In this document: one piece after another, positions 1 to 64,000 of the stretch
How positions within the stretch are numbered: position 1 is the stretch's first letter
Layout: each line of letters starts with the position of its first letter
Sequence record: NC_106513.1
Strand: one strand, 5' to 3'
Source: Escherichia phage vB_EcoS_ESCO30
DNA length: 64,000 nucleotides
Notes under the pieces: generated by a model
Databases searched by the model: none
Seen by the model: only the letters and a program-made list of their open reading frames with translations
What the model was told of the DNA's origin: nothing
Made by a program: the position numbers and the translations under genes

Positions 1-19
1 CACTATAAAAATTTTTGGG

Positions 20-104
20 GTCGGATTTGCACACTACCAAAAATTGTCGGATTTGCACATACACGCCAGCACGTAACCCTTGGAGCACATGTCGGATTTG
101 CACA
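20..104. repeat. Three direct copies of 14-mer GTCGGATTTGCACA (20-33, 46-59, 91-104)
   Basis: Exact repeats read directly from the sequence; no overlapping ORF with coding support. Confidence 0.8.
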
Positions 105-109
105 AAAGC

Positions 110-127
110 GCAGGGCAATTGCCCTGC
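110..127. repeat. Perfect 18-bp palindrome GCAGGGCAATTGCCCTGC
   Basis: Self-complementary sequence read directly. Confidence 0.8.
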
Positions 128-134
128 TCGCCTG

Positions 135-285
135 AATGCGAATGATAATGAGAATCAATCTCATTTAAAAAGTGAAATGCGAATGATAATGATTCGCATT
201 TAAGAAGGGGAATGAGAACTATTCAAGAAGTGAAATGATTCTCATTTAAAAAGTGGAATGCGAATGATAATGATTCGCATTTAAA
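135..285. repeat. Cluster of short inverted repeats (AAATGCGAAT-N7-ATTCGCATTT at about 175-201 and 257-283; AATGAGAAT/ATTCTCATT variants; further copy at 619-641)
   Basis: Repeated dyad-symmetric motifs read directly; typical appearance of dimeric protein-binding sites. Confidence 0.7.
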
Positions 286-314
286 AACGGAAGTGAGAAA
301 CACTGTTATTTAAG

Positions 315-391
315 TTATCCACAGACTTATTAACAGCACGATTTGACTTGACAGAATCCTAGCCATTTTGAGGCGTTATCCACAGACTTAT
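315..391 (+). promoter_or_regulatory. Two DnaA-box consensus 9-mers (TTATCCACA at 315-323 and 376-384) within a 16-bp direct repeat TTATCCACAGACTTAT
   Basis: Exact match to E. coli DnaA box consensus TTATNCACA; protein binding not demonstrated. Confidence 0.65.
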
Positions 392-404
392 CCCCAAGTT
401 ATTC

Positions 405-424
405 TACTGTATATTTATACAGTA
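405..424. repeat. Palindrome TACTGTATA-TT-TATACAGTA (core copy again at 3671-3686)
   Basis: 9-bp arms, 2-nt spacer; second copy lies next to the reverse-oriented DnaA boxes. Confidence 0.7.
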
Positions 425-680
425 TTCCTACGCAGTGAATAGTTCTAATATAGGCCTAAAACGTCCTGAATCGCATTCTAACGCGTTTAATTTTGGTGGG
501 GATACTAAAACAAGGGCAAAATTGGAGGAGGCTTAAAAATTAATTAGCTCGCTAATGATCACACAAGGCGACACGTAACACCCTAATCATTAGCAGGCTA
601 ACCATCGCGGGCGCGGTCAAATGAGAATGATTCTCATTTGAGAATTGGGGGCACTCCCTGATAGTTGCGCCCCGTGATTA

Positions 681-875
681 TTAGTCTGGTAGTCGATGCG
701 TGATTTTTTCCTCCTCCCCGTAGGAATCGACCAAATACTGATAATAACCATCGTGATCATAAATGACTTTATCATATTCGCCCCGCTCGACCGCTTGCCG
801 GTTTTCCGGCGTATCGGGCACATAGAAAACGTCAACCATTGTGGTAGTTTTAGTTATAATAATTTTATTGCTCAT
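681..875 (-). CDS. Hypothetical pre-early protein (64 aa)
   Basis: ATG start; part of a co-oriented minus-strand gene block; the 17-bp dyad abuts the start. Confidence 0.45.
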   Translation of the reverse strand: MSNKIIITKTTTMVDVFYVPDTPENRQAVERGEYDKVIYDHDGYYQYLVDSYGEEEKITHRLPD

Positions 876-892
876 AATAACGCCCCGTTATT
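876..892. repeat. 17-bp hairpin/dyad AATAACG-CCC-CGTTATT; identical copy at 2044-2060
   Basis: Exact 17-mer found twice, each just upstream of a minus-strand start codon. Confidence 0.7.
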
Positions 893-1085
893 AGTTGGCT
901 ATCTCAAAAATAGCGTTTTCAAGTGTCGCCCTTAGAAACCCATCGCGCCCTACTACGGAATACTTGAGATCGGGTATTTTGTAACGCTCGATTGTTTTGA
1001 GTAATTGATCTTTTTGGGCTTTATATTTTTGCCCTTCTCGCGCTATCGTGTCGCCTTCGGCTTTAACGCAAATCAGTGTAACCAT
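891..1085 (-). CDS. Hypothetical protein (64 aa)
   Basis: ATG start with AGGGGG SD-like upstream; tight spacing with neighbours. Confidence 0.45.
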   Translation of the reverse strand: MVTLICVKAEGDTIAREGQKYKAQKDQLLKTIERYKIPDLKYSVVGRDGFLRATLENAIFEIAN

Positions 1086-1186
1086 AATAACCCCCTAGTA
1101 AATATAATTTTGCCAATAGTGGCGAACGTTATCGCCACCAGCGGAATCATTTGCAGCCTCAACATTACCAACGAAAATATATAATT

Positions 1187-1531
1187 TCATTGTGCCACCT
1201 TTCGAAAAGCTGTTTCAATACTATCCGCAGTGGATTGAATATATGCGCCCTTCATGATCAGGCGCTCGGTGCATACTTTGCGAAAAATATTAATAAAATC
1301 ATCTTCATTTTCTGCAATTAACGCCTCACCCATGACCTGAATATCACAAGATGCGAAGGTCAAAAATTGAAATGCCAGTTCACGGGCAACGACCGCATTA
1401 ATCTTATAATGCGCTTTTCCCTCGTAAATATTAACAACGCCCTTATATTCAGGTGAAAGCTGGTTTAAGTAGTTTGCTAGCAATGCCGGACGGCAATTAG
1501 TAACAAAGCGATTGCCCTCATAAATTACCAT
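1187..1531 (-). CDS. Hypothetical protein (about 114 aa)
   Basis: Track ORF starts at TTG (1546); internal ATG at 1531 is preceded by GGGAGG at good spacing. Confidence 0.5.
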   Translation of the reverse strand: MVIYEGNRFVTNCRPALLANYLNQLSPEYKGVVNIYEGKAHYKINAVVARELAFQFLTFASCDIQVMGEALIAENEDDFINIFRKVCTERLIMKGAYIQSTADSIETAFRKVAQ

Positions 1532-1654
1532 TTTATAACCTCCCAATCAGATAACCAGATAAAAGCATAAAAACCCCTAGTAAAAGGGGGTCATTCTTAA
1601 ATAAGGTGGCGGTAAAACCGCCAACCATTGCAAGGATAACAACAATAACGCTTT

Positions 1655-1867
1655 TCATAGTACCCCACGAAAGGCCGCGTAAAAGGTGGCAAAATATTTA
1701 ACCTTTTCAGCTATCACGTTGCCGCGCTTATCGAATTTTTTCTCGGTAACACGAAAGGCATTTTTATTACGTGCTACATATTCGATTTTACAATCTTCAC
1801 GCTCGAACGTGTTAACGTCCACCAGCTTAAAACCCTTTGAACGAGCAAGAGAAACGTTGCGGATCAT
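1655..1867 (-). CDS. Hypothetical protein (70 aa)
   Basis: ATG with AAAGGAGAA SD immediately upstream. Confidence 0.45.
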   Translation of the reverse strand: MIRNVSLARSKGFKLVDVNTFEREDCKIEYVARNKNAFRVTEKKFDKRGNVIAEKVKYFATFYAAFRGVL

Positions 1868-1869
1868 TT

Positions 1870-2016
1870 TTATTCTCCTTTATTCATGCAGCCCAGCAAA
1901 TAAGAAAAAACAGCGATACCCGCGCCAACAATAACCGCGTGAACGCCGAAAGCTATAGCAAAAAAGGATAAAATAGCGCCCAAGATACCTGCTAAAATAG
2001 CTCGAAAAATAACCAT
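1870..2016 (-). CDS. Small hydrophobic peptide (48 aa, MVIFRAILAGILGAILSFFAIAFGVHAVIVGAGIAVFSYLLGCMNKGE)
   Basis: Hand-translated; below the ORF-track size cut-off; AGGAGA SD upstream; one or two predicted TM helices. Confidence 0.35.
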   Translation of the reverse strand: MVIFRAILAGILGAILSFFAIAFGVHAVIVGAGIAVFSYLLGCMNKGE

Positions 2017-2062
2017 TTTCATTCTCCTAGTTAGCGGGGCGAAAATAACGCCCCGTTATTAC

Positions 2063-2293
2063 TTACATTAAAACAATTTTTGCAGCTTGTTTTTTAGTGC
2101 AGTGTTCAGCTTTTAGGGTATCCAGCAAAAAGCCAGCCGTTTGCTGATCAATCTTATCAGCGTTATACAATTCTTGGATGGTGTTATAAGTTTTAGCAAT
2201 GCCATATTCTTGCACCATTTCGTGAATAATAACGCGGTTAGATACCCAGCCTTGAGCGGTGAACAGATGACTAGCAGAAGAATAAGCAACCAT
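2063..2293 (-). CDS. Hypothetical protein (76 aa)
   Basis: ATG with GGAGG SD upstream. Confidence 0.5.
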   Translation of the reverse strand: MVAYSSASHLFTAQGWVSNRVIIHEMVQEYGIAKTYNTIQELYNADKIDQQTAGFLLDTLKAEHCTKKQAAKIVLM

Positions 2294-2412
2294 TTTAAGC
2301 CTCCAATTTTTTTTGGGAAATTTTCAACCGTCCTCAAACGGTGTAAAGGCATTATAACAAAAAAGGCCACCAATTATGGCGGCCTTTACAAAACTTTACA
2401 TTAAATTAGTTA

Positions 2413-3405
2413 TTACTCGCTTTCGGTGTTAACGGTAAAAGTAGAAATATCAATACCTTTCACCATTTCGTCAATCATTTCAGCGATGTTAAAACTTTGC
2501 ACCATTTCTAACATAGCCGCTTCCATAGCTGCGCCTGCTACCGCTTTCGCTTTCTGGTTATTCGGGGCGTACTGGTCAACCGCTACGCTCAGCAGGTTGG
2601 CAATAACTACCCGACCAATCGGCGTATCAATATAACCTTTAATCATAAACGGCGCTTTTTTAGCCGCTACTTTCGTGATTTGAGTTAATGCAATTTTACC
2701 CGCTTCCAGTTTTGCAGCATTTACAACAGCGGATTTATTAGCGGCAACGATGTTAGCAATCTTGGTCATGGTGTTTTTTCCTTTGTTTTCAGTAGTTTGA
2801 GTTTTAACGCTTTGAGTGTTAGAATTTACAGCACGTTTTTCTGTATTGTCAATGGGCTGATCTTCCTCTTTCCAGAAAGTAAAACCAGCCTCCTCTATTA
2901 AATCATTATATACATACGGGTATAATTCCGACGGTAGCAAAAAATTGCCGTCATCATCAAAGGCCATTACAGCCGCCAGACGATAACCGTCATAATCTGA
3001 CCGATTCCAGCCAACTGATAAATAACGCCAAAATGAATCGAGAAAGTTTTCTACGTCATAAAGATCATTATCATTAGCCTCATAGTTTTCTATTGAAAAA
3101 CCTTCTAAGCCCGCCCCAGTATCATAGGCTTTTACTGTGTTGCCTTTTACGATTATGAAATCAGTATCCGGCCCCCGACTAGTGAGCAATTGATAATCCT
3201 GATTATACAAAACAAGCGTTGCCCCTTGTTTATATAACGGTAGAAAACTATTCATATTATAAGCGTCATATTCATCAAAAAAGTTTTGATGAATAGTTTC
3301 AATATTGAAAACAAAATGCCGGATGCTGGTTGTTCTGCTACCATCCAGCAGGTTACGCAGCGCACCTTTTAAGACGGTTGCGTTATCTGGTTTATATAGC
3401 CTCAT
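2413..3405 (-). CDS. Hypothetical pre-early protein (330 aa) with Ala/Lys-rich C-terminal region
   Basis: Long ORF, ATG start, GAGAGGG SD-like upstream; no motif recognised. Confidence 0.6.
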   Translation of the reverse strand: MRLYKPDNATVLKGALRNLLDGSRTTSIRHFVFNIETIHQNFFDEYDAYNMNSFLPLYKQGATLVLYNQDYQLLTSRGPDTDFIIVKGNTVKAYDTGAGLEGFSIENYEANDNDLYDVENFLDSFWRYLSVGWNRSDYDGYRLAAVMAFDDDGNFLLPSELYPYVYNDLIEEAGFTFWKEEDQPIDNTEKRAVNSNTQSVKTQTTENKGKNTMTKIANIVAANKSAVVNAAKLEAGKIALTQITKVAAKKAPFMIKGYIDTPIGRVVIANLLSVAVDQYAPNNQKAKAVAGAAMEAAMLEMVQSFNIAEMIDEMVKGIDISTFTVNTESE

Positions 3406-3670
3406 TTGTTGGCCCTCTCGTTAATCGGTGAGTAAATGATAAGGGTAATTTTCTAGCATAGGCAAAGATTATTTTACTTTTTTATTTTCCTTGCCTAGCG
3501 CCTAGTTTTATGCTAACCGCGCAGCGGCATAGTAAAGAGCAAAACACGGCGAAGCCACCAGGGCGACGCGTTGCGGCTTTACTTTAATATTACCCTACAG
3601 CGTTTTGCTCGTTAGAAAGCGATTTAGGCCGCTTATTTTGGGCATCATTATAATATGTTTCCCATTTACC

Positions 3671-3790
3671 CTGTATATTTATACAGTAGGATAACCTGTG
3701 GATAAGTCTGTGTAAAAGTGCTATAAAGCCTTCCTATTGTGTCAATCAAATTTACAAAATGTATAAACCTGTGGATAACGTTGTGGATAA
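3671..3790 (-). promoter_or_regulatory. Palindrome CTGTATATTTATACAG plus three reverse-oriented DnaA boxes (about 3697-3705, 3770-3778, 3782-3790)
   Basis: Reverse complement gives TTATCCACA three times; mirror image of the 315-424 module. Confidence 0.65.
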
Positions 3791-3897
3791 CTTAAATGAT
3801 AGTGGTTCTCACTACAGTAAAAACTTATTAGGTAGTCTGCTAACTATTTTGTTATAATATAATAGAGATTAAACTAATAACATAAGGAAACTATAAC

Positions 3898-4425
3898 ATG
3901 GGTAAATATAAACATATTGATTATGAGACTGTTAATAAATACTTTTATTATGATGAATCATCGCCATCATTTCTAAGGTGGAAAGTAACGCGAGGAAATA
4001 AAAAGGCCGGTGATATTGCCGGATGTATTAATAACGATGGTTACTATACCGTAGGTTATGATTACGGTGTTTACAGTGTGCATCGTATCATATGGGTATT
4101 ATTTCATGGTGAAATAGATAGCGCCTTATTAATTGATCATATAGATAATAACCGGCTAAATAATAACATTAAAAACTTACGTTTAGTTGATCATATGCAG
4201 AATAATAATAATCGTGTTAATAGTAAGCGTGATAATGATTTACCTCGTTTTATTTATCGTAGTAGTAATGGCAAGCGTGATAGTAACGGACGTGATTATT
4301 TGCTGGCTCAAATTAGGATTCCTAATAGTAAGCGGCGCATTAGTAAGTCTGGTTATGATTTACCTACGTTACTAGATTGGGTGATCAAAAAATGTGCAGA
4401 GCATGGCATTCAGTATAATATTTAA
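3898..4425 (+). CDS. HNH homing endonuclease (175 aa)
   Basis: N-terminal YYDESSPSFLRWK and HRIIW motifs, DHIDNN...NLRLV HNH-type core; very AT-rich. Confidence 0.7.
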   Translation: MGKYKHIDYETVNKYFYYDESSPSFLRWKVTRGNKKAGDIAGCINNDGYYTVGYDYGVYSVHRIIWVLFHGEIDSALLIDHIDNNRLNNNIKNLRLVDHMQNNNNRVNSKRDNDLPRFIYRSSNGKRDSNGRDYLLAQIRIPNSKRRISKSGYDLPTLLDWVIKKCAEHGIQYNI

Positions 4426-4460
4426 AAGTCAAATATTTTATTTAATAAATTAACGCAATG

Positions 4461-4490
4461 CCCCTTGATTTTTATAAGTCAAGGGGTTTT
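4461..4490 (+). terminator. Rho-independent terminator-like hairpin (CCCCTTGA...TCAAGGGG + TTTT)
   Basis: GC stem followed by T-run just after the HNH stop. Confidence 0.6.
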
Positions 4491-4885
4491 CGTATTTATT
4501 TCATTTTTGCTTTTGTTAAATACTTGTTACATCGAAAATAAGCGGCCTAAAACGCCCTAGAAAGCGATAAAGTTTTCAGCCATCCCATCATAAGGGGGCA
4601 GCCCGTTTATCGTCACCTGATGGATTCTAGAAAAATCAAGTAGGGCAAGGCAAATATAAATGAAAAAATTACTTGCCTATCTGCTCGGTTTTATGGTATT
4701 CGCGCGCCCGTTTCTTTTAATTTTAGGTGAGCGCCGGACGCGGTGCGAGTATTTGCTTTCTTTACATTTCTTTACAAAAACAAGGTTGCACCTTTTTCGT
4801 TGTTTGCTATTATTTATCTCGTAGGGCGGCAATGACGAACTACACGGCGGTAAACTTCCCGCCGCGCTCTTTAAAAATTGGGTAT

Positions 4886-5164
4886 ATCTTAAAGCCTATC
4901 GGCGGTAAACTTATATATTATAAGGAATCGCAGATATGAAACAAACGCTTTTAATAACTGGTAAACCAGCTAAAAAATTGGATGGCAATACTAAAAAATT
5001 GTTGACAATAGCCCAGCAATCCGTAAAATACCGATTTGCGCAGTACAAGAAAGGCCGCCAGCAAGGTCTGGAAATGATCTGGCGCAATATTATGATCGAC
5101 CTGAAGGAAAATCATAAAAAACTGCAAAAAATAGTTTGACTTCCTAGCCGATAGGCTTTAAGAT
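4886..5164. repeat. Perfect 18-bp inverted repeat pair ATCTTAAAGCCTATCGGC (4886-4903) and its reverse complement (5147-5164) flanking ORF 4936-5139
   Basis: Read directly; right copy overlaps a TTGACT-17-TAAGAT promoter-like element. Confidence 0.7.
4936..5139 (+). CDS. Small basic protein (67 aa), flanked by the 18-bp inverted repeats
   Basis: ATG with AAGGA SD-like; Lys/Arg-rich. Confidence 0.4.
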   Translation: MKQTLLITGKPAKKLDGNTKKLLTIAQQSVKYRFAQYKKGRQQGLEMIWRNIMIDLKENHKKLQKIV

Positions 5165-5367
5165 GTACCCAGTTCGATAAGAGTGATAACTTGATAAAAT
5201 TTGACGGTCGGCACTTACCATAATGTGTCCCGCCCCCTAACTGGGATATAGCGGCCTGCGAGGAGTTCTTTAAATTGATTATAATGGCGAGTGGATTTTT
5301 TCTTATTATCTGCTACTTTCTAGCAGATAATGCGGAACAATCCGCTTAATAAACTGGAGTTTATACC

Positions 5368-5619
5368 ATGAAAAACGTTATTACCACGCCTAAAATTGGT
5401 CAATCCGTTTTCATTCCTTTCGTTACTAAAACGGACGAATTAACCGGAAAGGCCGAACGCATTAAAGGTGCGGCGCTTATGCCGTTTGATGTAATTGATG
5501 CGGTATACGCTGAAACGGAACGGAGTAACAACGGAAAAACTGTTTACAACGTTCGCGTTAAATCCGGCGACGTTGTAAAGGTTGCCCAGCGTAACGAAAA
5601 ATGGGAAGCTGTAGCGTAA
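5368..5619 (+). CDS. Hypothetical protein (83 aa)
   Basis: ATG with CTGGAG SD-like; followed by a hairpin at about 5631-5660. Confidence 0.5.
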   Translation: MKNVITTPKIGQSVFIPFVTKTDELTGKAERIKGAALMPFDVIDAVYAETERSNNGKTVYNVRVKSGDVVKVAQRNEKWEAVA

Positions 5620-5715
5620 TAGTGTTACTTTTATATGCCCCAGTAGTTCGGGGCATATAACGATTAACATTATGTTAATCTTATCCCTTAAATTAAATTA
5701 ACAGGAGCTATAATC

Positions 5716-6123
5716 ATGACTAACGTTAAAACCGCAAAATTTGCATGGAATGAAGAAAACACCCAAAAAGCTGTTTCTATGTATCAGCAATTAATCAACG
5801 AAAACGGTTTAGATTTCGCAAATAGCGACGGTTTAAAAGAGATTGCAAAAGCAGTGGGCGCGGCTTCTCCCGTGTCTGTTCGCTCAAAATTGACCAGCGC
5901 GAAAGCGTATCAGAAAAGCGATAAGCCTCGTAAAGTTGGCGGCGGTAGTTCTATCCGCAAAGCGCATTATGTGCGCGTTATTGCAAAACATGCGATCGAT
6001 TCCGGCATTATCAAAGACGCCGACGATCTGGCATCACTGGAAAGTGCAAAATTGGAAACGCTGGACGCCGTGGCGCAACTATTGGGCGTTGCCGATGAAG
6101 TAAAACAGGCCGCAGGCGAATAA
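5716..6123 (+). CDS. Putative HTH DNA-binding protein (135 aa)
   Basis: Motif EIAKAVGAASPVSVRSKLTSAK resembles the HTH module repeated in ORF 52460-53227. Confidence 0.5.
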   Translation: MTNVKTAKFAWNEENTQKAVSMYQQLINENGLDFANSDGLKEIAKAVGAASPVSVRSKLTSAKAYQKSDKPRKVGGGSSIRKAHYVRVIAKHAIDSGIIKDADDLASLESAKLETLDAVAQLLGVADEVKQAAGE

Positions 6124-6180
6124 ATTTAAATAGCGGGGAATATTCCCCGCTATAATTTCCCTTTGACTGGAGTTATTAAA

Positions 6181-6378
6181 ATGATCTTTTACCCCACTGA
6201 ATCACTAATTTTGGGCTTGTTTATTATGGCGGCCTCGTTATTGTTCGCATACTTCCAAAATGATCTGGATTCGTATTATTTTAAGCGCAAATCTAAGTTA
6301 GCGAAGCGGTTAGGCTTACTTTGTTTAATCGCCGCCGTTGTTTGCGGTGTTAGTTCTAGCCTGATGCCGATTAGTTAA
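6181..6378 (+). CDS. Small membrane protein (about 65 aa)
   Basis: Internal ATG at 6181 with CTGGAG SD; two hydrophobic segments. Confidence 0.4.
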   Translation: MIFYPTESLILGLFIMAASLLFAYFQNDLDSYYFKRKSKLAKRLGLLCLIAAVVCGVSSSLMPIS

Positions 6379-6475
6379 ATATTGCAAATTATAACGCCTA
6401 TTATTCAAGGCGTTATATCTGGCAATATTTGCCAATAACAAACGTTTTTTAATCCCTTTAACGGAGTTTATTACT

Positions 6476-8143
6476 ATGGTTATTTCCGCAGAAAAACAAT
6501 CCCAGATCATTAAACTTGCCGCTGATTTCAATTTCTATGGTAAACGTCTGCGCGCTACTAAACTGGAGGTCTGCGACGATATTTCAAAAGCGGTTTACGA
6601 TACTGCAAAATATTCCACCGCTATCTGCGACTGGTTGGAAGCAAATAAACCAGCGAAACCAAAAGCGGCGAAAGTAGCAAAAGCCATAAAAAACGACGAG
6701 CGCCCCGAAGCGGCTGGGATTGTTTCTAGTACCGTGGAACAGTGGGAAGTAAAACAAGGTAAACGCTTTATTATTACATCGATTCAGAATAATACTTTTC
6801 CTCATAAAAACTTTTTAGCCGCGCTTGAACAATATGCCCAATTTATCGGTGCTGATTTGCTGGTTAGCAAGTATATTTATAATAAAAACGGATTCCAAAA
6901 TGGTGAGGGCGCGGACGGAATCAAATATGATTCTGCGTTTGATAAATATATCTGCAATAAAAACGTGTTTTTGAATAATCGCCGTTTTGCTTTCATGGCT
7001 GAGATTAACGTGTTACCAACTGCAGATTATCCGCTGTCTGGATTCGCAGAAACTGCAACGGCTTTAAATATTGAAGGTCTGGCAATTGGTCACGCTAAAA
7101 TCACCGCCGAAAGCGTGCCAGCTTTAAAAGGTGAAGTAGTGCGCCGTATGTACTCAACCGGAACGGCGACGTTAAAAAACTACATTCAGCAGAAAGCAGG
7201 ACAAAAGGCCGAAGCGCTGCATAATTTCGGCGCGTTGATTGTCGAGTTCGATGAGGACGGTGAGTTTTTTGTTCGCCAGCTTGAAACAATGGATGAAAGC
7301 GGCATGTTTTATGATCTGAATGTTTGCGCTACTCCCGCCGGATGTTTTGAAACGTCCGATCATGTTTTAGGCTTGCAATATGGCGACATACACGCCGAAA
7401 AATTGGATGACGCTTGCGCCGTTGCGTCATGGGCTGGCGAAAATAGCTTGCTTGATATTCTCAAGCCTAAATATCAGTTTATCCATGACGTTCACGATTT
7501 TACATCGCGCAACCATCACAACCGCGCTTCTGGTGTATTCCTAGCAAAACAGTATGCCGCCGGACGTGATAAAGTTCTGGATGATCTCATCGATACCGGA
7601 CGCGTGCTGGAGTCAATGGAACGTGATTTTAGTCAAACAATCATTGTTGAATCAAACCACGATCTGGCGCTATCCCGTTGGCTGGATGATCGTAATGCTA
7701 ACATTAAAGACGACCCAGCAAACGCGGAACTATATCACCGCCTTAATGCTGCAATTTACGCGGCAATCGGTGATCATGACGATACTTTCAACGTGCTAGA
7801 TTATGCGTTGCGCAAGGTTGCAGGTTGTGAGTTTAATGCCATTTTCCTAACGACTGATCAATCTTTCAAGATTGCAGGCATTGAATGCGGCGTACACGGT
7901 CACAATGGCATAAACGGGAGCCGTGGCAATCCGAAGCAATTTAAGAAATTGGGCAAATTAAACACGGGGCACACTCATACCGCCAGTATTTACGGCGGCG
8001 TTTATACTGCTGGCGTGTCTGGTAGTCTGGACATGGGTTACAACGTTGGCGCGTCAAGCTGGACGCAAACGCATGTTATTACCTATGCAACCGGTCAGCG
8101 TACTCTGATCGACTTTAAGAATGGTAAATTTTTTGTACAGTAA
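6476..8143 (+). CDS. A1: A1-like pre-early protein, calcineurin/Mre11-type metallophosphatase nuclease (555 aa)
   Basis: Metallophosphoesterase motifs GDIHAE, ESNHD, GHTHT; size and position match my memory of T5 A1 (about 556 aa). Confidence 0.7.
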   Translation: MVISAEKQSQIIKLAADFNFYGKRLRATKLEVCDDISKAVYDTAKYSTAICDWLEANKPAKPKAAKVAKAIKNDERPEAAGIVSSTVEQWEVKQGKRFIITSIQNNTFPHKNFLAALEQYAQFIGADLLVSKYIYNKNGFQNGEGADGIKYDSAFDKYICNKNVFLNNRRFAFMAEINVLPTADYPLSGFAETATALNIEGLAIGHAKITAESVPALKGEVVRRMYSTGTATLKNYIQQKAGQKAEALHNFGALIVEFDEDGEFFVRQLETMDESGMFYDLNVCATPAGCFETSDHVLGLQYGDIHAEKLDDACAVASWAGENSLLDILKPKYQFIHDVHDFTSRNHHNRASGVFLAKQYAAGRDKVLDDLIDTGRVLESMERDFSQTIIVESNHDLALSRWLDDRNANIKDDPANAELYHRLNAAIYAAIGDHDDTFNVLDYALRKVAGCEFNAIFLTTDQSFKIAGIECGVHGHNGINGSRGNPKQFKKLGKLNTGHTHTASIYGGVYTAGVSGSLDMGYNVGASSWTQTHVITYATGQRTLIDFKNGKFFVQ

Positions 8144-8213
8144 GCCAATAAATTAAAACCTTATTTGCCTAAATCCTCCAATTAATGAGATAATATTAAT
8201 TGGAGGAATATAA

Positions 8214-8723
8214 ATGGCAAAAGAAATAGATTTTAATGAAGTTAACGAGAATGTTTATTATGATGAATCTAGCCCATCATTTTTACGATGGAAAATAAGT
8301 AAGCCCGGTGTAAAAGCGGGAAGTGTAGCGGGAACATTAAATCAGACAGGCTATTATGATGTAATGATTAACGGTGAATTATATAAAGCTCATCGTTTAA
8401 TTTGGGTTTTATTTAATAAAGAAATTAACCCTGATTTAGATATAGATCATAAAGTAATTTCTTACCCCGTTAACAACGATATAAATAATTTACGCCTAGT
8501 TACTCATGCGGTTAATATGACAAATAAGAGTGATTATAAAAGGCGTAATAAACTACCGAAATATATTTATCTTGATAAAGTTGATCCCATAGCGGGAGAA
8601 TATTACAGGGCAAAAATTAAAAACCCTATAACAAATAAATATGTTTCAAAAGGCAATTATGATTTATCTATTCTTTTAGAATGGGTTAAATCAAAGTGTA
8701 AAGAATTTAATATCCCTTATTAA
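8214..8723 (+). CDS. HNH homing endonuclease (169 aa), paralog of 3898-4425
   Basis: Shares YYDESSPSFLRWK, HRLIWVLF and NNLRLV motifs with 3898-4425; GGAGG SD. Confidence 0.7.
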   Translation: MAKEIDFNEVNENVYYDESSPSFLRWKISKPGVKAGSVAGTLNQTGYYDVMINGELYKAHRLIWVLFNKEINPDLDIDHKVISYPVNNDINNLRLVTHAVNMTNKSDYKRRNKLPKYIYLDKVDPIAGEYYRAKIKNPITNKYVSKGNYDLSILLEWVKSKCKEFNIPY

Positions 8724-8742
8724 ATTAATTGGAGTTATAAAC

Positions 8743-9138
8743 ATGGCTATTTCTAACCGTATTCCATTCGATCGCGCTCAATCCTCAATTGTTCTGGTTT
8801 ATTCTAATGGTGAACGTTACCACGTCGAGGCGGGGCACGTTATTGATGAGCTATTGGACTTTAACGACGGCTTGCAGGTTACTACCTTTGCATATACCAC
8901 GGGCAAACTATCAAGCCGCATCAAGGCGAAAGGCGTTTATATTGACACGGTGAAACAAGAAACGATTATCATCGACGCCGTAAAATCCGGCCTTGCCTTT
9001 GCAGTTGTCGCGCCTTGCCCCGCTTGCCTTGATGATCAATTGATCAGCGCAAAAGTATATACTTGTGCGGGGATTCGTTCCAGCGTATCAGGTGAGGATG
9101 TTAGTTTTATCGCTGATGCGTTAGCATATGGCCTTTGA
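8743..9138 (+). CDS. Hypothetical pre-early protein (131 aa), possible A2 equivalent
   Basis: ATG with TGGAG SD; follows A1-like gene; assignment by position only. Confidence 0.5.
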   Translation: MAISNRIPFDRAQSSIVLVYSNGERYHVEAGHVIDELLDFNDGLQVTTFAYTTGKLSSRIKAKGVYIDTVKQETIIIDAVKSGLAFAVVAPCPACLDDQLISAKVYTCAGIRSSVSGEDVSFIADALAYGL

Positions 9139-9218
9139 TAGTTGATTTATTATTGCCCGCTGATAAATAGCGGGCAATGCTGAATTAATCTAATCCCTTA
9201 AATGGAGAACGTAACAAA

Positions 9219-9953
9219 ATGAATCAAGTTAAAATGAATATTACCCGTAATTTCCCGCATATTTCCCGCGTCATGATTTGGGATCTGGACGGCACTATCA
9301 TTAATTCGTTTCATCGTGTAGCGCCTTGCTTTGATAGCGAGGGCAATTTAGATTTAAATAAGTATAAAAATGAAGCCTGCAAACATGATTTAATAATGCA
9401 AGATACACTATTGCCCCTTGTTACATATATGCGCCAGTGCATGAATGACGCAAATACTTTAAACATTATTTGCACCGCTCGACTAATGAGCAAGTCGGAC
9501 TATTATTATTTGCGTAAACAAGGGTTGCGCGGTCGTGGTGATAGTAATATCCGCGTGTTTTCCCGCGATACACTACACAAATATTTTGAGGCTGATAAAG
9601 TTAGCGAGATATACCACAGCAAAGACGCAGTTTATAAAAGTTACTATTTTGGGTTATTCAAACAATTATATCCGAACGCTGATTTTACGATGATTGATGA
9701 TCATAAAGGCGTGCTATCAGCGGCGGCATCATACGGATTTAAAACGCTGGACGCGCAAGCCGTTAACGATATTCTATCAATCGGTGTCACATTGATAGGT
9801 GAAACCTTTATTGATGAATCTCTTGAGGATGATAATGATTATCAGTTCCTAGCCGACCGCCTGCAATTATGTTGGGAAGGTATGACCGAGGAGGAACGCG
9901 CGGAATATAGTTGCAGCCCGCAACAATATATTGAGAAATTAAAAGTTGCGTAA
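9219..9953 (+). CDS. dmp: HAD-family 5'-deoxyribonucleotidase (Dmp-like, 244 aa)
   Basis: N-terminal HAD motif MIWDLDGTIINS (DxDGT); pre-early position as in T5. Confidence 0.65.
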   Translation: MNQVKMNITRNFPHISRVMIWDLDGTIINSFHRVAPCFDSEGNLDLNKYKNEACKHDLIMQDTLLPLVTYMRQCMNDANTLNIICTARLMSKSDYYYLRKQGLRGRGDSNIRVFSRDTLHKYFEADKVSEIYHSKDAVYKSYYFGLFKQLYPNADFTMIDDHKGVLSAAASYGFKTLDAQAVNDILSIGVTLIGETFIDESLEDDNDYQFLADRLQLCWEGMTEEERAEYSCSPQQYIEKLKVA

Positions 9954-9970
9954 TAATTAAAGTTGAAATT

Positions 9971-10007
9971 GTTTCACCCTGCAATTAAAATGGTTGCAGG
10001 GTGAAAC
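9971..10007. terminator. Strong 14-bp-stem hairpin GTTTCACCCTGCAA...TTGCAGGGTGAAAC between convergent genes
   Basis: Perfect inverted repeat read directly; lies between dmp (+) and the minus-strand peptide operon. Confidence 0.6.
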
Positions 10008-10117
10008 AGTTAGCATGGTAATAGTAACGGGGGTGGCGGTTAGCAGACTAAGTATTTTCGCCGGAGGCAGTGAGCACACCTTCATGTGTAATCTTATGAA
10101 ATTTCGAGATTTCCCAA

Positions 10118-10363
10118 TTAGCGCATAGAATGGTCGTCAAACCTGTGTTCTGGTCTGAACTCACGGAATCTCTTCCGCGACGCCCGAGATCCATCCGACC
10201 ACTCCCGCTCAAACTCCGCACGTTTCTCGTCAAACTTCCGCTCCCTTTCCGCAATCTCCCGCGATACTTCCGCAGTATACTTACGATGCTTGTTAATAGC
10301 CGCAGTCATTCCGAAAACTCCCGCGAGTACCCCGATAATAAAAGCAACTATAATACTAAACAT
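10118..10363 (-). CDS. Small single-pass membrane protein with charged C-terminal tail (81 aa)
   Basis: N-terminal hydrophobic helix MFSIIVAFIIGVLAGVFG; GAGAGGG SD; last gene of the coupled array. Confidence 0.5.
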   Translation of the reverse strand: MFSIIVAFIIGVLAGVFGMTAAINKHRKYTAEVSREIAERERKFDEKRAEFEREWSDGSRASRKRFREFRPEHRFDDHSMR

Positions 10364-10547
10364 CTAATTCCCTCTCAATTTGCAGAATACGGGTGCTATC
10401 ACAACGTTGCAGTAGTACTAGCTTTTCTAGAATAACTTGTTGTTGTTTCACCTGAGCCTCTAGAGTTTTTAGGCGGAGATACACGATACGAGAGACAATG
10501 AGGATTACCCAGACTAATATTACTATTAGTGTAACTGTCACTTCCAT
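10356..10547 (-). CDS. Small membrane peptide (63 aa), member of tandem family
   Basis: MEVTVTLIVILVWVILIV TM segment; start overlaps upstream stop (TAATG). Confidence 0.5.
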   Translation of the reverse strand: MEVTVTLIVILVWVILIVSRIVYLRLKTLEAQVKQQQVILEKLVLLQRCDSTRILQIERELDV

Positions 10548-10654
10548 TATTTACGTTTCTCCGATAGTAAGGTTTCGATTCTAGCTAAGTGATTATCTAA
10601 GATACATTGCCCAATAATCACAATCCCCAGTAGTGCAATAATTACCCATTCCAT
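10547..10654 (-). CDS. Small membrane peptide (35 aa, MEWVIIALLGIVIIGQCILDNHLARIETLLSEKRK)
   Basis: Hand-translated; TAATG coupling at both ends; paralog of 10654-10809. Confidence 0.4.
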   Translation of the reverse strand: MEWVIIALLGIVIIGQCILDNHLARIETLLSEKRK

Positions 10655-10809
10655 TATTTACGATCCTCTAATAAAGTTTCAATTCTAGATAATCTATTGC
10701 TCAACTGCATTAATTTAATTTCTGTTTGGGTTACAGAGGTATCTATTACACGTAAGCCTACAAAGAGAAGTACCAATAAGACGAATATGCCAATAATTAC
10801 CCATTCCAT
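10654..10809 (-). CDS. Small membrane peptide (51 aa, MEWVIIGIFVLLVLLFVGL...RIETLLEDRK)
   Basis: Internal ATG of track ORF 10654-10839; shares MEWVII start and RIETLL C-terminal motif with neighbour. Confidence 0.5.
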   Translation of the reverse strand: MEWVIIGIFVLLVLLFVGLRVIDTSVTQTEIKLMQLSNRLSRIETLLEDRK

Positions 10810-10937
10810 TAGATCCACCCCGCCATAGCTGCTAACCAAAAACCTACGAAGATTAGGAATAATACAAAACCAAATCCGTAAATGTTAACCCACGCTTCGT
10901 ACACTTCTCCGCGTCTGTTCTTTCTTTTGTTTGACAT
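10809..10937 (-). CDS. Small peptide (42 aa) with basic N-terminus and hydrophobic C-terminus
   Basis: Hand-translated (MSNKRKNRRGEVYEAWVNIYGFGFVLFLIFVGFWLAAMAGWI); stop overlaps next start. Confidence 0.35.
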   Translation of the reverse strand: MSNKRKNRRGEVYEAWVNIYGFGFVLFLIFVGFWLAAMAGWI

Positions 10938-11114
10938 ATCTTTCGTGCCCCCGTAAATGCGGTATTTTAAAATATTTTATAATTTGTGCATAACCAACCA
11001 TGCTCGTGACTTCCTAGAAGGGCTTCTCATTTTCTTGCATAGTGTTTTATGCCAGTACACCATCCAAGAAATAAAAAATTTAGTTTACTTGGATGTCTTT
11101 TTGTTTTATACTAA

Positions 11115-11381
11115 TTACAAGTAATTAGATTGTTCTAGTTTAAATTTACAATCACCATATTTAAGGTCAAACTGACTGAGATCCCACCATCCAAACTTAG
11201 TACGGAGCTGTACTACTGGAAAGCGATCTCCCTTAATACGAACTTTTTGAACCTTGAGACCGTAATGTTCTTCTCCCGCACCACCAAAAGATTTTACAAA
11301 TCCCGTGCAAAATGGTTTGGGAGCAGGTGCACAACCAGATAACATAACTGCGGCAACTAGTGCAATCACAAACTTTTTCAT
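11115..11381 (-). CDS. llp: Llp-like lytic-conversion lipoprotein (88 aa precursor)
   Basis: Signal peptide with lipobox LSGC; divergent from adjacent receptor-binding protein gene; own early-type promoter. Confidence 0.6.
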   Translation of the reverse strand: MKKFVIALVAAVMLSGCAPAPKPFCTGFVKSFGGAGEEHYGLKVQKVRIKGDRFPVVQLRTKFGWWDLSQFDLKYGDCKFKLEQSNYL

Positions 11382-11412
11382 ATTTATCTCTCCATTTCTA
11401 ATTTATGAATCT

Positions 11413-11441
11413 ATTATAGCAAAATAGAGGGATGAAAGCAA
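11413..11441 (-). promoter_or_regulatory. Sigma70 promoter TTGCTT-17-TATAAT upstream of llp
   Basis: Reverse complement of 11436-11441 gives -35 TTGCTT, of 11413-11418 gives -10 TATAAT, 17-nt spacer. Confidence 0.65.
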
Positions 11442-11466
11442 ATACATTTTTATAATAGGAGATTAT

Positions 11467-13254
11467 ATGGGTTTTTTCGCTGGAAAATATAGTGATGGTA
11501 AAACTGTATTATCGCTAAACAAAGTGAATGGTGGGGATATTAATGCCCACAAAACTCCTAATGCCAATACTATATTTCACTCTGATATGCCATTTGTTCT
11601 AGTTGAGAGTACTTATGAAAGTGCATTAAGTAGCGCTGGGAATGGTTTCTACGTATGCCAGATGCCTTCTGTGATAGCTAACCTAAAGAGTAATGATCCT
11701 GGTAGGGTTATACTAACCGCTGTTGAGATAAATGGTACGCATAGAGCTTTTCTTAATGGTACTCAATCCCAGGTTGGACAATTTCTTGCATTTTTTGAAG
11801 ATCCCCCTATTGGTAGGGCGGGTGCTGAATTAGGTCTTACGTCAGCTTTTGCATCTGGTAACAGTTTAGCACATGGTACTTATACTTATAACTCTAGTCT
11901 AGGACATGAAGAGTCAATAGCTAGACAAGGTACTGGTGGTACTATATCACAGGCTTCTGGGTTTAACTTATACAGACCTGGCGGGGCATATGCCGGTGAA
12001 GCCATAGGTAGAGCGTGGACTTTAGCAGGATTTCCAGCCGGAGCATCTAAAGTATCAATAAATAGTGGTAATGTTGACTTCTGGCACCCTAATTGGCAGG
12101 CTCCTATAGGGGCGGGAAAAAGAGGTCATAATTGGTTTTATGTTTGTAACTCCAATATACGTGGATATGCTGGTAAAAAGGGTACTACGCCAAGTAATGT
12201 TAGTGTATTATATAATTCTTCAACCTATCCAGATAAGGTTTATGTATGTAGAGGCTCGACATCTAATTTAGCATCACAGGCAGCAAAGAAGAAGTATGTT
12301 CAAGATAGTTATAATATTACTCCGACCAAGGTTATTTGGTATGTGCTGAATCTTAGATACTCTAACGGTGGTATGAGCGTTGCTAGTAATCCTTTTACTG
12401 GGTCTGATATTCGTATAAGCCCCTCTAACTTTACTATAAAAGGTGTTAGTCTTCCAAATACTAGTTACAAATTCATTAATCAGAATGCCTTTGGTAACTT
12501 ATCATCTAGACCTGATATGGAGTACATTGGTAATAACGTTGCTTATACCGGAGTCTTTGGAGACACTACAGCAAGATGCGAAATTGTAGGTTCTAATAAA
12601 GGCTCTTTATGGTCCCCTGTAAGTTACGGAGGTTCTAAGTCTCAGATAAGTATTTACAAATTCTCTGCTGGTAAACAATGGTATGTTAATTCCAATAATA
12701 ATACTATAGGTAATGAGCATGGGGTTGTTTGGGGACCTTCTTCAGTACCGTTACGATTACTACCAAATAACGTAGCTAGTACTTACATAGGTGATGACAT
12801 AAACCCTTCTTATCCAGGTACAGGGAATAAGTACGTAGCCCTATCTACAGTAGGTCTTGGATTACCTAATGCAAACTCTACAGTAATTCTAACTACTGAA
12901 GTAGTTGCCGGAAATCTTAATACAGCAGGAGGTCCTATACGAACATATGGTGGTACTGCGTGGCAGGTGCAAGGTAGAAGACAACAAAGTTATACCGGTG
13001 GTGATGGGGTATTCCATCAAATATTAACTTTACCCCCTAATCAGTTGGTGCCCTTCCATACTACAGCTTCTTATAGCTATACACAGCAGTGGGCTAGTCG
13101 ACCTGATGATTTAACATTTACTAGAAGTGGATTTATTTACACTATTAAAAATCTGGGTAACGGTAATGCTGAGTTAGGTGTAGTTATACATGCAAATGAA
13201 TCCGCTGCAGTTTTCTTACCGAGATTACGAGTAACAGTTCAACGCCTTACCTAA
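11467..13254 (+). CDS. Putative receptor-binding tail protein (pb5/Oad-like, 595 aa)
   Basis: Gly/Ser/Asn/Thr/Tyr-rich; sits divergently beside llp as in T5; no catalytic motif seen. Confidence 0.55.
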
Positions 13255-13264
13255 AGGAGGAAAT

Positions 13265-13747
13265 ATGGCAAATGATGTATTAGTACCAGATCTTATGTCC
13301 CCTGAAGGGATGGATGTGATTGAAGCTTATTTACAGTGCGGCAGCGATGTGCCTTCTGCCGCACGTAGTCTTGGAATGTCCGAAATTGCTTTCCGAGATA
13401 TTATGAATCGTAGTGAAGTTAAGAACTACTTAAACGATATTTTTATGGAGAGTGGATTCCGTAACAGAGATCGTTTGTTCGGTGTTCTAGATGAAGTTAT
13501 TAAACGTAAGCTAGAAGAGCTAGAAGAAACTGGCATGGGTTCTGACCAGGATATTATGGATATTCTATGGAAGGCACACAAAATGAAGATGGAAGAAATG
13601 AAAATGATGGTAGAGTTAGAAAAAGCTAAAGCTGCCGTTCGAGCTCCTGCTAATCAGACCAATATCCAGAATAACATTATTGCTGGAGCTGGGGATCAAA
13701 ACTACATGGACTTAATCACTTCCCTAGCTACTGGAGGTAAAAAGTAA
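13265..13747 (+). CDS. Terminase small subunit (160 aa)
   Basis: AGGAGG SD; HTH-like [19 protein letters not shown]; stop overlaps terminase large start. Confidence 0.55.
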
Positions 13748-15063
13748 TGGAAGTATCAAGACCCTACGTTAACACAGTAGATGTTATTGATTTCGGAATA
13801 GACAAACGTTTCTTCCGTCTACCTGTTTCTGGAATACTAGCACAAGAGGGTATTACACCTAATGGCCCTCAAATAGCAATTATCAATGCCCTAGAAGACC
13901 CTAGACATCGTTTTGTAACGGCGTGTGTATCACGCCGTGTAGGTAAATCTTTTATAGCATACACACTTGGGTTCCTAAAATTGCTGGAACCTAATGTGAA
14001 GGTACTAGTAGTTGCCCCTAACTACTCACTGGCCAATATCGGATGGTCTCAGATTCGTGGTCTTATTAAGAAGTATGGCCTGCAAACCGAACGTGAAAAC
14101 GCTAAAGATAAAGAGATTGAGTTAGCTAATGGTTCTCTATTTAAACTAGCTTCTGCGGCTCAGGCTGACTCCGCAGTTGGACGTTCATATGATTTTATCA
14201 TCTTTGATGAGGCGGCAATTTCTGATGTGGGTGGTGATGCCTTCAGGGTTCAGCTGCGTCCTACCCTAGATAAACCTAATTCTAAGGCTCTATTTATTTC
14301 CACCCCTCGTGGAGGTAACTGGTTTAAAGAGTTTTACGCCTACGGATTTGATGATACGTTGCCTAACTGGGTATCTATTCATGGTACATATCGTGATAAC
14401 CCACGTGCTGACTTGAATGATATTGAGGAAGCACGCCGTACAGTTAGTAAAAACTACTTCCGCCAAGAATACGAGGCTGACTTCTCCGTATTCGAAGGCC
14501 AGATCTTTGATACCTTTAATGCTATCGATCATGTTAAAGACCTCAAAGGTATGCGTCACTTCTTTAAAGATGATGAAGCATTCGAAACGTTGCTCGGTAT
14601 TGACGTTGGTTATCGTGATCCTACAGCAGTTCTTACTATTAAATATCATTACGATACGGATACCTACTATGTGTTAGAAGAATACCAGCAGGCGGAAAAA
14701 ACTACAGCTCAGCATGCTGCTTATATTCAGCACTGTATAGATCGTTATAAAGTTGATCGTATTTTTGTTGACTCTGCGGCAGCTCAGTTCCGCCAGGACT
14801 TAGCTTATGAGCATGAAATCGCATCGGCTCCAGCTAAAAAATCTGTCCTGGATGGTCTAGCATGTTTGCAAGCGTTATTCCAGCAGGGCAAGATTATTGT
14901 AGATGCTTCATGTTCCTCATTAATCCATGCATTGCAGAACTATAAGTGGGATTTCCAAGAAGGTGAAGAGAAATTATCGCGTGAAAAACCACGTCATGAT
15001 GCTAACTCTCACCTTTGTGATGCGCTGCGCTATGGAATTTACTCTATTTCCCGTGGTAAATAA
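13747..15063 (+). CDS. Terminase large subunit (438 aa)
   Basis: Walker A-like RRVGKS, Walker B-like IIFDEAAI, C-terminal nuclease-like region. Confidence 0.8.
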   Translation: MEVSRPYVNTVDVIDFGIDKRFFRLPVSGILAQEGITPNGPQIAIINALEDPRHRFVTACVSRRVGKSFIAYTLGFLKLLEPNVKVLVVAPNYSLANIGWSQIRGLIKKYGLQTERENAKDKEIELANGSLFKLASAAQADSAVGRSYDFIIFDEAAISDVGGDAFRVQLRPTLDKPNSKALFISTPRGGNWFKEFYAYGFDDTLPNWVSIHGTYRDNPRADLNDIEEARRTVSKNYFRQEYEADFSVFEGQIFDTFNAIDHVKDLKGMRHFFKDDEAFETLLGIDVGYRDPTAVLTIKYHYDTDTYYVLEEYQQAEKTTAQHAAYIQHCIDRYKVDRIFVDSAAAQFRQDLAYEHEIASAPAKKSVLDGLACLQALFQQGKIIVDASCSSLIHALQNYKWDFQEGEEKLSREKPRHDANSHLCDALRYGIYSISRGK

Positions 15064-15234
15064 ATAAGTATAGGATGGGATACTACTCAGTTGGTATCCC
15101 ATTCCTGCATTTTAAAATCCCCTTTACAAATTCGATACGATTATGTATACTATATTCATTGATCGGGAGAACTTCTCCCATAATAGAACGTAAACAAGAA
15201 AAATTAATGCTCTACATGAGGTGTAGGAGATTCT

Positions 15235-15915
15235 ATGGGTCGACAAAAGCTAACAATAAAAGATATAAATATTAGATTAGCTGATCGTGGAATCCAAATT
15301 GTCGGTGAATATGTAAACCAACGTACAAAAACAGTATTTAAATGCCAGAGAGCACACGTTTGGGAAGCAACACCACATTCTATACTCCATATGAGGAGAG
15401 GTTGTCCACACTGCTCCAATAATACAATATCGTTAGATGAAGTTAGTAACAGAATATCTAGTATAGGATATACTCTGTTAAGCAGCTATACTAATGCTAA
15501 AACAAAATTACATCTACGCTGCAATAACGGGCATGACTGTTTCATTACCTTAGATGGATTGACTCAAGGTAAAAGATGTCCTTATTGCTCTCTTAAGTGG
15601 GAGAATGGCGGATTCCTCTATATCATGTCCTCCTCTAGCGGTACTAAAGTAGGCATAAGCTTATACCCTGAGAAACGGTTGAATGAAGTTAAAAGAGAAT
15701 CTGGATTTTCTGACCTGTACTTGTTCACCATGTATCATCTACCTGATAGAGAGACTGCTTTAGATTTAGAAAAGGAAGTTCACAGAGAATATTATAATAA
15801 AAACTGTGGGTTTTCTAATTTTACAGGAAGCACGGAATTTTTTAATGTTGCTCCTGAGGATATAGTAATCTTTCTAAGTAGCTTTGGATTGGAGGATTAT
15901 GGCCACCAATACTAA
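15235..15915 (+). CDS. T5orf172-domain protein with two N-terminal zinc-ribbon repeats (226 aa)
   Basis: Repeats KCQRAHVWE...GCPHCS and RCNNGH...KRCPYCS; C-terminal GFLYIMSS...KVGIS resembles T5orf172/GIY-YIG-like fold. Confidence 0.55.
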   Translation: MGRQKLTIKDINIRLADRGIQIVGEYVNQRTKTVFKCQRAHVWEATPHSILHMRRGCPHCSNNTISLDEVSNRISSIGYTLLSSYTNAKTKLHLRCNNGHDCFITLDGLTQGKRCPYCSLKWENGGFLYIMSSSSGTKVGISLYPEKRLNEVKRESGFSDLYLFTMYHLPDRETALDLEKEVHREYYNKNCGFSNFTGSTEFFNVAPEDIVIFLSSFGLEDYGHQY

Positions 15916-16336
15916 ATATAAACGTGATGCTATTTCCATAATGAGAGATGGTATAAAATCTAGGTATAGTAAGGATGGTTGCTGTGCTATATGTGGTAGT
16001 AGTGAAGACCTAGAACTTCATCACTATCATACTATATCTCAGCTAATAAAAAAATTTGCTAAAGAACTCCAGCTGGATTTCACTGATGAGAATATCGTCC
16101 TTTCAAATAGGGAAGCATTCTACAAGAAATATGAGCATGAGTTAGTTAGGGACGTGGTAACATTGTGCCAGCACCATCACCAATTATTACATAAGGTTTA
16201 CACAAAAGAACCTCCTTTATTTTCTGCTAATAAGCAAAAAGTGTGGGTTCAAAAGCAGAAAGACAAATTACAGAATCCTCAAGAAAAGACACAAGTCAAG
16301 ACTGAAACAAAATCAGGATTCGCAAGGTTCTTATAA
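15899..16336 (+). CDS. HNH endonuclease (about 145 aa)
   Basis: CCAICG...LELHHYH...CQHHHQLLH; start re-picked at ATG 15899 after GGAGG. Confidence 0.6.
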   Translation: MATNTKYKRDAISIMRDGIKSRYSKDGCCAICGSSEDLELHHYHTISQLIKKFAKELQLDFTDENIVLSNREAFYKKYEHELVRDVVTLCQHHHQLLHKVYTKEPPLFSANKQKVWVQKQKDKLQNPQEKTQVKTETKSGFARFL

Positions 16337-17553
16337 TGGGTTTTAAAAGCTGGATTACTGAAAAGCTAAATCCGGGTCAACGTATTATAAGAGACATGGA
16401 ACCAGTTAGTCATCGCACTAACCGTAAGCCTTTTACCACTGGACAAGCCTACAGTAAAATTGAGATTCTCAATAGAACTGCTAATATGGTTATAGATAGT
16501 GCGGCGGAGTGTTCTTATACTGTCGGAGATAAATATAATATTGTCACGTATGCCAATGGCATCAAGGCAAAGACTCTAGACACTCTCTTAAATGTACGAC
16601 CTAATCCATTCATGGATATAAGCACATTCCGTAGACTTGTAGTCACTGACCTACTTTTTGAAGGTTGTGCATACATCTATTGGGATGGCACAGCACTTTA
16701 TCATGTCCCTGCTGCATTAATGCAAGTAGAGGCAGATGCCAATAAGTTTATCAAAAAATTTATATTTAATAACCAGATAGACTATCGCGTAGATGAGATT
16801 ATCTTTATAAAGGATAACAGTTACGTGTGTGGCACAAATTCTCAAATTTCTGGACAATCTCGTGTTGCTACTGTTATTGATTCTCTCGAGAAGCGTTCTA
16901 AAATGCTTAACTTTAAAGAGAAGTTCCTCGATAACGGAACCGTGATTGGTCTTATTCTTGAGACGGATGAAATCCTGAACAAGAAATTGCGTGAGCGTAA
17001 ACAAGAAGAATTACAACTCGATTATAATCCTAGTACTGGTCAGTCTTCTGTCCTGATTCTAGATGGTGGTATGAAAGCTAAACCGTACTCCCAAATATCC
17101 TCTTTTAAAGATCTAGACTTTAAGGAAGACATCGAAGGATTTAATAAATCTATTTGTCTAGCCTTTGGAGTTCCGCAAGTACTGCTTGATGGTGGTAATA
17201 ATGCGAATATTCGACCAAACATCGAATTGTTCTATTATATGACTATCATTCCTATGCTGAACAAACTGACTAGTTCTCTTACTTTCTTTTTTGGTTATAA
17301 GATTACCCCTAATACTAAGGAGGTAGCTGCATTAACACCAGATAAAGAAGCTGAGGCTAAACATTTAACCTCATTGGTTAATAATGGTATTATGACTGGT
17401 AACGAAGCTCGTTTAGAGCTGAACCTTGAACCTTTAGATGATGAGCAGATGGATAGGATTCGTATTCCTGCTAACGTTGCTGGTTCTGCAACAGGTGTAT
17501 CTGGTCAAGAAGGTGGTAGACCTCAAGGTTCCACCGAGGGAGATAAAGAATGA
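16336..17553 (+). CDS. Portal protein (405 aa)
   Basis: Position after terminase, size, start coupled to upstream stop. Confidence 0.65.
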   Translation: MGFKSWITEKLNPGQRIIRDMEPVSHRTNRKPFTTGQAYSKIEILNRTANMVIDSAAECSYTVGDKYNIVTYANGIKAKTLDTLLNVRPNPFMDISTFRRLVVTDLLFEGCAYIYWDGTALYHVPAALMQVEADANKFIKKFIFNNQIDYRVDEIIFIKDNSYVCGTNSQISGQSRVATVIDSLEKRSKMLNFKEKFLDNGTVIGLILETDEILNKKLRERKQEELQLDYNPSTGQSSVLILDGGMKAKPYSQISSFKDLDFKEDIEGFNKSICLAFGVPQVLLDGGNNANIRPNIELFYYMTIIPMLNKLTSSLTFFFGYKITPNTKEVAALTPDKEAEAKHLTSLVNNGIMTGNEARLELNLEPLDDEQMDRIRIPANVAGSATGVSGQEGGRPQGSTEGDKE

Positions 17554-18041
17554 TTGATTATAGTGGTCTAAAGACCATTTTTGGTGAAAAACTACCAGAA
17601 CCTCATATCTTCTTTGCTACGGTTGCTGCGCATAAATATGTTCCTAGCTATGCTTTTCTGCGTAGAGAACTAGGGCTTTCATCTGCGCATACTAACCGTA
17701 AGGTATGGAAGAAATTTGTAGAGGCTTATGGTAAAGCAGTTCCTCCTGCTCCACCGGCTCCACCATTAACTCTTTCTAAAGATTTAACTGCTAGCATGTC
17801 AGTTGAAGAGGGAGCAGCATTAACTCTTTCTGTTACTGCAACTGGTGGTACTGGTCCATATACTTATGCATGGACTAAAGATGGTTCTCCTATTCCTGGT
17901 GCTTCAGGGGCTACCTATACTAAGCCTACAGCAGCAGCTGAGGATTCTGGAGTCTATAAAGTAACGATAACAGATAGCAAGAAAGTTAGTAAGGATTCTA
18001 CTGCGTGTACTGTGACAGTTAACCCTGGGGTTGGAGGCTAA
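17550..18041 (+). CDS. Ig-like domain capsid decoration protein (163 aa)
   Basis: Pro/Ala linker then Ig-like segment LTLSVTATGGTGPYTYAWTKDG...GVYKVTITD. Confidence 0.55.
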   Translation: MIDYSGLKTIFGEKLPEPHIFFATVAAHKYVPSYAFLRRELGLSSAHTNRKVWKKFVEAYGKAVPPAPPAPPLTLSKDLTASMSVEEGAALTLSVTATGGTGPYTYAWTKDGSPIPGASGATYTKPTAAAEDSGVYKVTITDSKKVSKDSTACTVTVNPGVGG

Positions 18042-18044
18042 TAA

Positions 18045-18677
18045 ATGACACAAGCTGCTATTGACTATAACAAGTTAAAATCAGCACCGGTTCATTTAGA
18101 TGCTTATATTAAATCTATTGATAGCGAATCCAAAGAGGGTGTTGTAAAAATCCGTGGATTCGCTAATACAATTAGTAAAGATCGCGCTGGTGATGTAATT
18201 CCTGCTTCTGCATGGAAAACATCTAATGCACTTACTAACTACATGAAAAACCCGATTATTCTTTTCGGACACGATCATCGTCGTCCAATCGGTAAGTGTA
18301 TTGATCTTAACCCTACTGAAATGGGTCTTGAAATCGAATGTGAGATCTATGAAAGTTCCGATCCGGCTATCTTTTCACTAATTAAAAACGGTGTACTGAA
18401 AACTTTTAGTATCGGATTCCGCTGCCTAGATGCAGAGTGGGATGAAGCTACTGATATATTTATTATTAAAGATTTAGAACTATACGAAGTTTCGGTAGTT
18501 TCTGTACCTTGTAATCAGGACTCAACATTCAATCTCGCTAAGAGCATGAACGGTCATGATTACACTGAATGGCGCAAATCTTTTACTGCAATAAGTTCTA
18601 AAGCTGTCCCAGCTCAAGAACGTAATCTTTCTGAACTAGAAAAACTTGCGATAGCTTTAGGCTACGTTAAAGAATAA
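18045..18677 (+). CDS. Prohead protease (210 aa)
   Basis: GGAGG SD; position between portal and capsid; conserved His-containing segment FGHDHRRPIGK. Confidence 0.6.
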   Translation: MTQAAIDYNKLKSAPVHLDAYIKSIDSESKEGVVKIRGFANTISKDRAGDVIPASAWKTSNALTNYMKNPIILFGHDHRRPIGKCIDLNPTEMGLEIECEIYESSDPAIFSLIKNGVLKTFSIGFRCLDAEWDEATDIFIIKDLELYEVSVVSVPCNQDSTFNLAKSMNGHDYTEWRKSFTAISSKAVPAQERNLSELEKLAIALGYVKE

Positions 18678-18694
18678 CGGAGAATTATTTAAAA

Positions 18695-20071
18695 ATGACT
18701 ATTGATATTAATAAGCTGAAAGAAGAACTTGGTCTGGGTGATCTGGCTAAATCTCTGGAAGGTCTGACCGCTGCTCAGAAAGCTGCTGAAGCTGAACGTA
18801 TGCGTAAAGAGCAGGAAGAAAAAGAACTGGCTCGTATGAATGACCTGGTTTCTAAAGCAGTTGGCGAAGATCGTCAGAAACTGGAACAAGCTCTGGAACT
18901 GGTTAAGTCTCTGGATGAAAAATCTAAGAAGAGCGCTGAACTGTTTGCACAGACTGTAGAAAAACAGCAGGAAACTATTGTTGGTCTTCAGGATGAAATT
19001 AAATCTCTGCTAGCAGCTCGTGAAGGTCGTTCCTTCGTTGGTGATAGCGTAGCTAAAGCACTGTACGGTACTCAGGAAGCTTTTGAAGATGAAGTTGAAA
19101 AACTAGTTCTTCTGTCTTATATGATGGAGAAGGACGTATTTGAAACTGAACATGGTAAAGCCCACGTTAAGGCTGTCAATGGTTCTTCTTCCGTTTCTAT
19201 GTCTAGCGAAGCATACGAAACTATCTTCTCCACTCGTATTATCCGTGACCTGCAGAAAGAATTAGTAGTTGGCGCACTGTTCGATGAACTGCCAATGTCC
19301 AGCAAAATTCTTACTATGCTCGTTGAACCAGAAGCTGGAAAAGCTACTTGGGTGGATGCTTCCAAATTCGGTACTGACGAAACTGTTGGTGACGAAGTTA
19401 AAGGTACTCTGACTGAAATCAGCTTCAAAACTTACAAGCTGGCTGCTAAGTCCTTCATCACTGATGAAACTGAAGAAGATGCAATCTTCTCCCTACTGCC
19501 TCTGCTGCGTAAGCGTCTGATCGAAGCACATGCCGTTTCTATCGAAGAAGCGTTTATGACTGGTAATGGTACTGGTCAGCCGAAAGGTCTGTTGACTCTG
19601 GCTAGTGAAGATAGTGCTAAAGTTACCACTGAAGCTAAAGCTGATGGTTCTGTACTAGTAACTGCTAAAACCATTTCTAAACTGCGTCGTAAACTGGGCC
19701 GTCATGGTCTAAAACTGAGCAAACTGGTACTGATCGTATCTATGGATGCTTATTACGATCTGCTGGAAGATGAAGAATGGCAGGATGTTGCACAGGTTGG
19801 TAACGATGCTGTTAAACTGCAAGGTCAGGTTGGTCGTATTTATGGTCTGCCGGTTGTAGTTTCTGAGTACTTCCCAGCTAAAGCAGCAGATAAAGAGTTC
19901 GCAGTTATTGTTTATAAAGATAACTTCGTAATGCCGCGTCAGCGTGCTGTTACTGTTGAACGTGAGCGCCAAGCTGGTAAACAGCGTGACGCGTACTACG
20001 TTACTCAGCGTGTTAACCTGCAACGTTACTTTGCAAATGGTGTTGTATCCGGTGCTTACGCTACCGCTTAA
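18695..20071 (+). CDS. Major capsid protein precursor with N-terminal scaffold-like coiled coil (458 aa)
   Basis: Charged coiled-coil N-terminus then HK97-like core; strongly biased codon usage; terminator follows. Confidence 0.8.
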   Translation: MTIDINKLKEELGLGDLAKSLEGLTAAQKAAEAERMRKEQEEKELARMNDLVSKAVGEDRQKLEQALELVKSLDEKSKKSAELFAQTVEKQQETIVGLQDEIKSLLAAREGRSFVGDSVAKALYGTQEAFEDEVEKLVLLSYMMEKDVFETEHGKAHVKAVNGSSSVSMSSEAYETIFSTRIIRDLQKELVVGALFDELPMSSKILTMLVEPEAGKATWVDASKFGTDETVGDEVKGTLTEISFKTYKLAAKSFITDETEEDAIFSLLPLLRKRLIEAHAVSIEEAFMTGNGTGQPKGLLTLASEDSAKVTTEAKADGSVLVTAKTISKLRRKLGRHGLKLSKLVLIVSMDAYYDLLEDEEWQDVAQVGNDAVKLQGQVGRIYGLPVVVSEYFPAKAADKEFAVIVYKDNFVMPRQRAVTVERERQAGKQRDAYYVTQRVNLQRYFANGVVSGAYATA

Positions 20072-20091
20072 TACAGGCTTTTCAGCCGATA

Positions 20092-20116
20092 AGGAGAGCT
20101 TCGGCTCTCCTTTTTT
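20092..20116 (+). terminator. Rho-independent terminator GGAGAGCTTCGGCTCTCC + T-run
   Basis: Perfect 7-bp GC stem, 4-nt loop, TTTTTT. Confidence 0.7.
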
Positions 20117-20130
20117 ATTGGGAAAAATAA

Positions 20131-20643
20131 ATGCAAATCATCACAGCCGAAGATTATAGATTATATGGTGGTTTAAAACGACCTGAATTAGAGTCTGGTG
20201 TAGAAATGATGATTACTGCTGCCAATGCGCTGATTACGAGCCTTCTAGGCATGGATGATGCTGATGCGGTAGACCAGTTAATCAATACAAAACCTACACG
20301 TAGGAAATATTTTCTGAGCTCACCTTCTGCTACCTCCGTAACTAAAGTGACGATTAACGATAATGAGATTGATCCAGAGCAGTATAAGCTATACTCTGAT
20401 GGTGTTATCCTCCTAAAGTTTAATCCTCCAGAAGGTTATATGGATGTAGCATATACACAAGGTGGATTTAACCCAGTGCCTGAAGATCTCAAACTTGCAG
20501 CGTGTATGCTAGTAGATCATTGGCATAAACAAGATTATCGCCAAGCTAAAACAATTGGTGGTGAAACAGTAACCTTCAACAGCACTAAGTCTGGTATTCC
20601 AGAGCATATTCGTACTATTATTGAAGTATATAGGAGAGTATAA
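20131..20643 (+). CDS. Head completion/connector protein (170 aa)
   Basis: Position after capsid gene; preceded by TATTGGGAAAAATAA motif instead of a classical SD. Confidence 0.45.
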   Translation: MQIITAEDYRLYGGLKRPELESGVEMMITAANALITSLLGMDDADAVDQLINTKPTRRKYFLSSPSATSVTKVTINDNEIDPEQYKLYSDGVILLKFNPPEGYMDVAYTQGGFNPVPEDLKLAACMLVDHWHKQDYRQAKTIGGETVTFNSTKSGIPEHIRTIIEVYRRV

Positions 20644-21410
20644 TGTCTCTTTCCGATCTAGCTAAACAAATTATTAAAGAGCAGCTAGATACTGCAGGAC
20701 GATCTGAAAATAATAAGAATACTGTTGTGTACTCTGTTGAGACAGGGTTAAAAGATCCTACCAGAGATGGTACTATTGCTCAAGTATCTTTTAAGTTTTC
20801 AAAACCCGTATCACAAGATCTTCTTGATGTTAGAACAGCCTCCATACTAAAAGCTGTATCCTCTAGTTTAGATCTTTCGGGAGATTTAGGTGCTCTAGAA
20901 AATCTTATACAGGCAACCGCAGGTAAAAAATCTGCTGTAGGTAAAAAACGTTCTACAGGCAGAGTAGAGGTAAACTTTGGAGATCCTAAAGACGTAGAGG
21001 ATGGATACTCAGGTGCAATAACAGGTGCTTCCGGACGTTTCGTGTCTAATAGCAATATGAAAGTTATACTAGAGATAGTTGCTAAAGAGTACTTAATAAA
21101 GGATATGAAAAAGACAGGAGCGCCATTAAAATTTAGAACCGGTCGCTTTGCAAATTCTCTAAAAATTAAAGATGTTATGCTTAGAGACGCAGAGACTAGT
21201 AAAGGTTCTCCTGAATTGAACGTAACATATAATTATATGACTCGTCCATATTCTGTGTTCAACCCCGCAGTATCTACATATAGAAGATTATCTCTACGAC
21301 CTTATCCTGGCGCTAGAAACCCACAAAAACTTATTGGTGAGGCTATAGCAAAAGCTGCAAGAGACCTGATTCACTCCAGATATAAAATTAAGGTTAATCA
21401 AGGAACCTAA
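20643..21410 (+). CDS. Putative neck/tail-attachment protein (255 aa)
   Basis: AGGAG SD, start coupled to upstream stop. Confidence 0.4.
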   Translation: MSLSDLAKQIIKEQLDTAGRSENNKNTVVYSVETGLKDPTRDGTIAQVSFKFSKPVSQDLLDVRTASILKAVSSSLDLSGDLGALENLIQATAGKKSAVGKKRSTGRVEVNFGDPKDVEDGYSGAITGASGRFVSNSNMKVILEIVAKEYLIKDMKKTGAPLKFRTGRFANSLKIKDVMLRDAETSKGSPELNVTYNYMTRPYSVFNPAVSTYRRLSLRPYPGARNPQKLIGEAIAKAARDLIHSRYKIKVNQGT

Positions 21411-21413
21411 TAA

Positions 21414-21899
21414 ATGGACCATAGAACAAGTATTGCACAAGCTATGGTTGACCGAATCTCTAAACAAATGGATGGTTCTCAACCTGACGAATATTTTAAT
21501 AACCTATACGGAAACGTTTCTCGTCAAACTTATAAATTTGAGGAAATACGAGAGTTTCCTTATGTGGCAGTTCATATCGGAACTGAAACTGGGCAGTATC
21601 TTCCTTCGGGCCAACAGTGGATGTTTTTAGAACTTCCAATCCTGGTGTACGATAAAGAGAAAACAGACATTCAAGAGCAACTTGAAAAACTCGTAGCGGA
21701 TATAAAAACCGTTATTGACACAGGTGGAAATTTAGAATATACTGTTAGTAAACCTAATGGATCGACCTTCCCATGTGAGGCAACTGATATGATCATTACA
21801 TCAGTTAGTACAGATGAGGGTCTACTGGCCCCATATGGTTTAGCAGAAATAAATGTAACAGTGAGGTATCAGCCTCCACGTAGGTCACTTCGCAGATAA
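21414..21899 (+). CDS. Putative tail completion protein (161 aa)
   Basis: Position and size only. Confidence 0.4.
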   Translation: MDHRTSIAQAMVDRISKQMDGSQPDEYFNNLYGNVSRQTYKFEEIREFPYVAVHIGTETGQYLPSGQQWMFLELPILVYDKEKTDIQEQLEKLVADIKTVIDTGGNLEYTVSKPNGSTFPCEATDMIITSVSTDEGLLAPYGLAEINVTVRYQPPRRSLRR

Positions 21900-21925
21900 G
21901 TTACAGATTAGGAGAAAATAATTAA

Positions 21926-23317
21926 ATGTCTTTACAACTATTACGTAATACTCGAATCTTCGTGTCTACGGTTAAGACTGGTCATAATAAGACCAACACG
22001 CAAGAGATTCTAGTTCAGGATGATATTTCTTGGGGTCAGGACAGTAACTCAACAGATATTACTGTTAATGAAGCTGGTCCGCGTCCAACTCGTGGTTCTA
22101 AACGTTTTAACGACTCTTTAAACGCAGCTGAGTGGAGTTTTTCTACTTACATCCTACCGTATAAAGATAAAACTACTAGCAAACAAATTGTTCCTGACTA
22201 TATGTTATGGCATGCACTTTCTAGTGGTAAAGCTATTAACTTAGAAGGTAATACAGGGGCACACAATAACACAACTAACTTCATGGTTAACTTCAAAGAT
22301 AACTCCTATCATGAGTTAGCAATGTTACATATTTATATTCTGACTGATAAAGCATGGAGTTATATTGATTCCTGTCAGATTAATCAGGCAGAGGTTAACG
22401 TTGATATCGAAGATATTGGCCGTGTAACTTGGTCTGGTAATGGTAATCAGCTTATTCCTCTGGATGAGCAACCATTTGATCCGGATGAAATAGGTATTGA
22501 TGATGAAACTTATATGACTATCCAGGGTTCTTATATTAAGAACAAACTAACGATCTTGAAGATCAAGGACATGGATACCAATAAGTCTTATGACATACCG
22601 ATTACCGGTGGTACTTTTACTATTAACAACAACATTACTTATTTAACACCTAATGTAATGTCCCGTGTTACTATTCCAATTGGTTCCTTTACCGGTGCTT
22701 TTGAATTAACTGGTTCATTAACTGCTTATCTGAATGATAAATCTCTTGGTTCTATGGAACTGTATAAAGATCTTATCAAAACTCTGAAGGTAGTTAACCG
22801 CTTCGAAATCGCTTTAGTACTTGGTGGCGAATACGATGATGAACGTCCTGCAGCTATTCTGGTAGCTAAACAAGCGCACGTTAATATTCCTACTATTGAA
22901 ACTGATGATGTACTTGGTACTTCAGTAGAGTTTAAAGCTATTCCATCTGATCTGGATGCTGGTGATGAGGGTTACTTAGGATTTTCTAGTAAATATACCA
23001 AAACAACTATTAATAACTTGATTGTTAATGGTGATGGTGCTACTGATGCTGTAACCGCAATTACTGTTAAATCTGCCGGTGATGCTACTTCTGTTCGGAC
23101 TGGACAAACTCTTCAGATGAGTGTTGAAGTTACTCCTTCTTCCGCAAGGAATAAGGATGTTACCTGGGCTATCACTGCCGGTGATGCAGCTACTATCAAT
23201 GCAACAGGACTATTAACAGCACATGCTAGTAAAACTGGTGCAGTAACTGTAGAAGCTACTGCTAAAGATGGTTCTGGAGTTAAAGGTACTAAACAGATTA
23301 CTGTAACAGGTGGTTAA
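21926..23317 (+). CDS. Major tail tube protein with C-terminal Ig-like (Big_2-type) domain (463 aa)
   Basis: C-terminal segment ITVKSAGDATSVRTGQTLQMSVEVTP...VTVEATAKDGSG typical of Big_2; position before chaperone and tape measure genes. Confidence 0.65.
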   Translation: MSLQLLRNTRIFVSTVKTGHNKTNTQEILVQDDISWGQDSNSTDITVNEAGPRPTRGSKRFNDSLNAAEWSFSTYILPYKDKTTSKQIVPDYMLWHALSSGKAINLEGNTGAHNNTTNFMVNFKDNSYHELAMLHIYILTDKAWSYIDSCQINQAEVNVDIEDIGRVTWSGNGNQLIPLDEQPFDPDEIGIDDETYMTIQGSYIKNKLTILKIKDMDTNKSYDIPITGGTFTINNNITYLTPNVMSRVTIPIGSFTGAFELTGSLTAYLNDKSLGSMELYKDLIKTLKVVNRFEIALVLGGEYDDERPAAILVAKQAHVNIPTIETDDVLGTSVEFKAIPSDLDAGDEGYLGFSSKYTKTTINNLIVNGDGATDAVTAITVKSAGDATSVRTGQTLQMSVEVTPSSARNKDVTWAITAGDAATINATGLLTAHASKTGAVTVEATAKDGSGVKGTKQITVTGG

Positions 23318-23321
23318 TTAA

Positions 23322-24218
23322 ATGTTTTATTCTCTCATGCGAGAGTCTAAAATAGTTATTGAGTACGATGGTAGGGGGTATCATTTCGATGCCCTCTCTA
23401 ATTATGATGCTAGTACGTCTTTTCAAGAGTTTAAGACTCTTAGACGTACTATCCATAATCGTACTAACTATGCAGACTCTATTATTAATGCTCAAGATCC
23501 TTCATCTATTTCATTGGCAATAAATTTCAGTACTACGCTTATTGAATCTAATTTCTTTGATTGGATGGGATTCACGCGTGAGGGAAATTCTTTATTTTTG
23601 CCAAGAAATACTCCCAATATTGAACCTATTATGTTCAATATGTATATTATTAATTATAATAATAGCTGTATTTATTTCGAAAACTGTTATGTATCAACAG
23701 TTGATTTTTCTCTAGATAAGAGTGTACCAATTCTAAATGTTGGTATTGAGTCTGGAAAATTCTCTGAAGTATCTACTTTCCGTGATGGATATACAATTAC
23801 ACAAGGTGAAGTACTTCCGTATAGTCCTCCAGCTGTGTATACTAATAGCGCGCCGCTGCCGGCATTAATTTCAGCATCTATGTCCTTCCAACAACAATGT
23901 TCTTGGAGAGAAGATAGAAGTATATTTGATATAAACAAAGTTTATACTAATAAACGAGCTTATGTCAATGAAATGAATGCTTCCGCAACACTAGCTTTCT
24001 ATTACGTTAAGAGATTGGTAGGAGATAAGTTCTTGAATCTAGACCCTGAAACAAGAACTCCACTAATTATTAAAAATAAGTATGTTTCTATAACATTCCC
24101 TTTAGCACGTATTTCAAAACGCCTAAACTTCTCAGATTTGTATCAGGTAGAGTATGATGTAATTCCTACTGCTGATTCAGATCCTGTAGAAATAAACTTC
24201 TTTGGAGAAAGAAAATAA
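23322..24218 (+). CDS. Hypothetical tail protein (298 aa)
   Basis: AGGTGG SD; late-operon context. Confidence 0.4.
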   Translation: MFYSLMRESKIVIEYDGRGYHFDALSNYDASTSFQEFKTLRRTIHNRTNYADSIINAQDPSSISLAINFSTTLIESNFFDWMGFTREGNSLFLPRNTPNIEPIMFNMYIINYNNSCIYFENCYVSTVDFSLDKSVPILNVGIESGKFSEVSTFRDGYTITQGEVLPYSPPAVYTNSAPLPALISASMSFQQQCSWREDRSIFDINKVYTNKRAYVNEMNASATLAFYYVKRLVGDKFLNLDPETRTPLIIKNKYVSITFPLARISKRLNFSDLYQVEYDVIPTADSDPVEINFFGERK

Positions 24219-24622
24219 TGATTAACTTAAAAGATATTACTCTAGAAACTCGTACTGTCACTCTTTCATACCCAGGTATGCCGAACTTTAAGCTAGAGCT
24301 TAATTATATGTCTCGTGCTACTTCTAAACGAGTTATCACCTCTGCTAAGCGTGACGAGTGGGTTAATGGTACTTTGATTCAGGTACAAGATGATGATAAG
24401 TTTATTGAAGCTTTCGTTGATGCTGCGATTAAAGGTTGGACTGGTTTGACTGTAGGTGACGTTGAAAAACTGATGCTGATCGAAACAGATGCTGATCCTG
24501 CTACTGAAGTTCCATTTAGTCGTGATAATGCTGTAATGCTTATGCAGAACTCTGCTGCGTTTGATTCTTGGATCAACCAGACAGTGTTCCACTTAGACAC
24601 TTTTCGTAGCTCAAAAGCGTAA
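24218..24622 (+). CDS. Putative tail assembly chaperone (134 aa)
   Basis: Canonical position between tail tube and tape measure genes. Confidence 0.45.
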   Translation: MINLKDITLETRTVTLSYPGMPNFKLELNYMSRATSKRVITSAKRDEWVNGTLIQVQDDDKFIEAFVDAAIKGWTGLTVGDVEKLMLIETDADPATEVPFSRDNAVMLMQNSAAFDSWINQTVFHLDTFRSSKA

Positions 24623-24683
24623 AGAATTACTAGATGCTGTTGCTGACTTTGCTGATAAGTGTATTAAAAGCTCAGCATCTAAA

Positions 24684-25052
24684 ATGACTAAACAACAATA
24701 TTTAATACTTTGTGAATCAATGGGTATAGAGCCTGATCCTAAGGCTATGCCTGTTGAACTTGAAGACTTTCCACCTATTGTAGCTATTAGTATGAATATT
24801 TATAATAGTCTAGTTGACTGTTTCATACCTGGTGACTTCCCTATTTTTATAGGTAAAGATAAAGCTGCTTTAGGTGTTTTATTTGATATTTATGGGATTA
24901 CTGATCCTATAGAGAAAGAATTTGTTCTACACATTATCAATATATTTGATGCTAAAGCTGTAGACGCTGCACGTAAACGTGCTGAGAAGCATAAGCCGCA
25001 AAATGGTAGAATACCTAACGTTAAGCCACATGCCAAATCTCGAGCACGGTAA
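24684..25052 (+). CDS. Putative chaperone extension ORF (122 aa; frame open from about 24597)
   Basis: No SD before the ATG; reading frame overlaps the end of the upstream ORF in the +1 frame. Confidence 0.4.
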   Translation: MTKQQYLILCESMGIEPDPKAMPVELEDFPPIVAISMNIYNSLVDCFIPGDFPIFIGKDKAALGVLFDIYGITDPIEKEFVLHIINIFDAKAVDAARKRAEKHKPQNGRIPNVKPHAKSRAR

Positions 25053-25087
25053 AAGTTTCCTCCAATGGGCGTTCCACGATGAGGCTT

Positions 25088-25118
25088 GGCTCTGGGTGAT
25101 TTGCCCAGAGCCTTTTTT
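25088..25118 (+). terminator. Rho-independent terminator GGCTCTGGG...CCCAGAGCC + T-run
   Basis: 9-bp stem followed by TTTTTT. Confidence 0.7.
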
Positions 25119-25135
25119 ATTGGGAAAAATAAAAT

Positions 25136-28100
25136 ATGACTGATAAGCTAATACGAGAATTATTAATAGACGTTAAGCAGAAGGGGGCAACTCGTACTGC
25201 AAAGTCTATTGAAAACGTATCTGATGCGTTAGAAAACGCTGCTGCTGCTTCCGAACTGACAAATGAGCAGTTAGGTAAAATGCCCAAAACCCTTTACTCC
25301 ATTGAGAGGGCAGCAGATAGAGCAGCAAAAAGTCTTACTAAAATGCAAGCTAGTAGGGGCATGGCTGGTATCACTAAATCCATTGATGGTATTGGTGATA
25401 AGCTAGATTACCTGGCTATCCAACTTATTGAAGTAACAGATAAACTAGAAGTTGGATTCGATGGAGTTTCTAAATCTGTTAAAGCAATGGGTAATGATGT
25501 TGCCGCTGCAACGGAGAAAGTTCAAGATAGGCTGTATGATACTAATAGAGCCTTAGGTGGTACAGCTAGAGGTTTTAATGATACTGCTGGTGCCGCTGGT
25601 AGAGCTTCTAGAGCTATTGGTAATACTTCTGGTTCAGCACGTGGTGCAACTCGTGATTTTGCAGCAATGGCTAAGATAGGTGGTAGTTTACCTATTATGT
25701 ACGCAGCTCTTGCTTCCAACATCTTCGTTTTGCAATCTGCATTCGAACAACTTAAATTAGGTGACCAGTTAAATCGTCTAGAAAAATTTGGGGTTATAGT
25801 AGGTACTCAGACAGGTACTCCTGTTCAGTCCCTTGCTAGATCACTACAAGAAGCTGCTGGATATGCTATTTCTTTTGAAGAAGCAATGAGACAGGCATCT
25901 TCAGCGTCTGCTTATGGATTTGATGCCGAACAACTTAATAAATTTGGTTTAGTAGCTCGTCGTGCTGCTGCTGTTCTTGGCGTTGATATGACTGACGCAC
26001 TTAACCGTGTAATTAAGGGTGTATCTAAACAAGAAATCGAACTTCTGGATGAACTTGGTGTTACTATTCGTCTTAACGATGCTTATGCTGATTACGTTAA
26101 ACAGTTAAATGCTGCAAACACGGGTATAACATATAATATTAATAGCCTTACTACCTTCCAGAAACAGCAAGCGTATGCTAATGCTGTTATAGCAGAATCT
26201 ACTAAGCGTTTTGGTTACTTAGATGAAGTTTTACGTGCTACTCCATGGGAGCAATTTGCTGCTAACGCAGATGCTGCACTAAGAACAATACAACAAGCCG
26301 CTGCTAAATACCTAGGGCCAGTAATTGATGCTATCAACACAGTATTTTATACTTCTCAGGCTTCTGTATCTGCTGAAGCAGCTAGAGCTCAAGAAAAAAC
26401 TAATAGACAGATAGATCCTACTAACGTTGGTGCTGTTGCTTTAAGTTTGGCTGCTTCTGAAGAAGGGTATAATAAAGCTCTAGATATGTATAAGGAATCT
26501 CTTGATAAGCGTAATAAGCTAAAATCTGAGTTCGATAAACGAATGGAACAAGCAGATTTCTATACAAAATTAGCTATACGTCAAGTTGGTGAGGGTATTC
26601 CTGTTGGTCTTGCAGCAGCAGGTGCTTCGGAAGCTAATAAACAATTTGTAGCAGAAACTGCCGCTATGGGACTACAAGTAGCACGCTTGGATAAAGAAGT
26701 TACTGATTCTACAGAGAATCTCAATGCTTGGAAATCAGCGTATCAAGCTGCTGGGGCTGCTGCTGCAAAGGCTAGTCCAGAGTTTCAGAAGCAAATTAAT
26801 CTACAGAGAGATACTACTGATCCTGGTGCTGTATACGATTTTAACTCTACTGTATTAAAAGGTCTAACTGAGCAGCAGAAAGCGTACAATCAGACTAAGA
26901 AAACTGCTAGTGACTTAGCTAATGATATACAGAACGTTGCTCAGAGTACAGATACTGCTGCTAAAACTAGTGCTACCTTAGCAGATGCTATAAAAAACAT
27001 AGAATCTCTATCTCTAGGTACTGGTAAGAGTGCTGATGAGTACGTTAAAAATCTTAACCTAGGCTACAATACTCTGTCTGAAATGAAAACTGCGTCTCAG
27101 GCCTTATCTGAGTACGTTAGACTAACTGGTAATGAGACTAAGAACCAGTTAGCAGTCCAACAGAAGATAGCCGATGTATATAACCAAACTAAGGATAAAG
27201 AAAAAGCACAGGAAGCTGGTAGGCGTTTAGAACTCCAACAGTTAGAAGAGCAAGAAGCTGCTTTACGCCGTGTTCTTCAAACAAACCAGGGAAATAAAGC
27301 TGTTGAGAAAGAAATTGAAAAAATTCAGCTGGAGAAACTTAAACTTACCAATCAGGGTATGGAGGCTCAGAAGAAGGTTAAGGATTATACAGATAAAATT
27401 CTTGGTGTAGACCGTGAGATAGCTCTTCTGAATGACCGTACTATGACTAGCACTCAGTATAGATTAGCACAGTTAAAGTTAGAACTAACTATAGAGGAAG
27501 AAAAATACGAGTGGTACTTAAAACAAGCGGATAAACAAAAAGAGGCAGAACAGTCTAGACGTGCTCAAGCACAGATAAGCAGAGAGTTATGGGAAGCAGA
27601 GAAACAAGCTACTGCTACTCATGTATCCGCCCTTATGGATGCCTTAGAGGTTAGCCAAACGCAGAGAAATGTCACTGGTCAGTCCCAGATTCTCACTGAA
27701 AGGTTATCTATTCTGCAGCAGCAGCTGGAGCTGTCTAAAGGTAATACTGAAGAAGAAATTAAATATCGTAATGAGATTTATAAAACTTCGGCAGCCTTAG
27801 AACAGCTTAAAAAGCAAAGAGAGGATCAAACGTACAAATCAGTCATATCCTCACTAGGGGGTACATTCACTCCTACCAATGGATTATCTGGTGATGATAA
27901 AGAGTTTGCTGATTTTGAGAATAGAATGTCTATGTATGATCAGGCTATAGCTAAGATGTCAGAAGTGGATTCTGCCTCTACAGCATTGGCTAACAGCATA
28001 GGTAATTTCTCCTTAGCAGTGGTGGCTAATGCACAAGATAGCTTGGATAGTATAACAACCATATCTGCAGGTATGCAGATGGTGGGACAGATGATGGCAT

Positions 28101-28816
28101 ATTCCGCTAACCAGCAAATAAGTGCAATAGACCAGGCTATTGCAGCAGAACAGAAGCGTGATGGTAAATCTGAGGAATCTAAAGCTAAAATCAAGAAGTT
28201 GGAGGCAGAAAAGACTAAGATACAGCAGCGAGAAGCTAAAAAGCAAATAATCATATCTACAGCCGTAGCTATGATGAACGCTGCAGCTACCCGTCCATTC
28301 TTACCATTAGGGTTAACGATGATGGCCACTGCGGCTGCTGCAGGCGCACTATCCTTAGCCTCTGCTTCTAGTGCATCCTCTATACCCTCTGTGGATTCTG
28401 GAGCAAATACAACTAGTTACTTAACATTAGGAGAGCGTCAAAAGAATATAGATGTGTCCATGTCTGCTAACGCAGGTGAATTATCTTATATCAGAGGCGA
28501 TAAAGGTATAGGTAGTGCTAACTCTTTCGTTCCTCGTGCTGAGGGTGGTAATATGTACCCAGGGGTTAGTTACCAAATGGGTGAACATGGTACAGAAGTA
28601 GTTACCCCTATGGTTCCTATGAAAGCTACACCTAATGATGAGCTAAAAGCCTCATCTAACTCAACTTCAGGAAGACCTATCATCTTGAATATTAGTGCTA
28701 TGGATGCTGCAAGTTTTAGAGAGTTTGCTTCTAGTAATAGTAGTGCTCTAAGAGACGCAGTAGAATTAGCTCTGAATGAGAACGGTGCTAGTCTGAAAAC
28801 ATTAGGAAATTCTTAA
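25136..28816 (+). CDS. Tape measure protein (pb2-like, 1226 aa)
   Basis: Very long, Ala/Gln-rich coiled-coil protein with hydrophobic segments near the C-terminus; canonical position. Confidence 0.85.
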   Translation: MTDKLIRELLIDVKQKGATRTAKSIENVSDALENAAAASELTNEQLGKMPKTLYSIERAADRAAKSLTKMQASRGMAGITKSIDGIGDKLDYLAIQLIEVTDKLEVGFDGVSKSVKAMGNDVAAATEKVQDRLYDTNRALGGTARGFNDTAGAAGRASRAIGNTSGSARGATRDFAAMAKIGGSLPIMYAALASNIFVLQSAFEQLKLGDQLNRLEKFGVIVGTQTGTPVQSLARSLQEAAGYAISFEEAMRQASSASAYGFDAEQLNKFGLVARRAAAVLGVDMTDALNRVIKGVSKQEIELLDELGVTIRLNDAYADYVKQLNAANTGITYNINSLTTFQKQQAYANAVIAESTKRFGYLDEVLRATPWEQFAANADAALRTIQQAAAKYLGPVIDAINTVFYTSQASVSAEAARAQEKTNRQIDPTNVGAVALSLAASEEGYNKALDMYKESLDKRNKLKSEFDKRMEQADFYTKLAIRQVGEGIPVGLAAAGASEANKQFVAETAAMGLQVARLDKEVTDSTENLNAWKSAYQAAGAAAAKASPEFQKQINLQRDTTDPGAVYDFNSTVLKGLTEQQKAYNQTKKTASDLANDIQNVAQSTDTAAKTSATLADAIKNIESLSLGTGKSADEYVKNLNLGYNTLSEMKTASQALSEYVRLTGNETKNQLAVQQKIADVYNQTKDKEKAQEAGRRLELQQLEEQEAALRRVLQTNQGNKAVEKEIEKIQLEKLKLTNQGMEAQKKVKDYTDKILGVDREIALLNDRTMTSTQYRLAQLKLELTIEEEKYEWYLKQADKQKEAEQSRRAQAQISRELWEAEKQATATHVSALMDALEVSQTQRNVTGQSQILTERLSILQQQLELSKGNTEEEIKYRNEIYKTSAALEQLKKQREDQTYKSVISSLGGTFTPTNGLSGDDKEFADFENRMSMYDQAIAKMSEVDSASTALANSIGNFSLAVVANAQDSLDSITTISAGMQMVGQMMAYSANQQISAIDQAIAAEQKRDGKSEESKAKIKKLEAEKTKIQQREAKKQIIISTAVAMMNAAATRPFLPLGLTMMATAAAAGALSLASASSASSIPSVDSGANTTSYLTLGERQKNIDVSMSANAGELSYIRGDKGIGSANSFVPRAEGGNMYPGVSYQMGEHGTEVVTPMVPMKATPNDELKASSNSTSGRPIILNISAMDAASFREFASSNSSALRDAVELALNENGASLKTLGNS

Positions 28817-28822
28817 AACTGG

Positions 28823-28850
28823 AGGAGGACTTTGAGTCCTCCTTTTCTTT
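28823..28850 (+). terminator. Terminator hairpin GGAGGAC...GTCCTCC + T-rich run
   Basis: Stem-loop then TTTTCTTT just after the tape measure stop. Confidence 0.6.
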
Positions 28851-28925
28851 ATGGAAAAATAAAAATTTCTTGATAAAATTTTCTAATACTATTATAATAT
28901 TGTTATTAAAGAGGAGAAATTAACT

Positions 28926-29540
28926 ATGAGATTACCAGACCCATACACGAATCCAGAACTTTCAGGATTAGGATTCGAAAGTGTTAACCTGATTGATAAT
29001 GACCCAGTAATTCGTGATGAGTTACCAAATGGTAAAGTTAACGAAGTTAAGGTATCTGCTCAATACTGGGGTATAAATATTTCTTATCCAGAATTATTTC
29101 CAGATGAATATAGTGTTTTAGATGCTTTTATTCTAGAATATAAAAGGACTGGTAGTTATATAGATGTTATATTACCCCAATACGAAGCTTTTAGAGTTAG
29201 AGGTAATACTAGTCTAGTAAATATACCTGCTGGACAGAAGGGTTCTAATATAACTATGGATACAAAAGGACTTCTCACAGGTATTCCAAAACCAGGGGAT
29301 CTATTTAAGCTATCTAACCATCCAAAAGTATATAAAATAACATCATTCAATAAATCAGGCAATACGTGGTCTATAAACTTATACCCTGATTTATTTATAA
29401 CTACTACTGGGGCTGAGAAACCAGTGTTTAACGGAATACTATTTAGAACAAAACTCATGAATGGTGATGCTTTCGGATCTACATTAAATAATAACGGAAC
29501 ATATTCCGGCATCTCATTAAATTTACGGGAAAGTTTATGA
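28926..29540 (+). CDS. Distal tail protein (Dit-like, 204 aa)
   Basis: Position directly after tape measure gene; AGAGGAG SD. Confidence 0.6.
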   Translation: MRLPDPYTNPELSGLGFESVNLIDNDPVIRDELPNGKVNEVKVSAQYWGINISYPELFPDEYSVLDAFILEYKRTGSYIDVILPQYEAFRVRGNTSLVNIPAGQKGSNITMDTKGLLTGIPKPGDLFKLSNHPKVYKITSFNKSGNTWSINLYPDLFITTTGAEKPVFNGILFRTKLMNGDAFGSTLNNNGTYSGISLNLRESL

Positions 29541-32386
29541 AGAAAATACTAGATAGTGCTAGAAACTACTTAAAAAATAATAGCAGAATAAAAACTGCTA
29601 GTCTAATTTCCCTAGAATTACCTGGCTCTACTGGTACTAATACTGCTTTTATTTATTTAACGGATTATTTTAGAGATGTACTATATAATGGTATTTTGTA
29701 CCAGGCCGGTAAAGTTAAGTCTATTAGCACACATAAACAAAATAGAGATTTATCTATTGGTAGTCTATCTTTTACTATTACTGGTACAGCGCAGGATGAA
29801 GTACTAAAATTAGTGCAGAATGGTGTGTCCTTTTTAGATAGAATAGTATCAATCCACCAAGCAATTATTACAGAGGATGGTTCTATTTTACCTGTAGACC
29901 CAGACACAAATGGCCCTTTATTATATTTTAGAGGGAGAATTACCGGTGGGGGTATTAAGGACAACATTAGTACTTCTGGGGTTGGAACTTCCACAATTAC
30001 TTGGAATTGTTCTAACCAATTCTATGATTTTGATAGGGTTAATGGTAGATTTACTGATGATGCTTCTCATAGGGGGCTTGAGGTTGTAGCAGGACAATTA
30101 GTTCCATCTAACGGGGCTAAAAGACTTGAGTACCAAGAAGATTATGGGTTCTTTCACGCTAATAAAAGTATCTCTATTCTAGCAAAGTATCAGGTACAGG
30201 AAGAAAGATACAAGCTAAAGTCTAAGAAAAAGCTATTTGGACTATCTAGAAGTTATAGTCTTAAAAAGTATTATGAGACTGTTACTAAAGAAGTAGATAT
30301 AGATTTTAACCTTGCTGCTAAGTATATACCAGTAGTTTATGGTGTACAGAAAATACCGGGAATACCTATTTTTGCGGATACGGAATTACACAATCCTAAT
30401 ATAGTTTACGTAGTATATGCTTTTGCTGAAGGAGAGATAGACGGTTTTCTTGACTTTTCCTTTGGTGATAACCCTATGATTTGTATGGACTCTAATGATA
30501 GCTCTGCTAGAACCTGTTTCGGTGTTAAAAAAGTAGCAGGAGACACCATGCAAAGAATAGCATCAGGAATATCTTCTAGTAGTCCTTCTGTGCATGGCCA
30601 GGAATATAAATATAACGATGGTAATGGTGATATAAGGATTTGGACTTATCATGGAAAAGCTGATCAAACGGCTTCTGAAGTATTAGTAAATATAGCGAAG
30701 GAACGTGGGTTCTATCTCCAAAATATGAATGGCAATGGCCCTGAATACTGGGATGCTAGATATAAGCTACTAGATACTGCTTATGCCGTAGTACGTTTTA
30801 CTATTAATGAAAATAGAACTGAGATTCCAGAAGTTAGTGCTGAAATTCAAGGTAAAAAAGTAAAAGTCTATCATTCTGATGGTAGAGTAACTGCTAATAG
30901 TACTAGTTTAAATGGTATTTGGCAAACACTTGATTACTTAACCTCTGATAGATATGGCGCTAATATTACCATTGATCAGTTCCCTCTTCAGCAACTAATA
31001 CAGGAAGCAGCTATTTTAGATATTATAGATGAATCCTATCAGGTATCTTGGCAGCCATATTGGAGATACGTTGGGTGGACTGATCCACTAGCAGAAAATA
31101 GACAAATAGTACAAATGAATACTATTCTGGATACATCTGAATCAGTATTTAAAAATGTGCAAGGTTTGTTAGAGTCCTATGGTGGGGCTATTAACAATTT
31201 ATCTGGCCAGTATAGGGTTACTGTAGAAAAATACTCTAATACTCCATTAGAGATTAATTTTCTAGATACTTACGGTGATTTGGAGCTATCAGATACTACT
31301 GGTAGAAATAAATTTAACTCAGTTCAAGCATCTATCGTAGATCCCGCCCTTAGCTGGAAAACTAATTCCATTACATTCTATAACTCCAGGTATAAGGAAC
31401 AGGATAAGAACCTAGATAAAAAATTACAACTATCTTTTGCTAATATTACTAATTACTATACTGCAAGAAGTTTTGCTGATAGGGAACTTAAGAAATCCAG
31501 ATACTCAAGAACACTTTCTTTCTCATTGCCATATCAATTCATTGGTATTGAGCCTAATGACGCTATTGCATTTACATACGACCGTTATGGGTGGGATAAG
31601 AAGTACTTCCTAGTAGACGAAGTGGAAAACTCCAGGGAAGGAAAGATAAATGTTACCCTACAGGAGTATGGAGAAGATGTATTCATCAACTCCGAGCAGG
31701 TTGATAATAGTGGTAATGATATTCCTGATATTAGTAATAATGTCCTTCCTCCTAGAGACTTTAAATATACCCCTACTCCTGGCGGTTTAGTAGGCTCTAT
31801 AGGTAAAAATGGTGAGTTATCCTGGCTTCCGAGTCTAACCAATAATGTAGTTTATTACTCTATTGTGCACTCAGGCCATGCCGAACCTTACATAGTACAA
31901 CAGTTAGAGACCAATCCTAACGAACGTATGATCCAAGAAATAATTGGAGAACCAGCAGGTCTGGCTATATTTGAGATAAGGGCAGTAGATATTAATGGTA
32001 GAAGAAGTTCTCCAGTGACTCTGTCCATAGAACTTAACTCCGCTAAAAACCTTAGTGTAGTATCTAATTTTAGAGTAACTAATACTGCTTCTGGAGATGT
32101 AACTGAGTTTGTTGGCCCAGATGTGAAACTAGCCTGGGATAAGATACCTGAGGAAGAAATAATTCCAGAAATTTATTATACCCTAGAAATACATGATTCT
32201 CAGGATAGAATGCTTCGTAGTATTAGGATAGAGGATGCCTATACTTATGACTATCTATTAACATATAATAAGGCGGATTTTGCTTTGCTGAACTCAGGTG
32301 CTCTAGGTATCAATCGTAAATTACGATTTAGAATACGGGCTGAAGGAGAAAGCGGAGAACAATCTGTTAGTTGGGCCACTATTTAA
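29537..32386 (+). CDS. Baseplate hub / tail-associated protein (pb3-like, 949 aa)
   Basis: Size and position; start overlaps upstream stop (ATGA). Confidence 0.7.
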   Translation: MKKILDSARNYLKNNSRIKTASLISLELPGSTGTNTAFIYLTDYFRDVLYNGILYQAGKVKSISTHKQNRDLSIGSLSFTITGTAQDEVLKLVQNGVSFLDRIVSIHQAIITEDGSILPVDPDTNGPLLYFRGRITGGGIKDNISTSGVGTSTITWNCSNQFYDFDRVNGRFTDDASHRGLEVVAGQLVPSNGAKRLEYQEDYGFFHANKSISILAKYQVQEERYKLKSKKKLFGLSRSYSLKKYYETVTKEVDIDFNLAAKYIPVVYGVQKIPGIPIFADTELHNPNIVYVVYAFAEGEIDGFLDFSFGDNPMICMDSNDSSARTCFGVKKVAGDTMQRIASGISSSSPSVHGQEYKYNDGNGDIRIWTYHGKADQTASEVLVNIAKERGFYLQNMNGNGPEYWDARYKLLDTAYAVVRFTINENRTEIPEVSAEIQGKKVKVYHSDGRVTANSTSLNGIWQTLDYLTSDRYGANITIDQFPLQQLIQEAAILDIIDESYQVSWQPYWRYVGWTDPLAENRQIVQMNTILDTSESVFKNVQGLLESYGGAINNLSGQYRVTVEKYSNTPLEINFLDTYGDLELSDTTGRNKFNSVQASIVDPALSWKTNSITFYNSRYKEQDKNLDKKLQLSFANITNYYTARSFADRELKKSRYSRTLSFSLPYQFIGIEPNDAIAFTYDRYGWDKKYFLVDEVENSREGKINVTLQEYGEDVFINSEQVDNSGNDIPDISNNVLPPRDFKYTPTPGGLVGSIGKNGELSWLPSLTNNVVYYSIVHSGHAEPYIVQQLETNPNERMIQEIIGEPAGLAIFEIRAVDINGRRSSPVTLSIELNSAKNLSVVSNFRVTNTASGDVTEFVGPDVKLAWDKIPEEEIIPEIYYTLEIHDSQDRMLRSIRIEDAYTYDYLLTYNKADFALLNSGALGINRKLRFRIRAEGESGEQSVSWATI

Positions 32387-34489
32387 ATGATTTCAAATAA
32401 TGCACCAGCTAAAATGGTTCTAAATAGCGTCTTAACTGGATATACGTTGGCGTATATCCAGCATTCTATTTACTCAGATTATGACGTTATAGGCAGATCT
32501 TTTTGGCTAAAAGAAGGTAGTAACATTACTCGTAGAGACTTCACGGGTGTGGATACTTTCTCTGTAACTATTAATAATCTAAAACCTACAACAACTTATG
32601 AAGTTCAGGGTGCATTTTATGATTCCATAATAGACTCTGAACTTCTTAATGCACAGATAGGTATTAATCTATCTGATAAACAAACTTTTAAAATGAAATC
32701 AGCACCTAGAATCACGGGTGCTCGATGCGAGTCAGAACCAGTAGATGTTGGTGTTGGAGCACCAATAGTTTATATAGACACTACAGGGGAGGCCGATTAT
32801 TGTACTATCGAGTTAAAAAATAATTCTAATGCTAATAACCCGTGGGTTAAATATTACGTTGGTGCGCTAATGCCAACTATTATGTTTGGCGGTGTACCAA
32901 TTGGATCCTATAAGGTAAGAATTTCTGGTCAAATAAGCCTACCAGACGGTGTTACTATTGATTCGTCTGGGTACTATGAGTATCCTACTGTTTTTGAAGT
33001 TAATTATAATTTTGTTCCTCCTACCGCACCTACTAATATTGAATTTAAAGCAGCGCGTATTGCAGATGGTAAAGAACGCTATGATTTGCGTGTTCAGTGG
33101 GATTGGAATAGGGGTGCAGGTGCTAATGTTCGTGAGTTTGTTCTATCCTATATAGATTCAGCAGAATTTGCTAGAACTGGATGGACTAAGGCACAAAAAA
33201 TTAACGTGGGTGCTGCTCAATCAGCAACAATTATATCATTCCCATGGAAAGTAGAGCATAAATTTAAAGTGTCATCTATTGCCTGGGGACCCGGTGCTCA
33301 AGATGTTACTGATTCCGCAGTACAGACATTTATATTAAATGAGAGCACACCGTTAGATAATAGTTTTGTTAATGAAACTGGTATAGAAGTAAATTACGCG
33401 TACATTAAGGGTAAGATCAAAGACGGCTCTACTTGGAAACAAACTTTCCTGATAGATGCTGCTACTGGTGCAATTAACATTGGACTTCTAGATGCCGAAG
33501 GAAAAGCACCAATATCTTTTGACCCTATTAAAAAGATAGTTAACGTTGATGGAAGTGTAATAACTAAAACCATTAATGCTGCGAACTTTGTCATGACTAA
33601 TTTGACTGGTCAAGACAACCCTGCAATCTATACTCAAGGTAAGACTTGGGGAGATACAAGGTCTGGTATCTGGATGGGCATGGATAATACTACTGCCAAA
33701 CCAAAGCTAGATATCGGTAATGCTACACAATATATCCGCTACGATGGTGATACTCTAAGAATTTCTAGTGGGGTTGTGATTGGTACACCTAATGGCGACA
33801 TTGATATAGCAACAGGTATACAGGGTAAGCAAACAGTATTTATTTATATTCTAGATACTTCATTACCTGCTAAACCAACAAGCCCTGCATACCCACCTTC
33901 TGGTTGGTCTAAAACTCCACCGAATAGAACATCTAATACTCAGAATATTTACTGTTCTACTGGTACTCTGGACCCTGTTACTAATCAATTAGTATCGGGA
34001 ACTAGTTGGTCAGACGTAGTTCAGTGGAGTGGTACAGAAGGTGTTGATGGTAGGCCTGGAGCAGACGGTAAACCAGGTGCCGATGGCAGGCCAGGAGATA
34101 CAGGACAACGTGGTCCTGGAATGTATTCTCTTGCTATCGCTAATTTAACAGCATGGAATGATTCACAAGCTAATTCATTCTTTACATCTAACTTTGGTAC
34201 TGGCCCTGTTAAATATGATGTATTAACCGAGTATAAAAGTGGGGCACCAGGAACAGCGTTTACTAGGCAGTGGAATGGTTCAGCATGGGCTAGCCCTGCA
34301 ATGGTTTTACATGGTGACATGATAGTTAATGGTACAGTAACTGCTAGTAAAATTGTTGCTAATAACGCTTTCTTATCACAAATTGGTGTAAATATTATAT
34401 ATGATCGTGCAGCAGCACTATCCTCTAATCCAGAGGGATCTTACAAAATGAAGATAGACCTGCAAAACGGGTATATCCATATAAGGTAA
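32387..34489 (+). CDS. Tail tip protein (pb4-like, 700 aa) with a collagen-like G-X-Y stretch
   Basis: [27 protein letters not shown] at about 34041-34120; position. Confidence 0.6.
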
Positions 34490-34493
34490 AATA

Positions 34494-34916
34494 ATGAGTA
34501 CAGAAAATAGAGTTATTGATTTAGTAGTAGATGAGAACGTACCTTATGGTTTACTTATGCAATTTATGGATGTAGATGATAGTGTTTATCCTGCTACATC
34601 TAAGCCAGTAGATCTTACTGGCTTCTCTCTTAGAGGGAGTATTAAAAGTAGCTTAGAAGATGGAGCTGAAATTTTAGCATCCTTTACCACTTCTATTGTG
34701 GATGCTAGACAAGGTGTAGCGTCTATAAGTCTACCTGTTAATGCTGTAACTACTATTGCATCTAAAGCATCTAAAGAAAGAGATAGATATAACCCTAGAC
34801 AAAGGTTGGCTGGATACTATGATGTAATTATTACTAGAACAGCTGTTGGTAGCGCTACTAGTTCTTTCCGCATTATGGAAGGCAAGGTTTATATTAGTGA
34901 TGGGGTAACTCAATAA
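34494..34916 (+). CDS. Collar/fibre-attachment protein (140 aa)
   Basis: Size and position immediately upstream of the long tail fibre gene. Confidence 0.5.
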
Positions 34917-37900
34917 TGGCTATAACTAAAATAATTTTACAGCAAATGGTCACTATGGACCAGAATAGCATAACTGCAAGTAAGTATCCTAAATATACAG
35001 TTGTGCTTTCTAATTCCATTAGCTCTATTACGGCAGGAGAACTAACTACTGCTATAGAATCCTCTAAAGCTTCTGCTGCAGCAGCTAAACAATCAGAGAT
35101 TAATGCTAAACAGTCAGAGCTAAACGCTAAAGACTCTGAGAATGAAGCAGAAATTTCCGCAGCATCTTCCCAGCAATCTGCAACTCAGTCTGCATCTTCT
35201 GCTACTGCTTCTGCTAATAGCGCTAAAGCTGCTAAGACTTCTGAGACTAATGCAAAAGCTAGTGAGACGGCTGCAAAAACTTCAGAAACCAATGCAAAGG
35301 CTAGTGAAACAGCGGCTAAAACTTCTGAGACCAATGCTAATAGTAGCAAAACTGCTGCTGCTGCATCTGCTTCCGCAGCAAAAACCTCAGAAACTAATGC
35401 TGCTGCATCTGCTTCTGCCGCTAAAACCTCTGAAACTAACGCTAATAGTAGTAAAACTGCTGCTGCTAACAGTGCTAGTGCTGCTAAAGCATCAGAAACC
35501 AATGCTAAGACCTCAGAAACTAATGCGGCTGCTTCTGCTACTAAAGCTGAAAACGCAGCTTCCGGTATGCGTGATTCTATAGGTTTAGGTAATGCCCCCC
35601 GTAATTGTCCTGATATTTCTGGTAATCCTTCTGCGTATATTGGCTTTATGCGTATCATGAGTACTGCGGTAGGCTTTCCATCAATAGCCTCTGGAGAAAG
35701 TAGTCTTACAGGATTTATTAGTCAAGTGGATGGTAGTCCAGCGTACACTGGTGTTTTCCAAGGATGGGCGTCCCGCTCATTATATACATATCGTTGGGCA
35801 AGCAACATAGGCCCACAGTGGACACGTCATGCTCGTAAGAATGAGGTTGATAAGCTCGTCCAACTAAGTTCTGAGACCCACCTATTAAACCCGGGTGATA
35901 ATGCTAAAATAATTATTACTTCCAATAAACTCTGGGGAGCTTATGATATAGAGAATAGGACATACATACCTCTTGCAGTAGGACAGGGAGGTACCGGGGG
36001 TAGATCAGCTGCTGAAGCAAGAGCTAATCTACAGCTAAACCGCTTCCAACGTTCCAGTGATACAAGAACCATCGTTTGTTCAACAGATGTTCAGGCGGAT
36101 GGCTGTTATTTACAGGTTGATGCTAGTGGTCAGTGGGGCGCATTTAATCCTATAACTGGTAAATGGCAACCTCTCGCAATAGCTCAGGGTGGCACTGGTG
36201 CTCTTAATACTTCTGACGCACGTAGAAATCTGGAAGTAATGTATCGTAGATTTTCTACCTTAACAGACCAGAACTTGAATGATCTTACGGGTGAGTCTAC
36301 AGGTTTCTACTACCAGGGTCTATCTGCTAATGCAACTGCAGCCCGTAATTATCCTATTCAAGAAGCGGGAAACTTAATGGTACTACAAAATGGTGCTAAT
36401 GGGGTTGCTGGATGTTGTCAAATATACATTACCTTTAGTACTAATAGGATATACGAACGTAGTTATAACCCAGGTACCTCAACATGGTCTGCCTGGGGAT
36501 CTATCCTTAATAGTTATGATCCTAGCTACTGTAGACAGCTTATTGAGCTAGGTTCCCAGCATGCACCATTATTTGCTGGTCTAGCATTAACTGGATATAG
36601 TAATAGTACGGTAGCTGCTGGAGGTATTATTAATAGCTATCTAAGAGCTACAGATGGTACTCAAAGGGTACGTATGCGCTTATATCCAGAGAAACTTGCT
36701 GATGGGGTTGCGGCTGCAACGCTACAGGTTATGGGGGAAGATACTGGTCCATCTTATAAAACATTCCATTTTAAACACAATGGCCAATTATACGTACCAA
36801 ATGAAATAAATACGGAGACTATATCTGTTAGGGATCTTACTGTAACCCAACGAAATTTAGGTATACCTACTACTGGATTTATGGGTGATTACCAGACTAT
36901 CAATGCACCCGCAGGTGCTGTAGATGGAAAATACTACCCAGTTATATTCTATACTGGAGGTACCAGTGGTTATGGTATTACGCCTGTACCTATATTTGTG
37001 CGTACTCCTGGTAGATCTGCATCCCATGAGATGAACAATAATGTTTTCTCTGGATATGTAGCTTGTGGGGGTTGGAGTGATAGTCCCACTATGGCACACG
37101 GCATGTTTACAACATACGATCCTAATGAACTAGGGATCTTATGTATAAAGGGTAGTAACAAAGACTACTCTCAGCATATAGCAGTGTATGTACACTATAA
37201 GGCATTCCCTGTAAATATTATGACAGACCCTAAGGTTGTGATAACTGTTCCAACTGAGGATTATGTATTGGGTACTAACGGTGTTAAATTTAAGTTTGGG
37301 GTAACAGATGCGGGTGATGGGAACACAGAAGGTAATGTGAGTAATATTCTAAACTTTACTGGTGGTGGTTCTGGTTACTACTCTACCCATCCTTTCCGCC
37401 AGGGATTATCTAATAATTTTGCCCTAACTAATAACCTTAGTACTGGAGATGCTTTTTCTGCTACTGCACCTTCTTTTACTTTTAATGGTAGTGTTGTCGG
37501 TGCTAATAGTTATTCTGCTAGAGGTGATGCTGTAACAAAAAATACGTATATATCTCAACTGGTAAATAGTGCCGATAACATAGTAGGACAGAGTGAGTTT
37601 AGGGCAACCGAAGAAGCAGGACAAATTATTGTTAGGGATATGACTAGTTCTGCTAGTCATAAATTCTTTAATTTTAATAAGGATGGGACCTTTTCAGCTC
37701 CTTCCGGTATTTTATCCTCTACTGGTATAGACTGGAATACACAACATAATATTATCAATAAGTTTTATGGTATTGCTGGTCAAGTTAATAGTCCTGAAAA
37801 CAATGTTGTTTTTGGTGGTGTACATATAGGTTTTAGTGGTAACTTTGCTACTCAACTAGCCGGTAGGGGTAGTAGATATTACCTGAGAAGTATTGAATCT

Positions 37901-38845
37901 GGCACTATAGGTGCATGGAATCGTATAATTACGGATCAATATGCTGATTTTAAAGCACAAATTTTTGCTAACAAAAATGGCGAAGCTATAACCATTAAAT
38001 CGACAGTGAATGACAACTCGGAATCTGGATATATCGCTGGTAGAAATAATACCAATACCCGTTTATGGTACGTAGGAAAATCCGGTCCTCAAGAAACTGT
38101 GGTTATCCGTAATGAGATGAACGGAAACCAAATACTATTAAGGGATGGTGCTGGCGATATAAGCTTGGATACAAAGGGTGGGAATAAGGTCGTATACGCA
38201 AACGCGTCGAACTTTAGGCTTATTAATAGTAACGGAAAGTATACAAGATTAGTAACATCCGGAACTTCAACTCATGCAATTAGCCTGGATAACTGGGGTA
38301 CAACTACAAGACCAACTGTATTTGAATGTAAGTACGAAAATCCTTCTACTTCTGCTAACGTTGGTTGGATATTCTATGGTCAAGTAAATACCGATGGATC
38401 TAGAGTATTTCAAGTTAATGGTGCCGTTAACTGTGTAACTTTAAATCAAAGTTCCGACCGTGATCTTAAAGACAATATTAAACCAATCAAAGACGCAACA
38501 AATGCTTTGCGGAAAATGAATGGTTATACATATACACTTAAAGAAGACGGCTTACCTTATGCGGGTGTTATTGCTCAGGAAGTGATGGAGGCTCTACCTG
38601 AAGCTGTAAGTGGATTTACAAAATATACAGATCTTGAGGGACCTACTCTTACTGGAGAACAATTAGTTGGTGAAGAAAGATTCTACTCAGTAGACTATGG
38701 AGCAATTACCGGGTTATTAGTACAGGTAAGTAGGGAATCTGATAGTAGGATCACAGCTCTAGAATCAGAAGTATCTGATCTTAAAAAGCAAATTGCAGAC
38801 CTAACTCTAGTAGTTAACTCTTTGTTAGCAAATAGGGCACAGTAA
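34916..38845 (+). CDS. L-shaped tail fibre (pb1-like, 1309 aa) with C-terminal intramolecular chaperone (peptidase S74-like) domain
   Basis: C-terminal SDRDLKDNIKPI...GYTYTLKEDG...AGVIAQEV matches the auto-cleaving chaperone motif; N-terminal Ala/Ser/Thr tandem repeats. Confidence 0.8.
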   Translation: MAITKIILQQMVTMDQNSITASKYPKYTVVLSNSISSITAGELTTAIESSKASAAAAKQSEINAKQSELNAKDSENEAEISAASSQQSATQSASSATASANSAKAAKTSETNAKASETAAKTSETNAKASETAAKTSETNANSSKTAAAASASAAKTSETNAAASASAAKTSETNANSSKTAAANSASAAKASETNAKTSETNAAASATKAENAASGMRDSIGLGNAPRNCPDISGNPSAYIGFMRIMSTAVGFPSIASGESSLTGFISQVDGSPAYTGVFQGWASRSLYTYRWASNIGPQWTRHARKNEVDKLVQLSSETHLLNPGDNAKIIITSNKLWGAYDIENRTYIPLAVGQGGTGGRSAAEARANLQLNRFQRSSDTRTIVCSTDVQADGCYLQVDASGQWGAFNPITGKWQPLAIAQGGTGALNTSDARRNLEVMYRRFSTLTDQNLNDLTGESTGFYYQGLSANATAARNYPIQEAGNLMVLQNGANGVAGCCQIYITFSTNRIYERSYNPGTSTWSAWGSILNSYDPSYCRQLIELGSQHAPLFAGLALTGYSNSTVAAGGIINSYLRATDGTQRVRMRLYPEKLADGVAAATLQVMGEDTGPSYKTFHFKHNGQLYVPNEINTETISVRDLTVTQRNLGIPTTGFMGDYQTINAPAGAVDGKYYPVIFYTGGTSGYGITPVPIFVRTPGRSASHEMNNNVFSGYVACGGWSDSPTMAHGMFTTYDPNELGILCIKGSNKDYSQHIAVYVHYKAFPVNIMTDPKVVITVPTEDYVLGTNGVKFKFGVTDAGDGNTEGNVSNILNFTGGGSGYYSTHPFRQGLSNNFALTNNLSTGDAFSATAPSFTFNGSVVGANSYSARGDAVTKNTYISQLVNSADNIVGQSEFRATEEAGQIIVRDMTSSASHKFFNFNKDGTFSAPSGILSSTGIDWNTQHNIINKFYGIAGQVNSPENNVVFGGVHIGFSGNFATQLAGRGSRYYLRSIESGTIGAWNRIITDQYADFKAQIFANKNGEAITIKSTVNDNSESGYIAGRNNTNTRLWYVGKSGPQETVVIRNEMNGNQILLRDGAGDISLDTKGGNKVVYANASNFRLINSNGKYTRLVTSGTSTHAISLDNWGTTTRPTVFECKYENPSTSANVGWIFYGQVNTDGSRVFQVNGAVNCVTLNQSSDRDLKDNIKPIKDATNALRKMNGYTYTLKEDGLPYAGVIAQEVMEALPEAVSGFTKYTDLEGPTLTGEQLVGEERFYSVDYGAITGLLVQVSRESDSRITALESEVSDLKKQIADLTLVVNSLLANRAQ
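35185..35560 (+). repeat. In-frame low-complexity tandem repeats (KTSETNA/ASASAAK units) inside the tail fibre gene
   Basis: Repeated nucleotide units read directly; they generate spurious antisense ORFs. Confidence 0.75.
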
Positions 38846-38852
38846 AAAAGAA

Positions 38853-38885
38853 ACCCCAGTGGACAAAATCCACTGGGGTTTTTTC
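38853..38885. terminator. Bidirectional terminator CCCCAGTGGA...TCCACTGGGG flanked by A-run and T-run
   Basis: 10-bp stem between convergent late (+) and early (-) blocks. Confidence 0.75.
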
Positions 38886-38887
38886 TA

Positions 38888-39151
38888 TTATTCGCTTCTA
38901 CAACCTTCTATAATACCAAGATTATAAATAGTTAATAGTATTTTTAAATGCTCATTGTCGTTATTAGTACAAAGTTCCACAAAACCTTCAGGATCCCAGA
39001 AAATAACATTACCCTCTTTATCTGTTTTTAGTACAACCATTTCTGGTTCAGTAGTTTTAATCTGATAAGTTGACGCATTAGTATCAATACCTACCATATT
39101 AGGATCAACAAAATTACTTGCTTCCTGAGCTTCCAAATCCACCTTCTCCAC
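38888..39151 (-). CDS. Hypothetical small protein (up to 87 aa)
   Basis: ORF overlaps dUTPase start by about 38 nt; start uncertain. Confidence 0.3.
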   Translation of the reverse strand: MEKVDLEAQEASNFVDPNMVGIDTNASTYQIKTTEPEMVVLKTDKEGNVIFWDPEGFVELCTNNDNEHLKILLTIYNLGIIEGCRSE

Positions 39152-39560
39152 GAATAGTCTCCCCTAGTTCGTCAACGATTTCAAAATTATGAGTTGAGTA
39201 GTGTGGTACTACTACTAGCTGACAAAGTCTTTCAAAATTTTCCAGAGTTTGAATTTCAGAACCATAGTTATAAAGGTTCATCTTAATAGTTCCACGATAG
39301 TCTGAGTCAATCACTCCTGCGGTGTTTGCAATCATCAGATGACGCTTACCTAAGGAGCTACGAGGGACCACCAAACCGAACCAACCTCGCGGAATTTCTA
39401 CCGCGACACCGGTGTCAATCATAAGAGATTTGCCTGGTGCAATAGCACGTAAATCTGCAGCAGGATTAGTACCAAAGAATGCTCGCAGATCCATACCTGC
39501 TGCATCTTCGGAACCAATCTTAGGCATACAATCTGGATGGGTTAATTTAATTTTAATCAT
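39114..39560 (-). CDS. dut: dUTPase (148 aa)
   Basis: dUTPase motifs AGMDLRA and GVIDSDYRG, C-terminal RGEGGFGSSG. Confidence 0.85.
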   Translation of the reverse strand: MIKIKLTHPDCMPKIGSEDAAGMDLRAFFGTNPAADLRAIAPGKSLMIDTGVAVEIPRGWFGLVVPRSSLGKRHLMIANTAGVIDSDYRGTIKMNLYNYGSEIQTLENFERLCQLVVVPHYSTHNFEIVDELGETIRGEGGFGSSGSK

Positions 39561-40432
39561 TGTCCTGCAATCTCCAAAATATCTTTTGTAAATTTATCTA
39601 ATACATCTTGACCTACCGCAGCAATAGCATCCACACAGTAGGTAGGTAAATCAACCAGAATTAGGTTTCGATAAAGCAATTCTTCTGAAGCATTTAAATT
39701 CTGTATATATTTCTGTTTTCCAGGCAGTGGAAGCTGATCAATAATATCCAGAACGTTACCAAATTCACGAATAATGTTATATCCGCGCTTTGCCCCAATA
39801 CCTTCAACACCTCGGATATTATCTCCTAAATCACCCATAATTGCTTTCAGGGAGATGAACTGCTCTACATCGTCAACATTATGATGCTCATACATATCAC
39901 GAAGATGATATTCACGACGTGTTGTGAAAGAGAAGCGAGAAACTTTGTCAGTTAATAAAGTATCCCAGTCACCATCGGTAGAAATTAGCCAAACATGATC
40001 ATATAGATGCCCAATCAGCTTAACAATATAAGCTGCCATGTCGTCTGCTTCTACGCCCCGAATAGTGAAAGTTGGGAATGTAGTTTCACATAACTCGAAA
40101 GCATCTTTCAAATATTCGAAGAACTGCTCATCTAACGCTTTCTCCTCTTCCGTACGCTGCGAGTATTTCTCATCTCGGTTCCCTTTATACTCGGGGAGAT
40201 GCTCTAGGCGGAATGCGGACTTCCCTTTATCTCCTAAAACTATTGTAGTTCTAGCAGAATAAGATTTTGCTAGAGACTGAATAGTGGAAACATAACTTGA
40301 GGCAAATGGTTTTTTACTATTGTTATGCTTGAAGCGAAAGCCTAAGTTAGTTCCATCGACAATCATTAGGTTACGACGGGAAGCCATTTCAGCTTCCTCT
40401 TCTTCAATAAATTTTCCCCAGGATTTACTCAT
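39557..40432 (-). CDS. Flap endonuclease / 5'-3' exonuclease (291 aa)
   Basis: PIN-like N-terminal domain (LMIVDGTNLGFR) and H3TH region (GVEGIGAKRG); size matches my memory of T5 D15. Confidence 0.85.
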   Translation of the reverse strand: MSKSWGKFIEEEEAEMASRRNLMIVDGTNLGFRFKHNNSKKPFASSYVSTIQSLAKSYSARTTIVLGDKGKSAFRLEHLPEYKGNRDEKYSQRTEEEKALDEQFFEYLKDAFELCETTFPTFTIRGVEADDMAAYIVKLIGHLYDHVWLISTDGDWDTLLTDKVSRFSFTTRREYHLRDMYEHHNVDDVEQFISLKAIMGDLGDNIRGVEGIGAKRGYNIIREFGNVLDIIDQLPLPGKQKYIQNLNASEELLYRNLILVDLPTYCVDAIAAVGQDVLDKFTKDILEIAGQ

Positions 40433-40914
40433 TATTTAATTAAGTCCTCAACAGATGCATGATGTAGCCACGGCTCAAATAAACCAATTACGATTTCCAT
40501 GTCTTTCTTATTTAACACCATATGGGTACGACTCATTAAGTTGTCAACCATCGGGTCTGAGCTATCCAAAGCTATTAACCACTGTCCTCTGTCTTTTTTG
40601 AATATTAATGCAGGTTTGGAGTTCATCTGCTCACCTTCACGTGAGCACTGCTGCCACCACTTCTCTAGAGTGGATTCACCAACATTAAATAAATTACTTG
40701 ATATATTATCATCTTTATACCACTTAACTTCGAAGCAGTATTTACTAATGTGTCCGCTTTGTGGTGGAAGGTAGATGTCGCCCTTCAGTCCGTGGCTCTG
40801 GCCAAAAGCACCAGAGCCGGGAACACGTTCCCACTCAAGACCTGTACGCTCACGTAAAATATCTCTTACCTGATATTCACCACGTTTACCTTTCTCTCTA
40901 CTATCTACAGCCAT
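40432..40914 (-). CDS. Putative PD-(D/E)xK nuclease, possible junction resolvase (160 aa)
   Basis: GDIY...FEVK pattern consistent with the D...E-x-K catalytic core. Confidence 0.45.
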   Translation of the reverse strand: MAVDSREKGKRGEYQVRDILRERTGLEWERVPGSGAFGQSHGLKGDIYLPPQSGHISKYCFEVKWYKDDNISSNLFNVGESTLEKWWQQCSREGEQMNSKPALIFKKDRGQWLIALDSSDPMVDNLMSRTHMVLNKKDMEIVIGLFEPWLHHASVEDLIK

Positions 40915-40917
40915 GTT

Positions 40918-42756
40918 TTATTCTAAGTAGGAAAATCCTTCTGCATCTTTTTTGACAGTAATCTTATGAGCTAATGGATGCGTATGCCCATGAGAAACAA
41001 TGATAGAATTTAGACTTTCTTCCTCATTTAATAGTTCAACGAGAGTATCAAGTCCTTTCGTATCAATAAAGCTAATTACTTCATCAAGGAATAGAAGATT
41101 AATATTAACTTTACTAATAGATGTTAACAGCATCCGAATAGCTAACAGGGTTGCTAGATTAATTCTACTTTGCTGACCAGTAGAGCAGTTCTCCATACTG
41201 GTACGATTTCCATCATTGAAGATTACTACTTGTAATTTCGTTTCATCAAGTTCAAACCCAAGTGCGAATTTACCACCAGTCATAATGGAAAGGTATTTAT
41301 TAATTAGTTCTTCAAATACTTTCACACTATGCTCTAGTTTATACCCCACCAGATTTTTCAAAGCAGCAATTAGAATATCAAGATCAGCTACAGCTTCTGA
41401 TACTCCATCAAGTTTGGAAGTAATTTCAGTCATTTCTGCTTCAGCTTTCTCAATCTGTTCTAGTTTCGCTTTATATTTTGCATTAGCTAATTCGACATTT
41501 GCATTATGCTCTTTGGCAATTGCAACCTTAGAGCGGCCATCAGCGATTTCCTGTTCTAATTGTCGGATTTGCACCTGTAGGATTTGCACATTGAGTTCTT
41601 CAAAAGAAGCATCACTCATTGAATTTTTGAACTCGTCTCTAGCTACCACTGCTTTATCCAAAGCATCCTTTGCTCTAGAATACGCAATGTACTCAAGTTG
41701 TTCTTTTTTCAACTGTCCTAGCTTAGCTTCAAGGGATTGCTTCTCTTTGAACAGAGGATCATATTCTACTCTAGCCATATCCATTGCTTTTTGAGCAGCA
41801 GTTGTATCCAGGTGAGTACCACAAGTAGGGCATTCAGTATTTGAAGCCTCTTGCTTGAACTTCTGATAACGTTTCTTAACTTCGCTCGCACGTGAGGTCA
41901 CAATCGTTAGGTCACGCGTAACACTCGAGATCTCTTCATTTTGGTCGGTGGGCGCGGGCAAATTTTTGAAAGGTTCAAAAGATTGTTCGGCAACTTGTAC
42001 AGCTTTGTCCAAATTACGCAACTTAGTAATATTAGCCTCTTGAGACTTGGCTAATGCCGCCTTAATTTTCGATTCAGTAAGTTCTTGTGCTAATGGCTCT
42101 TCATCAAACTCCGGCACCTCTACAGGTTCCTGCAAAGTTCCTAGATTATTTTTTCCATTAAGGATTTTCGTAATTACAGCCATTTGGCCCTGCAAATTAT
42201 TTAAGGTATTTGCTATTTCTTTACGGTCGGCCTTAATAGTTTCCGACATTTCTTTGTATTGTTCTTGGTTGAACAAGTTAACAAGAAAAGCCTTACGTGT
42301 TGCATCTGTTGCTTTTAGAAAATCTAGATTAGAACCCACTGATTGATAAATCAGTTTGGTGAATGTTTGAAAGTCACCACCCATAATTTCTTCAATCATC
42401 TTATATGTTTGGGTTGCCGTATGCCCACTAATATCTTCTCCATTCTTAATGAGTGTAACCTTAGCAGTTGATTTAACTACTTTATGCAATTCATACTCAT
42501 CTTCATCTTTTGAGAAGTAAGCGTGCATATCATACTCTTTTTTCGGAGAAGACCAAGAGAACAGAGCATCCTTCTTAATACCACGTGAGTTCTTATTATA
42601 GAACAGCTCTTCTATAACCGTGGCGATGGTAGATTTCCCTAGCCCATTGCCCCCGATTAGTTGAGTAACTGGATTCTTATCGAAATGAATTACGATATCC
42701 TTACCGTAAGACATAACGTTACTAAATTTTAGTGTCTTAATTGTAATCTTTGACAT
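40918..42756 (-). CDS. SbcC/Rad50-like ATPase (about 612 aa)
   Basis: N-terminal Walker A GGNGLGKST, long coiled coil, C-terminal signature/Walker B LFLDEVISFID; start re-picked at MSKITIK. Confidence 0.8.
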   Translation of the reverse strand: MSKITIKTLKFSNVMSYGKDIVIHFDKNPVTQLIGGNGLGKSTIATVIEELFYNKNSRGIKKDALFSWSSPKKEYDMHAYFSKDEDEYELHKVVKSTAKVTLIKNGEDISGHTATQTYKMIEEIMGGDFQTFTKLIYQSVGSNLDFLKATDATRKAFLVNLFNQEQYKEMSETIKADRKEIANTLNNLQGQMAVITKILNGKNNLGTLQEPVEVPEFDEEPLAQELTESKIKAALAKSQEANITKLRNLDKAVQVAEQSFEPFKNLPAPTDQNEEISSVTRDLTIVTSRASEVKKRYQKFKQEASNTECPTCGTHLDTTAAQKAMDMARVEYDPLFKEKQSLEAKLGQLKKEQLEYIAYSRAKDALDKAVVARDEFKNSMSDASFEELNVQILQVQIRQLEQEIADGRSKVAIAKEHNANVELANAKYKAKLEQIEKAEAEMTEITSKLDGVSEAVADLDILIAALKNLVGYKLEHSVKVFEELINKYLSIMTGGKFALGFELDETKLQVVIFNDGNRTSMENCSTGQQSRINLATLLAIRMLLTSISKVNINLLFLDEVISFIDTKGLDTLVELLNEEESLNSIIVSHGHTHPLAHKITVKKDAEGFSYLE

Positions 42757-43714
42757 ATTTTGCAGCTCTAGCCAAGATTCTATCAATGTCGCCTTGAGAT
42801 AGCTTCTCGACTTCACGGAAGTAAAGTTCAAGTTCGCCCAACATATCAAGATCAACAAGATTTAACTTAGCATCTTTAGTAACTCGATGGTTAATCTTCT
42901 TATCTAATAAATCAGAGTCTTTAATAGACTTTAATTGAACAACGTCACCAGTAACTTCATAGACTACACGATCATAATCACTAGGTTCCATCTCTTCACC
43001 TGCTCCGATTGTTTTACGAATCAGTTGTGGTAAATCACCTAGTTCAATCCATTCTACTTTTAATGTGTCGGTATCAATGATAAAGCAACCATTTGTACCT
43101 TTTGTGCGTTCTCTATGGAACGATGTAGTTAATGGAGACCCTGGGTAGAGAAGTCTAGTAGATCCGATAGTCTGGCTATTAGTATAAGAATGTAAATCTC
43201 CAGCAATTACAGTATCATAACAGTTGTACTTAGTTAGATCAATTTCTGGTTTTACATGTGGAGGGATTTCACCACGAACATGCGTGAAACATAGTTTTGA
43301 TTCAGCAGGTTTCCACTTGGGTTTATGAATCTCATCATATGGGACAATATCAAATTCAGGGGAACGATATGGTTTGGTAATTACTTCCCACTTCCCACTA
43401 GTTACTTTATTAATAACTCCCGCATAATGGTATAGACATGAAATGGTTTTAGTTAACATTTCATGATTTCCAGTAAAGATTTTGCCTGGATGGTCAAGTC
43501 TTGACATGAACTGTTCAAGCAGTTCTATTTCTTCTGACGACGGGTCGGCAACATCAAGTATATCACCACCAGCAATATGAAGATCACAGTTATGATTATG
43601 GAATATATCATTTAACCGTTCTCCTAGCATCAGGAAGCGACGCTTCTGCCATTCCTTTGGAACTTTATCTTGTCCTAGTTTGATATGATGATCAGCACTA
43701 AATAATATTCTCAT
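42737..43714 (-). CDS. SbcD/Mre11-like metallophosphatase nuclease (325 aa)
   Basis: Phosphoesterase motifs ADHH, GDILD, GNHE; adjacent to SbcC-like gene. Confidence 0.8.
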   Translation of the reverse strand: MRILFSADHHIKLGQDKVPKEWQKRRFLMLGERLNDIFHNHNCDLHIAGGDILDVADPSSEEIELLEQFMSRLDHPGKIFTGNHEMLTKTISCLYHYAGVINKVTSGKWEVITKPYRSPEFDIVPYDEIHKPKWKPAESKLCFTHVRGEIPPHVKPEIDLTKYNCYDTVIAGDLHSYTNSQTIGSTRLLYPGSPLTTSFHRERTKGTNGCFIIDTDTLKVEWIELGDLPQLIRKTIGAGEEMEPSDYDRVVYEVTGDVVQLKSIKDSDLLDKKINHRVTKDAKLNLVDLDMLGELELYFREVEKLSQGDIDRILARAAKYVKDYN

Positions 43715-43715
43715 T

Positions 43716-43745
43716 GGTTAAAAAGAAAGGGGCCGAAGCCCCTCT
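43716..43745 (-). terminator. Terminator hairpin AGGGGCTTCGGCCCCT + T-run on minus strand
   Basis: GC stem with loop then TTTCTTTTT in minus-strand reading. Confidence 0.6.
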
Positions 43746-43750
43746 ATTTA

Positions 43751-44524
43751 TTAGTCATCCAGATCGCTTGCAGCTTCCTGGTCAATACCTTTCTGGGAAC
43801 CAGCATTGCTGTTACCAGATTTGGCATCATCATCTTTATTCTCACGACCTTCCATGAAGGCTAGAATTGCTTCTTTCTGCTCTTCATAGGTAGGAACCGG
43901 ATAGGTTTGTTCCAGAGAAGGAACTTTTTCGAACTTAATGATGTCGCCATCTTCATCACACATAGCTTCACCGATCAGATCTACATCCGCAGCATATTGC
44001 TTAGATTCCGCACTGTTAGGATCTTGCAGCTTAATCTGGAACTGCATAGCAGCAATCTGCTGTACATCATACTCAGTATCGAAACCTTTACCTTTTTTCT
44101 CGATAGAAATATCAATATCAAACGGAGTTGCCAGGTTCAACTGCTTCATGATAGACTGGATGCCTTTCAGAATAGTAGCCTTGACTTCCATTACTTTCAG
44201 TTTGTTATCAGAACGGTCAATAACAAAGGCGATATAGTTTTTCTTCGGTTTCAGCGGAACACGATTACCATCTTTATCCAGCTCTTTCTCGAAGAAGCCC
44301 ATCTCATGAACCGGATCAGCTTTACCACGAACAAAGCTCTCTTTGTCACGGTTAAAACGGAGACATTCGAAAGGAGCTACGTTACCCTCTTTATTAGTCA
44401 GCCAATAGACATAACGTGGAAGAACACCAGAAACGATACGAACACGAGTGATACCGTTGTTGAACTTCAGGAATTCGATTTTATCGTTAGAACCGCCAGT
44501 AGTTTCGCCCCAAGACTTAGCCAT
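43751..44524 (-). CDS. Putative ssDNA-binding protein with acidic C-terminal tail (257 aa)
   Basis: Acidic C-terminus ...QEAASDLDD as in phage SSBs; replication-gene context. Confidence 0.45.
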   Translation of the reverse strand: MAKSWGETTGGSNDKIEFLKFNNGITRVRIVSGVLPRYVYWLTNKEGNVAPFECLRFNRDKESFVRGKADPVHEMGFFEKELDKDGNRVPLKPKKNYIAFVIDRSDNKLKVMEVKATILKGIQSIMKQLNLATPFDIDISIEKKGKGFDTEYDVQQIAAMQFQIKLQDPNSAESKQYAADVDLIGEAMCDEDGDIIKFEKVPSLEQTYPVPTYEEQKEAILAFMEGRENKDDDAKSGNSNAGSQKGIDQEAASDLDD

Positions 44525-44801
44525 ATTTTATTTCCTCTTTAAAGATTAATTTCGATTTGTTAATTGCGATTAGTGGGTTAGTGTCGATTACTAAACGTGG
44601 TATCCATACTGGAACATATTGTATGTCCAAACTGGGATCGTTTGTAAACTTGTATTCGGCATAATTTCGTAGACTTAAAATTCCTAGATATTCTGCCAGT
44701 TGTCTATTAGACAATTTATTTGGATTATCAACTATTGTTGATTCATTCAAAATGAATGAGGAACCTACCAATAATTGGTGAGCATCAGGCTCTGTAAGCA
44801 T
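44517..44801 (-). CDS. Hypothetical protein (94 aa)
   Basis: Downstream of two tandem early promoters; weak SD. Confidence 0.35.
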   Translation of the reverse strand: MLTEPDAHQLLVGSSFILNESTIVDNPNKLSNRQLAEYLGILSLRNYAEYKFTNDPSLDIQYVPVWIPRLVIDTNPLIAINKSKLIFKEEIKYG

Positions 44802-44908
44802 TCTTTTGAATAGCTTAATAATTAGGTCGGAATTTCCTCTAGCTAGTAAGTATAGCTTTTCATAATCGAAGAATTTAATTTTTGTTTTCTCCTCGAATTT
44901 ATGTATAT

Positions 44909-44938
44909 ATTATACTAGATTTCGAGAGAATTTAGCAA
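44909..44938 (-). promoter_or_regulatory. Sigma70 promoter TTGCTA-18-TATAAT
   Basis: Minus-strand reading of 44909-44938. Confidence 0.55.
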
Positions 44939-45009
44939 CTAAAATTTTTATTTTTCTGCTTCGGACTTTCTTATCAATCCGAAACTTTCTCTCTCAAATT
45001 TATGTATAT

Positions 45010-45038
45010 ATTATACATCATTTATGAGCTGTTGCCAA
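45010..45038 (-). promoter_or_regulatory. Sigma70 promoter TTGGCA-17-TATAAT (tandem with 44909-44938)
   Basis: Minus-strand reading; shares downstream ATAAATTTGAGAGAG box with the 58030 promoter. Confidence 0.6.
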
Positions 45039-46374
45039 ATGCAATTTTAGCTAATTGAACTGCTTTCTCAGGAGTCATGGTAATAGTTTTCCACCCATTG
45101 TTACGATATACTGCCATCCGTCCAGAAGCCTGCCTTAGTCCAGTGCCACCTTTCATAATTAGATCTACAACAATAGGGTCGAGTTTACCATCGACAATAC
45201 GTTGAACACGTCCTGCAAGCTGTTCAATGAGAGATTCATTATTAATGAGGCTTCCCATTATTAAACAAGACAGCTCATTAAGGGAAATACCTTCAGAGAA
45301 GATACTTTGAGCTGCTGCAAGTACACAAGGCCCACCTTTTGCTATATCTTCCTGAATTTTTAATCGGTCATCCAAGTGGGTTGCCCCTATAATTTCATAT
45401 GTTGTAACACCACGCTGTGCAAGAGCTTCTAGTACTGTTTGGATTAACTCTGTTCTATCACTTACAATGAGTACTTTATGCCCCATATTCACATATAGAT
45501 GTGCTAGGTTTATAATAGTCTCTCGGTATTCAGGATGGTTATACACATCGTTAGCACGTAATGCCCACGGTACGTTTTGGTTCCCTGATAACTCAACAGG
45601 TACGGAGTATCTATGGATTGTAGGTGCAACAGTATTATTAACCGGTGGGCTAAAGATATTATATCCAAAGAAATCTTTGAACATAACTTGTAGACCATCT
45701 TTACGTTTTAATGTTCCAGATAGCCCAATCTTATAGCGAGCACATGATATTTCTAGGAAGTTAGTGAAAGTTGTAGCCACACAATGGTGAACTTCATCAA
45801 CTATAACAGTACCGAATACTTTAGAAAGATTATTCGCATGTTTATTCACTGTTTGAATATTACTGACCACAATTGGTGGATCAATATTGTATTTTCCAGA
45901 ACCTATGATACCTGGTTCAAACCCAAACCATTTACGAACTTCTGCTGCCCACATCTCACGAATAGATGTGTTAGTACAAATTACCAGAGTTTTCTGGCCA
46001 AATTTATACGCAAGTGCAAGGGCTAGGATAGTTTTGCCAAATCCAGGCTTACCATTAATAATACAGGTATCATCGCATTCTTCGTATATTGGAAGCTGGT
46101 CTTCTTCACGCAGCTTGAACTTAGGTTTTGGTATTTCTACCGGAGCTAATGTGCGTTTATCTACTAATTCGTACTTTACTCCTTTAGCATCTAGTAAATC
46201 CAGACGCGTAATAGGAATCCACTTAATCTCTTTGGCGACAACACCACTATTCTTATACATAATAGGGTATTTACTAGTCATTGTCTCGATGTGATAAGTG
46301 GTTTGTTTACTACAATAATCCCAAAGTTCATCATCGGGCTTGAAATAGGCTTTATTAGATATAACAACCTTCAT
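45022..46374 (-). CDS. SF2 DEAD/DEAH-box-type helicase (450 aa)
   Basis: Motif I GKPGFGKT, motif II VIVDEVHH, motif VI QLAGRVQR. Confidence 0.8.
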   Translation of the reverse strand: MKVVISNKAYFKPDDELWDYCSKQTTYHIETMTSKYPIMYKNSGVVAKEIKWIPITRLDLLDAKGVKYELVDKRTLAPVEIPKPKFKLREEDQLPIYEECDDTCIINGKPGFGKTILALALAYKFGQKTLVICTNTSIREMWAAEVRKWFGFEPGIIGSGKYNIDPPIVVSNIQTVNKHANNLSKVFGTVIVDEVHHCVATTFTNFLEISCARYKIGLSGTLKRKDGLQVMFKDFFGYNIFSPPVNNTVAPTIHRYSVPVELSGNQNVPWALRANDVYNHPEYRETIINLAHLYVNMGHKVLIVSDRTELIQTVLEALAQRGVTTYEIIGATHLDDRLKIQEDIAKGGPCVLAAAQSIFSEGISLNELSCLIMGSLINNESLIEQLAGRVQRIVDGKLDPIVVDLIMKGGTGLRQASGRMAVYRNNGWKTITMTPEKAVQLAKIAFGNSS

Positions 46375-46868
46375 AATTTTATTCTAAGTCTAGGAATTTC
46401 AGGCTCCTCTTGATGGACTTGATAAATAACAGGGCTATTATTTACCAGAATATAGCTTATATAAGCTGGAACATAGGATAATACAAATGGATATGGAACT
46501 TTAGCTACATAGCATTGGTATTTTCCGTTATAAATTCTAGCTGAATGCAAAACTTTAGAGGTGACAACATCATAGAACGTAGTTTTCTTCCAGTTAATAA
46601 GATTTCCATCAGAATCTATAAATTGGCTACGCTTTGACCCAACTAATTGAGACAACATTGATATTCTACCTCTAATAGGGTAGAGCTTGTATGGTAATTC
46701 TTTCCGTTTCTCAAATAGGATAAGCCTACGTTGAGAAAACGTGCCAGGCAACTTCCTGTTATCTAGCACATATTTATTATATCTTGTTGTAATTACGGAA
46801 TAATCACCTTCTTGCTCAATTGATACAAACGCCCGTAAAGCATATACGGGCAATTTGAAATCAAGCAC
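46371..46868 (-). CDS. Hypothetical protein (165 aa)
   Basis: Non-ATG start in track; coupled to polymerase stop. Confidence 0.4.
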   Translation of the reverse strand: MLDFKLPVYALRAFVSIEQEGDYSVITTRYNKYVLDNRKLPGTFSQRRLILFEKRKELPYKLYPIRGRISMLSQLVGSKRSQFIDSDGNLINWKKTTFYDVVTSKVLHSARIYNGKYQCYVAKVPYPFVLSYVPAYISYILVNNSPVIYQVHQEEPEIPRLRIKL

Positions 46869-49428
46869 CGAGAATCCTTCTCACGTTATCCAAATCTTTA
46901 CATACAGCAATAAACTTATCATCCTTGTATTTGCTATGATCTGGATGCTCTTTATCCATTGCAGCTAGTTTCTTATACTCGAATTCTGCATCAAGTAATA
47001 CACCCTTGACATAACGAGTGTATTCATCATCATCAATACAAGCGATTGATGGATGCTGCTTCTTCATCTTACCACAAGAGTAGTCACGAGAACCTCCAGC
47101 TTCAGAATCAGAATCAATACCAATCGGACAACCAGGAATACTGATACCACGGTCTTTCTGAATATTACGAATCAGGATTTCATTGTATTGGTCGATCAAG
47201 TCTTCACGAACAATAGCAACTACGGAGTCATGAACCAGCATAACAATCTTCATCTCTTGTTCTAGGCCAAGAGAAATGATCTCATTATCTGTATCTACAG
47301 CACCTAAAAGGAGACTATCAGAAGAAGCAGACTGAATGATTGCGTTAAATCCAGAACGGATTTCTTCACCCTGAACACCACGGTCTTCGGAGTGGATATT
47401 ATGCAGACGACGTTTACGACCAAAGTGACTGTAGATAAATCCATGATTCTTGATCTGATCGTGGCACTTATCAATCCAACGCTTAAGCTGCGGGAACTGA
47501 CCGAAGTAAGTTTCAATGTACTCTTTAGCATCTGCAACAGTACACTCCACAAACGGTTCACCTGTCTTAGCAGCTTGTTCCAGAAGAGCTTCATTAACAG
47601 AATGAGCTACTTTAGCCGGGCCAGAACCGTACAAAATACCGAAGGTGATTGCTTTAGCTGCTTGACGCAGAGCTGGGAATAACTTTTTAACATCACGAGG
47701 CTCGCACTGGAGCTTAAATACCATGTGTGCGATGTTAGAGTGGAAGTCAGGATATTTATCAGGTTCATTTCTCATGTTGATAAATACTTGTTGCATATTT
47801 CTATCCCCAGATAGAACAGCAGCATAATAAACTTCCGCAGTTGTTAAGTCCCATGCGATTACACGATACCGGGGAGGAGCTACTACACAACCCTTGATAA
47901 TAGATTCATCACGAGGTAACTGTTGAAGGTTCAGTTTACCAGAAGAACTCAGACGACCAGAAGTAGTCATGTGTTCGTGGAAGCCAGTACGAATGCAACC
48001 ATCAGCATCAATGCTCAGAAGAATCTTCTCAACGTAAGTAGAGATCAGCTTAGTCAGCTTACGAATCTCTAGCAGAGTTTTAGCAATTGGATGCTGCGTA
48101 GACAGTTCGTTCAGAGCTTCTGCATCTGTAGAGTCCGCTCCAGTATCTGTCAATTTACCTGTTGGAGTTAAGCCAACATAATCAAACAGAAGAACACGCA
48201 GCTGCTTAACAGAGTTTGGGTTAAACGCCTCGTTCTGGTCTTTTTCTAGCTGAACGACTTCTGGATAAGTATACAGTTTCTCACGAGCCTTATTCAGGTT
48301 ATGGGTTAACTGGTACTGTGCTTCTTTCAAGCGATCAATAGAAATTGGTACACCACGATCTTCAACACGTTGCAGGAACACGCAACCAGGCATCAAAACA
48401 TCGTAGTATAGACTGCAAAGTTTTTCATTCTTCTCAATTTTTGGTAAGAAGAAGTTGTGCAAACGTATGGTTGCATCGGTATCTTTTGCAGCGTAAGGCC
48501 ACATAATATCAAACGGAATTAAATCATAGGTGAAATCTTCTTTCTTGATTTTATGTGCTTTGCAGTAATCATCCTTGAACTTATCTAGTTCAAAGTCATA
48601 GTCACCCATATCGGTGTACTTCATTGCTAGAGATTTCAAGCCGTGAGTACCACGACGTTCATCTAGAACATAATGCTGCAACATTGTATCATGGAGCCTG
48701 CGTTCTTTATGTGCTTTATCAAAAGTAAGTCCCAGATGGTACTTATAAAAGTGCATATCAAACTTCAAGTTGTGAAAAACAATAGTGTGGTTTTCACTAT
48801 CCAGAATTTTCTGGAGATAATATACTGCAACCTCTGTGAGACAATCAGAATCGATATACACACCCTGATACTCTTGGTGAGACATAGAAACACCAAGCAG
48901 ATAACCATCTCGACAGTATAGTGCTGAGGTTTCGGAGTCGAATGCTACAGGTCCGATAACCATATTATACACCATCTTGATATATTCTTCCGCCTCGTCA
49001 GGGTCAGTAATAGGGCGGTAATCACCAGCTTTTGCAATCTTCTCGCGACCATTGATAATATCGTGGATATTCTCTACTGTTGCATCAAAAACTGGTTTCA
49101 TTTCAGGCTTAAAGTGTAACTGGGCTGGGCTGATACTCGCAATCCAGTTAGCATATCCATTATACTCTACACGTTTACCAGTATAGTCACCAATGCCTTT
49201 CTTACCTGCGAAGTACAGGAAAGGTTCAGCACCTACTAGTATAACAAAATCGTAATCATTCGGATCAAATGGGTTTTCTGGTGTTCCAATAGTAATATGC
49301 TTTTTAAGCAAACGACCAGATAACTTCTCGTTACACATATGGAATACATCAACTTCCTCGCCGTATAGCTGGAAATGTTTATCGTAACGAGTGTTGTTTA
49401 GCGCTTTATCAACTACTGCGATTTTCAA
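46861..49428 (-). CDS. Family A DNA polymerase with 3'-5' exonuclease domain (855 aa)
   Basis: Exo motifs (AFDSETS), PolA motif B RQAAKAITFGILYG, motif C LVHDS; size equals my memory of T5 polymerase. Confidence 0.9.
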   Translation of the reverse strand: MKIAVVDKALNNTRYDKHFQLYGEEVDVFHMCNEKLSGRLLKKHITIGTPENPFDPNDYDFVILVGAEPFLYFAGKKGIGDYTGKRVEYNGYANWIASISPAQLHFKPEMKPVFDATVENIHDIINGREKIAKAGDYRPITDPDEAEEYIKMVYNMVIGPVAFDSETSALYCRDGYLLGVSMSHQEYQGVYIDSDCLTEVAVYYLQKILDSENHTIVFHNLKFDMHFYKYHLGLTFDKAHKERRLHDTMLQHYVLDERRGTHGLKSLAMKYTDMGDYDFELDKFKDDYCKAHKIKKEDFTYDLIPFDIMWPYAAKDTDATIRLHNFFLPKIEKNEKLCSLYYDVLMPGCVFLQRVEDRGVPISIDRLKEAQYQLTHNLNKAREKLYTYPEVVQLEKDQNEAFNPNSVKQLRVLLFDYVGLTPTGKLTDTGADSTDAEALNELSTQHPIAKTLLEIRKLTKLISTYVEKILLSIDADGCIRTGFHEHMTTSGRLSSSGKLNLQQLPRDESIIKGCVVAPPRYRVIAWDLTTAEVYYAAVLSGDRNMQQVFINMRNEPDKYPDFHSNIAHMVFKLQCEPRDVKKLFPALRQAAKAITFGILYGSGPAKVAHSVNEALLEQAAKTGEPFVECTVADAKEYIETYFGQFPQLKRWIDKCHDQIKNHGFIYSHFGRKRRLHNIHSEDRGVQGEEIRSGFNAIIQSASSDSLLLGAVDTDNEIISLGLEQEMKIVMLVHDSVVAIVREDLIDQYNEILIRNIQKDRGISIPGCPIGIDSDSEAGGSRDYSCGKMKKQHPSIACIDDDEYTRYVKGVLLDAEFEYKKLAAMDKEHPDHSKYKDDKFIAVCKDLDNVRRILGA

Positions 49429-49489
49429 ATTTAATCTCCTCTTGGTAAGTAAGTATAACTTCAGTGTTTCTTCTCTAACTTACCAATAT

Positions 49490-49519
49490 ATTATACCAAA
49501 TCTTTAAGCGATTCAGCAA
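49490..49519 (-). promoter_or_regulatory. Sigma70 promoter-like TTGCTG-18-TATAAT upstream of polymerase gene
   Basis: Minus-strand reading; embedded in the 3' end of the primase ORF. Confidence 0.45.
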
Positions 49520-50381
49520 CTAAAATTTCAATACGTTTTGCTAACATATCAATTTCATCTTTGTTTAAATCACCCGGATCTTTACCTTCAGGCAGAAGAA
49601 AGTTAGCAACTACAGGTATTAAACGCGTTTTTGTACGAATTAACTTGGCCAACGCTTGTGCAGCCTTATTACCAGAAGCATCATTATCTAGTAAGATAAC
49701 AACAACTTTTACACCAGCAATAATATAAGGGCTGAACTTATCCGCAATGTTATCCGAAGTAAACTGATGTGTACCAAAGCAGCAAGAAGCGTAGTCTATA
49801 CCACTATCTTCTAGATTCAGCATATCAAAGATACCCTCAACTAGAATAAGAACTGGAGTATTATATCGTACAGGAAAAATTGGTGGTGAAACTTGTTTTG
49901 GTTTTACTAAGTATTTAGGAGGGGCAGAACTGTTTATAGAACGACCCAAAAATAGGATATTGCGTCCAACAGCATCTGTGATTGGGAATACAATTCTGCC
50001 TTCCCAGTCTGCTTGGTGTTGGAAAGCAAAATATTTCTTCAAGGTCTTAGAACTTATACCTCGGAAATCACCTTCGAAAAGGTAAGCAGATTCAGGAATT
50101 GCAAGATTCGTTGATCCATTCCTAATCTCTGAAATCTTTTTACGTACTTGCGATAGCCTTGGGGACTGTCGGTACTGAGTCTCATTAAAATAATGGTAAA
50201 TGCTCGGTATACCTTTACCGAAGCCACAACTCAAGCAGTGCATAATACCTGTTTCAGGGTCAATACGCAAACTTGGGTGTTTATCGTCATGATCTGGATT
50301 TAAGCAACAGATTAAAATATCTCCACCAGTATCTTTATACTCAATTCCCTTAAGATCAAGTAATTCTGTTATTCTACTCAT
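49491..50381 (-). CDS. DnaG-like primase (296 aa)
   Basis: Zinc-binding CCLNPDH...CLSCGFGKG, TOPRIM-like acidic motifs. Confidence 0.65.
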   Translation of the reverse strand: MSRITELLDLKGIEYKDTGGDILICCLNPDHDDKHPSLRIDPETGIMHCLSCGFGKGIPSIYHYFNETQYRQSPRLSQVRKKISEIRNGSTNLAIPESAYLFEGDFRGISSKTLKKYFAFQHQADWEGRIVFPITDAVGRNILFLGRSINSSAPPKYLVKPKQVSPPIFPVRYNTPVLILVEGIFDMLNLEDSGIDYASCCFGTHQFTSDNIADKFSPYIIAGVKVVVILLDNDASGNKAAQALAKLIRTKTRLIPVVANFLLPEGKDPGDLNKDEIDMLAKRIEILVAESLKDLV

Positions 50382-50908
50382 GAATTTAGCTCCTCCAGTG
50401 AAGGATACTTAGTTGGATCAAAGATCTCTTGAACAGCATTTTCTCCATGTAATTGTAGACGTAGTTCATTGGCTTTAGTGACTGCAAGCTTTAGATCTGC
50501 GTAATTAAAGAGCCCACCGTGAACTTTTTCTCCCGTAGAATTTACTACTCTTACATGCCATTTGTGATCCCGCTTAAACCAGAAAACTCCCAAGTATCCA
50601 GATTTACTTCTAGCTGTTTTATTTCTACTATTTTCTTGCCGGGTGGATGGCCTAATATTAATCCATCTATTATCCCAAGTAATTCGATTAATATGGTCTA
50701 CTTCCTCTGGCATATATCCTTCCATATATAGGAAGGCTAGTTGGTGTGCAAAGTATAATTTTCTATCTACCTTTATCCGTATGTATCCACTATCTAGAGT
50801 ACCCGCAATACTACCAGCTTTCTGATTGCCTCTAGATACTTTTCTAGTAAACTCCCCAGTCTCTGGGGAGTAGTCAAACAGTTCTTTTAGTCGTTCCTGT
50901 GTTATCAT
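50378..50908 (-). CDS. HNH-AP2-type homing endonuclease (176 aa)
   Basis: HQLAFLYMEG...VDHINR...NIRPSTRQEN and AP2-like YLGVFW; inserted between primase and helicase. Confidence 0.65.
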   Translation of the reverse strand: MITQERLKELFDYSPETGEFTRKVSRGNQKAGSIAGTLDSGYIRIKVDRKLYFAHQLAFLYMEGYMPEEVDHINRITWDNRWINIRPSTRQENSRNKTARSKSGYLGVFWFKRDHKWHVRVVNSTGEKVHGGLFNYADLKLAVTKANELRLQLHGENAVQEIFDPTKYPSLEELNS

Positions 50909-52428
50909 ATATCGCTGGCCTGTTCACCTGTTGAATTTTCAGTTTTGTCTTTCTTAGCACGTTTAGGTTGAGCCGGCTTATCCTTCTCAATAGGGATAAC
51001 GAACTCAGCTTCCATTTGAGATATATCTTCCATTGCTAGGTTGGTAGTGTTATCCATTCGCAGAGTTTCCCAGTTCATCTTAGGCATAAACTTCACGCTA
51101 TCAGAAGAACGAGTTTTAACGAAGTCAAACATAATAGCACCTTGGCCATTATCAGCTTTTGCAGCATTAAGATTAGCAGCCATGTCTGCAGAATCAAGAA
51201 TCCCCTTTGACATACGTGTTCTACCATCTTGATCGATCTGGTAAGGAGCTACGCCAGCCACGTTATGTTTCTGGCAGATAGATTTGAAAGACGAGCTAAC
51301 AACCATCTGTTCTTTCCAGTCATACATATCAATGGTTTTAGAATCTGGAAGTCGGGTTTGGTTAATATAGTCCAGTAAAGCTACTGTAACTTTATCACCA
51401 TATCTAGCAACTAATTTATTTAGTTCTACGTCAACTGTTGTAATGGACAGCTCAGGATCATAAACAATAATCATAGGAGTATGTAGTTCATATCCCTCTA
51501 TTAGCTTACTCTCCATATCGTAGAAATCACTCATCTTAGCCATTGTGTACTGTTTAACGAAGTTATCAAAAAGCTCTTCACCTCCATTAAACATTCTAGC
51601 TCTAGTTCTGGCCAATCTCAACAGAGCTGCACCTTCTAGAGTATTATTACGCATTGCTAATGCTGATACACCAGCTAACATGGCTAGATTACGTCTAAAT
51701 ACTTCATGTTCTTTCATCTCAATTGAGAAGTATGGAGCAATATCTCCATTCAAATATTGCTGAACCTGTATGTTTGAACAGATAATGGATTTACCAGTAC
51801 CACGCCAACCACCAAGCAGTAACGTTTCTGTGCGAGCTAAACCGATTTGAGCGTCGAACTCATTACAAATACCAAGAGCGATTAAGTTCAGTTTGGTATC
51901 TTCTTCTCTCTGGAAAATACGCATGTTATCTGCGTTGAATACTTTTCCAGTATTCGTTACTTTCTCTTCTAATTTTAAGTGAAGGGAGGCAACTCGGTTG
52001 AGAATTTCTCCCTGATCCAGCATTGTTAAATCTTGAAGCACGTCTGTTTCTAGAAGCTTCAGGAATAAATCCTGTGTATATTCGGCTTCTAGGACTTCAA
52101 GTGCCTGTTCCATGCTCACTTCTGGAATTTGAGTGTTAGCTAAGACGACTAGAGCTTGAGAAAGGCGGGCGTTCCTATTAGCTTCAAGCATAAGTGCGTC
52201 AATGGACGGCATTGTGTTATATTTTTTATAATAATTCTGGACGGCTTGGTAAATTGAGGAGAAAGCGTCATTAAAATGATCTTTATGCAGTTTTGAGAAT
52301 GTTTCCAATGCTATTTGCTTCTGTTCGGAAGCTAGAAGCATCTTCAACACTACAGCTTGCACGTTAAACAAGGTCATTCTCCTTTGCACGCTTTCGTGCC
52401 TTCTAAATGCAAAAAGGGGAAGGAGCAT
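50905..52428 (-). CDS. DnaB-like replicative helicase (507 aa)
   Basis: RecA-like core with GTGKS P-loop; GGGGAGGGGG SD-like upstream. Confidence 0.65.
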   Translation of the reverse strand: MLLPLFAFRRHESVQRRMTLFNVQAVVLKMLLASEQKQIALETFSKLHKDHFNDAFSSIYQAVQNYYKKYNTMPSIDALMLEANRNARLSQALVVLANTQIPEVSMEQALEVLEAEYTQDLFLKLLETDVLQDLTMLDQGEILNRVASLHLKLEEKVTNTGKVFNADNMRIFQREEDTKLNLIALGICNEFDAQIGLARTETLLLGGWRGTGKSIICSNIQVQQYLNGDIAPYFSIEMKEHEVFRRNLAMLAGVSALAMRNNTLEGAALLRLARTRARMFNGGEELFDNFVKQYTMAKMSDFYDMESKLIEGYELHTPMIIVYDPELSITTVDVELNKLVARYGDKVTVALLDYINQTRLPDSKTIDMYDWKEQMVVSSSFKSICQKHNVAGVAPYQIDQDGRTRMSKGILDSADMAANLNAAKADNGQGAIMFDFVKTRSSDSVKFMPKMNWETLRMDNTTNLAMEDISQMEAEFVIPIEKDKPAQPKRAKKDKTENSTGEQASDI

Positions 52429-52459
52429 AGCCCCCTCCCCTTAGGTTTAATTTACCAGA

Positions 52460-53227
52460 TTATTCAGCAGCCGCAGCTTTTGCATCCAGTTTAGCACGCT
52501 TAGCGGCACCATCATAGTCCTTAGCAACCAGACCACGACGAGACAGCATAGATTTAACACCGCGCTCAGATTTACCAGTTTTCTCAGCGATCTCAGCAAC
52601 AGTCATGTTAACCAGATCCAGGCCTTCTAACAGATCTTCACGAGTTTTAGCACTTGAGGTTTCCTGTACCGGCATAGCAGCGATACGACCTTCACGAAGC
52701 AGACTCAGAGCTTTACCGCGGATCTGCTTGATATTACGACCGAAGTGAGCAGCGATAGCTTCAATAGTAGCACCAGCAACAACCTGATTAACAAAATCAG
52801 TTTCTTCATCCGGAGTGAAGGAACGAACAGCAGCAGCTTTTTCGGTTGGCTTAACAGAAGCGGTCATTTCCAGACTCAGGATCTTACCCTGTACCTGTTT
52901 AGCACCGAACTGACCACCAGCTACAGCAGCAGCGATTTCAGCATAGGTATACTGACCAGCATGAGCATTCAGGAAATCAACCAGTTCAGCTTCCTGCTCA
53001 GGAGTCCACGGGGATTTCTGTACTTCGTTAGCTTTTTGTACTTCGAAACCTTCTTTACGCAGCTTAGAGCCAACAGAGCGAGCGGTAACGTCTTTGCCAG
53101 TTTCAGCAGCCAGTTCAGCGGCGATAGCAGCTACTTGTTCTTGAGAGATTACATCAACACCCAGAGCAGTGGCTTTTGCTTTCAGAGACTCGGTTACACC
53201 TTCTACGTTCCAGTTCAGTTTAGACAT
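52460..53227 (-). CDS. DNA-binding protein with four tandem HTH (sigma region-4-like) repeats (255 aa)
   Basis: Four repeats of about 45 aa matching T-P-E/D-x-E...AEIAA...G...K.LSL...G read from the translation. Confidence 0.55.
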   Translation of the reverse strand: MSKLNWNVEGVTESLKAKATALGVDVISQEQVAAIAAELAAETGKDVTARSVGSKLRKEGFEVQKANEVQKSPWTPEQEAELVDFLNAHAGQYTYAEIAAAVAGGQFGAKQVQGKILSLEMTASVKPTEKAAAVRSFTPDEETDFVNQVVAGATIEAIAAHFGRNIKQIRGKALSLLREGRIAAMPVQETSSAKTREDLLEGLDLVNMTVAEIAEKTGKSERGVKSMLSRRGLVAKDYDGAAKRAKLDAKAAAAE

Positions 53228-53999
53228 TATTATTTTTCTCCAATAGTTCTTTAATCGACAGGATTTCTATCCCATTCGTTTCGGCTTTCTTATAAGATGA
53301 GGAAGAACGCTTCGATTCATCCTCACAGATTAGGTATTTGACGTCTTTGGTAACGGATTTCTTAACCGTATATCCTAGACCTTCTAAATAGTTTGTTGCA
53401 TCCGTTCTATTTGCAAAATCTTGCAAAGATCCGGTAATACACACCGTGATTCCATTTGGCTGGGCAACTAATTCATCTGTAATGATGTCAGCTTTAGCAC
53501 CCTTAATACCATTTGAGAATTTCCACGGTAGTTCGATAACATCCTTGCCTTGTGGGGAACTTAGCCAGGCTTTATAATTTTCTCCAGCCTTGCCGTCAGC
53601 CTTCACATCGTGGAAGCTAGTGCAATTTTGGGATAATTTCTTTGCTGCAACCTCTCCAATTAGAGGGATTCCTAAAGAACCGAGAACTGAACCAAAGTCA
53701 ATGTCTCCGCGAACTTTAGTATTTAATTCGCTAATTAACTTAGCGGCAACCTTGCTACCCACGGCTCTAACCAAATCTTCTTCGGTTAGGTAAAACAGTT
53801 CTGAAATCTTCGTCAGCTCCAGCTTCTCAATAGTTTTTGGGCCAAAGCCCTTTAACTTCATTTTTGAACAGAAGTTCTCAATTAACTTACTTGATTGCGC
53901 TGGACAGTTGGACTTATTCCGACAGAATAATTGTCCGTTGACAAGATCTAGCTTAGAACCACAAGAGGGACATTGTGTTGGAATTTCGATTTTCATCAA
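53220..53999 (-). CDS. NAD-dependent DNA ligase, C-terminal subunit (Zn finger, HhH, BRCT; 259 aa)
   Basis: CPSCGSKLD...CRNKSNCPAQ zinc finger, GFGPKTIEKL HhH; adjacent to adenylation subunit. Confidence 0.7.
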   Translation of the reverse strand: MMKIEIPTQCPSCGSKLDLVNGQLFCRNKSNCPAQSSKLIENFCSKMKLKGFGPKTIEKLELTKISELFYLTEEDLVRAVGSKVAAKLISELNTKVRGDIDFGSVLGSLGIPLIGEVAAKKLSQNCTSFHDVKADGKAGENYKAWLSSPQGKDVIELPWKFSNGIKGAKADIITDELVAQPNGITVCITGSLQDFANRTDATNYLEGLGYTVKKSVTKDVKYLICEDESKRSSSSYKKAETNGIEILSIKELLEKNNNV

Positions 54000-54026
54000 A
54001 TTTCTTCCTTATCAATTTATATAAAT

Positions 54027-54055
54027 ATTATAGCAAGTATTTAAGCATTTAGCAA
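54027..54055 (-). promoter_or_regulatory. Sigma70 promoter TTGCTA-17-TATAAT upstream of ligase C-terminal subunit
   Basis: Minus-strand reading. Confidence 0.6.
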
Positions 54056-54119
54056 CTACAATTTTAACTAACTTTGCTTACCCTCGCCATAACTTTCTAT
54101 CCCTCAACTGAATGATAAT

Positions 54120-54148
54120 AGTATATACCTAAGCGGCGAAAATGTCAA
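54120..54148 (-). promoter_or_regulatory. Sigma70 promoter TTGACA-17-TATACT
   Basis: Minus-strand reading; consensus -35. Confidence 0.55.
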
Positions 54149-54198
54149 TAACCACTTTATAATTCCGATATGGTAGATGGGTAGCAAAGGGTTATGTA

Positions 54199-55170
54199 TT
54201 AATCGTATACTCTCTCTACTATGCACGGGATTACACCACCAGCACGAATCACTCGAATCTGGCAACCGATCTCTAGATCAAGAGAGTTAATATAATCAAC
54301 GTTATTAAGAGTCGCTTTAACAATTGTAGCATCATCAATAATTACCGGTTCGAAATAACCAACTGGAGTTACTTTACCAGAAGCCCCTACCTGCCATTCA
54401 ACTTTAGTAAGAGTTGTAATCTCGCCTTCTTCATCCTCTTTAATAGCGAATGCCCCGCGAGGGAATTTATTAGTCCAGCCTTCTCGGAAGAATTTGTTGT
54501 TGTCATTAATACGAACAACTTTACCATCCGTCGGAATCCATTTAAAGAAGGAACGCACATTAACAACTGTTAAGAAGTTCTCATTCTCTAGCCAGAGCAT
54601 ATCTTTTAAATACGATTCTGTAATACCTACAGATTCAGCAGAACATTGGATACCGTATGCAACGAAGATTAAACCACCTTCCCCGATACGTTGTGCGAAA
54701 TCATCGCTATCTTTGAGGTTAATAGCACCAGAGGCAAAGTTACGTTTATTTTCTACTTCTTTTGTAATTAGAACTTCACCAGTGATTTGAGTAGGTACTT
54801 TTTGGGAAATCTTTTTAGGGATGTTCAGCAATCTTACGTTGCTTGTGACATCATTCCCTAGAATACCATTACCACGAGTTAGCGCTTGAACAAATTCGCC
54901 ATTAATATATAACAGAGAAATCGCACAACCATCTAACTTATCAGTTTCTACCTGACCTAATGGGTTAAACGGAGGTTTATCTCCACGATTATAATAAACT
55001 TTCTGTAAAGAATACATACGATACAGATGTGGAATATCACCCTTAGGCCCGATCTCTTCCTCTAATGGGAAGCGTTTTACCAGGCGATCATATTCTTCAT
55101 CAGAGATTAAAGACATGCCTTGATAATATGCTTCTTGACAGCGTTTAATAAATTCTTTTACATTGGTCAT
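54199..55170 (-). CDS. NAD-dependent DNA ligase, N-terminal adenylation/OB subunit (323 aa)
   Basis: Adenylation motif KLDG (TDKLDGCAI); LigA-like N-terminal region. Confidence 0.75.
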   Translation of the reverse strand: MTNVKEFIKRCQEAYYQGMSLISDEEYDRLVKRFPLEEEIGPKGDIPHLYRMYSLQKVYYNRGDKPPFNPLGQVETDKLDGCAISLLYINGEFVQALTRGNGILGNDVTSNVRLLNIPKKISQKVPTQITGEVLITKEVENKRNFASGAINLKDSDDFAQRIGEGGLIFVAYGIQCSAESVGITESYLKDMLWLENENFLTVVNVRSFFKWIPTDGKVVRINDNNKFFREGWTNKFPRGAFAIKEDEEGEITTLTKVEWQVGASGKVTPVGYFEPVIIDDATIVKATLNNVDYINSLDLEIGCQIRVIRAGGVIPCIVERVYD

Positions 55171-55201
55171 TTATTTATATCTCTCATTAATTTATATAAA
55201 T

Positions 55202-55230
55202 ATTATATAACAAAACTGAGTTGAAAGCAA
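55202..55230 (-). promoter_or_regulatory. Sigma70 promoter TTGCTT-17-TATAAT upstream of ligase adenylation subunit
   Basis: Minus-strand reading; A/T-rich upstream region. Confidence 0.65.
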
Positions 55231-55236
55231 ATACAT

Positions 55237-55548
55237 TTATTCTTTTTCCGCCAGGCGTCTAGCTTCTTTTTCTACTTCTAATAAAACCTCACTATTAGAC
55301 AATATTTTAGTAAATGCCTTAAATAAATGAGATGTTGTTTCTAGAGTGTATGGCATACTGAATCCACTTTTTGTTGGAAACCATTCGCCTTCTATATCTT
55401 GGAGCCAGTACCTAATTCCTAAGTATAGATTCCCCCTAAACTCAGATACAGTTAGCCTAACCTGTTGGCCATCTTCTCTTTCCCAGATAACTATGGACTG
55501 ATCATCTACATGCCCAACATAATCCTGATTTACATTATCTCCCGACAT
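55237..55548 (-). CDS. PC4-like ssDNA-binding protein (103 aa)
   Basis: Segment RLTVSEFRGNLYLGIRYW...PTKSGFS resembles the PC4/p15 fold signature. Confidence 0.45.
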   Translation of the reverse strand: MSGDNVNQDYVGHVDDQSIVIWEREDGQQVRLTVSEFRGNLYLGIRYWLQDIEGEWFPTKSGFSMPYTLETTSHLFKAFTKILSNSEVLLEVEKEARRLAEKE

Positions 55549-56195
55549 TTTATTGCTCCCTGACTTAGGAGATATTCCTCTGCCTCCTCTGGTTGAATAT
55601 TAAAAAACTCAGTAGAACCATCAAATATTGATTCTGTAAATATCTGTGTAGTACTAAAAAATCTATGAGCTTTATTTTCTAGATTATACGCTGACTCATC
55701 ATAAGAGTATACTCCATGTATACTCAAGTCCTCCAGATTAGAGTCTTTTTTGATCTCTAAAAGTCTTCTATCTGGACTTTTAGATGTTCCTATTTTTGTT
55801 CCTAACCGTGGACTATAGAATATATACAAATAGCTTGTAGTTACACAAATAGGACAAGACCTTCCTGCATTTTTAACTTTATCCACGCTACTAGTCCACC
55901 TATGCCCCTCTGCACACTCGAATACTGCTTGACTATGTGCATTGATATAGGGAGGTATAAGTTTTATGCCTCTATTGGCTAATTGTTGATTTATTTGCTC
56001 TATAGTAAGTTTAGCTTTACCGCTACAATGTGGGCAACCACTGCCTTTTCTTATATTATTTAGGTATGCCTTCCACTGGTGGCCTTTTGAGCATCTAAAT
56101 ATGGCGGGTGTTCTTATGTTAATCCACTCACTTACTATACTAAAACCTCGCGGCTCTAATTCTTTATTTATTTGCTTTACTGTTAACTTTTTCAC
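55530..56195 (-). CDS. T5orf172-domain protein with two N-terminal zinc-ribbon repeats (221 aa)
   Basis: RCSKGHQWK...GCPHCS and ECAEGHRW...SCPICV repeats; C-terminal YLYIFYSPRLGTKIGTS; paralog of 15235-15915. Confidence 0.55.
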   Translation of the reverse strand: MKKLTVKQINKELEPRGFSIVSEWINIRTPAIFRCSKGHQWKAYLNNIRKGSGCPHCSGKAKLTIEQINQQLANRGIKLIPPYINAHSQAVFECAEGHRWTSSVDKVKNAGRSCPICVTTSYLYIFYSPRLGTKIGTSKSPDRRLLEIKKDSNLEDLSIHGVYSYDESAYNLENKAHRFFSTTQIFTESIFDGSTEFFNIQPEEAEEYLLSQGAIKCREIM

Positions 56196-56214
56196 TATAA
56201 CCCATATACAGCAA

Positions 56215-56232
56215 AGGAGAGCCGAAGCTCTC
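56215..56232. repeat. Hairpin GGAGAGCCGAAGCTCTCC; its reverse complement is identical to the capsid terminator stem at 20092-20109
   Basis: Read directly; T-run on plus strand only. Confidence 0.6.
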
Positions 56233-56242
56233 CTTTTCTTTA

Positions 56243-56533
56243 TTATTTTTTGCCTACTGGCGTAGCTCTATCAAGTTCACTAGACAATGAAGTGATACGT
56301 TTCACCTTATTTACAGGAATAAATCGGAAGCTGTCATTAGTGCGACTAAACACTAGAATTTCGTCATCTTTTGGTTGACGGATACGCTCCTGAGCAAAAC
56401 GTTTACTTAGGTACTTATCAGAAAAATCCATAGTACCCTGAAGGTACGTAGTACCTTTTTGGCGTAGTTTCTCATAATGAAGGTAGAACTCATTATGGGC
56501 TTCACATGCGGAGATAATTTCTTGTTTGTTCAT
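56243..56533 (-). CDS. Hypothetical protein (96 aa)
   Basis: ORF in early operon; no motif recognised. Confidence 0.4.
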   Translation of the reverse strand: MNKQEIISACEAHNEFYLHYEKLRQKGTTYLQGTMDFSDKYLSKRFAQERIRQPKDDEILVFSRTNDSFRFIPVNKVKRITSLSSELDRATPVGKK

Positions 56534-56547
56534 GTATAATCTCCCTA

Positions 56548-56958
56548 TTACTTAGTGATAGCTCGGATCGCTTCTGCCAGATGAGCAGCCGCTTTACCGG
56601 TCAGTTTGTCGATAATTGCATCATCCAGAAAATCTGGTGCTAAGCCAGCATCAGAGAATGCTGAACGAAGGTCGGCATGGGCTTGAGCTTTGGAGGTACG
56701 AGAGCCACCGGAAGCTTTTTCTCCAGTAGATGCGCTAGATTTAGAAGCAGAACCAGCAGCTTTCTTAATATACAAGCCCGCTTTAGTCAGCTTCATACGA
56801 AAACCGTTCGGAGTTACACCATTTTCCTGGGCAATTTCGCTAACAATTTCCATGCTAACACTCGGACGTTCATCCTCTGGGAATTGCTCCATACGAGCAA
56901 CGTATTCGGAAGACATTTTTTCGAACAGTTCATCAGTCCACTGAGTTGGAGTAGTCAT
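56548..56958 (-). CDS. Putative HTH DNA-binding protein (136 aa)
   Basis: Single copy of the EIAQENGVTPNGFRMKLTKAG module seen in ORF 52460-53227. Confidence 0.45.
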   Translation of the reverse strand: MTTPTQWTDELFEKMSSEYVARMEQFPEDERPSVSMEIVSEIAQENGVTPNGFRMKLTKAGLYIKKAAGSASKSSASTGEKASGGSRTSKAQAHADLRSAFSDAGLAPDFLDDAIIDKLTGKAAAHLAEAIRAITK

Positions 56959-57015
56959 ATTTTATATTTCCTTAATTAAGAATTAAACAGAATAGTTCTT
57001 TCAAACTATGAGAAT

Positions 57016-57044
57016 ATTATATCAAGAATTGTAGGATTAAGCAA
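57016..57044 (-). promoter_or_regulatory. Sigma70 promoter TTGCTT-17-TATAAT
   Basis: Minus-strand reading, upstream of ORF 56548-56958. Confidence 0.65.
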
Positions 57045-57064
57045 CTGAAATTTTTCGGTAATTG

Positions 57065-57325
57065 CTACACGTCTAGCTCAACAATCTCCCAATCATCCGC
57101 TAGAGCTTCATCTAGAGTTAATTCAACCTCTTCATCACTGGGCAGCAGCGTAGTATCTGAAGGCATCCACACGTACTGGCGTACAGTATTGCTGTCTACG
57201 TCAAATTTCAATAGTACAGTATACTCTCTATTATTTTCCCAGCTATCCCGCTGGAGATATTTTACTTCCCCATCTTTAAGTAAATCAGTTAGTCTACTCA
57301 CGGCGTTTTCCTTTTTCTTTATCAA
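57065..57325 (-). CDS. Hypothetical acidic protein (86 aa)
   Basis: ORF only. Confidence 0.4.
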   Translation of the reverse strand: MIKKKENAVSRLTDLLKDGEVKYLQRDSWENNREYTVLLKFDVDSNTVRQYVWMPSDTTLLPSDEEVELTLDEALADDWEIVELDV

Positions 57326-57998
57326 GTTTCAAGGCGGCCTTAACAGCTTCGTTAATCAACGTAATGACTTCTTCCCGAGTCCACTTATACCCCAGAGACT
57401 TTACATCAACCCCTAACTTTTCCAGGTGTTTAACAGAAGCCAGTTCATAATTCATATAATGAACGTTCTGTTGTTTGCCTTCTGATAGAAGCCATACACG
57501 GTAACAACCAACAGGGTTATCCATTGCTTTTTTGATTTCACCGATACACTGGTATCCAGGAACCCAAACAAGCTCACCTACCTCAAATTCTTCTGCTACA
57601 GCATCGTCAGGAATAATTGGTGGATTCAATGGATCTACAATATCGTTCAAACGAAGTAGAGCACCATATCGTTCCAGAACAGATTTAACCATTGCTACAG
57701 AGCGATAATTACGATCGGCAATCTCTTCAAAAGAATCACCAGATAAATACTGCTCAATAACGTTGGCTAACTCAATGCCTTCAATGAGTGTGCCACGTTT
57801 CTTTTTCTTCATCTCGGCAACTTGAATTTGGCGATCTTGCCACTCTTCAATCATCCTTTCCATAGTTGGATTGGAGGATACTCCGAGCATTTCACATGCT
57901 GCTTTCTTAGTACCACCGTTCTCCAGATGCTCTATAACTTTTTTAAAGACTTCATCCGGGATTTCATGGATATGTTTCTTTCTGCGAGAACCAGCCAT
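57294..57998 (-). CDS. Putative HTH-containing early regulator (234 aa)
   Basis: HTH-like GTKKAACEMLGVSSNPTMERMI; first gene downstream of the P_N25-like promoter. Confidence 0.55.
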   Translation of the reverse strand: MAGSRRKKHIHEIPDEVFKKVIEHLENGGTKKAACEMLGVSSNPTMERMIEEWQDRQIQVAEMKKKKRGTLIEGIELANVIEQYLSGDSFEEIADRNYRSVAMVKSVLERYGALLRLNDIVDPLNPPIIPDDAVAEEFEVGELVWVPGYQCIGEIKKAMDNPVGCYRVWLLSEGKQQNVHYMNYELASVKHLEKLGVDVKSLGYKWTREEVITLINEAVKAALKLDKEKGKRRE

Positions 57999-58029
57999 AT
58001 TTAAACTCCTCTCTCAAATTTATGAATCT

Positions 58030-58058
58030 ATTATACAGAAAAATTTTCCTGAAAGCAA
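58030..58058 (-). promoter_or_regulatory. Strong sigma70 early promoter TTGCTT-17-TATAAT with A/T-rich UP-like region (matches my recollection of T5 P_N25)
   Basis: Minus-strand reading gives AAATTTATTTGCTTTCAGGAAAATTTTTCTGTATAATAGATTCATAAATTTGAGAGAGGAG; identity to P_N25 is from memory. Confidence 0.75.
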
Positions 58059-58066
58059 ATAAATTT

Positions 58067-58300
58067 TTACGATTCCTTGAGCAAAGAAGAAAGTTCAGCA
58101 TATACTTTATCTAATTCAAACCCTATGCGAAGAGATACGTTAGTCCTCCGTTGTTTAAGTAACCACTCGGATATGTTAGGGATGCCAGCTAGTCTGTGTG
58201 GTACCACCCTACATAGCTTTTCCGAAGTATCGTAAGCAGGAACTTTACGCTCTTTTACTGGAAACTTCCTTGTTTCCCATTTTTTATTCTTCACTGTCAT
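58067..58300 (-). CDS. Hypothetical basic protein (about 77 aa)
   Basis: Track ORF trimmed to internal ATG at 58300 with GGAGAG SD to limit overlap with the HNH gene. Confidence 0.35.
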   Translation of the reverse strand: MTVKNKKWETRKFPVKERKVPAYDTSEKLCRVVPHRLAGIPNISEWLLKQRRTNVSLRIGFELDKVYAELSSLLKES

Positions 58301-58814
58301 ATCTCTCCGAGGGATTAAATTCACCAAACAGCTCTTTAACTCCCCTAAGGTATAGCTGATGGGCTTCTTCCGGGGTATCTCGTCTACCAAAAATATGCTG
58401 CTTTCCATCGCAGTAAGCGTAGGCCATATACCTATTACCTCGTTTTACAACTCCAGTGAATCCGGTAGAATTAGTAGAACACTTCTTATTCTTTCCATTT
58501 TCGGAATAGGTAGCCTTACGTAAATTATCCCACAAGTTATTTAAACTATCACCGTCTTTATGGTCGATAGTTTTATCTCCAGGATCTTCGCCTGTCTTTA
58601 TAAACCAGATTATTCTATGGGCTAAGTAAGCTGTCCGCTCCCCATTTATCGTAAACTCTAGTTGTCTCCCAGTTTTCATTTTGGAGCCCGCTACCTTTCC
58701 CTTCCTTGGGCCAGATAACCAAATTAAGTCCCCAGTACTTTCGTCATACCTAAGCTTTTCTAGGATAAATGCCATAGGAGGCATTGGTTTATGCGTCTTC
58801 ATTAGTTGCTCCAA
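58284..58814 (-). CDS. HNH-AP2-type homing endonuclease (176 aa)
   Basis: AHRIIWF...IDHKDGD...NLR and AP2-like GFTGVVKRGNRYMAYA. Confidence 0.65.
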   Translation of the reverse strand: MEQLMKTHKPMPPMAFILEKLRYDESTGDLIWLSGPRKGKVAGSKMKTGRQLEFTINGERTAYLAHRIIWFIKTGEDPGDKTIDHKDGDSLNNLWDNLRKATYSENGKNKKCSTNSTGFTGVVKRGNRYMAYAYCDGKQHIFGRRDTPEEAHQLYLRGVKELFGEFNPSERYDSEE

Positions 58815-61575
58815 GTTCTGACAGTACTTCTTCTGCCATAGCCTTCTCTTCCTCTGTCATGAATTTGAAAGGAATCGGCATACACTCGATTTTACAATAG
58901 GTTCTGTACCAGTCTACTATATTTTCAGTGTTCATATCCTTACCAATACCCATCATACCAAGATACATTCTAGCATATTTTGGGTTAGCACTCTGACCTG
59001 TTTTAAGGAAGAAGTCTTTCTTCTTACCTTTCAGAGCTTCTATGAAGGGTTTAATGGTTACATTTGAACACTTCTTAATGTCTTCCCAGAACATCTCGTG
59101 CATCTTATGGAAGAATGCAGCTCGATCGTTCGGCTTATCTTTGATATATTGTTCAACATGCTCAACTGTTACATCTTTAATAGACTCAAGATGATAATAG
59201 CGAACAAGAAGTAGTTTAGCTTCATACGCATCCGCATGACGTGGAGCACAATAATCTGGAGTTGAATGCAGAATAGCTTTGATTCGCTCTTCTGTGTACT
59301 CTTTACCAGCACCTTCGATAGTTCCCCAGCTTTCACTGAAAATATCAATAGTTGCACCTTGATCAAGTAAGTAATAACGTAAAGTACTAGTATAGTTCCT
59401 AGATTCCAGCTCCCTGCGACGTGCGTATAATTGCTGTGCTAATTCCAGCCAGCCTTCATCAATATTATATTGTTCAGAACCTGCGGAGAATCCACTCGTA
59501 GATTTATCAATAAAATAATAGATGTTCTGGGCACCACGGTCGCGCCTGATTGCTTGGAAACGCATGTTCGGCGCTTGATTACTGGTTCTAGTAATAACAA
59601 ATACGTTATCAAAATAGTTGAAGTCAACGCCACTCGTTACGGATGGACTACATAATAAACAGTCAATCTGTTGGTCAATTAGCTCATTAGTTGTATAATC
59701 CAGAATACGTCGAATATCCACATCTGAGGTGGAGTTTGAATGGATTTCCTTAACTAACGCACCAGTATTACGACGTAGTGCCATACCCTTCTCATTCAGC
59801 TCATCAGGGCCACAATCAGATACCAGAATAGATTTCTCACCCATCTCTAGAGAAGTCTGAAGTGCAACCCAAATACTGGATTCATCAGGGAACTCATAAG
59901 CATGAGCTTTTGACAGCATCTTACGGTGATGATTATAGAATGCAACTGGTTTATCGAACTCAATCAAAGAACCATATGCTTCAATTGTTTCCGCACTAAT
60001 ATCACCATCGGATAGTATAATGATTTTTGCAGTTGCAAGAATATCCCGAAGAACCTGAATACACTCGCGACGTTGCTTAACAACCGGGGCGAATAATAGG
60101 TCATTCATTACTGCATCACATTCATCAATAAAGATTGCATCAATTTGACCAATAAAACTTTTGAACTTATGTAAAGAGTGAATAGTTGTGGACATACGAT
60201 CAATAGCACCACGCTTGAAATTAAGCATATCTACAGACTTATCATATTGTCCTGCACTAAATTTCTTGGCATTTGAAGATACCAGTGCTCTAGTATTTGT
60301 AATTGCTAAGAAATTACCTTTAATAACCCCTGAATCTAACCAACGCACAACCGCCGTGGTTTTACCTGTGCCTAGACTTGCTTTTACAAAAGTCATATGA
60401 CCTTCTGGTGGCACAGTGTTTAATTTCAAGAAATTATCTGTTTCTAGAGAGTTAGTTTCTAGCTTTTTAAGTGGAATACCTTTTAAAACATCAGGTATAT
60501 CACGTTTAGAATTATTAACAAATGCTTTCAGAGCCTGTTTTCGACCGTTATTAAAGTAATCTTGAATATTACGACTATTATCTTTAGTTGCAATATACTC
60601 AGATAAAGCTGGGCGGATCTCCTTCTCTAGCCAACCAAAATCTACACCATCCTCTAACGCTCGGTGATAGAGTTTAGGAATAATACGTAGATACACTCCA
60701 TCTTCAGCTTCTTCTAGTTCGCTGATAGTTTCCTCTACTTTATCAGAGGCAGCTTTTTTACCTTTAATTTGATCGAGTAAAGAGTAGAATTCCTCTTTAA
60801 ACTCTCCTCTAGTTGTTTCATAGTCAACTAGATTATTAGGTAAATTTACTTTTGAGCCTTTAACAAATACCAGACGTGAAGCACCATCCGCTTTAAACGG
60901 ATCAACTATACCATCAGTAAATAAAGGATCTGCAAAATAGTGGAGCTGTACTGAAGAGTAATAAGCTAAGTCGGCAATATCAAAACCATACTTTTGTCTA
61001 CTACTTTCGTTGATAGATGTAAATAAGAACTTGATCTGACCCTGTGTAACTTTAACATTAGATTCTAGTATTAAGTGCATTCGGATACCTGGTTTTAGTC
61101 CAGCCGAAGACGATGCATGAGCAATAAACCCTGCATCAAGAGGAAACATATCCTCACTAATACTATTCAACATCCTAATAATATGACGCGCCATGCCAAC
61201 AAGATCAAACTTGTTACAACCTCCTGTATCTACAATACCATCCACATCCATTGCGATTATATGACTTGGATTAGATACATTAAAGTTGCCCTTCTTACGT
61301 CGCACATTATTTTTAGGTGCAAGACATCGACCTCGTACCACAACGATATGAGGGTCAGACGTTAAACGTCTCATAAGAGGAAGCATTTCTACTAGGGTTT
61401 GAGGATCAACTTCATCAATTACATCAAACTTGAAGGGCATTGAAGCTGGTTTACCTTCAGGATGCTTTGAGGAAAATCTTTTAGCAAAAAGATAATCTTC
61501 TGCTTTAACTTCTCGCCAATTGCCTGTGGCTAAATCGCGATGAAATCCTGCATGACCTTGTAGGATTGAAAACAC
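58789..61575 (-). CDS. Large SF2-type helicase, replication-origin-binding-protein-like (about 929 aa)
   Basis: Walker A SLGTGKTTAV, DExD-like IFIDECD; start re-picked at GTG 61575 after AGGAG (track start is TTG). Confidence 0.65.
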   Translation of the reverse strand: MFSILQGHAGFHRDLATGNWREVKAEDYLFAKRFSSKHPEGKPASMPFKFDVIDEVDPQTLVEMLPLMRRLTSDPHIVVVRGRCLAPKNNVRRKKGNFNVSNPSHIIAMDVDGIVDTGGCNKFDLVGMARHIIRMLNSISEDMFPLDAGFIAHASSSAGLKPGIRMHLILESNVKVTQGQIKFLFTSINESSRQKYGFDIADLAYYSSVQLHYFADPLFTDGIVDPFKADGASRLVFVKGSKVNLPNNLVDYETTRGEFKEEFYSLLDQIKGKKAASDKVEETISELEEAEDGVYLRIIPKLYHRALEDGVDFGWLEKEIRPALSEYIATKDNSRNIQDYFNNGRKQALKAFVNNSKRDIPDVLKGIPLKKLETNSLETDNFLKLNTVPPEGHMTFVKASLGTGKTTAVVRWLDSGVIKGNFLAITNTRALVSSNAKKFSAGQYDKSVDMLNFKRGAIDRMSTTIHSLHKFKSFIGQIDAIFIDECDAVMNDLLFAPVVKQRRECIQVLRDILATAKIIILSDGDISAETIEAYGSLIEFDKPVAFYNHHRKMLSKAHAYEFPDESSIWVALQTSLEMGEKSILVSDCGPDELNEKGMALRRNTGALVKEIHSNSTSDVDIRRILDYTTNELIDQQIDCLLCSPSVTSGVDFNYFDNVFVITRTSNQAPNMRFQAIRRDRGAQNIYYFIDKSTSGFSAGSEQYNIDEGWLELAQQLYARRRELESRNYTSTLRYYLLDQGATIDIFSESWGTIEGAGKEYTEERIKAILHSTPDYCAPRHADAYEAKLLLVRYYHLESIKDVTVEHVEQYIKDKPNDRAAFFHKMHEMFWEDIKKCSNVTIKPFIEALKGKKKDFFLKTGQSANPKYARMYLGMMGIGKDMNTENIVDWYRTYCKIECMPIPFKFMTEEEKAMAEEVLSELGATNEDA

Positions 61576-62074
61576 AACAATACTCCTGTGTTGGAAATGA
61601 AATAAATTTTCTTTAGGACTATTCAGAAAGAATAGAACAACTGTTACTGTCAATTTCTCAACAAATTAATCGCAAATACTGAAGTGGGGTGGCAACTTCC
61701 ACTTTCACGCTACACTGCCGCTTCACTATACCGCACAAATCCTTGAGGATGGCCGCTAAGCCAGATTTGCTCACCTAATGCTTCATGTACTAGCTCATAC
61801 TAGATGTAGTATACCTTACGTCATCACTTCTCAGAGTTTTTCACTCTTCCCGTCTCACTTCACAACCACCTCACACTAGGTTGCTTCGAGGCCTTACCAG
61901 GGTTCCTACGGGATGTAGATCGCTAAGTATTCTATTAATTATTTGTTTAAAAACTAACACGTAACAGTTAAAACAACCCTTAATGGGGCAGCCTAACTGT
62001 TCCGTATCGCGGATTGTAAACAAGAAAAATTAGCAAAATCAATTTTTACTAATGTCTCTCAATTCAATATAAAT

Positions 62075-62103
62075 ATTATATCAAGATTTTGAGCATCGTG
62101 CAA
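62075..62103 (-). promoter_or_regulatory. Sigma70 promoter TTGCAC-17-TATAAT heading a roughly 500-nt leader
   Basis: Minus-strand reading. Confidence 0.55.
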
Positions 62104-62179
62104 GTAAATTTTTAAAGAGAATGCTATCATTGGTCTTGAGTACGGATAAAACCGAGCCAAAATGACTCGGTTACGTGGA

Positions 62180-62377
62180 TTAGACACTTAAAATACTTCT
62201 AATCTCTTCTATATACTTATCTACTTTTTTAGCATCTACTTTGCTTAGTTTTTCTATATCAAAATTAGGATCAGTAAACATTCTAGCTATCTCTATCTCT
62301 AGAGACTTACTAATTTTCCCTGTAGTATTCCACTTAGAAATCTTCCCTTTTATTTTCCAAAATTCCTTATTCATCAT
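62180..62377 (-). CDS. Hypothetical protein (65 aa)
   Basis: ORF only. Confidence 0.35.
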   Translation of the reverse strand: MMNKEFWKIKGKISKWNTTGKISKSLEIEIARMFTDPNFDIEKLSKVDAKKVDKYIEEIRSILSV

Positions 62378-62759
62378 TTAATCCCGGAACATAAATCCCA
62401 ACACGATTTAATTGTTCTTTAGCTTCTGCGAGAATATCTGGAGTGTACTCCCAAATATCATTTTCCACCTGTAAAAGATGGGGCGAACAACCGTCATCAG
62501 GCACACGACATATGGCCAAACCACGTGGATGGAACAAAGAGAAATTTAGTGCAACAATTAAACCCATAGCAGACAACTCATTCCAATCCAATTCCCATTC
62601 CCTAGCGTAGCCTGATAGGAAAACACCAATACAGGGATAGTCTATTTGCTGCTTCGGAAAAGTGAAGGAAGCTTGTCTTACCCCCAACCAACGTTGTAGC
62701 AGCTTCTCCGCACGCTTCACCAAACTAGGATCAATCTGACGCCAATATACTTGTTCCAT
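62367..62759 (-). CDS. Hypothetical protein (130 aa), paralog of 62769-63197
   Basis: Shares PCIG...W.EL...GL..ALN..LF.P...PGL pattern with neighbour. Confidence 0.45.
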   Translation of the reverse strand: MEQVYWRQIDPSLVKRAEKLLQRWLGVRQASFTFPKQQIDYPCIGVFLSGYAREWELDWNELSAMGLIVALNFSLFHPRGLAICRVPDDGCSPHLLQVENDIWEYTPDILAEAKEQLNRVGIYVPGLNDE

Positions 62760-62768
62760 TGTGCCCCC

Positions 62769-63197
62769 TTAGGCAGTTAAACCAGGAATCTGATAACCAA
62801 AACGACGAAGTTTCTGGATACCATCATTTACCTCTTCCGGCGAGTAAGACCAACCGTAGTGTTCATTAACTTGAAAGCCCGGAGATTCACTGGTTTTATA
62901 ATTAACAACAATACGGTGTTTATTGGGCATAAATAGCTTATAGTTTAATGCAAAAACCAATCCCATTTCATCCAGCTCTTTCCATCCGACAATCTCTTCA
63001 AGACCATCCTCTACCTGCACAATTAAACCAATACAGGGAGCCTCTTCAATCTCACCTTTAAAAGCAAAGGAGATTTCATTATTCTCACACCATATTTTCA
63101 GAGCATTAATAGCCTCGTTGTACAGGTTGGCTGGAAGAGTACGCCAAAAATTAACCAATATTGGGTTAGCTTCTTTAGAAAATACATTATTGAACAT
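62769..63197 (-). CDS. Hypothetical protein (142 aa), paralog of 62367-62759
   Basis: Tandem duplicate by motif comparison. Confidence 0.45.
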   Translation of the reverse strand: MFNNVFSKEANPILVNFWRTLPANLYNEAINALKIWCENNEISFAFKGEIEEAPCIGLIVQVEDGLEEIVGWKELDEMGLVFALNYKLFMPNKHRIVVNYKTSESPGFQVNEHYGWSYSPEEVNDGIQKLRRFGYQIPGLTA

Positions 63198-63199
63198 AT

Positions 63200-63706
63200 T
63201 TACACCTTAAATTGTTGTAGGGCTTTACACATTTCAAGATCTGGACTAAATTCTAACATATAGCTAACAGCTCTTAAATCTTGAAGATTTATTCCAGTCC
63301 TACCGTTGACTATAACCGTTGGATACTGATACATCATAGCACCCGCATCATCAAGCACACACCAATGTTTGAGCTTATGCTTTTCAACGAAACGAAGAAC
63401 AGAATTACCCCTAGATAATCCACCCCCAGTAAAATCCGTTGTACCAAGAAAACGATCGATAAGACCTAATCCGGTCATAATCTGAACGTTCTCCATCTCA
63501 TTTCTGACAGAGAACCAAGATGATACTCCAACAATCATTATCGGAGAAGGACGAATAAAGTCCTGAAAAGCCTTGAGAAGCGGTTTAAAAACCCAGTCAC
63601 TTCCAAAGAAAATCTTTTCATCATCAGGTGCATGGTGATGAGAGATGCTCGAGTTGAGTACCCCATCAATATCTAGAAAAATAATTGGAGTATTACTTAT
63701 TTCCAT
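63200..63706 (-). CDS. HAD-superfamily phosphatase-like protein (168 aa)
   Basis: N-terminal IIFLDIDGVLN (DxDGV) motif. Confidence 0.5.
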   Translation of the reverse strand: MEISNTPIIFLDIDGVLNSSISHHHAPDDEKIFFGSDWVFKPLLKAFQDFIRPSPIMIVGVSSWFSVRNEMENVQIMTGLGLIDRFLGTTDFTGGGLSRGNSVLRFVEKHKLKHWCVLDDAGAMMYQYPTVIVNGRTGINLQDLRAVSYMLEFSPDLEMCKALQQFKV

Positions 63707-63875
63707 TTTTGTCCCTTTCTAAGAACGTATCATACTCAACCGTATCAACATATATGACACCATAGTCATCAGATTTATAGTCCATTTCCCATAGCTCACA
63801 TCGATAACACCAACTACCATCCGCCCATACAAATATATCATCGGGATGTGTATATACAGATTTAACTATGGACAT
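63693..63875 (-). CDS. Hypothetical small protein (60 aa)
   Basis: ORF only. Confidence 0.3.
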   Translation of the reverse strand: MSIVKSVYTHPDDIFVWADGSWCYRCELWEMDYKSDDYGVIYVDTVEYDTFLERDKNGNK

Positions 63876-64000
63876 ATCTGTTTCCCCTCATCTCCGGTAC
63901 ATAAGGTCTACCCTCTAGATGGGCTTCTACACGAGCAATAAAATCAGGGTCACTGAAAGCATCTACCGCACCTTTACTCCAGTAAGGGATACCGCGTTCT
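63861..64000 (-). CDS. 3' end of a gene truncated by the window edge
   Basis: Open frame running into the window end, stop near 63861. Confidence 0.3.

Follow-up and report, generated by a model that had tools for sequence, protein, structure and literature searches.

Among phages that determine tail length with a tape measure protein, the G/GT frameshift is regarded as almost universal, and T5 is a classical model phage. The slip site used by lambda is G_GGA_AAG, and the tail chaperone of phage Mu is reportedly produced by a -2 frameshift. A well-known +1 site in Escherichia coli, that of prfB (RF2), is CUU_UGA, and it needs both an upstream Shine-Dalgarno (SD)-like stimulator and a stop codon in the A site.

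The gpG/gpGT frameshift of lambda is conserved in long-tailed phages (Levin 1993; Xu, Hendrix, Duda 2004, 2013, 2014), according to the summary given in PMC5009743. The same source describes the frameshift in the tail chaperone of the haloarchaeal myovirus HSTV-2 as likely +1, and cites the +1 frameshift at UCC_UUU_CGU that yields PA-X in influenza A virus (Firth et al. 2012, via PMC5009743). In bacteria, +1 frameshifting is described at UUU_Y sites, including that of Yersinia YopN-TyeA (PMC5009743; PMC4914553), and forward frameshifts, according to the PRFect paper (PMC10885494), lack any identified general motif. T5 itself is reported as an apparent exception to the tail frameshift in a genome announcement (PMC6256483, citing Zivanovic 2014), where the chaperones of T5 and Sugarland are given as having no predicted frameshift signal. 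A full-text literature search retrieved no report of a frameshift in a T5-like chaperone.

The window analysed here is a stretch of 64,000 nt from Escherichia phage vB_EcoS_ESCO30 (NC_106513.1), a T5-like phage (Demerecviridae). Comparison with related sequences suggests that two of its ORFs very probably belong together as a recoded pair resembling G/GT of lambda, expressed by a +1 slip at UUU_CGU. Frame geometry, constraint on the +1 linker, invariance of the UUU_CGW motif, conservation of the annotated start and the heptamers of the sister clade were all computed directly.

The earlier note on this DNA had placed the two ORFs in the canonical G/GT chaperone position, and this is where they lie: the pb6-like tail tube gene, the p140-like baseplate tube gene, ORF1, ORF2 and the tape measure gene follow one another in the same orientation (Table 1). 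The tape measure protein is presumed to be the client of the ORF1/ORF2 chaperones. The hairpin that separates the tape measure gene from the chaperone pair has a stem of 11 bp with 7 GC pairs, followed by TTTTTTATTG, and a terminator is annotated at the matching position in T5, Shiner and Slocum. No tRNA genes were found within the window.

Table 1. Coordinates of the chaperone locus and its neighbours in the window.
Feature	Position	Strand	Basis or remark
pb6-like tail tube gene	21926-23317	+	PHROG 3575 (E 2.4e-259), among the profile matches of the upstream pair
p140-like baseplate tube gene	23322-24218	+	PF23779 (E 2.5e-141); PHROG 3889 for the upstream pair
ORF1, gpG-analogue tail assembly (tape measure) chaperone, 134 aa	24218-24622	+	standard translation
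Stretch shared by the +1 frame and the 3' end of ORF1, 26 nt	24597-24622	+	interval in which the shift must fall
Proposed +1 shift site UUU_CGU	24602-24607	+	motif conservation; D350 overlap
T-like segment after the proposed shift, 148 aa + stop	24606-25052	+	PHROG 313, PHROG 3914; homology
Annotated as intergenic, 61 nt; coding in the +1 frame, linker of the proposed fusion (…RKELLDAVADFADKCIKSSASK)	24623-24683	+	
ATG, ORF2 start in database annotations	24684-24686	+	no SD; not conserved
Annotated ORF2 from its ATG, 122 aa	24684-25052	+	
Intrinsic terminator-like hairpin and T-run	25088-25122	+	after the chaperone pair, before the tape measure gene
Tape measure gene, pb2 homologue, 1226 aa	25136-28816	+	ORF list; annotation of near-identical relatives, T5

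The frame of ORF2 is +1 relative to that of ORF1. A downstream frame open from about 24597 and overlapping ORF1 by 26 nt had been described earlier, and this description, like the other facts given for the ORFs, the frames and the ATG, was confirmed in every coordinate: the frame is closed by a stop at 24594-24596 and open from 24597 onwards. The -1 frame is closed (7 codons). In the ORF1 frame, the 3' end reads ACU UUU CGU AGC UCA AAA GCG UAA, with UUU at 24602-24604, the following C at 24605 and the stop UAA at 24620-24622, 6 codons past the proposed shift site. It should be noted that, in DNA rich in AT, chance alone is no improbable source of an 87-nt open extension ahead of the ATG (rough estimate, about 0.1); its significance rests on the comparative data and not on the window alone.

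The tail-chaperone profile PHROG 313 (258 positions) spans both ORFs in the order in which they occur, ORF1 corresponding to positions 12-141 and ORF2 to positions 170-258 (E 2.1e-17). The T-like segment that would follow the shift is also matched by PHROG 3914 (E 1.8e-56), and its homology to the T frames of every relative extends from end to end. A phmmer search with this segment retrieved 146 representative relatives, nearly all of 90-150 aa, none of which is a natural in-frame G-T fusion; no such fusion is present in the 117-member cluster of ORF2 either, all members having 110-122 aa. ORF1 is gpG-like, its fold resembling most closely those of the tail assembly chaperones 3klu and 2ob9. 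Foldseek against the PDB returned no significant match, and the single-sequence AF2 model of ORF1 was unusable (pLDDT 41). Neither ORF was matched in Pfam or NCBIfam, and a sequence profile search of the PDB gave nothing beyond one weak, irrelevant match. Homologue searches retrieved none for the conceptual fusion of 277 aa and 12 for ORF1 alone, a null result that is not counted as evidence.

Coding constraint on the annotated gap was analysed in 30 T5-like sequences by comparing variable sites and codons across frames. Within the 61 nt that separate the annotated ORFs, the variable sites are distributed over +1-frame codon positions 3:1:2 as 15:5:1, and over the longer interval from the shift site to the ATG (24606-24683) as 16:5:1. 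In the +1 frame, 14 of the 26 codons of this interval vary only synonymously and 3 vary with a change of amino acid, whereas in each of the other frames the same interval contains no synonymous-only and 16 amino-acid-changing variable codons. An example of a silent change in the linker is AGC to TCA, by which Ser is kept in the +1 frame. This pattern of substitution shows that, from the shift site to the ATG, purifying selection acts on the protein encoded in the +1 frame.

These data bear on the reading adopted in GenBank and RefSeq, namely that of two independent genes, with ORF2 starting at ATG 24684, the upstream open frame incidental and no recoding. This appears improbable, even if two separate CDSs are given in all 16 records inspected, none of which joins the genes, and even if PMC6256483 mentions no predicted frameshift signal. 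The ATG is present in T5-like genomes, and Met is frequent at its alignment position. However, the codons upstream of it vary mostly by silent changes and offer no place to start, neither ATG nor GTG nor TTG occurring in frame from the stop at 24594-24596 up to ATG 24684. As the earlier note had remarked, the ATG has no SD; its anti-SD duplex energy is -0.1 kcal/mol, compared with -4.2 to -9.3 for 12 neighbouring structural genes. Moreover, the ATG is lost in seven lineages (Klebsiella Shiner, Pantoea AAS21, Eos, Slocum, KKP_3711, Vibrio PG07 and Gary), where Ile, Val, Leu or Phe stands in place of Met (ATT, GTT, CTA, TTC) and the next start falls within the conserved domain. The annotated starts of ORF2 also vary between database records, often truncating the conserved domain. 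ATG 24684-24686 is probably an internal Met codon of the fusion. Since Met is common at this alignment position even in relatives with a -1 arrangement, some independent initiation in T5-like phages is possible, and weak initiation at ATG 24684 may occur.

A further argument against two independent genes is provided by an uncultured sister clade from IMG/VR, in which the T frame is at -1 in 61 of 63 distinct loci. The -1 loci form a single clade in a neighbour-joining tree of ORF1, and it is to this sister clade that the canonical slippery heptamers G_GGA_AAC and A_AAU_UUU are confined. They end at or beside an invariant Phe codon homologous to that of the +1 site, and the linker (24623-24683) aligns with the linkers of both -1 and +1 relatives. 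In the phage studied here, the overlap has no canonical heptamer X_XXY_YYZ, and the shift required is +1.

A UUU_C context near 24602-24605 had been suggested as a candidate for a +1 slip, and the comparison of divergent genomes bears this out. The +1 arrangement of the overlap, together with the motif UUU_CG(U/A), is kept in all 14 divergent +1 lineages examined (T5, Epseptimavirus, Yersinia phiR2-01, Eos, Serratia Slocum, Enterobacter KKP_3711, Klebsiella Shiner, Pantoea AAS21, four Vibrio phage lineages and the metagenomic loci L068 and L091), in which the identity of ORF1 falls to about 27-31%; the motif occurs in none of 66 -1 loci. In an alignment of nine divergent +1 lineages, TTTCG is the sole contiguous invariant block. 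The Arg that follows Phe in ORF1 is invariant within an otherwise variable ORF1 tail. In the +1 frame, Phe is followed by either Val or Glu, dissimilar amino acids whose codons share G in first position and U/A in second. The motif is thus conserved at the nucleotide level beyond what the encoded proteins require. Because the ORF1 stop lies anywhere from 2 to 18 codons downstream of UUU in the +1 lineages, what is conserved is the motif and not the stop.

The codon upstream of UUU, which would occupy the E site, varies (ACU, ACC, AAC, AAU, UCA, ACG, CGA). Among 18,250 codons of the window, TTT_CGT was seen twice against 8.0 expected, one of the two being the present site; TTT followed by a pyrimidine is depleted in general. 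The window ORFs use CGU more often than any other Arg codon (338 of 812), so that the usual "hungry codon" argument has no evident basis here; CGA is infrequent (67). The proportion of UUU to UUC at the conserved Phe (10:0 in +1 loci, 58:8 in the -1 clade) does not differ significantly (p = 0.59) and was not counted as support. With respect to stimulators, RNAalifold found no conserved pairs downstream of the site in nine lineages, the window fold has z = -1.24, and the alignment of nine +1 lineages contains no conserved SD-like or purine-rich block upstream of it. A second UUU_CGA near the end of an ORF (about 1207, minus strand) was also considered, but there the following ORF is in the -1 frame and starts at an ATGA overlap, which indicates ordinary coupling and not a +1 candidate.

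Recoding might in principle take a different route, namely tRNA-Lys slipping by +1 at AAA_G, ribosomes shifting by -2, transcriptional slippage on U4/A4, or termination followed by reinitiation at a non-AUG codon; we consider these alternatives, taken together, slightly less probable still than two independent genes. In T5-like phages a +1 re-pairing of tRNA-Lys is also possible at AAA_G (24614-24617), and short homopolymer runs do exist. However, AAA_G is missing from most of the other +1 lineages, and the change of GCU to GCC at 24609-24611 is silent in the +1 frame and converts Ser into Pro in ORF1; in addition, "F-V-A/Q" directly after the Phe is conserved across the enterobacterial lineages. 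As for a -2 shift, there is no conserved pairing (NYU varies). Slippage of RNA polymerase would require runs much longer than the 3-4 nt present, and several lineages have UUU alone. In L068, the conserved T-frame linker begins 18 codons ahead of the ORF1 stop, which excludes reinitiation after termination. The overlap of Vibrio phage D350 comprises just 14 nt (AAC UUU CGU UAA) and leaves re-pairing from UUU to UUC as the only possibility, which pins the slip to tRNA-Phe.

It is very hard to believe that the T-like ORF is an unexpressed, decaying remnant and that T5-like phages need ORF1 alone, for which nothing direct speaks beyond the lack of a recognised signal, considering that ORF2 and the linker are intact in about 900 phage records and that clear purifying selection is seen in ORF2 (variable sites by codon position, 73:18:12) as well as in the linker.

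The +1 programmed frameshift that the earlier note had proposed to join the two chaperone ORFs is strongly supported, by evidence that is comparative throughout: a linker constrained as coding sequence in the +1 frame, the invariant UUU_CG(U/A), the unconserved ATG, the -1 heptamers of the sister clade, and the PHROG profile that spans both ORFs. According to the mechanism that we propose, most ribosomes would read ORF1 to its UAA and produce the chaperone of 134 aa. A minority would slip by +1 with peptidyl-tRNA-Phe (anticodon GAA) on UUU 24602-24604 and CGU in the A site; tRNA-Phe would re-pair with UUC 24603-24605, a G:U wobble thereby giving way to a G:C pair. Decoding would restart at GUA 24606-24608 and proceed through the region annotated as intergenic and through ORF2 to the stop at 25050-25052. 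The predicted fusion (24218-24604 plus 24606-25049, about 277 aa) would consist of a G-like N-terminal domain, a linker and a T-like C-terminal domain. By analogy with gpG and gpGT of lambda, the tape measure protein would acquire a coat of both products, the tail tube protein would be brought in through the T domain, and the ratio of G to GT would be set by a low frequency of slipping. That ribosomes actually shift at UUU_CGU, the efficiency of the shift and the functions of the G and T parts are what we infer from the comparative data and from this analogy.

Compared with the described systems, the locus shares with lambda G/GT a pair of overlapping ORFs immediately before the tape measure gene, a short product made by standard decoding and an extended fusion that would arise by a low-frequency shift near the 3' end, a second ORF without a start of its own, a chaperone-like fold of ORF1, and an arrangement conserved regardless of sequence similarity. 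It differs from lambda in the direction of the proposed shift (+1 and not -1), in the absence of X_XXY_YYZ, in the presumed involvement of a single P-site tRNA at UUU_C, and in that the annotated ORFs appear to be 61 nt apart, ORF1 ending 6 codons past the site. Mu and HSTV-2 indicate that the G/GT logic tolerates other directions of shift, as it would here, but their sequences are unrelated, their shift sites are different or undefined, and neither concerns T5 or Demerecviridae. With influenza PA-X, the locus has in common the identical core dicodon UUU_CGU, the proposed mechanism, in which CGU occupies the A site and tRNA-Phe passes from UUU to UUC, the lack of an obvious RNA structure as stimulator, and a low-level fusion with a different C-terminus, here a predicted one. 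However, PA-X is made by eukaryotic ribosomes, for which CGU is rare, whereas no Arg codon is used more often than CGU in the phage's own genes; the E-site UCC of PA-X is not conserved, and the proteins are unrelated.

The site also conforms to the bacterial UUU_Y type, a zero-frame UUU being followed by a pyrimidine such that tRNA-Phe(GAA) is able to re-pair at +1. As at the bacterial UUU_Y sites, that of YopN-TyeA among them, translation is gamma-proteobacterial, no adjacent stop is needed and adjacent products would be fused; unlike these, the present case is a structural-assembly pair of a phage, with a family-wide motif in which CG(U/A) is invariant at the A site. A +1 slip in the P site onto a better or equally pairing codon would be shared with prfB, but the site differs from the prfB type in having no conserved purine-rich block upstream and in having CGW in the A site, the stop following 2-18 codons on.

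On balance, we favour the view that all Demerecviridae (T5 and roughly 900 sequenced relatives) make a GT-like chaperone by a +1 shift at UUU_CG(U/A), with no detectable stimulator, and that the direction of the shift flipped once between this +1 site and the -1 heptamers at the same Phe codon. A conserved +1 site would account for the reported absence of a frameshift in T5, which would no longer be an exception to the tail-gene frameshift. If this is true, the ORF2 starts in the annotation of about 900 deposited genomes would be corrected, and the site would represent a compact, easily mutated +1 cassette that works in E. coli, Salmonella, Klebsiella and Vibrio, as well as a natural bacterial model for shifting of the PA-X type. 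The engineering of T5-like therapeutic phages and studies of tail assembly would have to preserve it. At least 14 divergent UUU_CGW sites, standing beside a -1 sister clade, would provide a natural experiment on the evolution of shift direction and efficiency within these phages.

The region containing ORF1 and ORF2 has 97-99% nucleotide identity to many Escherichia and Salmonella T5-like phages (Demerecviridae, Markadamsvirinae), and 443 phage records match at the DNA level. The two ORFs are located in the G/GT position, i.e. that of the lambda-type, frameshift-joined tail chaperone pair ahead of the tape measure gene. A single profile, PHROG 313 ("tail assembly chaperone", 258 positions), spans the two in order, ORF1 aligning with its positions 12-141 and ORF2 with 170-258; Foldseek gave no significant match. 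Several ORF1 homologues carry a precomputed assignment to the Pfam family PF27119. In the corresponding stretch of T5 (NC_005859, 95777-96529), the chaperone pair is separated from the tape measure gene by the endonuclease gene T5.141; the same interval of the window (25053-25135) is only 83 nt with a terminator-like hairpin. A 54-aa GTG ORF at 24979-25143 (+), which overlaps the ORF2 end, the terminator and the tape measure start, is probably spurious; some relatives (SCF, GEC_vB_N3) have equivalents that carry a hypothetical-protein annotation.

Features of the tail chaperone locus and in-frame TTT_CG(T/A) sites in long ORFs of the window
Feature	Position	Strand	Remark
pb6-like tail tube protein	21926-23317		
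p140-like baseplate tube protein	23322-24218		PF23779, E 2.5e-141
ORF1	24218-24622		
ORF2	24684-25052		from ATG
Terminator-like hairpin	25088-25112		
Tape measure protein	25136-28816		1226 aa
TTT_CG(T/A)	24602	+	
TTT_CG(T/A)	56802	-	
TTT_CG(T/A)	1207	-	

ORF1 ends with …CAC UUA GAC ACU UUU CGU AGC UCA AAA GCG UAA. In the ORF2 frame, which is the +1 frame, a stop at 24594-24596 is followed by an open stretch that extends from 24597 across the annotated 61-nt gap and ATG 24684 to 25052. The -1 frame is closed. No in-frame ATG, GTG or TTG is present between 24597 and 24684, and the anti-SD complementarity of ATG 24684 is -0.1 kcal/mol, compared with -4.2 to -9.3 for 12 neighbouring structural genes. 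Re-reading of the sequence thus bore out the whole observation of the earlier note, including the ORF coordinates, the +1 frame, its opening and the ATG lacking an SD. Taken alone, an open stretch of 87 nt in AT-rich DNA would not be remarkable.

The gap was examined in an alignment of 30 distinct T5-like and Epseptimavirus sequences of identical geometry and at least 84% identity. Upstream of the UUU, variable sites track the ORF1 frame (89:26:4 at codon positions 3:1:2); in 24606-24683, they track the +1 frame (16:5:1). Read in +1, the variable codons of the latter segment comprise 14 with synonymous changes only and 3 with amino-acid changes, against 0 and 16 in each of the other two frames. 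One linker codon changes from AGC to TCA, three substitutions that retain Ser. The sole variable site of the overlap turns UCA (Ser) into CCA (Pro) in ORF1, whereas in +1 it is a silent difference between GCU and GCC. Because variable sites and synonymous changes follow the +1 frame, this "intergenic" DNA, which precedes any start codon, codes on comparative grounds for protein in the ORF2 frame.

Initiation at ATG 24684 may make a weak additional contribution in T5-like phages. As an independent origin of the ORF2 product, as the annotation has it, it fails against the coding constraint upstream of the ATG, the missing SD and the lack of conservation of the ATG itself: Shiner, AAS21, Eos, Slocum, KKP_3711, PG07 and Gary have Ile, Val, Leu or Phe in place of the Met, and their annotated ORF2 starts fall within the conserved "YLxxCE…EPDP" domain or else lie further upstream and overlap ORF1. 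As judged from these relatives, ATG 24684 is not a conserved initiator. Slippage on AAA_G, a -2 shift, transcriptional slippage and reinitiation also fail, each being contradicted by cross-lineage conservation or by geometry (in the metagenomic locus L068, for example, the conserved linker starts 18 codons before the ORF1 stop).

A tblastn search with a conceptual fusion matched about 900 phage records, every one in two pieces. Fourteen +1 lineages were examined, including that of the window: T5, Epseptimavirus cott162, Yersinia phiR2-01, Eos, Serratia Slocum, Enterobacter KKP_3711, Klebsiella Shiner (Sugarlandvirus), Pantoea AAS21, Vibrio PG07, VCPH, Gary and D350, and the metagenomic loci L068 and L091. 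In all of them, the T-like ORF is in +1 and the codon of the invariant Phe near the C-terminus of ORF1 forms part of UUU_CGU or UUU_CGA, even in the Vibrio phages, which share as little as 27-31% ORF1 identity with the window. In a nine-lineage nucleotide alignment, TTTCG is the sole contiguous invariant block. The constraint on the shift site looks nucleotide-level, because the motif is fixed while its surroundings vary: the preceding codon (ACU, ACC, AAC, AAU, UCA, ACG, CGA), the distance to the ORF1 stop (2 to 18 codons downstream), the ORF1 tail after the Phe (RSSKA, RGSKSEPTA, RS, RG, RK, RN, R, RD, RTK and others) and the following +1-frame residue, which is Val or Glu, dissimilar residues whose codons share only the first G and a second U/A. 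In D350, where the overlap is just 14 nt (AAC UUU CGU UAA), the shift site is pinned to UUU, since of the available codons UUU alone can re-pair in +1, namely with UUC.

Among the many uncultured IMG/VR relatives (ORF1 identity 32-41%, contigs up to about 100 kb), 61 of 63 distinct loci carry the T-like ORF in -1. Their overlap heptamers, G_GGA_AAC in the majority or A_AAU_UUU, are placed on or immediately ahead of the same invariant Phe (…DLGNF…); the slip site of lambda is G_GGA_AAG. Beyond the shift site, linker included, the -1 and +1 loci can be aligned in their T-frame translations. In a neighbour-joining ORF1 tree, the -1 loci group in a single clade that includes no +1 locus, which fits one switch of shift direction. 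This sister clade provides the strongest argument for recoding in the family, in which the T5 branch would merely use another way. The -1 locus L072 has no canonical heptamer; the GCU_UUU_ACG in its overlap (~1570-1610) points to slippage of one tRNA by -1 on U_UUU rather than to tandem slippage. The peptide preceding the shift site, (D/E/N)(L/I)xxF with the invariant Phe (~24575-24604), is common to both clades, a conservation that structure alone could explain.

In the most economical model, peptidyl-tRNA-Phe (anticodon GAA) would slip in the P site from UUU to UUC, with CGU/CGA awaiting decoding. CGU and CGA are both decoded by inosine-containing tRNA-Arg, which may be relevant to the CG(U/A) invariance; CGU is not rare in the phage's own genes. 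No conserved RNA structure was predicted around the shift site, and no conserved SD-like element was found among the aligned lineages. In the 58 long ORFs of the window (80 aa or more), TTT_CGT occurs twice against 8.0 expected, once being this site. In-frame TTT ahead of a codon beginning with C or T is likewise rarer than expected (46 vs 72.7 and 47 vs 78.1, respectively), and TTC followed by a pyrimidine is enriched. This fits a genome-wide avoidance of +1-prone UUU_Y contexts and selection against accidental shifting. A UUU_CGA 7 codons before the stop of a 119-aa ORF (1187-1546, -) was rejected as a second +1 site, because the ORF that follows is in -1 and begins at an ATGA overlap, as in ordinary translational coupling. 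Among known systems, the likely YopN-TyeA site is a bacterial +1 site of UUU_Y type, and the influenza A PA-X site is UCC_UUU_CGU (PMC5009743), with a core dicodon, UUU_CGU, identical to that of the window.

The T part retrieved 146 relatives by phmmer from 1.84 billion representatives, nearly all of 90-150 aa, with no in-frame fusion of ~270 aa among them; all 117 members of the ORF2 cluster measure 110-122 aa. In two long matches, P0018 (1455 aa) and P0142 (554 aa), the T-like module appears repeated, query residues 87-127 and 33-74 being matched in 8 and 4 places, respectively. P0001, with 100% identity to ORF1, comes from a 776-nt contig and is deposited as 'hypothetical protein, partial [Enterococcus faecalis]'; the assembly in question was probably contaminated by a T5-like phage.

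The +1 frameshift suggested in the earlier note is supported by the coding constraint on the linker, by the motif and +1 arrangement kept in all 14 lineages examined, and by the -1 sister clade. We consider it very probable, from these comparisons, that the +1 fusion is made in T5-like phages, and would place marginally less confidence in UUU_C as the exact shift site. A joined ORF1-ORF2 CDS appeared in none of the 16 GenBank/RefSeq records examined, T5 NC_005859 (T5.143, T5.142) among them, and a full-text literature search found no published report of a frameshift in a T5-like chaperone. The case is not a new category, since the G/GT principle is established and other phages provide occasional +1 or -2 variants of it (PMC5009743). 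It bears on a classical phage and about 900 genomes, is cleanly testable, and has its core dicodon in common with PA-X.

Follow-up and report, generated by a model that had tools for sequence, protein, structure and literature searches.

Gene D5 of a T5-like phage: a predicted array of four helix-turn-helix modules with single-module relatives in A2 and D3

The window analysed here is the whole of a 64,000-nt stretch of DNA from Escherichia phage vB_EcoS_ESCO30 (NC_106513.1). Positions 52000-54000 match T5-like genomes (Tequintavirus; hundreds, including BF23 and many Salmonella phages) at 98-98.6% nucleotide identity, and the T5 left terminal repeat with A2 and A1 matches window 5.3-6.5 kb at 92% identity; these matches identify the window as the left-hand portion of a T5-like genome. 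The ORF under study is flanked by ligB (53220-53999) on one side and a DnaB-like helicase ORF (50905-52428) on the other, which bears out its earlier placement between helicase and ligase genes. The ORF and the elements that bear on its expression are as follows.

52460-53227, minus strand: gene D5 (T5.118 orthologue); ATG start, 255 aa, 27.1 kDa, pI 6.3, no cysteine; predicted four-module helix-turn-helix (HTH) DNA-binding protein.
53220-53999, minus strand: ligB (NAD ligase subunit B), the end of which overlaps the start of D5 by 8 nt.
54027-54055, minus strand: sigma-70 promoter-like site upstream of ligB, TTGCTA-17-TATAAT with TG, at the position of T5 promoter P-K28a.
54120-54148, minus strand: sigma-70 promoter-like site, TTGACA-17-TATACT, at the position of T5 promoter P-K28b.
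52414-52442, minus strand: intrinsic-terminator-like hairpin 18 nt past the D5 stop, with a 13-bp GC-rich stem and a U-run (-24.1 kcal/mol, z=-3.05).

The 255-aa ORF is gene D5 of a T5-like phage. Its product is equal in length to T5 protein T5.118/T5p116 and 100% identical to it over aa 1-240, and it matches phrog_323 ('transcriptional regulator, D5-like') with E=1.2e-71 over aa 1-253. The gene order ligB-D5-helicase is common to the window, BF23 and T5, and the corresponding slot in BF23 is labelled 'transcription factor D5'. The note on T5.118 in AY543070 reads 'D5 protein; DNA-binding protein; required for DNA replication and late transcription; also involved in shutoff...'. The title of a 1979 paper by McCorquodale is further support. 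Amino acid identity, phrog_323, synteny and the AY543070 annotation together make correct the suggestion in a preliminary description that the ORF is possibly the T5 D5-type DNA-binding protein. The gene itself is already known, and has been since the 1970s, as that of a DNA-binding protein needed for late transcription. The protein is 17% alanine, with 34 lysines and arginines against 35 aspartates and glutamates. Phage records number 901 for D5, 891 for A2 and 590 for D3, and all three are widespread in T5-like phages.

The 8-nt overlap suggests that ligB and D5 share a transcription unit, and a GGAG is present 10 nt upstream of the D5 start. Judged from these signals, a short ligB-D5 unit with strong promoters seems to end with D5, and a 'terminator' feature is annotated in phage HASG4 under the match to the hairpin downstream of D5. 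Strong promoters and a terminator of its own would fit the abundance of D5, which is described as 'very abundant in lysates' of BF23 and T5 (PMC10644984) and is a major co-purifying protein in phiR2-01 preparations (PMC8624392). The same hairpin holds the first ATG (52428) of the 507-aa helicase ORF, so the true start of the helicase is probably further downstream. The length of the T5 helicase gene is disputed between records (1524 bp in AY692264, 1509 bp in AY543070).

Public T5 records also conflict on which ORFs are 'D3', 'D5' and 'D6', a conflict exposed here. In AY692264, the helicase is named 'D5', the primase 'D6' and the 234-aa ORF 'D3', and the 255-aa ORF is just a 'putative transcription factor (Myb-like)'. 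In AY543070, D5 is the 255-aa ORF, D3 the 136-aa ORF and D2 the 234-aa ORF. For the region equivalent to window 50-58 kb, it is the AY543070 scheme that fits mass, abundance and the residue numbers of the preprint discussed below. Several neighbouring ORFs in this region were noted.

50378-50908, minus strand: HNH_3 endonuclease ORF between helicase and primase; in T5, hegJ (T5.120).
55237-55548, minus strand: ORF two genes away from D3 that encodes a PC4-type ssDNA-binding domain (transcriptional coactivator p15); T5 has the same arrangement (T5.115/T5p113).
55530-56195, minus strand: 221-aa ORF with two DUF4379 treble-clef zinc-finger stretches, a CapR-homology match and a MUG113/T5orf172 (GIY-YIG-like) domain.
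57065-57325, minus strand: 86-aa ORF with a sub-threshold Tad2-like (Thoeris anti-defence 2) match (E 5.5e-4, 20.8 bits against a cut-off of 25).
57294-57998, minus strand: 234-aa 'D2' ORF with a weak HTH_28 match at aa 79-113 and an hhalign probability of 42% to D5 module 4.

BF23 has no counterpart of the HNH_3 ORF, and its primase gene comes immediately after the helicase gene. The 221-aa ORF is inserted between the PC4-like gene and a 96-aa ORF; as no ORF is annotated there in T5 or BF23, it is probably a mobile, homing-endonuclease-like gene. The PC4-type ORF represents another small nucleic-acid-binding protein of the early cluster. Pfam detects no helicase domain in the D2 ORF, despite the BF23 label 'D2 helicase', and with its weak HTH_28 match and its 42% hhalign value D2 was not counted as a further relative of the D5 modules.

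An AlphaFold2 (AF2) model of D5 was built on a 39-sequence alignment. Its pLDDT is 91.8 and its pTM 0.48: confidence is high for the domains but does not extend to the placement of the modules relative to one another. Five segments can be delimited in the model.

53042-53218, minus strand: module 1 (aa 4-62), tri-helical HTH with helices at 11-22, 29-43 and 49-58; invariant W6, R50, K55, L56 and R57; the module most like the A2 and D3 N-termini.
52862-53011, minus strand: module 2 (aa 73-122), tri-helical, Myb/GcrA-like HTH with helices at 76-88, 95-101 and 109-118; W74; invariant Q113, G114, K115 and L117.
52682-52822, minus strand: module 3 (aa 136-182), tri-helical HTH with helices at 139-150, 155-162 and 166-178; a clear duplicate of module 2; invariant E156, G171, K172 and L174.
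52520-52645, minus strand: module 4 (aa 195-236), two-helix HTH with helices at 210-217 and 221-231 and a non-helical N-terminal arm; the first helix is not formed in the model.
52466-52510, minus strand: C-terminal Ala/Lys-rich tail helix (aa 240-254) of the AF2 model.

As modelled, D5 is an assembly of three complete three-helix HTH modules, one two-helix HTH and a tail helix. HTH modules are thus what structure prediction returns (pLDDT 91.8), in keeping with the fold that had been claimed for the protein. A literature search found no published account of a four-module architecture for D5.

The modules can also be recognized as repeats. 'A-x-I-A' anchors stand at aa 33, 96, 156 and 211, with spacings of 63, 60 and 55, and helix 3 bears a G/S-K-x-L motif at 53, 114 and 171. 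The earlier estimate of 45-50 aa per repeat holds for the core modules, whereas the period including linkers is 55-68 aa. The repeat-to-repeat alignment that had been proposed as a check was run, and the R2-R3 pair proved strong and the other pairs weaker. In a single-sequence test (segment-wise Smith-Waterman against 1000 shuffles), R2-R3 reached z=7.3 (0/1000) and R1-R4 z=4.3 (1/1000), R2-R4 and R3-R4 were marginal (z about 2.7), and R1-R2 (z=-0.1) and R1-R3 (z=1.5) showed no significance. Profile comparison with hhalign, using an alignment of 118 full-length D5 homologues, gave probabilities of 96.3% (E=2e-9) for R2-R3, 65% for R3-R4, 56% for R1-R2, 49% for R1-R4, 31% for R1-R3 and 10% for R2-R4, the link of R1 to R2 and R3 coming from profiles and structure and not from single sequences. 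Single-module HMMs cross-match other D5 modules, and module 4 is degenerate. A BLASTP search of D5 against itself returned the identity match alone. No DNA-level repeat of matching period was found in the D5 gene, and the duplication of the modules should therefore be old.

With 17% alanine in the protein, and with R1-R2 and R1-R3 among the single-sequence pairs that lack significance, the apparent repeats could be imagined to be a by-product of an Ala-rich, helix-prone composition, with no true duplication. This explanation is highly improbable and was rejected: the R2-R3 pair stands out in both tests (z=7.3; hhalign 96.3%), the helix pattern recurs in the model, conserved anchor residues occupy equivalent positions in the modules, relatives of D5 differ by whole modules, and A2 and D3 hold independent single copies of the module. 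The four consecutive repeats of the preliminary description are, with anchors at four sites, real.

Whole-module differences are found among divergent relatives of the D5 family, in which module HMMs identify five-module proteins. In one of these relatives (P0242, 309 aa) module 2 is duplicated, and two others (P0302, P0313) have other module orders; the five-module relatives and the altered orders indicate that the module is the duplicating unit. Long proteins of 515-1570 aa were also encountered, in which the D5 profile matches 6-10 separate stretches that Pfam reads as Myb, HTH_7 or HTH_23 arrays, and one such long relative has a near-threshold GcrA match (25.2 bits against 26.9). The D5-family and long relatives comprise P0242, P0302, P0313, P0355, P0368, P0373 and P0387.

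Two further ORFs in the window, reported earlier as single-module relatives of D5, are indeed such relatives and correspond to A2 and D3.

5716-6123, plus strand: gene A2, pre-early, 135 aa; N-terminal D5-like HTH (about aa 7-62, nt 5734-5901), basic 'KVGGGSSxRKAHY' linker and C-terminal helical domain.
56548-56958, minus strand: gene D3, early, 136 aa; N-terminal tri-helical HTH with helices at 9-24, 31-46 and 50-60 (nt 56773-56946), disordered linker (aa 68-86) and C-terminal three-helix domain.

The second of these is the ORF named D3 in AY543070 and BF23. Both proteins match PHROG 1725, 'DNA binding protein' (E=4.3e-52 for A2 and 5.8e-50 for D3), and their family profiles align to each other with an hhalign probability of 91.7%. 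By the same method, D5 module 1 reaches 96.5% (E=8e-10) with the N-terminal domain of A2; for the D3 family the values are 75% with module 1 and 50% with module 4. Full-length D5 has no phrog_1725 match, though its module 1 and the A2 N-terminal domain align at that 96.5%. A joint alignment gives a common plan, with a 'W-x-E-E' start, an 'E-I-A' helix 2 and an 'R-x-K-L' helix 3, followed by a basic or Gly-Ser linker and a separate C-terminal helical domain. The AF2 model of D3 has a pLDDT of 76, and its top fold match is the DNA-binding domain (DBD) of GcrA. Precomputed PF26822 annotations exist for A2-family proteins, for several D5 homologues and for some of the D3 proteins, which is consistent with a common module. 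By these profile comparisons, A2 and D3 are paralogues of each other, and their N-terminal domain is homologous to D5 module 1. No published A2/D3/D5 paralogy was found in a literature search. A2 has been reported to bind dsDNA as a dimer, to associate with A1 and to be indispensable for second-step DNA transfer.

The preliminary description had likened the repeat core to a sigma-70 region 4-type HTH. This description fits module 4, on which Sigma70_r4_2 (PF08281) scores 26.4 bits in isolation and 28.6 bits on the whole of D5, against a cut-off of 25.7. It does not extend to modules 1-3, which, like the module of A2 and D3, are nearer to the GcrA DBD and to Myb-like tri-helical HTHs. Module 4 is the sole D5 module above a curated Pfam threshold, and the match spans 27 residues, which is the HTH proper; modules 1-3 have sub-threshold Pfam matches to HTH_33, Myb, HTH_23 and EutK_C. 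For sigma region 3, Pfam gave no passing stretch in D5 (Sigma70_r3, 20.5 against 25.3), and for region 2 no match. NCBIfam yielded nothing useful on D5, with TIGR02937 at 12.6, far under its threshold of 42.9. With regions 2 and 3 absent and modules 1-3 below threshold, the profile searches indicate that D5 is not a sigma factor.

The module 4 match could be taken further, to a scheme in which this module mimics sigma-70 region 4 through beta-flap or -35 binding, the holoenzyme is remodelled in an appropriator-like manner, and modules 1-3 serve mainly as protein-interaction scaffolds. That no other part of D5 passes a curated Pfam threshold would be its chief attraction. The match is nevertheless limited to 27 residues of the HTH itself, Sigma70_r3 is sub-threshold and region 2 absent, many unrelated HTH families score similarly, and GcrA-like DNA-contact positions are conserved in modules 1-3, which argues for DNA binding by these modules and not a scaffold role. 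The scheme is accordingly given little credence.

The closest solved structure to D5 modules 1-3 is the GcrA DBD, with Myb-like folds next. The GcrA sequence was confirmed from PDB 7ye1/5yiu, and a GcrA-DBD profile made from 72 distinct viral homologues matches D5 modules 1, 2, 3 and 4 with probabilities of 89%, 91%, 73% and 13%. The GcrA HMM itself, PF07750, has no match on D5, on the isolated modules, on A2 or on D3, even at E<=10. HMMER searches of PDB sequences, both profile and single-sequence, retrieved designed engrailed homeodomains (E=0.0014) and a weak Myb21 only, and did not find GcrA. Judged by sequence, then, D5 is not a member of the GcrA family, and a literature search found no published likeness of D5 to the GcrA DBD.

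Crystal structures of GcrA on DNA show a monomeric DBD whose HTH (alpha2-alpha3) occupies the major groove, with DNA contacts at W3, W15, S20-S22, T32, N34, I37, G38, K39, H41 and R42 (PMC5887438). GcrA W3 aligns with D5 W6 and W74, and the helix-3 contacts align with G53-S54-K55-R57-K58 in module 1, Q113-G114-K115-L117-S118 in module 2 and R170-G171-K172-L174 in module 3. Positions of D5 aligned to GcrA contacts are mostly 84-100% conserved among the 118 homologues. As these conserved residues coincide with DNA-contact positions of GcrA, helix 3 of modules 1-3 is likely to be the DNA-recognition helix.

Mutational data that bear on these positions come from a recent preprint, in which T5 D5 is the trigger of retron-Kva2, a type IX retron (bioRxiv 10.64898/2026.07.11.737809, July 2026). 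There, D5 is monomeric, at about 26 kDa by mass photometry, a value that the calculated mass of 27.1 kDa fits, and its binding of the msDNA stem-loop is credited to 'a helix-turn-helix motif'. D2, D3 and D5 are all mutated in retron-escape phages, with G53D, W74*, V149I and G232D in D5 and E30Q and G85D in D3 (10.64898/2026.07.11.737809). The residues affected by the D5 and D3 mutations are present in the proteins of the window, and in the alignment D5 G53 corresponds to I37 of GcrA and V149 to W15, both of them DNA-contact positions. The W74 codon lies at window 53006-53008; escape phage T5.1 carries W74*, which would leave module 1 alone. The module common to D3 and D5 may explain why the two are mutated together in escape phages.

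Taken together, T5-like D5 is probably an abundant early four-module HTH dsDNA binder that acts with high avidity and low specificity in coating or organizing phage DNA. Short linkers connect its three complete modules of GcrA-DBD/Myb type and its one sigma-r4.2-like module. The dsDNA binding, the requirement in late transcription, the abundance and the monomeric state are taken from the literature; one groove per module and an architectural, low-specificity mode are what we infer. Rice et al. in 1979 and Fujimura & Roop in 1983 are said to have described cooperative binding of D5 to duplex DNA. Most likely, the third helix of each module, with its conserved R/Q-G-K-x-L motif, would be placed in the DNA major groove. 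A single D5 monomer could then contact several, and up to four, successive grooves, giving high avidity with little sequence specificity. Coating or organizing the DNA in this way would alter the accessibility of the template for sigma-70 RNA polymerase and for the T5 polymerase, and the outcome would be the classical D5 phenotypes, in which late genes are turned on, early genes are turned off and replication is modulated. A2 and D3, with one copy of the module on a different C-terminal domain, would be paralogues of single valency, at work in the pre-early and early stages.

Some observations sit less easily with this proposal. D5 is near-neutral (pI 6.3), which is unusual for a non-specific DNA-coating protein, and the inter-module geometry on which multivalent binding would depend is not predicted (pTM 0.48). 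Module 4 is modelled without its helix 1 and may be unable to bind DNA, and the Pfam GcrA model has no match on D5. The W74* escape phage is puzzling, since modules 2-4 of a supposedly required protein would be lost.

A more specific role has also to be weighed, in which D5 activates T5 late promoters together with the sigma-70 holoenzyme, as GcrA does, one or two modules reading a promoter-proximal element and the others, or the tail, contacting RNA polymerase. The closest solved structure to the modules belongs to just such a monomeric activator accompanying sigma-70, late transcription requires D5 according to the AY543070 note, and the switching of T5 gene classes is stated to be unknown (PMC7472727). 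However, D5 contains no cysteine, and so lacks the CCCH zinc sigma-interacting domain of GcrA (A2 and D3 likewise contain none), and the very high abundance of D5 is better suited to a stoichiometric DNA coat. The classical work on D5 reportedly found cooperative, non-specific dsDNA binding, which counts against a promoter-specific activator. Specific activation is unlikely; abundance and the missing sigma-interacting domain weaken both this account and the mimicry of sigma region 4.

A broader and rather speculative proposal, for which the odds are judged to be low, is that the three proteins A2, D3 and D5 constitute a group of paralogues peculiar to the Demerecviridae, all based on a GcrA-type DNA-binding module and serving the pre-early, early and early-to-late stages. 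D5, the four-module version, would here be the missing late switch, reading a feature of replicating, nicked or modified phage DNA and licensing sigma-70 RNA polymerase at late promoters, a task beyond simple coating of the DNA. GcrA, which reads the methylation state of DNA, would offer a parallel for the reading of a phage DNA feature by D5.

What is added here to the coating and organizing protein favoured above is an anatomy: four HTH modules whose recognition-helix motifs are defined, a module homologous to the N-termini of A2 and D3, and the GcrA DBD as the nearest solved structure. The T5 early-to-late transcription switch is still called unknown (PMC7472727), and this anatomy provides a residue-level set of mutants with which to approach it, namely K55, K115, K172 and R230/R231, along with module deletions.

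Comparison with known systems places D5 as follows. The product of T5 gene D5 is the same protein as that of the window ORF, and no difference in function is expected, although the phage of the window differs from T5 in nucleotide sequence and in neighbouring mobile ORFs. A2 and D3 each have one module, a linker and a separate C-terminal domain where D5 has four modules, and the role reported for A2 differs from that of D5. Sigma-70 region 4.2 resembles D5 module 4 in HTH sequence pattern but, unlike D5, is accompanied by sigma regions 2 and 3. The DBD of Caulobacter GcrA (PDB 5yiu/5yiv; N-terminus of PF07750) has the layout 'W-T-x-E ... I-A ... G-K-x-x-x-L' in common with D5. GcrA combines one DBD with a CCCH zinc sigma-70-interacting domain (PMC5887438), whereas D5 has four modules and no such domain, and the preference of GcrA for m6A-GANTC sites is not implied for D5.

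Myb/SANT repeats (c-Myb R2R3; PF00249, PF13921) are the other close parallel. The Orsay T5 record already carries a 'Myb-like DNA-binding domain' for D5, weak Pfam and PDB sequence matches of D5 to Myb were found, and distant matches of the D5 profile are multi-Myb proteins. D5 scores 17.6 bits with PF00249, below the threshold of 24.4. Myb has three regularly spaced tryptophans per repeat, whereas D5 has one per module at most, W6 and W74 being the only two in the whole protein. Like D5, however, Myb/SANT proteins carry tandem, tri-helical HTH repeats of ~50 aa that start with W-T-x-E-E, and these tandem repeats bind successive major grooves.

Follow-up and report, generated by a model that had tools for sequence, protein, structure and literature searches.

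ColE1 RNA II is a structured RNA of about 500 nt whose promoter lies ahead of the replication start, and its fold is selected while its sequence is free to diverge. The RNA described here, which precedes the helicase gene D2 of T5-like phages, recalls RNA II in size, in promoter arrangement and in this mode of divergence. The two RNAs, however, have no sequence or structure similarity, and nothing resembling RNA II was found in Rfam searches. The D2 leader runs on into a large gene, and no RNA I-like antisense promoter was detected in a consensus scan. The locus is also comparable to T4 oriF and oriG and to the T7 primary origin, in that an AT-rich segment (GC content 18–27% in the 60 nt directly after the promoter) follows a conserved early promoter within the replication gene region of a lytic phage. 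To our knowledge, the T4 and T7 origins need no elaborate RNA fold, whereas about 440 nt of covarying structure follows the promoter of the D2 leader. T5 encodes a UvsW-like helicase, D10 (PMC12746101).

As in the lambdoid O/ori pair, residues 1–550 of D2 and the adjacent element switch type together, and the C-terminal half of the protein is shared. The lambda origin, however, is built from DNA iterons that lie within the O gene; the D2 leader has none, the element that varies is a folded strand, and linkage alone could suffice. The operators of T4 gene 32, gene 43 and the regA targets are likewise RNA elements that precede a replication gene within its own message and may serve autoregulation. 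Those operators are tens of nucleotides long and overlap the ribosome-binding site, whereas the D2 leader is about 440 nt long and ends about 30 nt before the Shine–Dalgarno sequence. The large RNAs ROOL, GOLLD, OLE and raiA are similar in having several hundred nucleotides, many helices, conserved junctions and an unexplained biochemical function. ROOL and GOLLD are frequent in phages and prophages. The D2 leader differs from these four in that it has no Rfam match, occupies a fixed place upstream of one gene and occurs, as far as searched, in T5-like phages only. Structures of ROOL and GOLLD are among the matters treated in PMC12286853.

Phage T5 has long served as a model, and its relatives find wide use in phage therapy and in work on anti-phage defence. 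The RNA offers a concrete, mutable handle on the T5 replication start and on D2 control. It is also a good cryo-EM-sized target, and it would enlarge the small group of very large structured RNAs with open functions. We analysed a window of 64,000 nt from Escherichia phage vB_EcoS_ESCO30 (NC_106513.1). All positions refer to this window.

Locus and promoter

In ESCO30, a T5-like phage, an ORF-poor gap (61576–62075, minus strand) lies between a terminator with an early promoter and the GTG start codon of D2. The features around the gap are as follows.

62146–62172, minus strand: rho-independent terminator, end of the upstream operon (stem CCGAG/CTCGG and T-run; inverted repeat; annotated in HASG4 and T5)
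62075–62103, minus strand: early promoter TTGCAC-17-TATAAT, T5 'P32' (sequence and T5 annotation)
61573–61618, minus strand: A/U-rich linker, Shine–Dalgarno sequence AGGAG (61583–61587) and D2 GTG (61573–61575) (sequence; start as annotated in T5 and HASG4)
58789–61575, minus strand: D2 gene, 928 aa, SF2 helicase of UL9/CyRepA1 initiator type (Pfam, PHROG, PDB and NCBIfam matches)

A previous reading of the DNA, made from the sequence only, had placed a promoter at 62075–62103, and these coordinates are correct. The −35 element TTGCAC corresponds to 62103–62098 on the minus strand, the spacer is 17 nt, and TATAAT corresponds to 62080–62075. The T5 record labels the matching element 'putative early promoter T5P32'. 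TTGCAA or TTGCAC together with TATAAT is present at the equivalent place in Klebsiella and Providencia phages and in lineages L070 and L072, and the spacer sequence differs. The promoter is absent from the list of the consensus scan because TTGCAC agrees with TTGACA at only 3 of 6 positions. Transcription probably starts near 62068.

In the window phage the terminator scan gave no terminator-like site from the promoter to D2. The RNA is very probably transcribed from the conserved early promoter, as the 5' part of the D2 message. The consensus scan showed no promoter-like site on the plus strand within 61576–62075; as the same scan overlooked the true sense promoter, this is weak evidence against an antisense promoter. 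In Proteus phages a second, perfect consensus promoter is located between the RNA and D2. Thus, the RNA in those phages is more than an untranslated region of D2. The locus lies at 48.5–49% of the T5 genome.

Architecture of the folded RNA

The leader was numbered so that nt n is window position 62075−n, and the fold covers n 15–456. The following elements were assigned.

61619–62060, minus strand: whole folded RNA, about 440 nt (RNAalifold and pair counts; curated structure)
62022–62060, minus strand: H1, AT-rich hairpin GAGAGAC-AUUAGUAAAA-loop-UUUUGCUAAU-UUUUCUU (alignment fold)
61973–62017, minus strand: H2, hairpin with the near-invariant apical motif ACGGAACAGUnnGGCUGCC at 61987–62005 (alignment fold)
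61926–61970, minus strand: P1 5' strand, long interrupted stem closing the central domain (pairs with 61638–61680)
61681–61925, minus strand: central multi-helix domain P2–P8 (alignment fold; compensatory changes)
61735–61770, minus strand: P7, signature hairpin (invariant core; covarying outer stem)
61682–61704, minus strand: P8, hairpin AAGUGG/CCACUU with the conserved loop AAGUUGCCACC (U-A to G-C in L004)
61638–61680, minus strand: P1 3' strand (both-side changes, as for the 5' strand)
61619–61635, minus strand: P9, 3' hairpin CUAUUC-UUUCU-GAAUAG with no T-run behind it (alignment fold)

The layout is two 5' hairpins, a long-range stem of about 38 bp around a multi-helix core of about 245 nt, and a 3' hairpin. 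The core plus both P1 strands amounts to about 330 nt, and 14–21 helices are predicted in the RNA. The single-sequence folding z-score is −3.0. An optional insertion of 97 nt is tolerated between H1 and H2.

H1 is 100% identical between the window and T5, and according to the alignment read by eye L070, L072 and the Klebsiella phage retain the hairpin with altered sequence. The basal stem of H2 covaries, with ACAAUCC/GGGUUGU in the window and CCGAG/CUUGG in Klebsiella (also read by eye). Changes on both sides of P1 are seen in the T5-type, L070, L072 and Klebsiella phages. P7 consists of an outer stem and an inner GCU-UAGC-GGC hairpin (GCUUAGCGGC at 61752–61761), with a bulge of 7–9 nt on the 3' side. 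No variation in GCUUAGCGGC, or at any rate in CUUAGCGG, is seen among window-type, T5-type, Klebsiella, Providencia, L070, L072 and Proteus phages, whereas the outer P7 stem covaries. The P8 loop AAGUUGCCACC is kept in L070, L072 and Klebsiella phages. P9 is CUAUC/GAUAG in Klebsiella, and no terminator was detected at P9 by the scan.

Covariation and strand specificity

In the fold of 100 pairs, 32 pairs are changed on both sides, compared with 6–10 when the partners are slid, and 97.3% of the pair cells are paired. The observed number of both-side changes was reached in none of 500 shuffles. In the fold of 149 pairs, 51 are changed on both sides, compared with 8–15 in the slid controls. Compensatory changes within the window type are found at the leader nt pairs 159–363, 161–361, 166–223, 228–242, 266–344 and 374–390. 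The T5/Stitch type folds alike, with its own independent compensatory changes. Pairing reaches 93–97% on the sense strand and 79–80% on the opposite strand, and G·U accounts for 16–18% of the paired cells. This share of G·U pairs indicates that the fold is specific to the D2-sense strand. Compensatory pairs thus occur on one strand, beyond what relatedness gives, and the element is very probably a functional structured RNA. The structured RNA was one of three options in the sequence-only reading, and the strand-specific covariation within and between lineages, together with the lack of a conserved frame, strongly supports it. Selection acts on the fold in several T5-like phage genera, and the element is non-coding.

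The window and T5 share leader nt 1–114 with 100% identity, whereas the surrounding sequence reaches 72–84%, and the loops are conserved as well as the stems. This suggests a constraint beyond base pairing. The centre of the RNA is only 57% identical between the window and T5, compared with 84% for the neighbouring gene. H1–H2 is an ultra-conserved 5' module, whereas the central domain evolves fast with its structure kept. A neutral spacer is ruled out by the numerous compensatory substitutions and the 100% conserved nt 1–114.

Two further pairings were rejected. The H2 apex and the P1 5' strand are complementary at 11 of 12 bases and were considered as a switch; the pairing was dropped because the Stitch type and L070 do not maintain it (by eye). 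A pairing of leader nt 65–71 with the start region was set aside, being not conserved outside T5-like phages.

Reading frames and sequence words

Between the promoter and GTG 61575, the longest sense ORFs are 50 aa (starting at TTG) and 38 aa (starting at GTG), in agreement with the earlier statement that about 500 nt before the helicase hold no ORF above 60 aa. No Shine–Dalgarno sequence was seen by eye before either ORF. A coding frame conserved among relatives had been named as an observation that would speak against a non-coding leader. The comparison across lineages found no such frame, the 50- and 38-aa ORFs being cut short or missing in the T5, Stitch, L070, L072, Klebsiella, Providencia and Proteus lineages. 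Small ORFs are annotated at the locus in several records (two to four 'hypothetical protein' entries).

Clustered GTGA/GAGA repeats had also been described. Their enrichment is real according to 1000 dinucleotide shuffles: GTGA occurs in 8 copies (3.0 ± 1.6 expected, P about 0.007), GTGA[AG] in 7 (1.8 expected, P about 0.001) and GNRA in 31 (19.4 ± 3.5 expected, P < 0.001). The words do not form a repeat array; they are enriched GNRA-type loop and junction motifs of the fold. The GTGA-rich stretch 61820–61874 corresponds to the loops and strands of P3, the P4 hairpin and the junction GAGAAGUG. No iterons and no periodic or tandem repeats were found in the leader, and the short two- and three-copy families that are present are at chance level. 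An origin-like protein-binding array therefore finds no support in the form proposed in the sequence-only reading. The small ncRNA proposed there does not fit a folded unit of about 440 nt with no terminator before D2 in the window phage.

Known RNA families and distribution

A covariance and Rfam search had been recommended. Covariation is abundant, as described above, and no Rfam match was obtained. The whole window gave 0 matches to Rfam 15 at gathering thresholds. At E ≤ 10, only chance-level snoRNA and lncRNA matches appeared in 61400–62300, and at E ≤ 1 there was no match inside the leaders of 10 loci from 10 lineages. No tRNA or tmRNA was detected by ARAGORN. The RNA matches no Rfam 15 family, including group I/II introns, RNase P, tmRNA, 6S, riboswitches, ROOL, GOLLD, OLE, raiA and HEARO. 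A literature search on T5 non-coding RNA, leader RNA or an origin at the D2 locus found nothing relevant. The covarying RNA of about 440 nt before D2 is new to Rfam and to the searched literature. The expression platform of a riboswitch or attenuator was also considered and rejected, with no terminator, an unconserved start pairing and Shine–Dalgarno accessibility inconsistent between lineages. We know of no aptamer as large as about 440 nt.

The RNA immediately precedes D2 in Tequintavirus, Epseptimavirus, Sugarlandvirus, Providencia phages and lineages L070 and L072. GenBank contains about 530 copies. The window sequence shows the same-strand position upstream of D2, the long-range stem and the P7 UAGC loop CUUAGCGG, and all three are also present in the T5, Stitch, Klebsiella, L070 and L072 lineages. 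The long-range stems of the Providencia phages were read by eye from the sequence, not computed. In the Proteus phage only the signature hairpin (CUUAGCGG) was traced.

More distant Demerecviridae have ORF-poor gaps of 600–1600 bp at the equivalent place. The regions of Vibrio, Aeromonas and Enterobacter phages are long and ORF-poor; they are likened to the leader by position and ORF-poverty and are not established homologues. The Vibrio-phage leaders show 3 compensatory and 9 broken pairs, and at about 94% identity they are too similar for a covariation test. Ahead of the D2 homologues of some metagenomic phages (L079, 47% identity) there is only a short AT-rich region, which lacks the motif.

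A two-motif scan of metagenomes gave 8 true copies, all near the window type or the Klebsiella type, and 3 chance matches, with no new lineage of the RNA. Every located copy adjoins D2, and no copy away from D2 was found. In bacterial genomes, a scan with a poorly chosen 15-base motif gave chance matches only; both companion motifs were present in 0 of 120 loci, and GAAGTG alone in 1. No match pointing to host mimicry or a prophage copy was found in 5,426 E. coli genomes. As far as searched, the RNA is restricted to T5-like phages.

D2 and a possible role of the RNA

D2 matches Pfam Herpes_ori_bp, a PHROG annotated 'replication origin binding', the herpesvirus origin-binding protein in the PDB and NCBIfam CyRepA1. 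The Pfam and NCBIfam matches begin at about residue 393, and residues 1–390 are unmatched. A protein search with the N-terminal domain returned two fragments only. T5 D2 has been characterised biochemically, and the authors proposed that it is a replication initiation protein (PMC3632103). In 33 genomes the W or T type of the RNA centre always goes with the matching type of D2 residues 1–550, whereas residues 551–928 are about 100% identical between the W and T types. This co-segregation is inseparable from simple physical linkage.

We tentatively propose, with clearly less than even confidence, that D2 has the RNA as its type-specific nucleic-acid partner and that the locus is a transcription-linked replication origin. 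A nascent, tethered transcript would be made across the AT-rich segment just downstream of the conserved early promoter. The N-terminal half of D2 would bind this transcript, the binding would load the D2 helicase at the locus, and the element would thereby act as a replication origin. Binding of D2 to the RNA could also feed back on D2 translation. The logic would be that of ColE1 RNA II or the T4 R-loop origins, combined with a lambda-like pairing of cognate initiator and origin. The specific origin and the helicase-loading mechanism are held just as tentatively. It is doubtful, though conceivable, that the RNA is an RNA-specified origin, in which the folded transcript and not DNA repeats would be recognised by the N-terminal half of D2 and the 5' module would serve unwinding and host interaction, or else a large ribozyme or RNP scaffold of a new class. 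If either were true, a new functional class of large RNA would be present in a classic model phage. If the RNA is merely a stabilising or regulatory leader, it is still unusually elaborate.

Several features are in line with an origin-like role, namely the initiator type of D2, the AT-rich segment, the 100% conserved nt 1–114, the separate promoter in Proteus phages and the mid-genome locus. The promoter with its AT-rich segment and the G-rich RNA strand are indirect hints of an R-loop origin. The lack of iterons or repeated boxes in the leader speaks against an origin, as do the GC skew, which does not switch at the locus, and the L079-like D2 homologues whose upstream region lacks the motif. 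An iteron-type dsDNA origin is absent from the leader, and the AT-rich segment is present. Bourguignon et al. reportedly located a primary origin near the centre by electron microscopy in 1976. As a counterpoint to an origin here, the strand bias of recombitrons has been read as T5 replication mainly from one end (PMC10055335). In the literature examined, we found no report of D2 binding to RNA and no report of experimental mapping of the T5 origin at the sequence level.

Alternative explanations

A feedback leader controlling D2 synthesis is a close rival to the origin reading. More generally, the RNA could be a cis-regulatory 5' UTR. Its ligand would be D2, a different early phage replication protein or a host factor, and binding would govern how the D2/replication-operon message is translated, stabilised or processed, as with the translational operators of T4 genes 32 and 43; P1, with its approximately 38 bp, could be an RNase III site for trimming that message. 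We regard this as somewhat doubtful, although the window phage carries the RNA and D2 on one transcript uninterrupted by a terminator, and the RNA keeps its place immediately 5' of D2 from genus to genus. Co-segregation with the N-terminal half of D2 fits autoregulation equally with origin recognition, and the D2 start codon is a weak GTG. In T5-like phages RNAalifold pairs GCGAUAC (leader nt 65–71) with GUAUUGU, between the Shine–Dalgarno sequence and the start codon, but this pairing is broken in L070, L072 and Klebsiella phages. The Shine–Dalgarno sequence and start codon are located about 30–45 nt past the folded core, in the A/U-rich linker, and the accessibility of the former predicted by the partition function varies inconsistently from 0.01 to 1.0 between lineages. 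No terminator/antiterminator pair is present, a perfect promoter separates the RNA from D2 in Proteus phages, and known translational operators are far smaller than about 440 nt with 14–21 predicted helices. An independent, trans-acting large RNA (ribozyme, scaffold, or anti-defence or host-takeover RNA) that merely shares its promoter with D2, is perhaps released by processing and would be comparable to ROOL and GOLLD, is unlikely. It would account for the size, the helix number, the conserved loops and junctions (GAGAAGUG, AAGUUGCCACC and UAGC) and the GNRA enrichment, which are typical of tertiary-structured RNAs, and an arms race could lie behind the fast-changing centre with its kept fold (57% identity, compared with 84% for the adjoining gene). 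A promoter of its own, apart from the D2 promoter, in Proteus phages and the tolerated 97-nt insertion between H1 and H2 also fit such an RNA. However, the RNA was always found beside D2 and nowhere else, as in the metagenome scan, where T5-like and Klebsiella-phage copies and 3 chance matches were obtained; no 3' end signal was detected, and no similarity in E. coli genomes suggests mimicry of a host RNA.

The fold might also be used as single-stranded DNA, the displaced D2-sense strand being a structured initiation signal for priming, like plasmid sso/ssi elements or the complementary-strand origins of ssDNA phages. Strand-specific covariation with G·T-compatible pairs is equal for RNA and same-strand DNA, and the element adjoins an initiator helicase. 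Nevertheless, the conserved promoter fires directly into the element, and thus RNA of that sequence is very probably made; wobble pairs at 16–18% would be costly in DNA hairpins, and ssi/sso elements are much smaller (about 40–300 nt) and simpler. We consider the DNA reading very unlikely. That the stretch has no dedicated function, as a spacer or decaying sequence, or hides a small protein gene, is highly improbable: some annotators call small ORFs and the 50-aa and 38-aa ORFs exist in the window, but these ORFs are unconserved between lineages and start at TTG or GTG, and the numerous compensatory substitutions and the 100% conservation of nt 1–114 contradict a neutral spacer.

Base composition

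No inflection of the GC skew is present at the D2 locus. Within the window the skew switches near 38–40 kb, and this switch appears to follow gene orientation. The leader itself is G-rich on the RNA strand, with a plus-strand skew of −0.27 to −0.44 at 61650–61900.

Locus and the D2 gene

The phage of the window is T5-like (Demerecviridae, Tequintavirus). The leader, the stretch of about 500 nt between an early promoter and the GTG start of the D2 gene, is matched together with its flanks by 528–539 phage records, with 97–99% identity to Escherichia and Salmonella phages including HASG4, DT57C and Spc35. The features of the locus, read from the sequence, are as follows.

62180–62377, minus strand: 65-aa ORF, 5′ of the terminator
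62146–62172, minus strand: terminator hairpin and T-run
62103–62075, minus strand: promoter TTGCAC-17 nt-TATAAT, annotated in T5 as early promoter P32
62013–62042, minus (sense) strand: second promoter-like site TTGATT-18-TACAAT, 9/12 matches, within the ultra-conserved H1 region
61587–61583, minus strand: AGGAG (SD)
61575, minus strand: GTG start codon of D2
58789–61575, minus strand: D2 homologue, 928 aa, usually annotated 'replication origin binding protein'
58284–58814, minus strand: HNH endonuclease ORF, 176 aa (Pfam HNH_3), overlapping the D2 stop codon

The promoter site is held in the Klebsiella and Providencia phages and in two intermediate lineages (L070 and L072) despite a different spacer. 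In the Klebsiella phage, the second promoter-like site is not clearly conserved. D2 matches Pfam Herpes_ori_bp, the PHROG 'replication origin binding', solved herpesvirus origin-binding proteins and the plasmid initiator family CyRepA1, and every family or structure match starts only at about residue 390. The D2 protein of T5 is a bipolar SF2 helicase and a proposed replication initiation protein (PMC3632103). The HNH ORF is probably a homing endonuclease insertion, because HASG4 lacks a gene of this kind there. In Escherichia phage SUT_E420 (OQ990039.1 59046–60422), the match to D2 residues 1–400 is split into two pieces that span 1377 bp instead of 1200 bp; the extra ~177 bp within the gene may be an intein, an intron or an assembly error.

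The sequence-only reading had described a promoter followed by about 500 nt with no ORF above 60 aa before the first plausible start of the helicase gene, and the minus-strand sequence agrees, with no convincing ORF up to the D2 GTG. Comparison with relatives revealed no conserved coding frame: the longest sense ORFs (50 and 38 aa, with TTG or GTG starts) are not conserved in the other lineages. Of the purine-rich motifs, GTGA words (8 against 3.0 ± 1.6 in dinucleotide shuffles) are indeed enriched, and so are GNRA words (31 against 19.4 ± 3.5); however, they are not repeats, as no tandem or periodic repeat was found in the leader. The GTGA-rich stretch noted in the same reading (61820–61874) falls in the loop and strands of P3, in P4 and in the junction of the fold described below.

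Fold of the leader RNA

The finding is real and goes beyond that description in interest: the leader RNA is a large structured RNA conserved in several T5-like genera and tied to a replication initiator gene. In the first alignment (window, T5 and Stitch), the first ~130 nt and the last ~90 nt of the leader are almost invariant, whereas the middle ~310 nt are diverged except for the island GGCUUAGCGGCCA. RNAalifold with 17 sequences predicted 100 pairs, with 97.3% of the cells paired. Both sides are changed in 32 of the 100 pairs (145 cells), against 6–10 pairs (6–23 cells) in slid controls, in which the 3′ partners were shifted by 1–3 columns; none of 500 shuffles reached the observed value. 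The second alignment adds L070 and L072 (D2 72% and 70% identical, respectively), by which the leader centre was resolved. Here 51 of 149 pairs are changed on both sides, against 8–15 in slid controls.

Within the window type, 15 distinct sequences with identities of 92% or more show compensatory changes at 159–363, 161–361, 166–223, 228–242, 266–344 and 374–390, with few unpaired departures from the fold. A separate set is seen in the T5/Stitch clade, at 158–361, 267–343, 274–298, 302–338, 303–337 and 372–391. Thus, the covariation signal does not come from one deep split. G·U accounts for 16–18% of the paired cells, and the same pairs on the opposite strand give 79–80% pairing. Since this G·U share would cut pairing on the opposite strand, the fold belongs to the D2-sense strand. 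The G+C content of the leader centre is 0.42–0.48, against 0.27–0.35 in the flanks. These results strongly indicate that the structure exists, and they bear out the structured RNA that the sequence-only reading had listed among its options. Its elements, all on the D2-sense strand (leader nt n is window position 62075 − n), are as follows.

15–53: H1, AT-rich hairpin
58–102: H2, hairpin with nearly invariant apex ACGGAACAGUnnGGCUGCC
105–149 with 395–437: P1, interrupted stem of ~38 bp, closing the central domain
152–162 with 360–368: P2, with double compensation CUACA/UGUAG, CUGCG/CGCAG, CUGUG/CACAG
163–226: P3, branched arm stacked on P2, variable loop UAG...AGGU
228–242: P4, hairpin
243–259: single-stranded junction containing GAGAAGUG
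260–267 with 343–350: P5, enclosing P6 and P7
Inside P5: P6, hairpin
305–340: P7, signature hairpin with covarying outer stem, inner GCU-UAGC-GGC hairpin and 3′-side bulge of 7–9 nt
371–393: P8, hairpin with loop AAGUUGCCACC
440–456: P9, 3′ hairpin

In the P3 stem UCCCGU/ACGGGA, G-C is replaced by A-U in L007 and L010. An A/U-rich linker of ~30 nt connects P9 to the SD.

Uneven conservation

Between the window and T5, identity is 72% upstream of the promoter, 100% for leader nt 1–114, 57% for nt 115–424, 89% for nt 425–502, 84% for the first 1.2 kb of D2 and 96% for its last 1.1 kb. Thus, the 5′ module is frozen, loops included, whereas the centre has diverged more quickly than the adjacent gene while retaining its helices. 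In 33 genomes, the centre type (window-like or T5-like) always matches the type of D2 residues 1–550. These residues differ by ~10–12% between the types (window versus loci L043–L077), with a divergence hot spot at residues 351–400 (68% identity), whereas residues 551–928 are ~100% identical across both, which implies a recombination boundary within the D2 gene.

A 97-nt insertion, AGTGAAGCTGACAAGGG...GTTTTTTCTT, is located between H1 and H2 in L012/L050, L034/L071 and L025/L064 (~1957–2056) and absent from the window (equivalent site near 62021). It is 99–100% identical across phages with window-type and T5-type centres, is bounded by the direct repeat TTTTTCTT and has its own stem-loop fold; it resembles a small RNA module that is mobile or optional. 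In one T5-like phage (L028/L067, ~1850–2000), the promoter and leader start are in tandem duplicate (two TTGCA...TATAAT units).

Distribution among phages

The leader RNA is present 5′ of D2 in every T5-like locus taken from IMG/VR; L070, L072 and the Klebsiella phages (Sugarlandvirus) have it too. Reading by eye, equivalents of P1, P2 and P7 were recognized in Providencia phages. In Proteus phage RP7 and relatives, the CUUAGCGG hairpin alone was traced. Proteus phages (Novosibvirus; L073/L074/L042) carry two perfect 12/12 sigma-70 consensus promoters (1705–1733 and 2435–2464), one preceding the RNA, ahead of a non-coding region of ~700 nt, and the other between the RNA and D2, just before the start codon.

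In the distant Demerecviridae of Vibrio, Aeromonas and Enterobacter, ORF-poor gaps of 600–1600 bp lie upstream of D2 in all cases. The Vibrio gap holds a promoter-led non-coding leader of ~660 nt (L036, L037, L082, L083, L085 and L086). L085 and L036 share 97% identity over the 5′ 105 nt and cannot be aligned in the centre, the same mosaic as between the window and T5. The Vibrio sequences are too uniform for a covariation test, and homology to the T5 leader RNA is not established for the gaps of the three groups or for this Vibrio leader. Aeromonas phage TS3 (L041) has 1.6 kb without an annotated gene 5′ of obp (719–2311). Two CUUAGCGG hairpins are located in this gap (~1197 and ~1442), so the RNA may be present there in a larger or duplicated form. 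The leader of L040 (PG07) contains a direct repeat of ~70 nt. The region upstream of a metagenomic D2 homologue (L079, 47% identity) is short and AT-rich.

A two-motif metagenome scan gave close copies only, and no sequence resembling the RNA was found in E. coli genomes. The Rfam comparison proposed in the sequence-only reading gave no matching Rfam 15 family for any lineage, and the literature search, with one large catalogue outside the comparison, gave no description.

Possible function

Any proposed function has to account for six facts: the elaborate fold lies on a transcript; the RNA always adjoins the gene for an initiator-type helicase; a frozen AT-rich 5′ module comes straight after a conserved promoter; the type of the variable centre follows that of the D2 N-terminal half; the D2 start region is not part of the fold; and one genus has a separate D2 promoter. 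The reading ranked first, tentatively, is that the leader RNA would be the cognate partner of D2 at an origin linked to transcription. The helicase would bind the leader transcript while it is nascent and would load at the leader locus. One half of this scheme has the logic of the ColE1 RNA II or T4 R-loop origins, and the other half that of lambda, where the N-terminal half of the initiator is type-specific. The locus lies at 48.5–49% of the T5 genome, and early electron microscopy reportedly placed a primary origin near the genome centre. Against an origin, however, no iterons were found in the leader and no GC-skew signal at the locus, and recombitron data were interpreted as replication mainly from one T5 end (PMC10055335).

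A cis-regulatory leader is closely behind as a possible explanation; it would work by autoregulation, by an effect on stability or by RNase III processing of P1. An independent large RNA acting in trans, ranked third, is rather doubtful. Use of the fold as ssDNA is very improbable, and a non-functional spacer or hidden ORF is effectively excluded.

Other stretches of the window in which no ORF reaches 70 aa over more than 200 nt are 3406–3897, 4426–4726, 4940–5367, 10436–11114 and 44802–45021, the last with 26% GC.
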